Virus record (IMG/VR): IMGVR_UViG_2690316210_000001
Location: 1 to 4,306 of that record
Source of the DNA: a virus
Taxonomy: Duplodnaviria > Heunggongvirae > Uroviricota > Caudoviricetes
Length of the DNA stretch: 4,306 nt
Direction: 5' to 3' (one strand)
The notes beneath the pieces were generated by a model. That model ran no database searches. It saw nothing but the letters and a program-made list of their open reading frames with translations, and was not told the DNA's origin. The position numbers and the translations under genes are program-made. This document shows positions 1-4,306 of this stretch, in pieces (position 1 is the stretch's first letter; every line of letters starts with the position of its first letter).

Positions 1-38
1 TAAGTGATACTGGTTGTCTGGAGATTCAGGGGGCCAGT

Positions 39-2531
39 CTAATTAGCGCCAGCTTGAGCAATAGCATCAGCGATAGTTTCATCTAATCGGTCTTGTAAAC
101 CAATCAGGTCTTCCAGTGCTTCTTTGTCCTGATCTTCCCAGCTAATGCTAGACTTCATAGACAAGAAATAAGGTTCAGACCAGACAGCATCATCCATACC
201 GAAAATATCGTAGTGAGCACCACGGATATAATAATCACCATCAGCCAAATCAAAGGAAGTATGGCTAACGCTATTCGTGCTTACCGCCCTTGCATCGGAG
301 AAAGTGTTATCGGTTGCATACTGGATTATTGACCCTGCATAATCATGTTCTACGTCATCTGCCCAGCTAACAAACACACTATTAAAGCCACCACGCGCAC
401 TAAAACCTTCCATTGGCTTATGTTGTGGGTTAATAGCCACTAAACGCGCTGGGGCGCTCTCTGAGTTGTTATATCCCTTAACGGATACTTCTACCGTCAG
501 TTGACGCGAAAGGCCGTTAAACTGGTTCATATCAAGCGTATAAGTCCATGATTCAGGATCGCGGGTACGGTACTGAATAGACTTGCCAGCCTTGTTAGTT
601 ACTTTGATAAGATATGCTTCAAACAGATCACTAAACTTGCTAGTTTCACCGTTGATTTCAACATCTAGACCTTGCTGGTTATCCCATTCGATAATCAGAT
701 CATTGCCTTCGAAAGTACCAGGCGTGCTACCCTGATTTTTGATTCGAATAACCGGAGTCGGTAATTCATAGGTAACAGTAGGATTCTGGTTAATCAGTTC
801 TACCCAATCAGATCTCGCGATGATACCAAAAGCACAAACTCGGTAATCGTAAGAACGATCTTTTGCCAGTGCATTGACACTGAAAATTTGCTGTGAAGTC
901 TGTCCCAGCTTAATCCAGTTAGGTGATCCGCTTACACGGTAATCAATCTGGAAACCATAACGGTTAAAATCTTCAGGTGCATCCCATGTCAAAGTAACGT
1001 TTTTACCATAGATTGTTTCACCAGTTGCCTTAATTCTGAAATTAGTAGGCTTCTGTACTGTCATTGAATCCGGTAAACCGCTTGGTCGGTTATCTGGGTT
1101 AGCCGCATAGTTCAGGTCAGTATAAACCTGAGAATTATATTCTGTGGCGGTGATAGTCATCATCCCAGCAATACCAGAATCAATAGAGCGATCAATTGCA
1201 GTAATACGCCAAAGTGAATTATTCAGTTTCAATTCATCATAGGTTACGCTGATAACGTCCCAAACTTCGGCAGTGAATGCGTCAGTAGTCATGAAGCTGA
1301 TAACCTGAGTGATACGAGATTTATTTCGTTCTACACTCGCGAGTTTATCAATCTGGGCTTTAGACTTAACAAAACGATATTCGATATCCTTAGCAATAAT
1401 TCGACCATCTTGACGAATAGTAGCATCGTTTTCAGCATCAGCCGGATAACGTAGCATTTGCTCGGAATAGTCAATTGATGGTTCCTGATACATCGCGTTA
1501 ATGGTATTGAAATAACCGTTAGTGCCACCTGTTTTCAGTGATACCTTACCCATCATGATATTGTCTTCATTGAAGGTATGCTTAACAATATCAGGAGCAT
1601 CCAGTTTCAGAGTAATTCTTCCGAAGGATTCGAACATCACCCCGCCGAAAGTCTGCATAAGGCTAGTTAAGTTCTCTTTAAAGCTGGCGTTCGGATCACA
1701 TGCACCGTTTGAATGTAAATCCATCTGGCGTACTTGCTTGCGTACTTTCAGGAATGAATCAACGTTGATGTTTTCAATTGGTACACTAAGACCATATTTT
1801 TCATTTGTTAGGTAGTGGAAAATCTGGTCCACGCCGTTGGTGCTGGCTTCAATAGCATTGGTTTCAAGGTTACGAATCTTTAAGCCCATAACATCGACTG
1901 CTACCTGGCTATTTGGCTGGAGAATATCAACACCAGCAGCAAGAGATTTGTCATCACGACGTAACACAATACACATGGTTGCAATACCATTGCCTTTGTA
2001 GTTGTCGTTCCAGTCTGAGCCTAAATGACGTTTTGCCAGTGACAAAGCGGTGTTAGGATTCTTACCCGTGCGGAACTCAACTTCTAAAACTTTTCGGTAT
2101 TCTTCTTTAATGTTGCCTTTGTCCAGTACACCATCACGGATCGTCATGTTCTTACCAACAAGAACATTTTTATTATCGATAAACAGTGCTTTGTAATGGT
2201 CGATTTCACCCTCTGCAATTGCGAAGATTTGCACTAACTTATTGTTTTCTTGCTTGGAAATTGCTTTGTAAACGCAGATTGCACCCGTGCGGGTAGTACC
2301 GAAAAGAACGGGTAATACTGTCTTAGGATCGTTTGATGTTCCTAGTGTCACCGCATTATCTGGGCTTTGTACTTTCGGTGTTTTTGGTGCGCCTACAGTG
2401 GAAGCGATCAAAGTCATTGCACCAGCAGCCATACCGATAGCGACTGCGGTCATAACCGAAAATGTTGCGGCTGCCGCCATCCCCGCCGAAGCACCAGCAA
2501 TAACCGCGCCTACCAATACTTCAAATCCCAT
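39..2531 (-). CDS. Phage tail-tip hub / host-specificity protein J-like (830 aa), with N-terminal hydrophobic segment resembling tail assembly protein I and three FN3/Ig-like modules; lacks a C-terminal fibre/receptor-binding region
   Basis: Uninterrupted 831-codon frame. ATG at 2529..2531 overlaps the upstream stop as TAATG (minus strand) and is preceded by GGGGGTGA (plus 2535..2542), a one-mismatch match to the GGAGGTGA consensus. Residues ~95-260 (e.g. LVQIFAIAEGEIDHY, IFHYLTNEKYGLSVPIENINVDSF) resemble the N-terminal hub region of lambda J family proteins as I recall them. Residues ~495-790 show FN3 hallmarks (TLTWDAP, YDYRVCAFG, DYYIRGAHYD). Stop TAG at 39..41. Confidence 0.75.
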   Translation of the reverse strand: MGFEVLVGAVIAGASAGMAAAATFSVMTAVAIGMAAGAMTLIASTVGAPKTPKVQSPDNAVTLGTSNDPKTVLPVLFGTTRTGAICVYKAISKQENNKLVQIFAIAEGEIDHYKALFIDNKNVLVGKNMTIRDGVLDKGNIKEEYRKVLEVEFRTGKNPNTALSLAKRHLGSDWNDNYKGNGIATMCIVLRRDDKSLAAGVDILQPNSQVAVDVMGLKIRNLETNAIEASTNGVDQIFHYLTNEKYGLSVPIENINVDSFLKVRKQVRQMDLHSNGACDPNASFKENLTSLMQTFGGVMFESFGRITLKLDAPDIVKHTFNEDNIMMGKVSLKTGGTNGYFNTINAMYQEPSIDYSEQMLRYPADAENDATIRQDGRIIAKDIEYRFVKSKAQIDKLASVERNKSRITQVISFMTTDAFTAEVWDVISVTYDELKLNNSLWRITAIDRSIDSGIAGMMTITATEYNSQVYTDLNYAANPDNRPSGLPDSMTVQKPTNFRIKATGETIYGKNVTLTWDAPEDFNRYGFQIDYRVSGSPNWIKLGQTSQQIFSVNALAKDRSYDYRVCAFGIIARSDWVELINQNPTVTYELPTPVIRIKNQGSTPGTFEGNDLIIEWDNQQGLDVEINGETSKFSDLFEAYLIKVTNKAGKSIQYRTRDPESWTYTLDMNQFNGLSRQLTVEVSVKGYNNSESAPARLVAINPQHKPMEGFSARGGFNSVFVSWADDVEHDYAGSIIQYATDNTFSDARAVSTNSVSHTSFDLADGDYYIRGAHYDIFGMDDAVWSEPYFLSMKSSISWEDQDKEALEDLIGLQDRLDETIADAIAQAGAN
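162..1055 (-). other. Three tandem FN3/Ig-like beta-sandwich modules in the C-terminal third of the J-like protein (approx. nt 798..1055, 432..761, 162..419)
   Basis: Module 1 (aa ~493-578): VTLTWDAPEDF...YGFQIDYRV...YDYRVCAFG. Module 2 (aa ~591-700): LIIEWDNQ...YLIKV...LTVEVSVKGY. Module 3 (aa ~705-790): VFVSWADD...IIQYATD...DYYIRGAHYD. Boundaries are approximate. Confidence 0.55.
2388..2531 (-). other. Region encoding the Gly/Ala-rich hydrophobic N-terminal segment (aa 1-48) of the J-like protein; putative membrane-active or tail-lumen segment
   Basis: Translated sequence MGFEVLVGAVIAGASAGMAAAATFSVMTAVAIGMAAGAMTLIASTVGAPKTPK has one charged residue (E4) before the KTPK linker and repeated small-xxx-small spacing. 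The region is locally GC-rich from Ala/Gly codons. Confidence 0.55.
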
Positions 2532-2950
2532 TATTCACCCCCGAATCTATAAACTTGTTCATAGTCAATGTCTGAAACAGGAATGGTCATCCAGATACCA
2601 TCTTCTTCAACGAGGCCATAACCGGAATAATGAGGAACTACGGAATAATAATTACGGTTTCCTAATTTGTGGGCTGTGACCAGTAAGTCGCCGTCCTGTA
2701 AATCATCAGTGACTAATTTGAAATGTTTCTTAATTGGTTGAAGGATATTTGAATACCCGCTTAATTCTTTGCAGATTTTCAAACCTTCTTCTTTAGTTGA
2801 ATATTTTTTATAAAGAGAATTATATAGGTCAGTACCAGCGAGAATATCGATGATCTTACATGCAATTAGATTGCAATCATTCTCACCCTGAACGAACTCC
2901 TGACCTATTAAAGAATTGATGTAATCGGTGATAAGCCTAGTTTTTAGCAT
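2531..2950 (-). CDS. Putative NlpC/P60-like cysteine peptidase tail protein (139 aa), lambda K-like by position
   Basis: ATG at 2948..2950 is preceded by GGAGGT (plus 2958..2963) with a 7-nt spacer; stop TAA at 2531..2533 shares one base with the next start. Candidate catalytic residues in NlpC/P60-like order: Cys in GENDCNLIACK, then GDLLVTAHK and VVPHYSGYG. The ORF-track start at 3106 has no SD and overlaps the upstream gene by 110 nt, so the first 52 codons are probably not translated. Confidence 0.5.
   Translation of the reverse strand: MLKTRLITDYINSLIGQEFVQGENDCNLIACKIIDILAGTDLYNSLYKKYSTKEEGLKICKELSGYSNILQPIKKHFKLVTDDLQDGDLLVTAHKLGNRNYYSVVPHYSGYGLVEEDGIWMTIPVSDIDYEQVYRFGGE
2535..2542 (-). 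promoter_or_regulatory. Shine-Dalgarno-like GGGGGTGA for the J-like gene, embedded in the last codons of the peptidase gene
   Basis: Plus TCACCCCC at 2535..2542 is GGGGGTGA on the minus strand, 3 nt 5' of ATG 2529..2531 (6 nt after the G-run). Confidence 0.5.
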
Positions 2951-2957
2951 GTTGAAT

Positions 2958-2963
2958 ACCTCC
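2958..2963 (-). promoter_or_regulatory. Shine-Dalgarno GGAGGT for the peptidase gene
   Basis: Plus ACCTCC at 2958..2963 is GGAGGT on the minus strand, 7 nt 5' of ATG 2948..2950. Confidence 0.55.
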
Positions 2964-2996
2964 ATGCTGTTATTTACTAGGCTTAGGGAGAAGGGA

Positions 2997-3650
2997 TTAT
3001 TTCTTCGATGAATGCCACTTGCTTTCGCTATTCCACTTCCCGGCACGGGAGAAGAATAGATCGTTCTCGTTTCCGGCATAGGATCGGTGGATACCATCGG
3101 AGGCATGACTACGAGCGTTTTTATCTAGAACTTCCCAGATACTATTAAGCTGAAATTCTGATTCGTTTTTACACTCATCATCTTCATGTTCGATGTTAAT
3201 CCCGATGGAATCGACTACCCCACGGAAAACAGGGTAAGTGGTTTCAACTTTGCCCGTGTTGGGGTTAAGGAAAACCATCTCGATTTTCACATCTGATTTA
3301 TCGAATTGCTTGTTTCGAATGAGAGTAATGTATTCTTCGCGAACGTTAGAAACAGTTACGTTGATCCCGTTGTTGTTGATCTCCTTCTCTTCGGTATTCG
3401 ATGAGATTTGAAGAAAATCACCCGTTGCGAGATACGTAAATCCGTTATAGTCCAAATCGAAATACCCATCTGTAAGCCGTAGAACGTCCCCTGACGCTGT
3501 TATCACTTCGATAATGTGAAACATCGATCCAGTGGAGAAAAGCTGCGGTAGCGTCAATCTAGACACGTTCTGACCTGTCTGGTCGTTGTACACCTCGATG
3601 AAGTCCAGATTAGTGCATAGTTTGCTGAATGATTCCTGAATAGTTGCCAT
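2997..3650 (-). CDS. Minor tail protein (217 aa), tentatively lambda L-like by size and position
   Basis: ATG at 3648..3650 overlaps the upstream TAA (3650..3652) as TAATG and has GGAG (plus 3659..3662) 8 nt upstream. The ORF-track start at 3704 is a TTG with no SD. Only two Cys residues, so no four-Cys cluster motif is present. Family assignment rests on synteny and size only. Confidence 0.45.
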   Translation of the reverse strand: MATIQESFSKLCTNLDFIEVYNDQTGQNVSRLTLPQLFSTGSMFHIIEVITASGDVLRLTDGYFDLDYNGFTYLATGDFLQISSNTEEKEINNNGINVTVSNVREEYITLIRNKQFDKSDVKIEMVFLNPNTGKVETTYPVFRGVVDSIGINIEHEDDECKNESEFQLNSIWEVLDKNARSHASDGIHRSYAGNENDLFFSRAGKWNSESKWHSSKK

Positions 3651-4210
3651 TATACATTCTCCACTAATTCGAATTTCATCTTGCCAATCTGGGCGATCTT
3701 CCAATCGATATTTTCAGTTTTGAGAACAAATTCACCCTCTACGTTCTGATACTTGATCACCTCACCCGCTAGAACGTTCTGACGCAAGTTAGGGAAGAGT
3801 TTCATTTCACCACCTGATTTCACGTCTTCGGTGATCGTGTAGATTTTCTTGTGGTTCTCAAACTGGATGATAGTTCCTGCTTTCAGTGTTCCGGTGAAGT
3901 TGGAGATTCTCACCTTACGCCCACCGCGAGCAGTACCAGCAGCAGCCGTAACCATCTGGCGTACATCACCTGTATATTTTGAAAAGTAAGACAGCGGCAC
4001 ACTGAAAGGACGACCAAAAAGGTGACGTGCTACAAATTCTTTTACTTCGTTAATATCCTGAGCCATGAAATTAGCGGTAAATTCTGCTTCATAAAAATGA
4101 ATACCAGTAAAGCGACGCTGGAACTTACCAGAAATAGATTGCGCCTTGAAGAAAGGCTGTTTTGATTTAAGAGTAAAATCTGTGATTTTAATATTTTTGG
4201 ATTTGAACAT
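3650..4210 (-). CDS. Minor/distal tail protein (186 aa), tentatively lambda M-like by position
   Basis: Open frame ending TAA at 3650..3652. ATG at 4208..4210 (MFKSKNIKITDF...) lies just 3' of the hairpin and U-run on the minus strand, with a GGGGG run 8 nt upstream. The ORF-track start at 4246 is a GTG that places the hairpin inside the coding sequence; ATG at 4223..4225 is a third candidate. The C-terminus KMKFELVENV and the basic N-terminus weakly recall lambda M from memory. Confidence 0.45.
   Translation of the reverse strand: MFKSKNIKITDFTLKSKQPFFKAQSISGKFQRRFTGIHFYEAEFTANFMAQDINEVKEFVARHLFGRPFSVPLSYFSKYTGDVRQMVTAAAGTARGGRKVRISNFTGTLKAGTIIQFENHKKIYTITEDVKSGGEMKLFPNLRQNVLAGEVIKYQNVEGEFVLKTENIDWKIAQIGKMKFELVENV
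3659..3662 (-). promoter_or_regulatory. Shine-Dalgarno GGAG for the 217-aa minor tail protein gene
   Basis: Plus CTCC at 3659..3662 is GGAG on the minus strand, 8 nt 5' of ATG 3648..3650, within the 3' end of the upstream gene. Confidence 0.45.
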
Positions 4211-4212
4211 AG

Positions 4213-4258
4213 AAAAAGCCCCCATAGTTTTATGATTATTTATCACTATGGGGGGCTT
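4213..4258 (-). terminator. Putative intrinsic terminator / mRNA-stabilising hairpin on the minus strand
   Basis: Plus 4216..4227 AAGCCCCCATAG pairs with 4246..4258 CTATGGGGGGCTT (12-13 bp stem, one bulged G, AT-rich ~16-18 nt loop). The minus-strand RNA reads stem-GGGGGCUUUUUCUAUG, a U-run immediately 3' of the stem. The loop is larger than in typical terminators. Confidence 0.4.
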
Positions 4259-4306
4259 GGTGATGCTGCCAACTTACTGATTTAGTGTATGATGGTGTTT
4301 TTGAGG

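Follow-up and report, generated by a model that had tools for sequence, protein, structure and literature searches.

The window analyzed here (the whole stretch of viral DNA, 4,306 nt in length) carries a block of tail genes on the minus strand, in the order Dit, DUF2163 hub, DUF6950 protein and tip protein, that is bounded on either side by the end of an insertion sequence (Table 1). This arrangement of genes recurs in 5 phages and in 58 related viral loci. The open reading frame of the tail-tip protein (2531..39 on the minus strand, 830 aa) terminates within IS2, with the first three bases of that element providing its stop codon (TAG on the minus strand, window positions 41..39), and homology to an intact prophage ends at position 42. 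In intact relatives the tip protein is 1258 aa long (positions 15723-19499 in prophage L001); the window copy is therefore truncated, without its last ~428 residues, and the remaining tail genes are missing. At the opposite end, IS1 stands in front of the Dit gene, where intact prophages have the tape-measure gene. The window copy is a non-functional prophage remnant, cut by IS1 and IS2; an example of an intact prophage is at NZ_CP178634, 2895981-2903916. Megablast with the window matched nothing in a plasmid collection and, in a phage collection, matched through the IS ends alone; an exact junction-pattern search and a protein scan of genome contigs were both negative. The tape-measure protein of the intact prophage has a hydrophobic segment of its own, with a Kyte-Doolittle (KD) value of 1.94 at aa ~56 and an uncharged run of 24 residues.

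Table 1. Features of the 4,306-nt window, with module parts given in residues (aa) of the tail-tip protein
Feature	Position	Strand	Basis
IS2 terminal inverted repeat	1..41	.	100% match to IS2 end
J-like baseplate hub body (hub domains II-IV, Phage-tail_3) and FN3 domains, aa 107-830	42..2213	-	Pfam, Foldseek
Beta-strand part, aa 67-106, with VLPVLFGTTRTG at aa 72-83	2214..2333	-	Profile matches to pb3 and gpI
aa 49-66 (PKTPKVQSPDNAVTLGTS)	2334..2387	-	Motif aligned to lambda gpI plug region (PKARTPRIQTTDNGKQNTYFSS; plug = 159-175)
Gly/Ala-rich hydrophobic segment, aa 1-48 (MGFEVLVGAVIAGASAGMAAAATFSVMTAVAIGMAAGAMTLIASTVGA)	2388..2531	-	Composition, uncharged run, two KD maxima
DUF6950 protein, 139 aa	2531..2950	-	Pfam DUF6950, 3.3e-12; position of lambda K / RcGTA g14
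Hub protein, 217 aa, DUF2163 / phiJL001 Gp84 N-terminal attachment-domain family	2997..3650	-	PF09931, 8.7e-6; phrog_2048, 1.3e-27
Distal tail protein (Dit), 186 aa	3650..4210	-	phrog_1302 ‘distal tail protein’, 2.6e-16; weak pb9 B-domain match
IS1 terminal inverted repeat	4259..4306	.	100% match to IS1 end

The 217-residue hub, which RefSeq names ‘DUF2163’ or ‘baseplate hub’ in relatives, is the equivalent of lambda gpL and RcGTA g13, and contains only 2 Cys. The DUF6950 protein displays conserved G-x-x-D-C and G-D motifs in its alignment and a weak hhalign match to the NlpC/P60 region of lambda gpK (34.8%, E=4e-4), and a sequence search of the PDB gave nothing significant for it. Within the body of the tip protein, Pfam reports weak matches to both Phage-tail_3 and fn3. 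An AF2 model of the protein (pLDDT 70-89 for most of aa 72-470) was matched by Foldseek to T5 pb3 (1.8e-23, TMq 0.68), lambda gpJ (1.9e-15), RcGTA g15 (6tba_8A, 1e-14) and the R4C megatron (8gtc_M, 4e-5).

A first-pass annotation of this DNA had described the start of the tip protein as a Gly/Ala-rich hydrophobic segment of ~48 residues, and both its coordinates, which are exact, and the composition of the segment bear this out. Residues 1-48 comprise 15 Ala, 7 Gly, 6 Val and 5 Met, with E4 as the sole charge; glycine and alanine together make up 46% of the segment, versus 14% of the remaining protein. The N-terminus contains a run of 44 residues that is free of D, E, K, R, H, N, Q and P, whereas the longest such run in 20,000 shuffles of the whole tip protein averaged 13 and reached at most 33. 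KD means over 19 residues range from 1.3 to 1.9 across aa 1-31, values that are compatible with a predicted insertion into a membrane, as compared to a maximum of 1.04 beyond the first 60 aa. By a crude Hessa-scale sum (+0.9 to +1.8 kcal/mol), insertion would be marginal. The segment probably forms two marginally hydrophobic helices, at about aa 3-23 and 24-46. The AF2 monomer, computed from a shallow input alignment (homologue searches gave just 7 and 11 relatives), has no confident structure over aa 1-71 (pLDDT about 22), with pLDDT of 72-83 from aa 72 and strands at aa 79-118. The AxxxA/GxxxG-like spacing that had also been pointed out is present at the level expected from composition (14 occurrences; shuffling the segment gives 11.7+-1.8, p=0.15). 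All 58 of 58 IMG/VR relatives (46-100% identity) open with an uncharged run of 41-49 residues.

The same annotation had proposed that this protein represents a fusion of the lambda tail proteins I and J. Lambda gpI contains predicted transmembrane helices (H1 and H2) and a plug at residues 159-175 (PMC11101478), and its cryo-EM model begins at residue 101. A search of the PDB with the single sequence returned gpI at E=0.03, while a profile of aa 1-124 built from 10 relatives matched it at E=2.8e-5 (aa 6-105 against gpI 119-221), and a 30-sequence profile gave E values of 2.2e-5 to 3.2e-5, the family profiles as a whole covering gpI ~112-221. Alignments by hhalign against 15 gpI homologues reached probabilities of 93.9% and 95.9%. 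When the polar part was aligned alone (aa 46-105 against gpI 156-222), a probability of 90.6% and a score of 36.5 were obtained, about 11 standard deviations above column-permuted controls (10.3+-2.3), whereas the hydrophobic parts alone gave 1.4%, which is not significant. The PHROG family of gpI, phrog_32, was matched in collinear fashion, with aa 3-96 corresponding to positions 100-200 of its 203-position profile (E=3e-3), and phrog_31, ‘central tail fiber J’, was matched both by the N-terminus of the window protein and by lambda gpI.

These comparisons establish, at the level of sequence, that aa ~24-106 are homologous to gpI 137-222, and the idea of an I-J relationship, by fusion or by fission, has gained support from the profiles, hhalign and phrog_32 alike. 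The main source of the signal is the polar residues that follow the hydrophobic stretch, and not that stretch. For the latter, the uncharged runs are of similar length (44 residues, versus 48 in gpI beginning at residue 105), the KD maxima are 1.88 and 1.78, and aa 1-48 occupy the position equivalent to that of H1/H2 (gpI residues ~102-156); because hhalign finds just 1.4%, the equivalence of the two hydrophobic parts rests on position, length and composition. The earlier statement that a comparable stretch ends gpI was roughly right: in gpI, H1/H2 and the plug are in the C-terminal half of the protein, but not at its end. A scan of aa 1-120 against Pfam, which had been suggested as a check, did not return Lambda_tail_I (PF06805); this absence is uninformative because PF06805 spans just gpI 14-97. 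A narrow HMM of 15 close lambda-type gpI C-termini had zero matches among the ORFs of the 58 loci, the model being too narrow for this result to count in either direction. An exhaustive profile search at E<=1e-3 recovered 561 cluster representatives; among the best 150 of these, all 150 bear the module at the protein N-terminus, and 64 of the 150 have N-termini that are not hydrophobic but amphipathic or acidic. An extra leader, resembling a Sec signal peptide, stands ahead of a hydrophobic module in a few distant relatives.

Beyond the segment, the four residues KTPK, which had been taken for a linker, instead fall within TPKVQSPDN, a conserved stretch whose counterpart in the alignment is the beginning of the gpI plug (TPRIQTTDN). 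In the strand part that follows, VLPVLFGTTRTG aligns with VLPVLYGEMRVG of gpI (188-199) and the alignment continues to the gpI C-terminus; the same strands also align with T5 pb3 263-312, and lead into the J-type motif LVQIFAIAEGEI. Residues 1-48 are likely to be the front of a ~105-residue module that matches the virion-resident part of gpI (Iyer's ‘TAPI-C’). In its probable layout, this module would consist of the two marginally hydrophobic helices, followed by a short plug motif (TPKVQSPDN...) and, incorporated into the hub, beta-strands (VLPVLFGTTRTG...).

What the tip protein contains of gpI, as judged from sequence matches, is only the half that is resolved in the virion (from residue ~101). 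The ubiquitin-like domain is absent: PF06805 has no match among the proteins of the window, an HMM of the domain had 0 matches in 1068 ORFs of the 58 related viral loci, and the 5 phages likewise have no ubiquitin-like ORF. A separate I gene is found neither here, nor in the 5 phages, nor in the 58 loci; as had been noted at the outset, there is none between the peptidase-like and J-like genes, and the DUF6950 stop overlaps the start of the tip protein. By Pfam, lambda gpK combines a Prok-JAB with an NLPC_P60 domain, and the adjacent DUF6950 protein has no JAB domain.

The reading that we consider likely is that the module corresponds to the virion half of gpI and is placed at the N-terminus of a J-like hub in the layout of the RcGTA/R4C ‘megatron’, and that it acts both as a plug and in membrane insertion. 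Its location in the tail lumen, its assembly into a trimeric plug and its insertion into a membrane are all inferred from the solved tips of lambda, T5, RcGTA and R4C. In the virion, three copies of the module would lie within the tip cone, where they would shut the channel of the tail and hold up the tape-measure protein at its C-terminus. Upon receptor binding, the hub domains would swing outward and the plug would fall apart; the hydrophobic helices, freed toward the outer membrane, would then insert, and might either anchor the open tube or line a first pore before the tape-measure protein and the DNA exit. We know of no demonstrated case of alpha-helical insertion into an outer membrane among the lambda, T5, RcGTA and R4C tips.

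Several other readings of the segment were weighed against this one. The presence of Met codons inside it, at aa 18, 27, 34 and 39, leaves room for the view that the start has been mis-called and the segment is untranslated, which we regard as hardly believable: the assigned start is the first in the ORF, shares one base with the DUF6950 stop in a TAATG overlap that has the geometry of translational coupling, is preceded six bases upstream by a Shine-Dalgarno-like GGGGGTGA, and is identical to that in the RefSeq annotation. Furthermore, codons 1-48 differ from those of L001 by one synonymous and zero non-synonymous changes (in the whole tip ORF, 83 codon differences are synonymous and 15 non-synonymous), and as a protein sequence the segment is retained in relatives with an overall identity as low as 46%. 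The start codon of the tip protein is credible. A translated, N-terminal and hydrophobic segment might also be a secretion signal or an inner-membrane anchor, either cleaved or needed solely for assembly in the producing cell, and the Sec-like leaders of a few distant relatives might be cited in favor of such a role; this is nevertheless very improbable, as there is no basic n-region (E4 being the only charge), no lipobox and no Cys, the hydrophobic core extends over 44 residues versus 7-15, the Gly/Ala segment of the leader-bearing relatives lies beyond the site of putative cleavage, and virions are seen to contain the homologous parts of both gpI and the megatrons. Finally, a greasy stopper could have arisen independently of gene I, its likeness to gpI being convergent. 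The hydrophobic segments indeed have no significant similarity, there is no common Pfam family, and the reciprocal search with the narrow HMM was empty; but the signal resides in 60 polar residues in which TP[KR].Q..DN and VLPV[LV][FY]G..R.G occur in the same order and spacing, T5 pb3 shares the strand motif immediately after its own plug, and PHROG clustering already groups gpI-like with J-like N-termini. Convergence is accordingly judged improbable.

A more serious rival accepts the homology, and holds that the module is an ‘iris’ and nothing else: a plug that keeps the channel shut and serves as a dock for the tape-measure protein, with helices that are buried or expelled while the tape-measure protein makes the membrane channel. 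The closed-state role is the only one that is actually seen in structures, in T5 it is the hydrophobic stretch of the tape-measure protein that is credited with making the channel, the tape-measure protein of the intact prophage likewise has such a segment, and both the marginal Hessa-scale sum and the many relatives with non-hydrophobic N-termini (64 of the best 150) are in keeping with a plug alone. Against it, H1 and H2 of lambda, for which the transmembrane prediction is strong, move out of the tip and toward the membrane in the open state, and an uncharged run maintained in every close and mid-distance relative despite sequence drift would be needless for a simple plug. On balance we consider an exclusively iris-like role rather unlikely, and favor the combined plug and membrane-insertion module.

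The analysis suggests what the N-terminus may do in an uncharacterized family of tail-tip proteins encoded by prophages of E. coli, Salmonella and Citrobacter, which are annotated as ‘phage tail tip protein’, with neighbors called DUF2163, DUF6950 or hypothetical. It also links at the sequence level three stoppers that have been studied structurally: the C-terminal half of gpI, the strand following the plug of T5 pb3, and the N-terminus of megatron-type hubs. Because the Pfam Lambda_tail_I model is restricted to the ubiquitin-like domain, the half of gpI that resides in the virion is missed when it is fused to J-like proteins. No new mechanism is revealed, and the window copy is inactive.

A more speculative view, which we think doubtful, is that the hydrophobic module may work only when its N-terminus is free, with lineages differing in how such an end is provided. 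It may simply be Met1 of the hub protein (as in the present family, RcGTA and R4C); in lambda, the JAB domain of K may free it from a ubiquitin-like carrier after AGAKxGG; and in some metagenomic relatives a signal-peptide-like leader may stand in front of it. Lambda gene I would then have arisen by fission from a megatron-type hub that had captured a ubiquitin-like/JAB processing pair.

Compared to lambda gpI (8IYK, 8XCG, 9E7M), the module has a similar ~45-55-residue Gly/Ala-rich uncharged stretch, the motif P-K-x-T-P-[KR]-[VI]-Q-x-x-D-N and the VLPV[LV][FY]G-x-x-R-x-G strands, and its coding sequence lies likewise directly 5' of the J hub body and 3' of a K-like gene. In contrast, gpI is a separate protein of 223 aa, with a ubiquitin-like N-terminus (PF06805, 14-97) and a conserved AGAKxGG junction, and its gpK neighbor has the JAB domain that is lacking from the neighbor here, where the module begins at Met1 of the hub protein. 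In lambda, gpI 176-223 contributes strands to the insertion of hub domain II, the gpI tripod sits under gpH (PMC10721106), and the plug and H1/H2 are gone from the open-state tip (PMC11101478). A mass-spectrometry table of the lambda virion includes one gpI peptide (9.9% coverage); because the position of this peptide is not given, the table is silent on retention of the ubiquitin-like domain.

T5 pb3 (7ZHJ) is the best structural match of the predicted model, and shares the strand motif (262-312; profile E=5.8e-6 and 5.5e-8), which in pb3 directly follows the plug. It differs in carrying four hub domains in one chain, and in a plug, inserting into the membrane, that refolds to a charged beta-hairpin with a short LFGL tip and no long hydrophobic helices, the membrane channel being assigned to the tape-measure protein. 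The authors of the T5 study found that the ‘alpha1’ helix of RcGTA superposes on C-terminal helices of the tape-measure protein, and doubted the generality of the mechanism.

The joining of I-type and J-type parts is itself already described, both in the TAPI-TAPJ fusions of prophages (PMC1779556) and in the N-terminal ‘iris/penetration domain’ of the RcGTA and R4C megatrons (residues 1-46 and 1-45; PMC7296036, PMC10276861). The former resemble the present protein in combining both parts on one polypeptide, but their TAPI is described as including the ubiquitin-like domain, whereas only the C-terminal module is found here. With RcGTA g15 and the R4C megatron (6TEH/6TBA, 8GTC) the correspondence extends to the operon layout (Dit, a DUF2163-type hub, a small protein of ~140-150 aa and a large tip protein), to the hub fold by Foldseek, and to the hydrophobic N-terminus of ~46 residues on the tip protein, with agreement in position, length and hydrophobicity. 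Differences are that the module and g15 lack significant similarity when their sequences are compared directly (E=0.68), that the hub is without the four-Cys iron-sulfur site of g13 and gpL, that the tip protein has FN3 domains, as do lambda and T5, and that an enterobacterium is the host. With these differences, the tip protein is an ordinary member of the known megatron-type design.

All genes judged real in the window lie on the minus strand, between the ends of two insertion sequences.

Genes and insertion-sequence ends in the window
Feature	Position	Strand	Remarks
IS1 inverted repeat	4259-4306		window end
Distal tail protein (Dit)	4210..3650	-	186 aa; phrog_1302, 2.6e-16
Hub protein, DUF2163 / phiJL001-Gp84 N-terminal attachment-domain family	3650..2997	-	217 aa; Pfam 8.7e-6, phrog_2048 1.3e-27
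DUF6950 protein	2950..2531	-	139 aa; Pfam 3.3e-12
Tail-tip protein	2531..39	-	830 aa; Phage-tail_3 and fn3 matches, weak
IS2 inverted repeat	1-41		window end

One-base overlaps (TAATG) join two gene pairs, Dit/hub and DUF6950/tip. Because the insertion sequences bracket the homologous part (42..4258, the exact extent of homology to intact prophages), and because IS2 contributes, as its first triplet, the stop codon of the tip gene (TAG, 41..39), the window is a dead prophage fragment of four stranded genes, inactive in its source genome. Its reading frames keep the mark of past purifying selection, with 83 synonymous and 15 non-synonymous codon differences from the intact reference prophage (L001). 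The intact cluster is present in 56 complete E. coli chromosomes (at 90-97% identity in 49 of the 56); in NZ_CP178634, where the prophage is located in ycdX, the Dit gene is preceded by a tape-measure gene and the tip protein comprises 1258 aa. A GC-rich palindrome (AAAAAGCCCCCATAGT...ACTATGGGGGGCTT, 4214-4258) separates the IS1 end from the Dit start, and in the intact prophage (L001, approximately 13995-14040) its neighbours are the tape-measure stop on one side and the Dit start on the other. It resembles a terminator or RNA stem within the tail operon.

The first-pass annotation described a Gly/Ala-rich hydrophobic start of the tip protein, and composition, hydropathy and conservation all bear this out. 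Residues 1-48 (MGFEVLVGAVIAGASAGMAAAATFSVMTAVAIGMAAGAMTLIASTVGA, encoded by 2531..2388) are 46% Gly plus Ala, versus 14% over the remaining protein, and E4 is their sole charge. A run of 44 residues is free of D/E/K/R/H/N/Q/P (20,000 whole-protein shuffles averaged 13 and never exceeded 33), and Kyte-Doolittle 19-residue means reach 1.3-1.9, with two maxima (near aa 5 and aa 24), while no such mean exceeds 1.04 past residue 60. An initial uncharged run of 41-49 residues is found in 58/58 related IMG/VR loci (46-100% identity). The AxxxA/GxxxG-like spacing also claimed for the segment did not hold, since small-xxx-small pairs are not enriched beyond composition (p=0.15). Two antisense ORFs (130 and 61 aa; 2287-2679, plus strand) lie opposite the segment; they were rejected as genes, being a side effect of the local GC-rich Ala/Gly codons (GC 55%, versus 42% for the window).

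The hydrophobic stretch that the same annotation described for the lambda tail protein gpI agrees with the literature, in which gpI has a pair of predicted transmembrane helices (H1/H2) as well as a plug (159-175) and beta-strands joining the gpJ sheets; its resolved part begins at residue 101 in the closed tip but not before 167 in the open one (PMC11101478, PMC10721106). A Pfam comparison, proposed there as a check of an I-J fusion, cannot decide the question, since the PF06805 model is confined to the ubiquitin-like domain (gpI 14-97). A phmmer search of aa 1-130 against PDB sequences returned gpI chains as the sole matches (E=0.03), pairing PKTPKVQSPDN with KARTPRIQTTDN and VLPVLFGTTRTG with VLPVLYGEMRVG. 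A 10-sequence family profile matched gpI at E=2.8e-5 (aa 6-105 against gpI 119-221) and T5 pb3 263-312 at 5.8e-6; a 30-sequence profile matched pb3 at 5.5e-8, gpI chains at 2.2e-5 to 3.2e-5 and another 'tail assembly protein', 25vf_9, at 1.4e-3. Comparison with 15 gpI homologues by hhalign gave 93.9% (E=1.6e-7) and 95.9% (E=5e-9). Among PHROGs, the gpI family phrog_32 was matched collinearly (aa 3-96 against profile positions 100-200 of 203, E=3e-3), and the N-terminal part of phrog_31, 'central tail fiber J', was matched by both the tip-protein N-terminus and lambda gpI. Beyond residue ~98 of the tip protein comes LVQIFAIAEGEI, the counterpart of lambda gpJ LLSVIDAISEGPIEG. These sequence comparisons support the I-J reading, restricted to the virion half of gpI; the event behind it may have been a fusion or a fission.

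A signal peptide is excluded as an explanation of this N-terminus, since it lacks a basic n-region and any Cys and has a core of 44 residues. A mis-called start is excluded too, by conservation and by the geometry of coupling with the stop just upstream; the assigned start is preceded by no other in the ORF and accompanied by a Shine-Dalgarno-like GGGGGTGA. The hydrophobic parts taken alone show no significant similarity to each other (hhalign 1.4%), and their equivalence rests on position, length (44 versus 48 uncharged residues) and hydropathy. Convergence with gpI is unlikely, because the signal sits in ordered polar motifs. The polar part alone (aa 46-105 against gpI 156-222) gives 90.6% with a score of 36.5, above 200 column-permuted controls (10.3+-2.3, maximum 18.6), so that the gpI signal is independent of the low-complexity stretch.

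The absence of a separate I gene was confirmed in the window, in five phages (DCP80, henriette 12B8, PSTCR4, Lebethron and HTVC112P) and in 58 viral loci, all of which also lack a ubiquitin-like domain and a JAB domain in the K-position protein; the ubiquitin-like HMM had 0 matches among 1068 ORFs of the 58 loci. In the DUF6950 proteins of four distant phages or prophages, G..DC (GxxDC) and GD motifs are invariant and align weakly (hhalign 34.8%) with the catalytic-Cys region of the gpK NlpC/P60 domain. This relation is no more than suggestive, and the DUF6950 protein may be a papain-like peptidase without a JAB domain. In lambda, the JAB domain of K is predicted to cut gpI behind the final Gly of its ubiquitin-like domain (Iyer et al. 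2006). Among gpI homologues, AGAKxGG is conserved immediately before the hydrophobic stretch (residues 95-102 of lambda gene I, L002), and one lambda cryo-EM gpI model begins at residue 101; both fit that prediction. The published lambda virion mass-spectrometry table leaves the position of the observed gpI peptide unstated. Several E. coli records hold 335-389-aa proteins joining NlpC/P60 (K) and Lambda_tail_I (P0016, P0020, P0021, P0024, P0026 and others), and in lambda the K and I genes share about 100 nt; such proteins could come from frameshifting or from K-I fusion, or be artefacts of annotation.

An exhaustive profile search with the N-terminal module (about 105 residues) across 1.84 billion cluster representatives yielded 561 proteins at E<=1e-3. 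Among the best 150 the module is N-terminal in all 150, 71 proteins are at least 600 aa long, and 86 have 18 or more consecutive uncharged residues ahead of the VYG motif, the remainder being amphipathic or acidic. By this distribution, the window protein is a typical member of a large design already described. In eight distant relatives (P0159, P0166, P0179, P0198, P0206, P0209, P0214, P0227) a Sec-signal-like leader of ~20-25 residues (with a basic start and a hydrophobic core, and ending AxA-like as in AYA|G or LFA|M) stands immediately before the Gly/Ala-rich module, an unexpected feature given that such a protein should assemble in the cytoplasm. In some close relatives (L012 3765-4535, and also L019, L021, L035 and L040) the hub and DUF6950 genes are separated by an inserted ORF of 256-257 aa, which carries three NUMOD3 motifs (Pfam 1.4e-20) of the kind usual in homing endonucleases. 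Among phage-database sequences, the relative nearest to the tip protein (42% identity; L003, Escherichia phage DCP80, PQ671644.1 18679-22437) belongs to a 141-kb record classified as Straboviridae/Tevenvirinae, where the tip gene adjoins the gene for endonuclease VII. The presence of a tip gene of the siphovirus type within a T4-like record points to a chimera or a misclassification.

If the solved tips of lambda, T5, RcGTA and R4C are a guide, three copies of aa 49-66 would close the tip lumen beneath the tape-measure C-terminus, aa 67-106 would form strands of the hub domain-II insertion, and aa 1-48 would be stored within the lumen as two helices. Receptor-triggered rotation of the hub domains might then release the plug, allowing the helices to move to the outer membrane and insert. 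A crude Hessa-scale sum for the segment is marginal, at +0.9 to +1.8 kcal/mol, and the inserted state is shown by no structure. A plug-only role for the module is a live variant; the tape-measure protein of the intact prophage also contains a hydrophobic segment, a possible former of the channel, and the T5 authors question the generality of the 'megatron' mechanism.

An AF2 model of the tip protein (pLDDT 70-89 over most of aa 72-470, ~22 for aa 1-71) retrieved T5 pb3 by Foldseek (E=1.8e-23, TMq 0.68), as well as lambda gpJ (1.9e-15), RcGTA g15 (1e-14), the R4C megatron (4e-5), JBD30, Chi and T1. Sequence similarity of the module to RcGTA g15 is not significant (30-sequence profile, E=0.68). 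Since the window hub has only two Cys, it can hold no four-Cys iron-sulfur cluster, unlike lambda gpL, RcGTA g13 and the R4C hub. The RcGTA and R4C tips share the gene order and DUF2163-type hub of the window, and their 'megatron' protein starts with an 'iris/penetration domain' (residues 1-46 and 1-45), which shuts the channel and is a proposed outer-membrane pore former (PMC7296036, PMC10276861). TAPI-TAPJ fusions were noted by Iyer et al. in 2006, and Xiao et al. equated RcGTA genes 13-14-15 with lambda L-K-I-J, and gpL, gpI and the gpJ N-terminus with pb3, the T5 protein in which gpI-type and J-type motifs are contiguous, as they are in the tip protein described here.

What the first reader, a model, noticed from the sequence alone, without database searches (positions are those of the whole stretch)
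2531..2950. Small stand-alone NlpC/P60-like putative cysteine peptidase in the K position
The 139-aa product has Cys (NDCNLIACK) and His (TAHK, PHYSG) candidates in NlpC/P60 order. It is shorter than lambda K (199 aa), which I recall as carrying an MPN/JAB region plus NlpC/P60, so this looks like a minimal peptidase-only version. It could act on peptidoglycan or on a tail-assembly substrate. Its last codons also carry the SD for the J-like gene.
Basis: partly seen in the sequence, partly recalled or inferred. Interest (0 to 1): 0.45.

Follow-up and report, generated by a model that had tools for sequence, protein, structure and literature searches.

The report
His-less NlpC/P60-fold tail-tip protein (DUF6950)
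This small prophage gene encodes a stripped-down relative of the NlpC/P60 cell-wall peptidases in the phage lambda "K" slot of a tail-tip gene cluster; it keeps the catalytic cysteine but has lost the catalytic histidine, so it is probably a tail-assembly helper, not an ordinary peptidase.

Summary
The 139-aa ORF (2950..2531, minus strand) is real. It is identical to the RefSeq "DUF6950 family protein" of intact E. coli prophages and matches Pfam DUF6950 (E=3.3e-12), with no direct NLPC_P60 hit.

**Catalytic residues.** The Cys-His peptidase reading does not hold.
- Cys26 is invariant (51/51).
- The canonical catalytic His aligns to Ser103.
- No His column is conserved. One member in identical synteny has no histidine at all yet folds confidently (pLDDT 96).

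**Most likely role.** It is probably a tail-tip assembly or lumen factor with non-canonical or lost hydrolase chemistry.

**This copy.** It lies in a prophage fragment bracketed by IS1 and IS2.

Modest interest; a new variant of a known kind.

The parts
2531..2950 (-). 139-aa DUF6950-family gene: a minimal NlpC/P60-fold protein in the K / g14 slot
2873..2875 (-). Codon of Cys26, the nucleophile-equivalent, at the N-terminus of helix 26-38
   Evidence: Invariant in 51/51 representatives. Aligned to the catalytic Cys of lambda K (TDC) and of R4C gp15 (CDC). The helix starts at residue 26 in the model.
2642..2644 (-). Codon of Ser103, which occupies the position of the canonical catalytic His
   Evidence: hhalign against the K family and against R4C gp15 both place Ser103 opposite the catalytic His. 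Counting back from the end of strand 99-108 gives the same register. The family column is S17/A8/C6/H5/D3.
2669..2671 (-). Codon of His94 (TAHK), on strand beta2 next to the catalytic strand; the only possible substitute base in this clade
   Evidence: Conserved in 17/18 of the enterobacterial clade but Glu in P0017. Only 11/51 in the family. Aligns to a hydrophobic residue of the K family.
2630..2632 (-). Codon of His107 (PHYSG), which aligns to the conserved Tyr of the HxxxY strand and not to a catalytic residue
   Evidence: hhalign. Tyr in 13 of 18 close homologues. The family column is V13/Y10/C10/H8/F6.
2959..2963 (-). GGAGG ribosome-binding site of the 139-aa gene, 8 nt before the ATG
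   Evidence: Read directly from the sequence.
2535..2542 (-). GGGGGTGA SD-like sequence inside the last codons, 3 nt before the ATG of the tail-tip gene; stop and start overlap at 2531 (TAATG)
   Evidence: Read directly from the sequence.
39..2531 (-). Tail-tip (J-like) gene with an N-terminal lambda-gpI C-domain-like hydrophobic segment (an I-J fusion); the C-terminus is truncated by IS2
   Evidence: Phage-tail_3, fn3 and phrog tail hits. The intact homologue is 1258 aa with Phage_Tail_Tip and Ig_GpJ_C. Residues 48-107 match gpI 156-223, E=3e-7. The match to intact prophages ends at base 42.
2997..3650 (-). Baseplate hub gene (lambda L / RcGTA g13 N-terminal domain type, 217 aa), without an Fe-S domain
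   Evidence: PF09931 E=1e-05. phrog_2048, tail. RefSeq annotates DUF2163 / baseplate hub. No conserved Cys.
3650..4210 (-). Distal tail protein (Dit) gene
   Evidence: phrog_1302, distal tail protein, E=3.1e-16. RefSeq coordinates transferred from L001.
1..41 (.). End of an IS2 copy that truncates the tail-tip gene
   Evidence: 100% match to annotated IS2 ends.
4258..4306 (.). End of an IS1 copy inserted just upstream of the Dit gene, replacing the tape-measure gene
   Evidence: 100% match to annotated IS1 terminal repeats. In intact prophages the tape-measure gene follows here.

Best explanation
**What it is.** The gene encodes a DUF6950-family protein. This is a minimal, highly diverged NlpC/P60-fold (papain-like) domain.

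- It is the evolutionary and positional counterpart of the NlpC/P60 half of lambda gpK and of the RcGTA g14 / roseophage R4C gp15 "tail peptidase".
- It sits in a translationally coupled tail-tip operon: Dit, hub, this gene, then an I-J-type tail-tip fusion.

**What is shown.**
- It keeps the fold, the G-x-x-DC nucleophile motif with Cys26 at a helix N-terminus, the GD turn and the C-terminal [YW]R strand.
- The canonical catalytic His is replaced by Ser103.
- The third triad position (about Glu115) is not conserved.
- The family as a whole has no conserved histidine.

**What is inferred.**
- The conserved job of this protein is probably the one genetics assigns to gpK and g14: an essential step in building the tail tip. 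It is possibly carried as a single copy in the tail lumen next to the tape-measure C-terminus.
- It is unlikely to be a canonical Cys-His-His gamma-D-Glu-diamino-acid endopeptidase reaction.
- The invariant Asp-Cys implies that the thiol still matters, for residual or non-canonical catalysis or for a thiol-dependent interaction. That chemistry is unknown.

**This copy.** In this window the gene is intact but sits in a prophage fragment cut down by IS1 and IS2. The tape-measure gene and the tail-tip C-terminus are missing, so here it is most likely a non-functioning remnant.
For: **Family.** Pfam DUF6950 scores 47.1 bits against a cutoff of 27. All 51 representatives hit DUF6950.

**Homology.**
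- hhalign of the 51-member profile against the K family gives Prob 88, p=3.5e-7, covering the whole domain.
- Bridge sequences exist. P0054 hits NLPC_P60 at 22.8 bits. R4C gp15 hits NLPC_P60 at E=5.2e-6 and DUF6950 at E=2.3e-5.

**Synteny.**
- TMP, Dit, hub, DUF6950, tail tip is found in the E. coli prophage and in three distant loci.
- The order matches R4C gp12-16 and lambda H-M-L-K-I-J.

**Loss of His.**
- Ser103 lies opposite the catalytic His in two alignments.
- No His column is conserved, and P0076 has zero His. It sits in the same synteny and folds with the same secondary-structure order at pLDDT 96.1.

**Assembly role of the counterparts.**
- Loss of g14 abolishes gene transfer (PMC3423380), and only empty heads without tails were then observed (PMC7296036).
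- gpK is required for tail assembly, was not found in virions by mass spectrometry and has not been resolved (PMC10721106; PMC12617516).

**Selection.** The flanking hub and Dit genes show dN/dS of 0-0.02 against the intact prophage.
Against: - An invariant Cys (51/51) preceded by an almost invariant Asp is not what a fully dead pseudoenzyme usually shows. It argues for retained chemistry.
- His94 is conserved in 17/18 of the close clade amid variable neighbours. It should face the same side of the sheet as Ser103, so it could act as a relocated base.
- RcGTA g14 does clear peptidoglycan in a zymogram, so the slot is occupied by an active enzyme in at least one system.
- The residue mapping in the beta2-beta3 region rests on profile alignments of moderate confidence (Prob 88). 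MAFFT columns there are uncertain by about 2 residues.
- A tail-lumen location and an assembly role are transferred from distant homologues and were not shown for this family.
Confidence: 0.5

Rival explanations
1. It is an active virion-associated peptidoglycan peptidase that uses a non-canonical dyad. Cys26 is the nucleophile and His94, relocated to the neighbouring beta-strand, replaces the lost canonical His. The enzyme is ejected from the tail lumen to cut the cell wall during infection, as proposed for RcGTA g14 and R4C gp15.
For: - NlpC/P60 fold with an invariant DC motif.
- His94 is conserved in 17/18 of the clade.
- In A2, His occurs at column 94 (11 sequences) or column 103 (5 sequences), never both.
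- g14 is zymogram-positive.
- No other lysin domain was detected in the tape-measure or tail-tip proteins of the intact prophage; the only other wall hydrolase is an M15 endolysin in the lysis cassette.
Against: - P0017, a close homologue, has Glu at position 94.
- 40 of 51 representatives lack His94, and many lack His at both positions.
- P0076 has no His at all yet keeps the synteny and the fold.
- The apparent mutual exclusion of His94 and His103 is not significant: about 1.1 co-occurrences are expected and 0 are seen.
- There is no direct NLPC_P60, CHAP or NCBIfam hit.
Confidence: 0.25
2. The invariant cysteine carries out non-hydrolytic thiol chemistry in tail-tip assembly. Candidates are a transient thioester or acyl transfer (as in LRAT-type NlpC/P60 acyltransferases), a disulfide or redox pair, or a metal site formed with Cys/His on strand beta3.
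For: - Cys26 is invariant without a conserved His.
- Columns 103, 104 and 107 on the catalytic strand are enriched in Cys and His. In P0076 the His-equivalent is Cys101 and the Tyr-equivalent is Cys105.
- A HlyC-type acyltransferase occupies the same slot in pelagiphage HTVC112P.
Against: - This is purely inferential.
- The Cys-rich beta3 is confined to a subset and is absent from this protein (Ser103, Val104, His107).
- The hub proteins of these modules have no conserved Cys that could share a cluster.
- LRAT-type enzymes also need the His.
Confidence: 0.12
3. It is a fully inert structural or chaperone pseudoenzyme. The Asp-Cys pair is retained only because it caps the helix and packs the core.
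For: The His and the third triad residue are lost. gpK-type proteins are absent from or unresolved in virions, which fits a chaperone.
Against: Cys is the single invariant residue among representatives that are at most about 50% identical to each other and 19-83% identical to the window protein. Ser or Ala would cap the helix equally well, and they never appear in 51 sequences.
Confidence: 0.15

Closest known systems
Phage lambda gpK (tail assembly protein K, 'C40 family peptidase'; JAB/MPN + NlpC/P60)
   Same: - Same slot, after the L-type hub gene and before the I/J tail-tip genes.
- The NlpC/P60 domain is homologous by profile-profile alignment, p=3.5e-7.
- Shared motifs: G-x-x-DC, GD and the C-terminal [YW]R.
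- gpK's function is also unknown. It is required for tail assembly and not seen in virions.
   Different: - No JAB/MPN domain.
- K keeps the Cys-His-His residues (TDC, NHAAIY, LLHH), whereas this protein has Ser103 and about Glu115 at those positions.
- There is no separate I gene with a ubiquitin-like domain. Only the gpI C-terminal segment is present, fused to the J-like protein.
- 139 aa against about 247 aa.
RcGTA g14 (Rcc01697) and roseophage R4C gp15 'cell wall peptidase'
   Same: - Same module: Dit, hub with the PF09931 N-domain, a small NlpC/P60-fold protein, then a giant tail-tip ('megatron') protein with a hydrophobic N-terminus and PF13550.
- Similar size to g14 (about 150 aa).
- R4C gp15 scores on both the NLPC_P60 and the DUF6950 profiles.
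   Different: - g14 and gp15 keep the Cys-His-His triad, and g14 degrades peptidoglycan in a zymogram (sequence).
- This protein lacks the His.
- Its hub lacks the BR0599 / Fe-S domain.
- No NCBIfam phage NlpC/P60 model matches it.
Canonical bacterial NlpC/P60 (MEROPS C40) endopeptidases, e.g. E. coli MepS/Spr, B. subtilis LytE, E. faecium SagA
   Different: - 11-17% identity.
- No PF00877 hit.
- No signal peptide or cell-wall-binding domain.
- The catalytic His and the third residue are not conserved.
- Extra helices lie between the Cys helix and the sheet, carrying a family-specific invariant aromatic residue (Tyr50).
Pfam PF22262 DUF6950
   Same: It is a member: 47.1 bits against a cutoff of 27. 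RefSeq already names the identical protein 'DUF6950 family protein'.
   Different: Nothing differs. However, the family has no assigned function, and no paper in the library mentions it.

Membership tests
Pfam PF22262 (DUF6950) | Profile match above the curated gathering score | tested here: met
   47.1 bits against a cutoff of 27, E=3.3e-12, residues 7-127.
NlpC/P60 superfamily (Pfam PF00877 / MEROPS C40) | Papain-like alpha+beta fold with the nucleophile Cys at the N-terminus of a helix packed on an antiparallel sheet | tested here: met
NlpC/P60 superfamily (Pfam PF00877 / MEROPS C40) | Significant sequence-profile match to PF00877 | tested here: not met
   No NLPC_P60 hit at E<=1 for this protein. 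The relation is only indirect: hhalign to the K family at p=3.5e-7, and 3 of 51 relatives give weak PF00877 hits, best 22.8 bits against a cutoff of 23.
NlpC/P60 superfamily (Pfam PF00877 / MEROPS C40) | Conserved catalytic Cys in a D-C-x motif | tested here: met
   Cys26 is present in 51/51 and Asp25 in 50/51. Cys26 aligns to the catalytic Cys of K and of R4C gp15.
NlpC/P60 superfamily (Pfam PF00877 / MEROPS C40) | Catalytic His at the start of the strand after the GD hairpin | tested here: not met
   Ser103 is aligned to the His in both alignments. No His column is conserved, and P0076 has no His.
NlpC/P60 superfamily (Pfam PF00877 / MEROPS C40) | Third polar triad residue (His/Glu/Gln/Asn) on the next strand | tested here: inconclusive
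   It aligns to Glu115 (K alignment) or Val114 (R4C alignment). The column is E/A/S/V/L in the family and E/T/A/V in the close clade.
NlpC/P60 superfamily (Pfam PF00877 / MEROPS C40) | Peptidoglycan or amide hydrolase, or acyltransferase, activity | not testable with these tools
   This needs purified protein (zymogram, muropeptide HPLC).
Lambda gpK-type tail assembly protein | Gene between the L-type hub gene and the I/J tail-tip genes | tested here: met
   The same order holds in three distant loci.
Lambda gpK-type tail assembly protein | N-terminal JAB/MPN domain, with a ubiquitin-like gpI partner | tested here: not met
   No Prok-JAB hit. No I gene is present; only the gpI C-terminal segment, fused to the J-like protein. 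NlpC-only variants of this kind were noted in PMC1779556.
Lambda gpK-type tail assembly protein | Required for tail-tip assembly | not testable with these tools
   This needs a knockout in an inducible intact prophage.
RcGTA g14 / R4C gp15-type tail peptidase | Small NlpC/P60 protein encoded between a PF09931 hub and a PF13550 megatron-like tail-tip protein | tested here: met
RcGTA g14 / R4C gp15-type tail peptidase | Cys-His-His triad and peptidoglycan-degrading activity | tested here: not met
   The triad residues are absent. Activity itself was not testable. No NCBIfam model matches.

The most novel reading that the evidence does not exclude
DUF6950 proteins may be a histidine-less lineage of the NlpC/P60 fold. 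In this reading the one invariant residue, the nucleophile cysteine, performs a non-hydrolytic or single-turnover thiol reaction on a tail-tip component, such as the hydrophobic I-type plug, the tape-measure C-terminus or the hub. Possible reactions are a covalent intermediate, an acyl transfer or a redox/disulfide step. If so, the conserved and still unexplained job of the gpK/g14 slot in siphophage tail assembly would be this thiol step and not cell-wall cleavage.
Probability: 0.12. Interest if true: 0.65.

Novelty: new variant of a known kind. Interest (0 to 1): 0.35.

Why it matters
gpK of phage lambda and its counterparts (RcGTA g14, F-pyocin PyoF8) are genetically required for tails. They have never been located in a structure, and their role is still called unknown in 2025-2026 papers.

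DUF6950 is a natural family in the same slot that has shed both the JAB domain and the catalytic histidine while keeping the fold and the cysteine. That suggests canonical peptidoglycan hydrolysis is not the conserved function of the slot. It also gives a small 139-aa, single-domain protein in which to test what the cysteine does.

It also assigns a fold and a genomic role to a Pfam DUF. The practical impact is modest. The protein is already catalogued as DUF6950, NlpC-only K variants were noted in 2006, and this particular copy lies in a decayed prophage.

Tried and rejected
- **Sequence search against PDB.** With the protein alone and with the 51-member profile, I got only spurious hits (Zwilch, botulinum neurotoxin) and one NlpC/P60 chain at E=0.67.
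- **NCBIfam.** No hit for any of the four genes.
- **afdb50.** This fold library was not available.
- **hhalign with the close clade only (A1).** The alignment to K stops at the GD motif, before the His region, E=0.034. The global alignment to the single R4C sequence failed.
- **Pairwise BLASTP to R4C gp15.** Not significant.
- **Shared Fe-S ligand idea.** I considered whether Cys26 shares an Fe-S cluster with the hub, as in gpL or g13. I rejected it because the hub proteins of four such modules have 0-3 Cys and none is conserved.
- **His migration from position 103 to 94.** The mutual exclusion is suggestive but not significant, and many members have His at neither position.
- **Wider family search with the diverse profile.** It added only three new members.
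- **tblastn against the phage collection.** Only two records carry a relative.
- **Records not held.** The phiJL001 record and the Anantharaman & Aravind 2003 paper were not in the collections.
- **Model coordinates.** These are not exposed, so Cys26-His94 and Cys26-Ser103 distances could not be measured.
Full report
**1. What is in the window**

All long ORFs lie on the minus strand and form a siphophage tail-tip module.
- 4210..3650: a distal tail protein (phrog_1302, E=3.1e-16).
- 3650..2997: a baseplate hub with the phiJL001-gp84 / RcGTA-g13 N-terminal domain (PF09931, E=1e-05; phrog_2048 "tail protein").
- 2950..2531: the 139-aa ORF of the finding.
- 2531..39: a J-like tail-tip protein (PF13550, fn3, several tail PHROGs).

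The two ends of the window are IS ends: IS2 at 1-41 and IS1 at 4258-4306. The stretch in between (42-4258) is found at 94-97% identity in 54 complete E. coli genomes.

In one of these, strain VTB96775v, it is part of an intact prophage inserted in ycdX. The gene order there is:
- tape measure (809 aa);
- Dit (186 aa);
- hub (217 aa, "DUF2163");
- "DUF6950 family protein" (139 aa);
- "phage tail tip domain-containing protein" (1258 aa).

The full-length tail-tip protein ends in the lambda gpJ receptor-binding domain (Ig_GpJ_C, E=7.7e-34). That prophage also has a separate M15 endolysin. In the window the tail-tip gene is cut by IS2 after about 829 of 1258 residues, and the tape-measure gene is replaced by IS1. 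This copy is therefore a prophage remnant.

**2. The observation**

The ORF, its length and the quoted motifs are all present.
- Cys26 lies in NDCNLIACK, His94 in TAHK and His107 in PHYSG.
- A GGAGG sits 8 nt before the ATG.
- The stop codon overlaps the ATG of the tail-tip gene (TAATG).
- The last three codons spell GGGGGTGA, 3 nt before that ATG.

The Dit stop and the hub start also overlap, so the four genes look translationally coupled.

The gene is 100% identical in DNA to the copy in the intact prophage. The neighbouring hub and Dit genes differ at dS of about 0.09-0.14 with dN/dS of 0-0.02.

The annotated 199-aa K carries NLPC_P60 (E=3.4e-13) and the C-terminal part of a Prok-JAB domain. 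Most of its listed homologues are 242-249 aa with both domains complete.

**3. Family, fold and homology**

Direct searches:
- Pfam gives DUF6950 (PF22262), 47.1 bits against a cutoff of 27.
- It gives no NLPC_P60, CHAP or JAB hit at E<=1.
- NCBIfam gives nothing.
- PHROGs gives a family of unknown function.
- No paper in the library mentions DUF6950.

An AlphaFold2 model built from 18 close homologues is confident (pLDDT 89.7, pTM 0.83). It places Cys26 exactly at the start of helix 26-38, followed by a six-stranded sheet.

Fold searches:
- Foldseek sees the same proteins only weakly (MepS, E=0.06).
- In the viral structure library the best matches are phage DUF6950 proteins, followed by phage NlpC/P60 proteins.

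A profile search of 1.8 billion representatives found 55 relatives. I aligned 51 full-length ones, which are 19-83% identical to the window protein (A2). All 51 hit DUF6950, and three also give weak NLPC_P60 hits; the best is P0054 at 22.8 bits, E=9.3e-5.

hhalign of this profile against a lambda-K family alignment covers the whole NlpC/P60 domain (Prob 88, p=3.5e-7).

Roseophage R4C gp15 is the annotated "cell wall peptidase" encoded between an RcGTA-type hub and the megatron protein. It hits both NLPC_P60 (E=5.2e-6) and DUF6950 (E=2.3e-5).

I conclude that DUF6950 is a diverged branch of the phage-tail NlpC/P60 proteins.

**4. The catalytic residues**

Across the 51 representatives, conservation is as follows.
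- Cys26 is the only invariant residue.
- Asp25 (50/51), Gly22, Tyr50 and Gly87 are at least 90% conserved.

Both hhalign alignments put Cys26 opposite the catalytic Cys: TDC in K and CDC in R4C gp15. Both also put Ser103 opposite the catalytic His: NHAAIY in K and AHVGIL in gp15. Counting back six residues from the end of strand 99-108 gives the same answer.

The other candidate positions behave as follows.
It is Tyr in 13 of 18 close homologues.
- The third triad residue maps to Glu115 or Val114, which varies even among close homologues.

Family-wide column counts are:
- column 103: S17/A8/C6/H5/D3;
- column 94: His in 11 of 51;
- column 107: V13/Y10/C10/H8/F6.

Some representatives have a single histidine located elsewhere. 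P0076 has none at all, yet it is encoded in the same TMP-Dit-hub-DUF6950-tail-tip arrangement. Its model is very confident (pLDDT 96.1) and has the same order of helices and strands. There, Cys101 sits at the His position and Cys105 at the Tyr position.

Two further distant members, from a metagenome and from a Shewanella genome, show the same synteny.

The family-wide function therefore cannot depend on a Cys-His dyad.

**5. How it most likely works**

What is shown:
- an NlpC/P60 fold;
- an invariant nucleophile-type Cys at a helix N-terminus;
- loss of the canonical His;
- strict linkage to the hub and tail-tip genes.

What is known about the homologous slot:
- RcGTA g14 has a Cys-His-His triad and clears peptidoglycan in a zymogram, and its deletion abolishes gene transfer (PMC3423380).
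- In the delta-g14 strain only empty heads without tails were seen. An unmodelled monomer-sized density in the tail lumen next to the tape-measure C-terminus was tentatively assigned to g14 (PMC7296036). The same assignment was made in R4C (PMC10276861).
- Lambda gpK is required for tail assembly. It was not detected in virions by mass spectrometry and has not been resolved (PMC10721106; PMC12617516). Its F-pyocin counterpart was likewise unresolved (PMC13455828).

My inference is that the conserved role of the slot is a step in tail-tip assembly, possibly with the protein retained in the lumen. DUF6950 would perform that role without canonical peptidoglycan hydrolysis.

The invariant Asp-Cys argues that the thiol is still used. 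In this enterobacterial clade His94 (17/18) might serve as a relocated base. I give that rival about 25%, because one close homologue has Glu there and most of the family lacks it. I also list a non-hydrolytic thiol role and a fully inert scaffold as rivals.

I could not measure distances in the model, and that measurement is the first thing to do.

**6. Comparison with what is known, and novelty**

The module matches a variant that Iyer, Burroughs and Aravind described in 2006. In that variant TAPI is fused to TAPJ, and the accompanying K version carries only the NlpC/P60 domain (PMC1779556).

The window fits this description. The first ~107 residues of its tail-tip protein carry a Gly/Ala-rich hydrophobic stretch followed by a segment homologous to gpI residues 156-223 (E=3e-7). 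That segment lies in the part of gpI that forms the plug in the lambda tip. There is no ubiquitin-like domain and no JAB, which fits their idea that JAB and the Ub-like domain work as a pair.

A stand-alone NlpC/P60-like K is therefore not new, and the protein is already labelled DUF6950 in RefSeq. Three points seem not to have been described, at least in the searchable literature:
- DUF6950 is an NlpC/P60 fold;
- it is the K/g14 equivalent;
- it has systematically lost the catalytic histidine while keeping the cysteine.

I rate it a new variant of a known kind, of modest interest (0.35).

**7. Caveats**

- The residue equivalences rest on profile alignments of moderate confidence and on predicted structures.
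- MAFFT columns in the beta2-beta3 hairpin are uncertain by about two residues. The count of "His at the canonical position" (5 of 51) may therefore be an underestimate. The absence of any conserved His and the existence of a His-free member do not depend on the alignment.
- The functional statements are transferred from distant homologues.

Noticed in passing
window 1-41 and 4258-4306: The window is a prophage fragment bracketed by an IS2 end and an IS1 end. IS2 truncates the tail-tip gene after about 829 of 1258 codons. IS1 sits immediately upstream of the Dit gene, where intact prophages carry the tape-measure gene.
   Followed up: partly
window 2211-2531 (minus strand; residues 1-107 of the tail-tip protein): The N-terminus of the J-like protein is a Gly/Ala-rich hydrophobic stretch followed by a segment homologous to the C-terminal domain of lambda gpI (residues 156-223, E=3e-7). 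This makes it an I-J fusion without the ubiquitin-like domain, resembling the hydrophobic N-terminus of the R4C/RcGTA megatron. The tail-tip proteins next to distant DUF6950 genes (L006, L009, L010) lack this hydrophobic leader.
   Followed up: partly
L004 6471-6857 (Pelagibacter phage HTVC112P gp46): In this pelagiphage the slot between the PF09931 hub and the giant tail protein is occupied by a 128-aa HlyC-type RTX-toxin acyltransferase homologue (PF02794, E=3e-16), not by an NlpC/P60-like protein. An acyltransferase in the K/g14 slot is unexplained.
   Followed up: no
window 2531-2950 versus L001 16490-16909: The 420-nt DUF6950 gene is identical in DNA between the window and the E. coli VTB96775v prophage. 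The adjacent hub and Dit genes differ at dS of 0.09 and 0.14. This suggests mosaic recombination with a breakpoint near the hub/DUF6950 junction.
   Followed up: no
window 2997-3650 (hub) and hubs in L002, L006, L009, L010: The hub proteins of DUF6950-type modules have only the N-terminal attachment domain. They have no BR0599 / gpL-type iron-sulfur domain and no conserved cysteine, unlike lambda gpL and the RcGTA/R4C hubs.
   Followed up: partly
L002 (Escherichia phage DCP80, PQ671644.1, record 17462-22437): A record classified as Straboviridae/Tevenvirinae (141 kb) carries this siphovirus-type hub, DUF6950, tail-tip module. The DUF6950 ORF (record 18285-18668) is not annotated there. The record may be a chimeric assembly or may be misclassified.
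   Followed up: no
P0076, P0040, P0047, P0049, P0063, P0064, P0067 (family members, strand beta3): A subset of DUF6950 proteins has two or three cysteines on the strand that normally carries the catalytic His. In P0076, for example, Cys101 is at the His position and Cys105 at the Tyr position, facing the invariant Cys. This could be a disulfide or a metal site and is unexplained.
   Followed up: partly
window 2531-3106 (minus strand): The mechanical ORF list gives a longer 191-aa reading from ATG 3106 that overlaps the 3' end of the hub gene in another frame. Similarly, the listed Dit and hub ORFs start 36 and 54 nt upstream of the RefSeq starts. The shorter starts fit the homologues and the stop/start overlaps.
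   Followed up: yes

Follow-up and report, generated by a model that had tools for sequence, protein, structure and literature searches.

At the upstream end of a short run of phage tail genes in Shigella sonnei, a GC-rich inverted repeat followed by a run of uridines overlaps the region in which translation of the first gene appears to begin. Does this structure end the transcript of the gene before it, govern translation of the gene behind it, or do both? The window analysed here is the whole 4306-bp draft contig CXAQ01000216.1 of assembly GCA_001261215.1, all of whose genes lie on the minus strand. The original prediction preferred a partial terminator, or an RNA-stabilising hairpin, at this position, and named a structured translation-initiation region as the alternative.

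The locus is a prophage remnant bounded by insertion sequences

Phage-derived DNA is limited to positions 42 to 4258 of the window. When the window was compared by megablast with complete E. coli genomes, 54 genomes aligned over exactly 42..4258 or 42..4254, with approximately 96% identity. The parts of the window are as follows.

1 to 41, no strand assigned: IS2 terminus, one contig end (100% match to annotated IS2, phage SfX)
39 to 2531, minus strand: tail-tip protein, truncated to 830 aa from the 1258 aa of intact relatives; the TAG stop is supplied by the IS2 end
2531 to 2950, minus strand: 139-aa DUF6950 protein (PF22262)
2997 to 3650, minus strand: 217-aa baseplate-hub N-terminal-domain protein (PF09931 and phrog_2048)
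3650 to 4210, minus strand: 186-aa distal-tail-protein-like (Dit-like) gene (phrog_1302 distal tail protein, E = 2.6e-16; weak Pfam match to the pb9 B-domain; start as called by PGAP in relatives)
4259 to 4306, no strand assigned: IS1 terminal inverted repeat and adjoining IS1 sequence (100% match to phage P1 records annotated 'terminal IR of IS1')

The matches to intact prophages end at 4258, and IS1, from 4259 onward, directly abuts the hairpin and forms the other end of the contig. The assembly evidently broke inside the IS1 and IS2 repeats. The IS1 junction falls within the A-run at the foot of the stem, and the outermost A-U pairs that the ancestral stem possessed have been lost to IS1 in the window. 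At the opposite end, where the contig runs out within IS2, the IS2 terminus leaves the first 830 of the 1258 codons of the tail-tip gene.

The intact element is a prophage of approximately 35 kb integrated in ycdX of E. coli, Shigella and Salmonella, with one long late operon that encodes terminase, portal, capsid, tail fibre, tail tube, tape measure, Dit, hub, DUF6950, tip and lysis proteins. One intact copy occupies 2.889-2.924 Mb of E. coli VTB96775v (NZ_CP178634). The gene upstream of the hairpin in these prophages encodes an 809-aa tape-measure protein (PHROG E = 4e-66), as had been anticipated from synteny; in the window itself, however, this expectation fails, as there is no upstream gene and the stem abuts IS1. 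With IS1 next to the hairpin at the place of the tape measure in intact prophages, the tip gene cut short by IS2 and the outer A-U pairs of the stem lost, the hairpin in the Shigella sonnei contig is a relic, and the locus is a prophage remnant without a live upstream gene.

IS1 fusion promoters have been documented (Prentki 1986, as cited in PMC9330008). On the minus strand between 4245 and 4272, the IS1-end hexamer TTGGCA (4272-4267) is followed after 16 nt by CATAGT (4250-4245) in the hairpin 5' arm. This pair could form such a promoter, and transcripts from it would be missing the greater part of the 5' arm; the pair matches at 9 of 12 positions, and matches of this quality are not enriched over shuffled sequences.

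Some features of the intact element lie away from the tail-tip genes. In L071, an uncharacterised ORF of 200 aa (28234-28836) runs divergently from terminase and is a first candidate for a sigma-like factor. In L071 also, the non-structural arm contains, at 31069-32454, about 1.1-1.4 kb without an annotated gene and with almost no ORF of at least 50 aa. The long gaps after the capsid and tail-tube genes of the same element (21953-22102 and 16159-16332) have a common repeated segment (…ACGGCGAAAGCCACAGCTAAA…), and both end in the identical terminator GCCCTGCC-TTAAT-GGTGGGGC-TTTTTT; the segment may represent a 3' module that was duplicated or a C-terminal extension that annotation has missed.

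The Dit-like gene starts downstream of the hairpin

The mechanical ORF list begins a 198-aa ORF at the GTG at 4246, inside the hairpin, and the original prediction placed the real start instead at the ATG at 4208-4210. This placement proved correct: PGAP calls this start in intact relatives, and Dit homologues down to 42% identity align from the Met encoded there. Moreover, the T-run is polymorphic, with four or five residues, and as a result neither the upstream AUG (4225-4223) nor the GUG (4246-4244) is in frame in 23 of 37 close relatives; in many of them, GUC stands in place of the GUG. The fifth T of the window brings the upstream AUG into frame by accident. The 198-aa ORF is therefore an artefact of mechanical ORF calling, and the annotation should be fixed at ATG 4208-4210, giving 186 rather than 198 aa.

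With the start so placed, the spacer between the tape-measure and Dit genes is 50-60 nt across the prophage family. In the window clade it amounts to 50 nt from the tape-measure TAA, which lies 3 nt before the stem, to the Dit ATG, and reads TAA UUA AAAGCCC(C/U)CAUAG U(G/C)AUAAAUAAUCAUAAAA CUAUGGGGGCUUUU(U) CU AUG.

Geometry of the hairpin

An inverted repeat of 12-13 bp followed by UUUUUCU is present as described, with 4216-4227 pairing with 4246-4258 around one bulged C; its ungapped perfect core is 10 bp long (4219-4228 with 4245-4254). The order on the minus-strand RNA is 5' arm, loop, 3' arm, U-run (4217-4213), CU and the AUG at 4210-4208.

4246 to 4258, minus strand: hairpin 5' arm AAGCCCCCCAUAG, with the anti-Shine-Dalgarno C-run and one bulged C (from the fold; covaries with the 3' arm in relatives)
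4228 to 4245, minus strand: 18-nt A/U-rich loop UGAUAAAUAAUCAUAAAA (from the fold)
4216 to 4227, minus strand: hairpin 3' arm CUAUGGGGGCUU (from the fold and covariation)
4219 to 4223, minus strand: Shine-Dalgarno (SD) G-run, GGGGG, for the Dit-like gene; it lies 8 nt upstream of the AUG, entirely within the stem (matches the SD consensus of the prophage)
4211 to 4217, minus strand: UUUUUCU, at once the U-run after the stem and the SD-to-AUG spacer (T-run of 4 or 5 in relatives)

Folding of the minus-strand segment 4195-4275 with RNAfold, a check of the kind originally proposed, gave -22.5 kcal/mol (z = -3.7), and only 1 of 200 dinucleotide shuffles folded as well. Homopolymer lengths vary among close relatives, from 4 to 6 in the C-run (4250-4255), from 5 to 6 in the G-run (4219-4223) and from 4 to 5 in the T-run (4213-4217). 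The bulge of the stem comes from the sixth C of the window. Within the loop, an inner helix, UGAU/AUCA, would shorten the loop, but a G/C polymorphism that is common in the window clade disrupts it, and it is therefore not essential; in the Salmonella clade an inner helix of 4-5 bp lengthens the structure to approximately 18 bp with a bulge. A scan of the whole window with the Rfam covariance models, at E <= 1, returned no match.

The stem is maintained by compensatory changes

Relatives were taken from IMG/VR, and intermediates with 68-92% Dit identity, from E. coli and Salmonella, were obtained by protein search and subsequent contig look-ups. A first scan of contigs with a single Dit protein yielded no relatives, and a profile scan yielded one metagenome-assembled contig, which duplicates an IMG/VR lineage.

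The same hairpin folds in every relative with 68-100% Dit identity, while the arms themselves differ: they read GCCUCC/GGAGGC in L074, AGACCCCCUAG/CUAGGGGGUCU in L076-78, AAAUACCCCCUAG/CUAGGGGGUAUUU in L079, L081 and L082, and CCCCCUUGG/CUAAGGGGG in L080. Fifteen distinct sequences were aligned by hand on the structure, starting from the loop-closing pair, a procedure that favours the stem; in this alignment, 99.5% of 194 stem cells pair. The search for compensatory changes that had been suggested gave a positive result, with such changes at 5 of the 13 pairs (17 cells). The covariation score was 0.311, compared with 0.106 for shuffles (0 of 500 reached 0.311) and at most 0.061 for slid controls. 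Each of the five wobble cells reads U.G or G.U in the sense RNA and would be an A.C mismatch on the opposite strand, which indicates that selection acts on the sense RNA. An unguided MAFFT alignment was dropped; it sets the arms out of register because of one-base shifts around the C/G core between lineages, and RNAalifold recovered only 5 pairs from it.

This comparative evidence is the strongest indication that the hairpin is more than a chance repeat, and at the level of sequence comparison it shows that a selected RNA structure occupies the tape-measure/Dit spacer.

The stem encloses the ribosome-binding site

The SD consensus of the prophage is AAGGGGTAA or GGGGGTA (AAGGGGUAA or GGGGGUA in RNA form), of the GGGG(G/T) type. 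Apart from the G-run of the 3' arm, no SD-like element precedes the Dit ATG; the G-run lies 7-9 nt upstream of this ATG in every relative. In L074 the SD is a canonical GGAGG, and the change is compensated by CCTCC in the other arm. The stem keeps a fixed distance to the ATG, whereas its distance from the stop codon varies between 3 and 12 nt among intact relatives from E. coli and Salmonella. What the structure is tied to is therefore the initiation region of the downstream gene.

The alternative reading of the original prediction, a structured initiation region that masks the GGGGG run, is thus supported, with the G-run at 4219-4223 paired in the fold. Calculated for eight family members, opening of the region from SD to AUG costs 18.9-26.5 kcal/mol in read-through RNA, as opposed to 3.3-6.3 kcal/mol in RNA initiated at the loop box described below. 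For the window, the calculated cost falls from 18.9 to 3.8 kcal/mol when the RNA starts at 4231. These modelled energies suggest that the hairpin would mask translation in vivo.

The hairpin looks like a weak or borderline terminator

Several traits of a terminator are present, namely the stem of 12-13 bp, the C5-6/G5 core, a hairpin energy of -17.2 kcal/mol and the UUUUUCU that follows. A co-directional gene upstream of the hairpin is found in intact relatives and is missing in the window, where IS1 adjoins the stem. A consensus terminator scan of the window with a loop limit of 8 nt does not call the hairpin, because its loop of 16-18 nt exceeds this limit. By a d'Aubenton-Carafa-type formula, the d-score of the window is +4.8 and those of relatives range from -6 to +17.5, being positive in most and negative in the common variants with 4 Ts, whereas the terminators that follow the capsid and tail-tube genes reach +34. 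The partial-terminator reading that was originally put first therefore has evidence behind it, yet the terminator is at best a weak one; judged by its sequence, the hairpin is probably a weak or borderline intrinsic terminator.

An invariant box in the loop resembles a T4 late promoter

What the original mechanism overlooked is an invariant box in the loop that resembles a T4 late promoter, and its presence changes which mechanism is the most likely one.

4237 to 4244, minus strand: GATAAATA box (4244-4237), candidate internal promoter (7 of 8 positions match the T4 late promoter TATAAATA; invariant while the stem covaries)
4231, minus strand: predicted +1 if the box acts like a T4 late promoter (spacing rule of PMC1524935); RNA from 4231 would be without the 5' arm

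The box has the form (G/C)AUAAAUA, and its TAAATA columns are invariant across relatives whose stems have changed. Both NATAAATA and CTAAATA are published variants of T4-type late promoters, at positions -13 to -6 (PMC1524935). In the 1431 intergenic nt of the late operon (L071 3450-28300), TAAATA is the commonest sense-strand 6-mer, with 11 copies as opposed to 1 on the antisense strand, and the 23420 nt of coding sequence contain 6 copies. Most copies in the operon lie 25-42 nt before start codons. Of 20 independent lineages, 15 have TAAATA at 27-40 nt upstream of the Dit ATG, where 0.92 would be expected. These 15 lineages include some with 33-40% protein identity and unalignable spacers, in which the box often directly follows a textbook terminator.

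Promoter activity of the box is suggested by these motif statistics and by analogy with T4 only. The A/U-rich boxes upstream of the SD could instead be translational enhancers. No homologue of gp55, gp33 or gp45 was detected in the intact prophage with PHROGs, Pfam or tblastn searches using DCP80 gp55, gp33 and gp45. Two other promoter types were considered and rejected on reading the sequence: a sigma-70 promoter in the loop would have no usable -35 element, and its -10-like hexamers are without a T at -7, and a sigma-32-like CCCCATnT in the 5' arm is without a -35 element.

The design recurs in the prophage

The combination of a box and an occluding hairpin is found at a minimum of five sites in the prophage: upstream of terminase, between tape measure and Dit, at the junction from hub to DUF6950, in front of a 115-aa gene close to the lysis genes and in front of the last gene. 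One of these further sites lies in the window.

2932 to 2985, minus strand: second, nested hairpin at the hub-to-DUF6950 junction (outer perfect stem of 10 bp, 2985-2976 with 2941-2932; TAAATA at 2976-2971)

Here, the outer 3' arm falls in codons 4-7 of the DUF6950 gene and TAAATA is located where the 5' arm ends. The start codon (2950-2948) is paired in the inner stem, AGCAUG/CAUGCU, for which Salmonella relatives show covariation, from AGCATG/CATGCT to ATCATG/CATGAT. At the sister hairpins before terminase and before the 115-aa gene, the close relatives available show almost no variation from which covariation could be judged. In most gaps of the L071 late operon, the stop codon is also immediately followed by a GC hairpin, in some cases with a UUCG loop.

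A different arrangement is seen in the distant relatives L035, L036-L039, L041 and L045-L049 (around 2940-3000). There, Dit and hub form a two-gene unit without an upstream tape measure, and a divergent gene of 161-173 aa lies upstream of Dit. The two start codons are separated by a palindrome of 13-18 bp, perfect in L039 and L046 and imperfect in the other distant lineages, each arm of which carries an SD, with a TAAATA box on the other strand.

The only phage record with a close homologue is PQ671644.1 (L040, L083-L085), Escherichia phage DCP80, which is filed under Straboviridae and looks misassembled: it contains three copies of rIIA and duplicated exonuclease and primase genes. The record starts with a structural module of approximately 23 kb that encodes a long-tailed-phage tail (tape measure/Dit) and is syntenic with the prophage, although its Dit and DUF6950 genes are unannotated. 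In this homologous module the junctions are canonical, consisting of a terminator and TATAAATA. Since the record is a scrambled assembly, it cannot prove a link to T4; it was set aside as evidence for one, and only the motif content of the homologous module was used. A search with the capsid protein found no second T4-like record with this structural module.

A proposed composite element and its alternatives

We tentatively favour a reading, by analogy with T4 gene e, in which the hairpin is a composite element, an attenuator and SD mask on read-through RNA that is bypassed by RNA initiated at the box. RNA reading through from the tape-measure gene would fold the hairpin, which as a weak intrinsic terminator would terminate a fraction of these transcripts and, on the remainder, would lock the ribosome-binding site at an opening cost of 19-26 kcal/mol. 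RNA started at the loop box, with its +1 near 4231, would be without the 5' arm, and its site would stand open at 3-6 kcal/mol. Synthesis of the tail-tip proteins would then follow box-driven transcription and not read-through. This composite element is favoured on the grounds of the T4-like layout, the fall in opening energy and the recurrence of the design. Conservation of the U-run counts against it, as SD masking alone would not require a U-run.

The layout is known from T4 genes e, soc, 49 and I-TevI, in which a helix sequesters the SD on long read-through RNA, and the late-promoter transcript, which is without the 5' strand, is translated (PMC3014915, PMC2988022). The window shares this layout with these masked initiation regions, and with those of segB and Aeh1 mobE, having its SD in the 3' arm and GATAAATA in the loop. 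However, there are principal differences. The host here is a temperate prophage of approximately 35 kb with a tape measure/Dit tail module and no detectable gp55, gp33 or gp45; the helix is trailed by a U-run, a late structural gene precedes it, and promoter activity is proposed by analogy. The contrast would also lie between read-through and box-initiated late RNA rather than between early and late RNA.

It is doubtful, yet quite possible, that the hairpin is instead a leaky intrinsic terminator or a 3'-end-stabilising hairpin that closes the tape-measure transcript, that its overlap with the SD results from the short spacer and that TAAATA is no promoter. With its A-tract, GC-rich stem and 4-5 Us directly after a stop codon, the hairpin has the exact look of a plain intrinsic (Rho-independent) terminator of phage late operons, and its d-scores are positive in most relatives, at +4.8 in the window and up to +17.5. 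A GC hairpin lies just after the stop codon in every lineage with a co-directional tape measure, in textbook form in L051-55 and L061-62, and such hairpins occur in most gaps of the late operon. Clear terminators of this prophage follow the capsid, tail-tube, tip and endolysin genes. Yet the hairpin differs from an ordinary terminator: its loop has 16-18 nt, its U-run is short, its score is far below +34 and negative in the common 4-T variants, and its stem contains the SD of the next gene. The distance that is conserved is the one to the ATG and not that to the stop codon, and the change of the SD from GGGGG to GGAGG is compensated in the other arm. A structure of 19-26 kcal/mol over the only SD would, moreover, silence an essential tail gene on read-through RNA unless it were relieved, and the sister hairpins with the same arms have no U-run. 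As for stabilisation, intercistronic stabiliser hairpins such as REP elements and the UUCG-loop hairpins of T4 are GC hairpins immediately 3' of a cistron that leave the downstream SD free, whereas the hairpin of the window pairs it. UUCG-loop hairpins do occur in the prophage after the terminase gene, and in DCP80 at the tape-measure/Dit junction.

The complete pairing of the SD would suit a pure translational attenuator or coupling device without an internal promoter, which would keep the Dit and tip proteins at low copy and be opened by ribosomes finishing the tape measure. The distribution of masking in the operon agrees with such a device, as the SD is masked in low-copy genes (terminase, Dit and the small gene near the lysis genes) and open in the capsid and tail-tube genes, and in the window clade the stop codon is only 3 nt from the stem. 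In L079-L082, however, 10-12 nt separate the stop codon from the stem, a distance at which a terminating ribosome could melt the first pairs at most, and with a stop-to-stem distance of 3-12 nt across relatives such opening is unlikely to be general. In translational-coupling hairpins of the MS2 coat/replicase type, the downstream ribosome site is likewise closed by pairing, with the masking strand inside the upstream ORF and opened by translation. The 5' arm here, unlike in those classic coupling hairpins, is non-coding and starts outside the upstream ORF, after the tape-measure stop. The invariant, strand-specific loop box would also be left unexplained, and a pure device of this kind is unlikely.

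Intercistronic stem-loops throughout the operon, and the approximately 18-bp bulged structure of the Salmonella clade, are what might be expected of an RNase III or RNase E processing site between the tape-measure and tail-tip segments of the mRNA. This is very improbable, as the stem of the window clade has only 12-13 bp and a broken inner helix, which is short of about two helical turns of double-stranded RNA, and Rfam contains no match.

Hardly any weight can be given to a DNA-level palindrome serving a dimeric regulator or to a chance repeat: perfect 13-18 bp palindromes do separate the start codons of divergently transcribed distant relatives, but the arms change between lineages and yet stay complementary, contrary to what a protein-binding site would show, and the wobble pairs would turn into A.C mismatches if read from the opposite strand, so that an operator is largely refuted and chance is excluded by the shuffles and the covariation.

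Implications

The types of control considered here are already known in phages; it is the phage family that is unexpected. The hairpin provides a clean, covariation-supported case in which one structure is both terminator-like and ribosome-binding-site-masking, and the strand-specific NATAAATA box recurs before the structural genes of a common, unstudied family of enterobacterial prophages. If the box is a promoter, the composite element would place the control logic of T4 gene e well outside the T4-like phages, and a factor that recognises the motif would be there to be found. A broader proposal, which we regard as speculative and rather unlikely, is that T4-type late-promoter boxes (NATAAATA/CTAAATA) direct the entire structural operon in the widespread ycdX prophage family of approximately 35 kb (E. 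coli, Shigella and Salmonella), with five or more of the boxes set in hairpins that occlude ribosome-binding sites on read-through RNA, although the family encodes no recognisable gp55, gp33 or gp45. Were this so, the family would either carry an unrecognised late sigma factor or activator, or depend, in the manner of a satellite, on a superinfecting T4-like phage.
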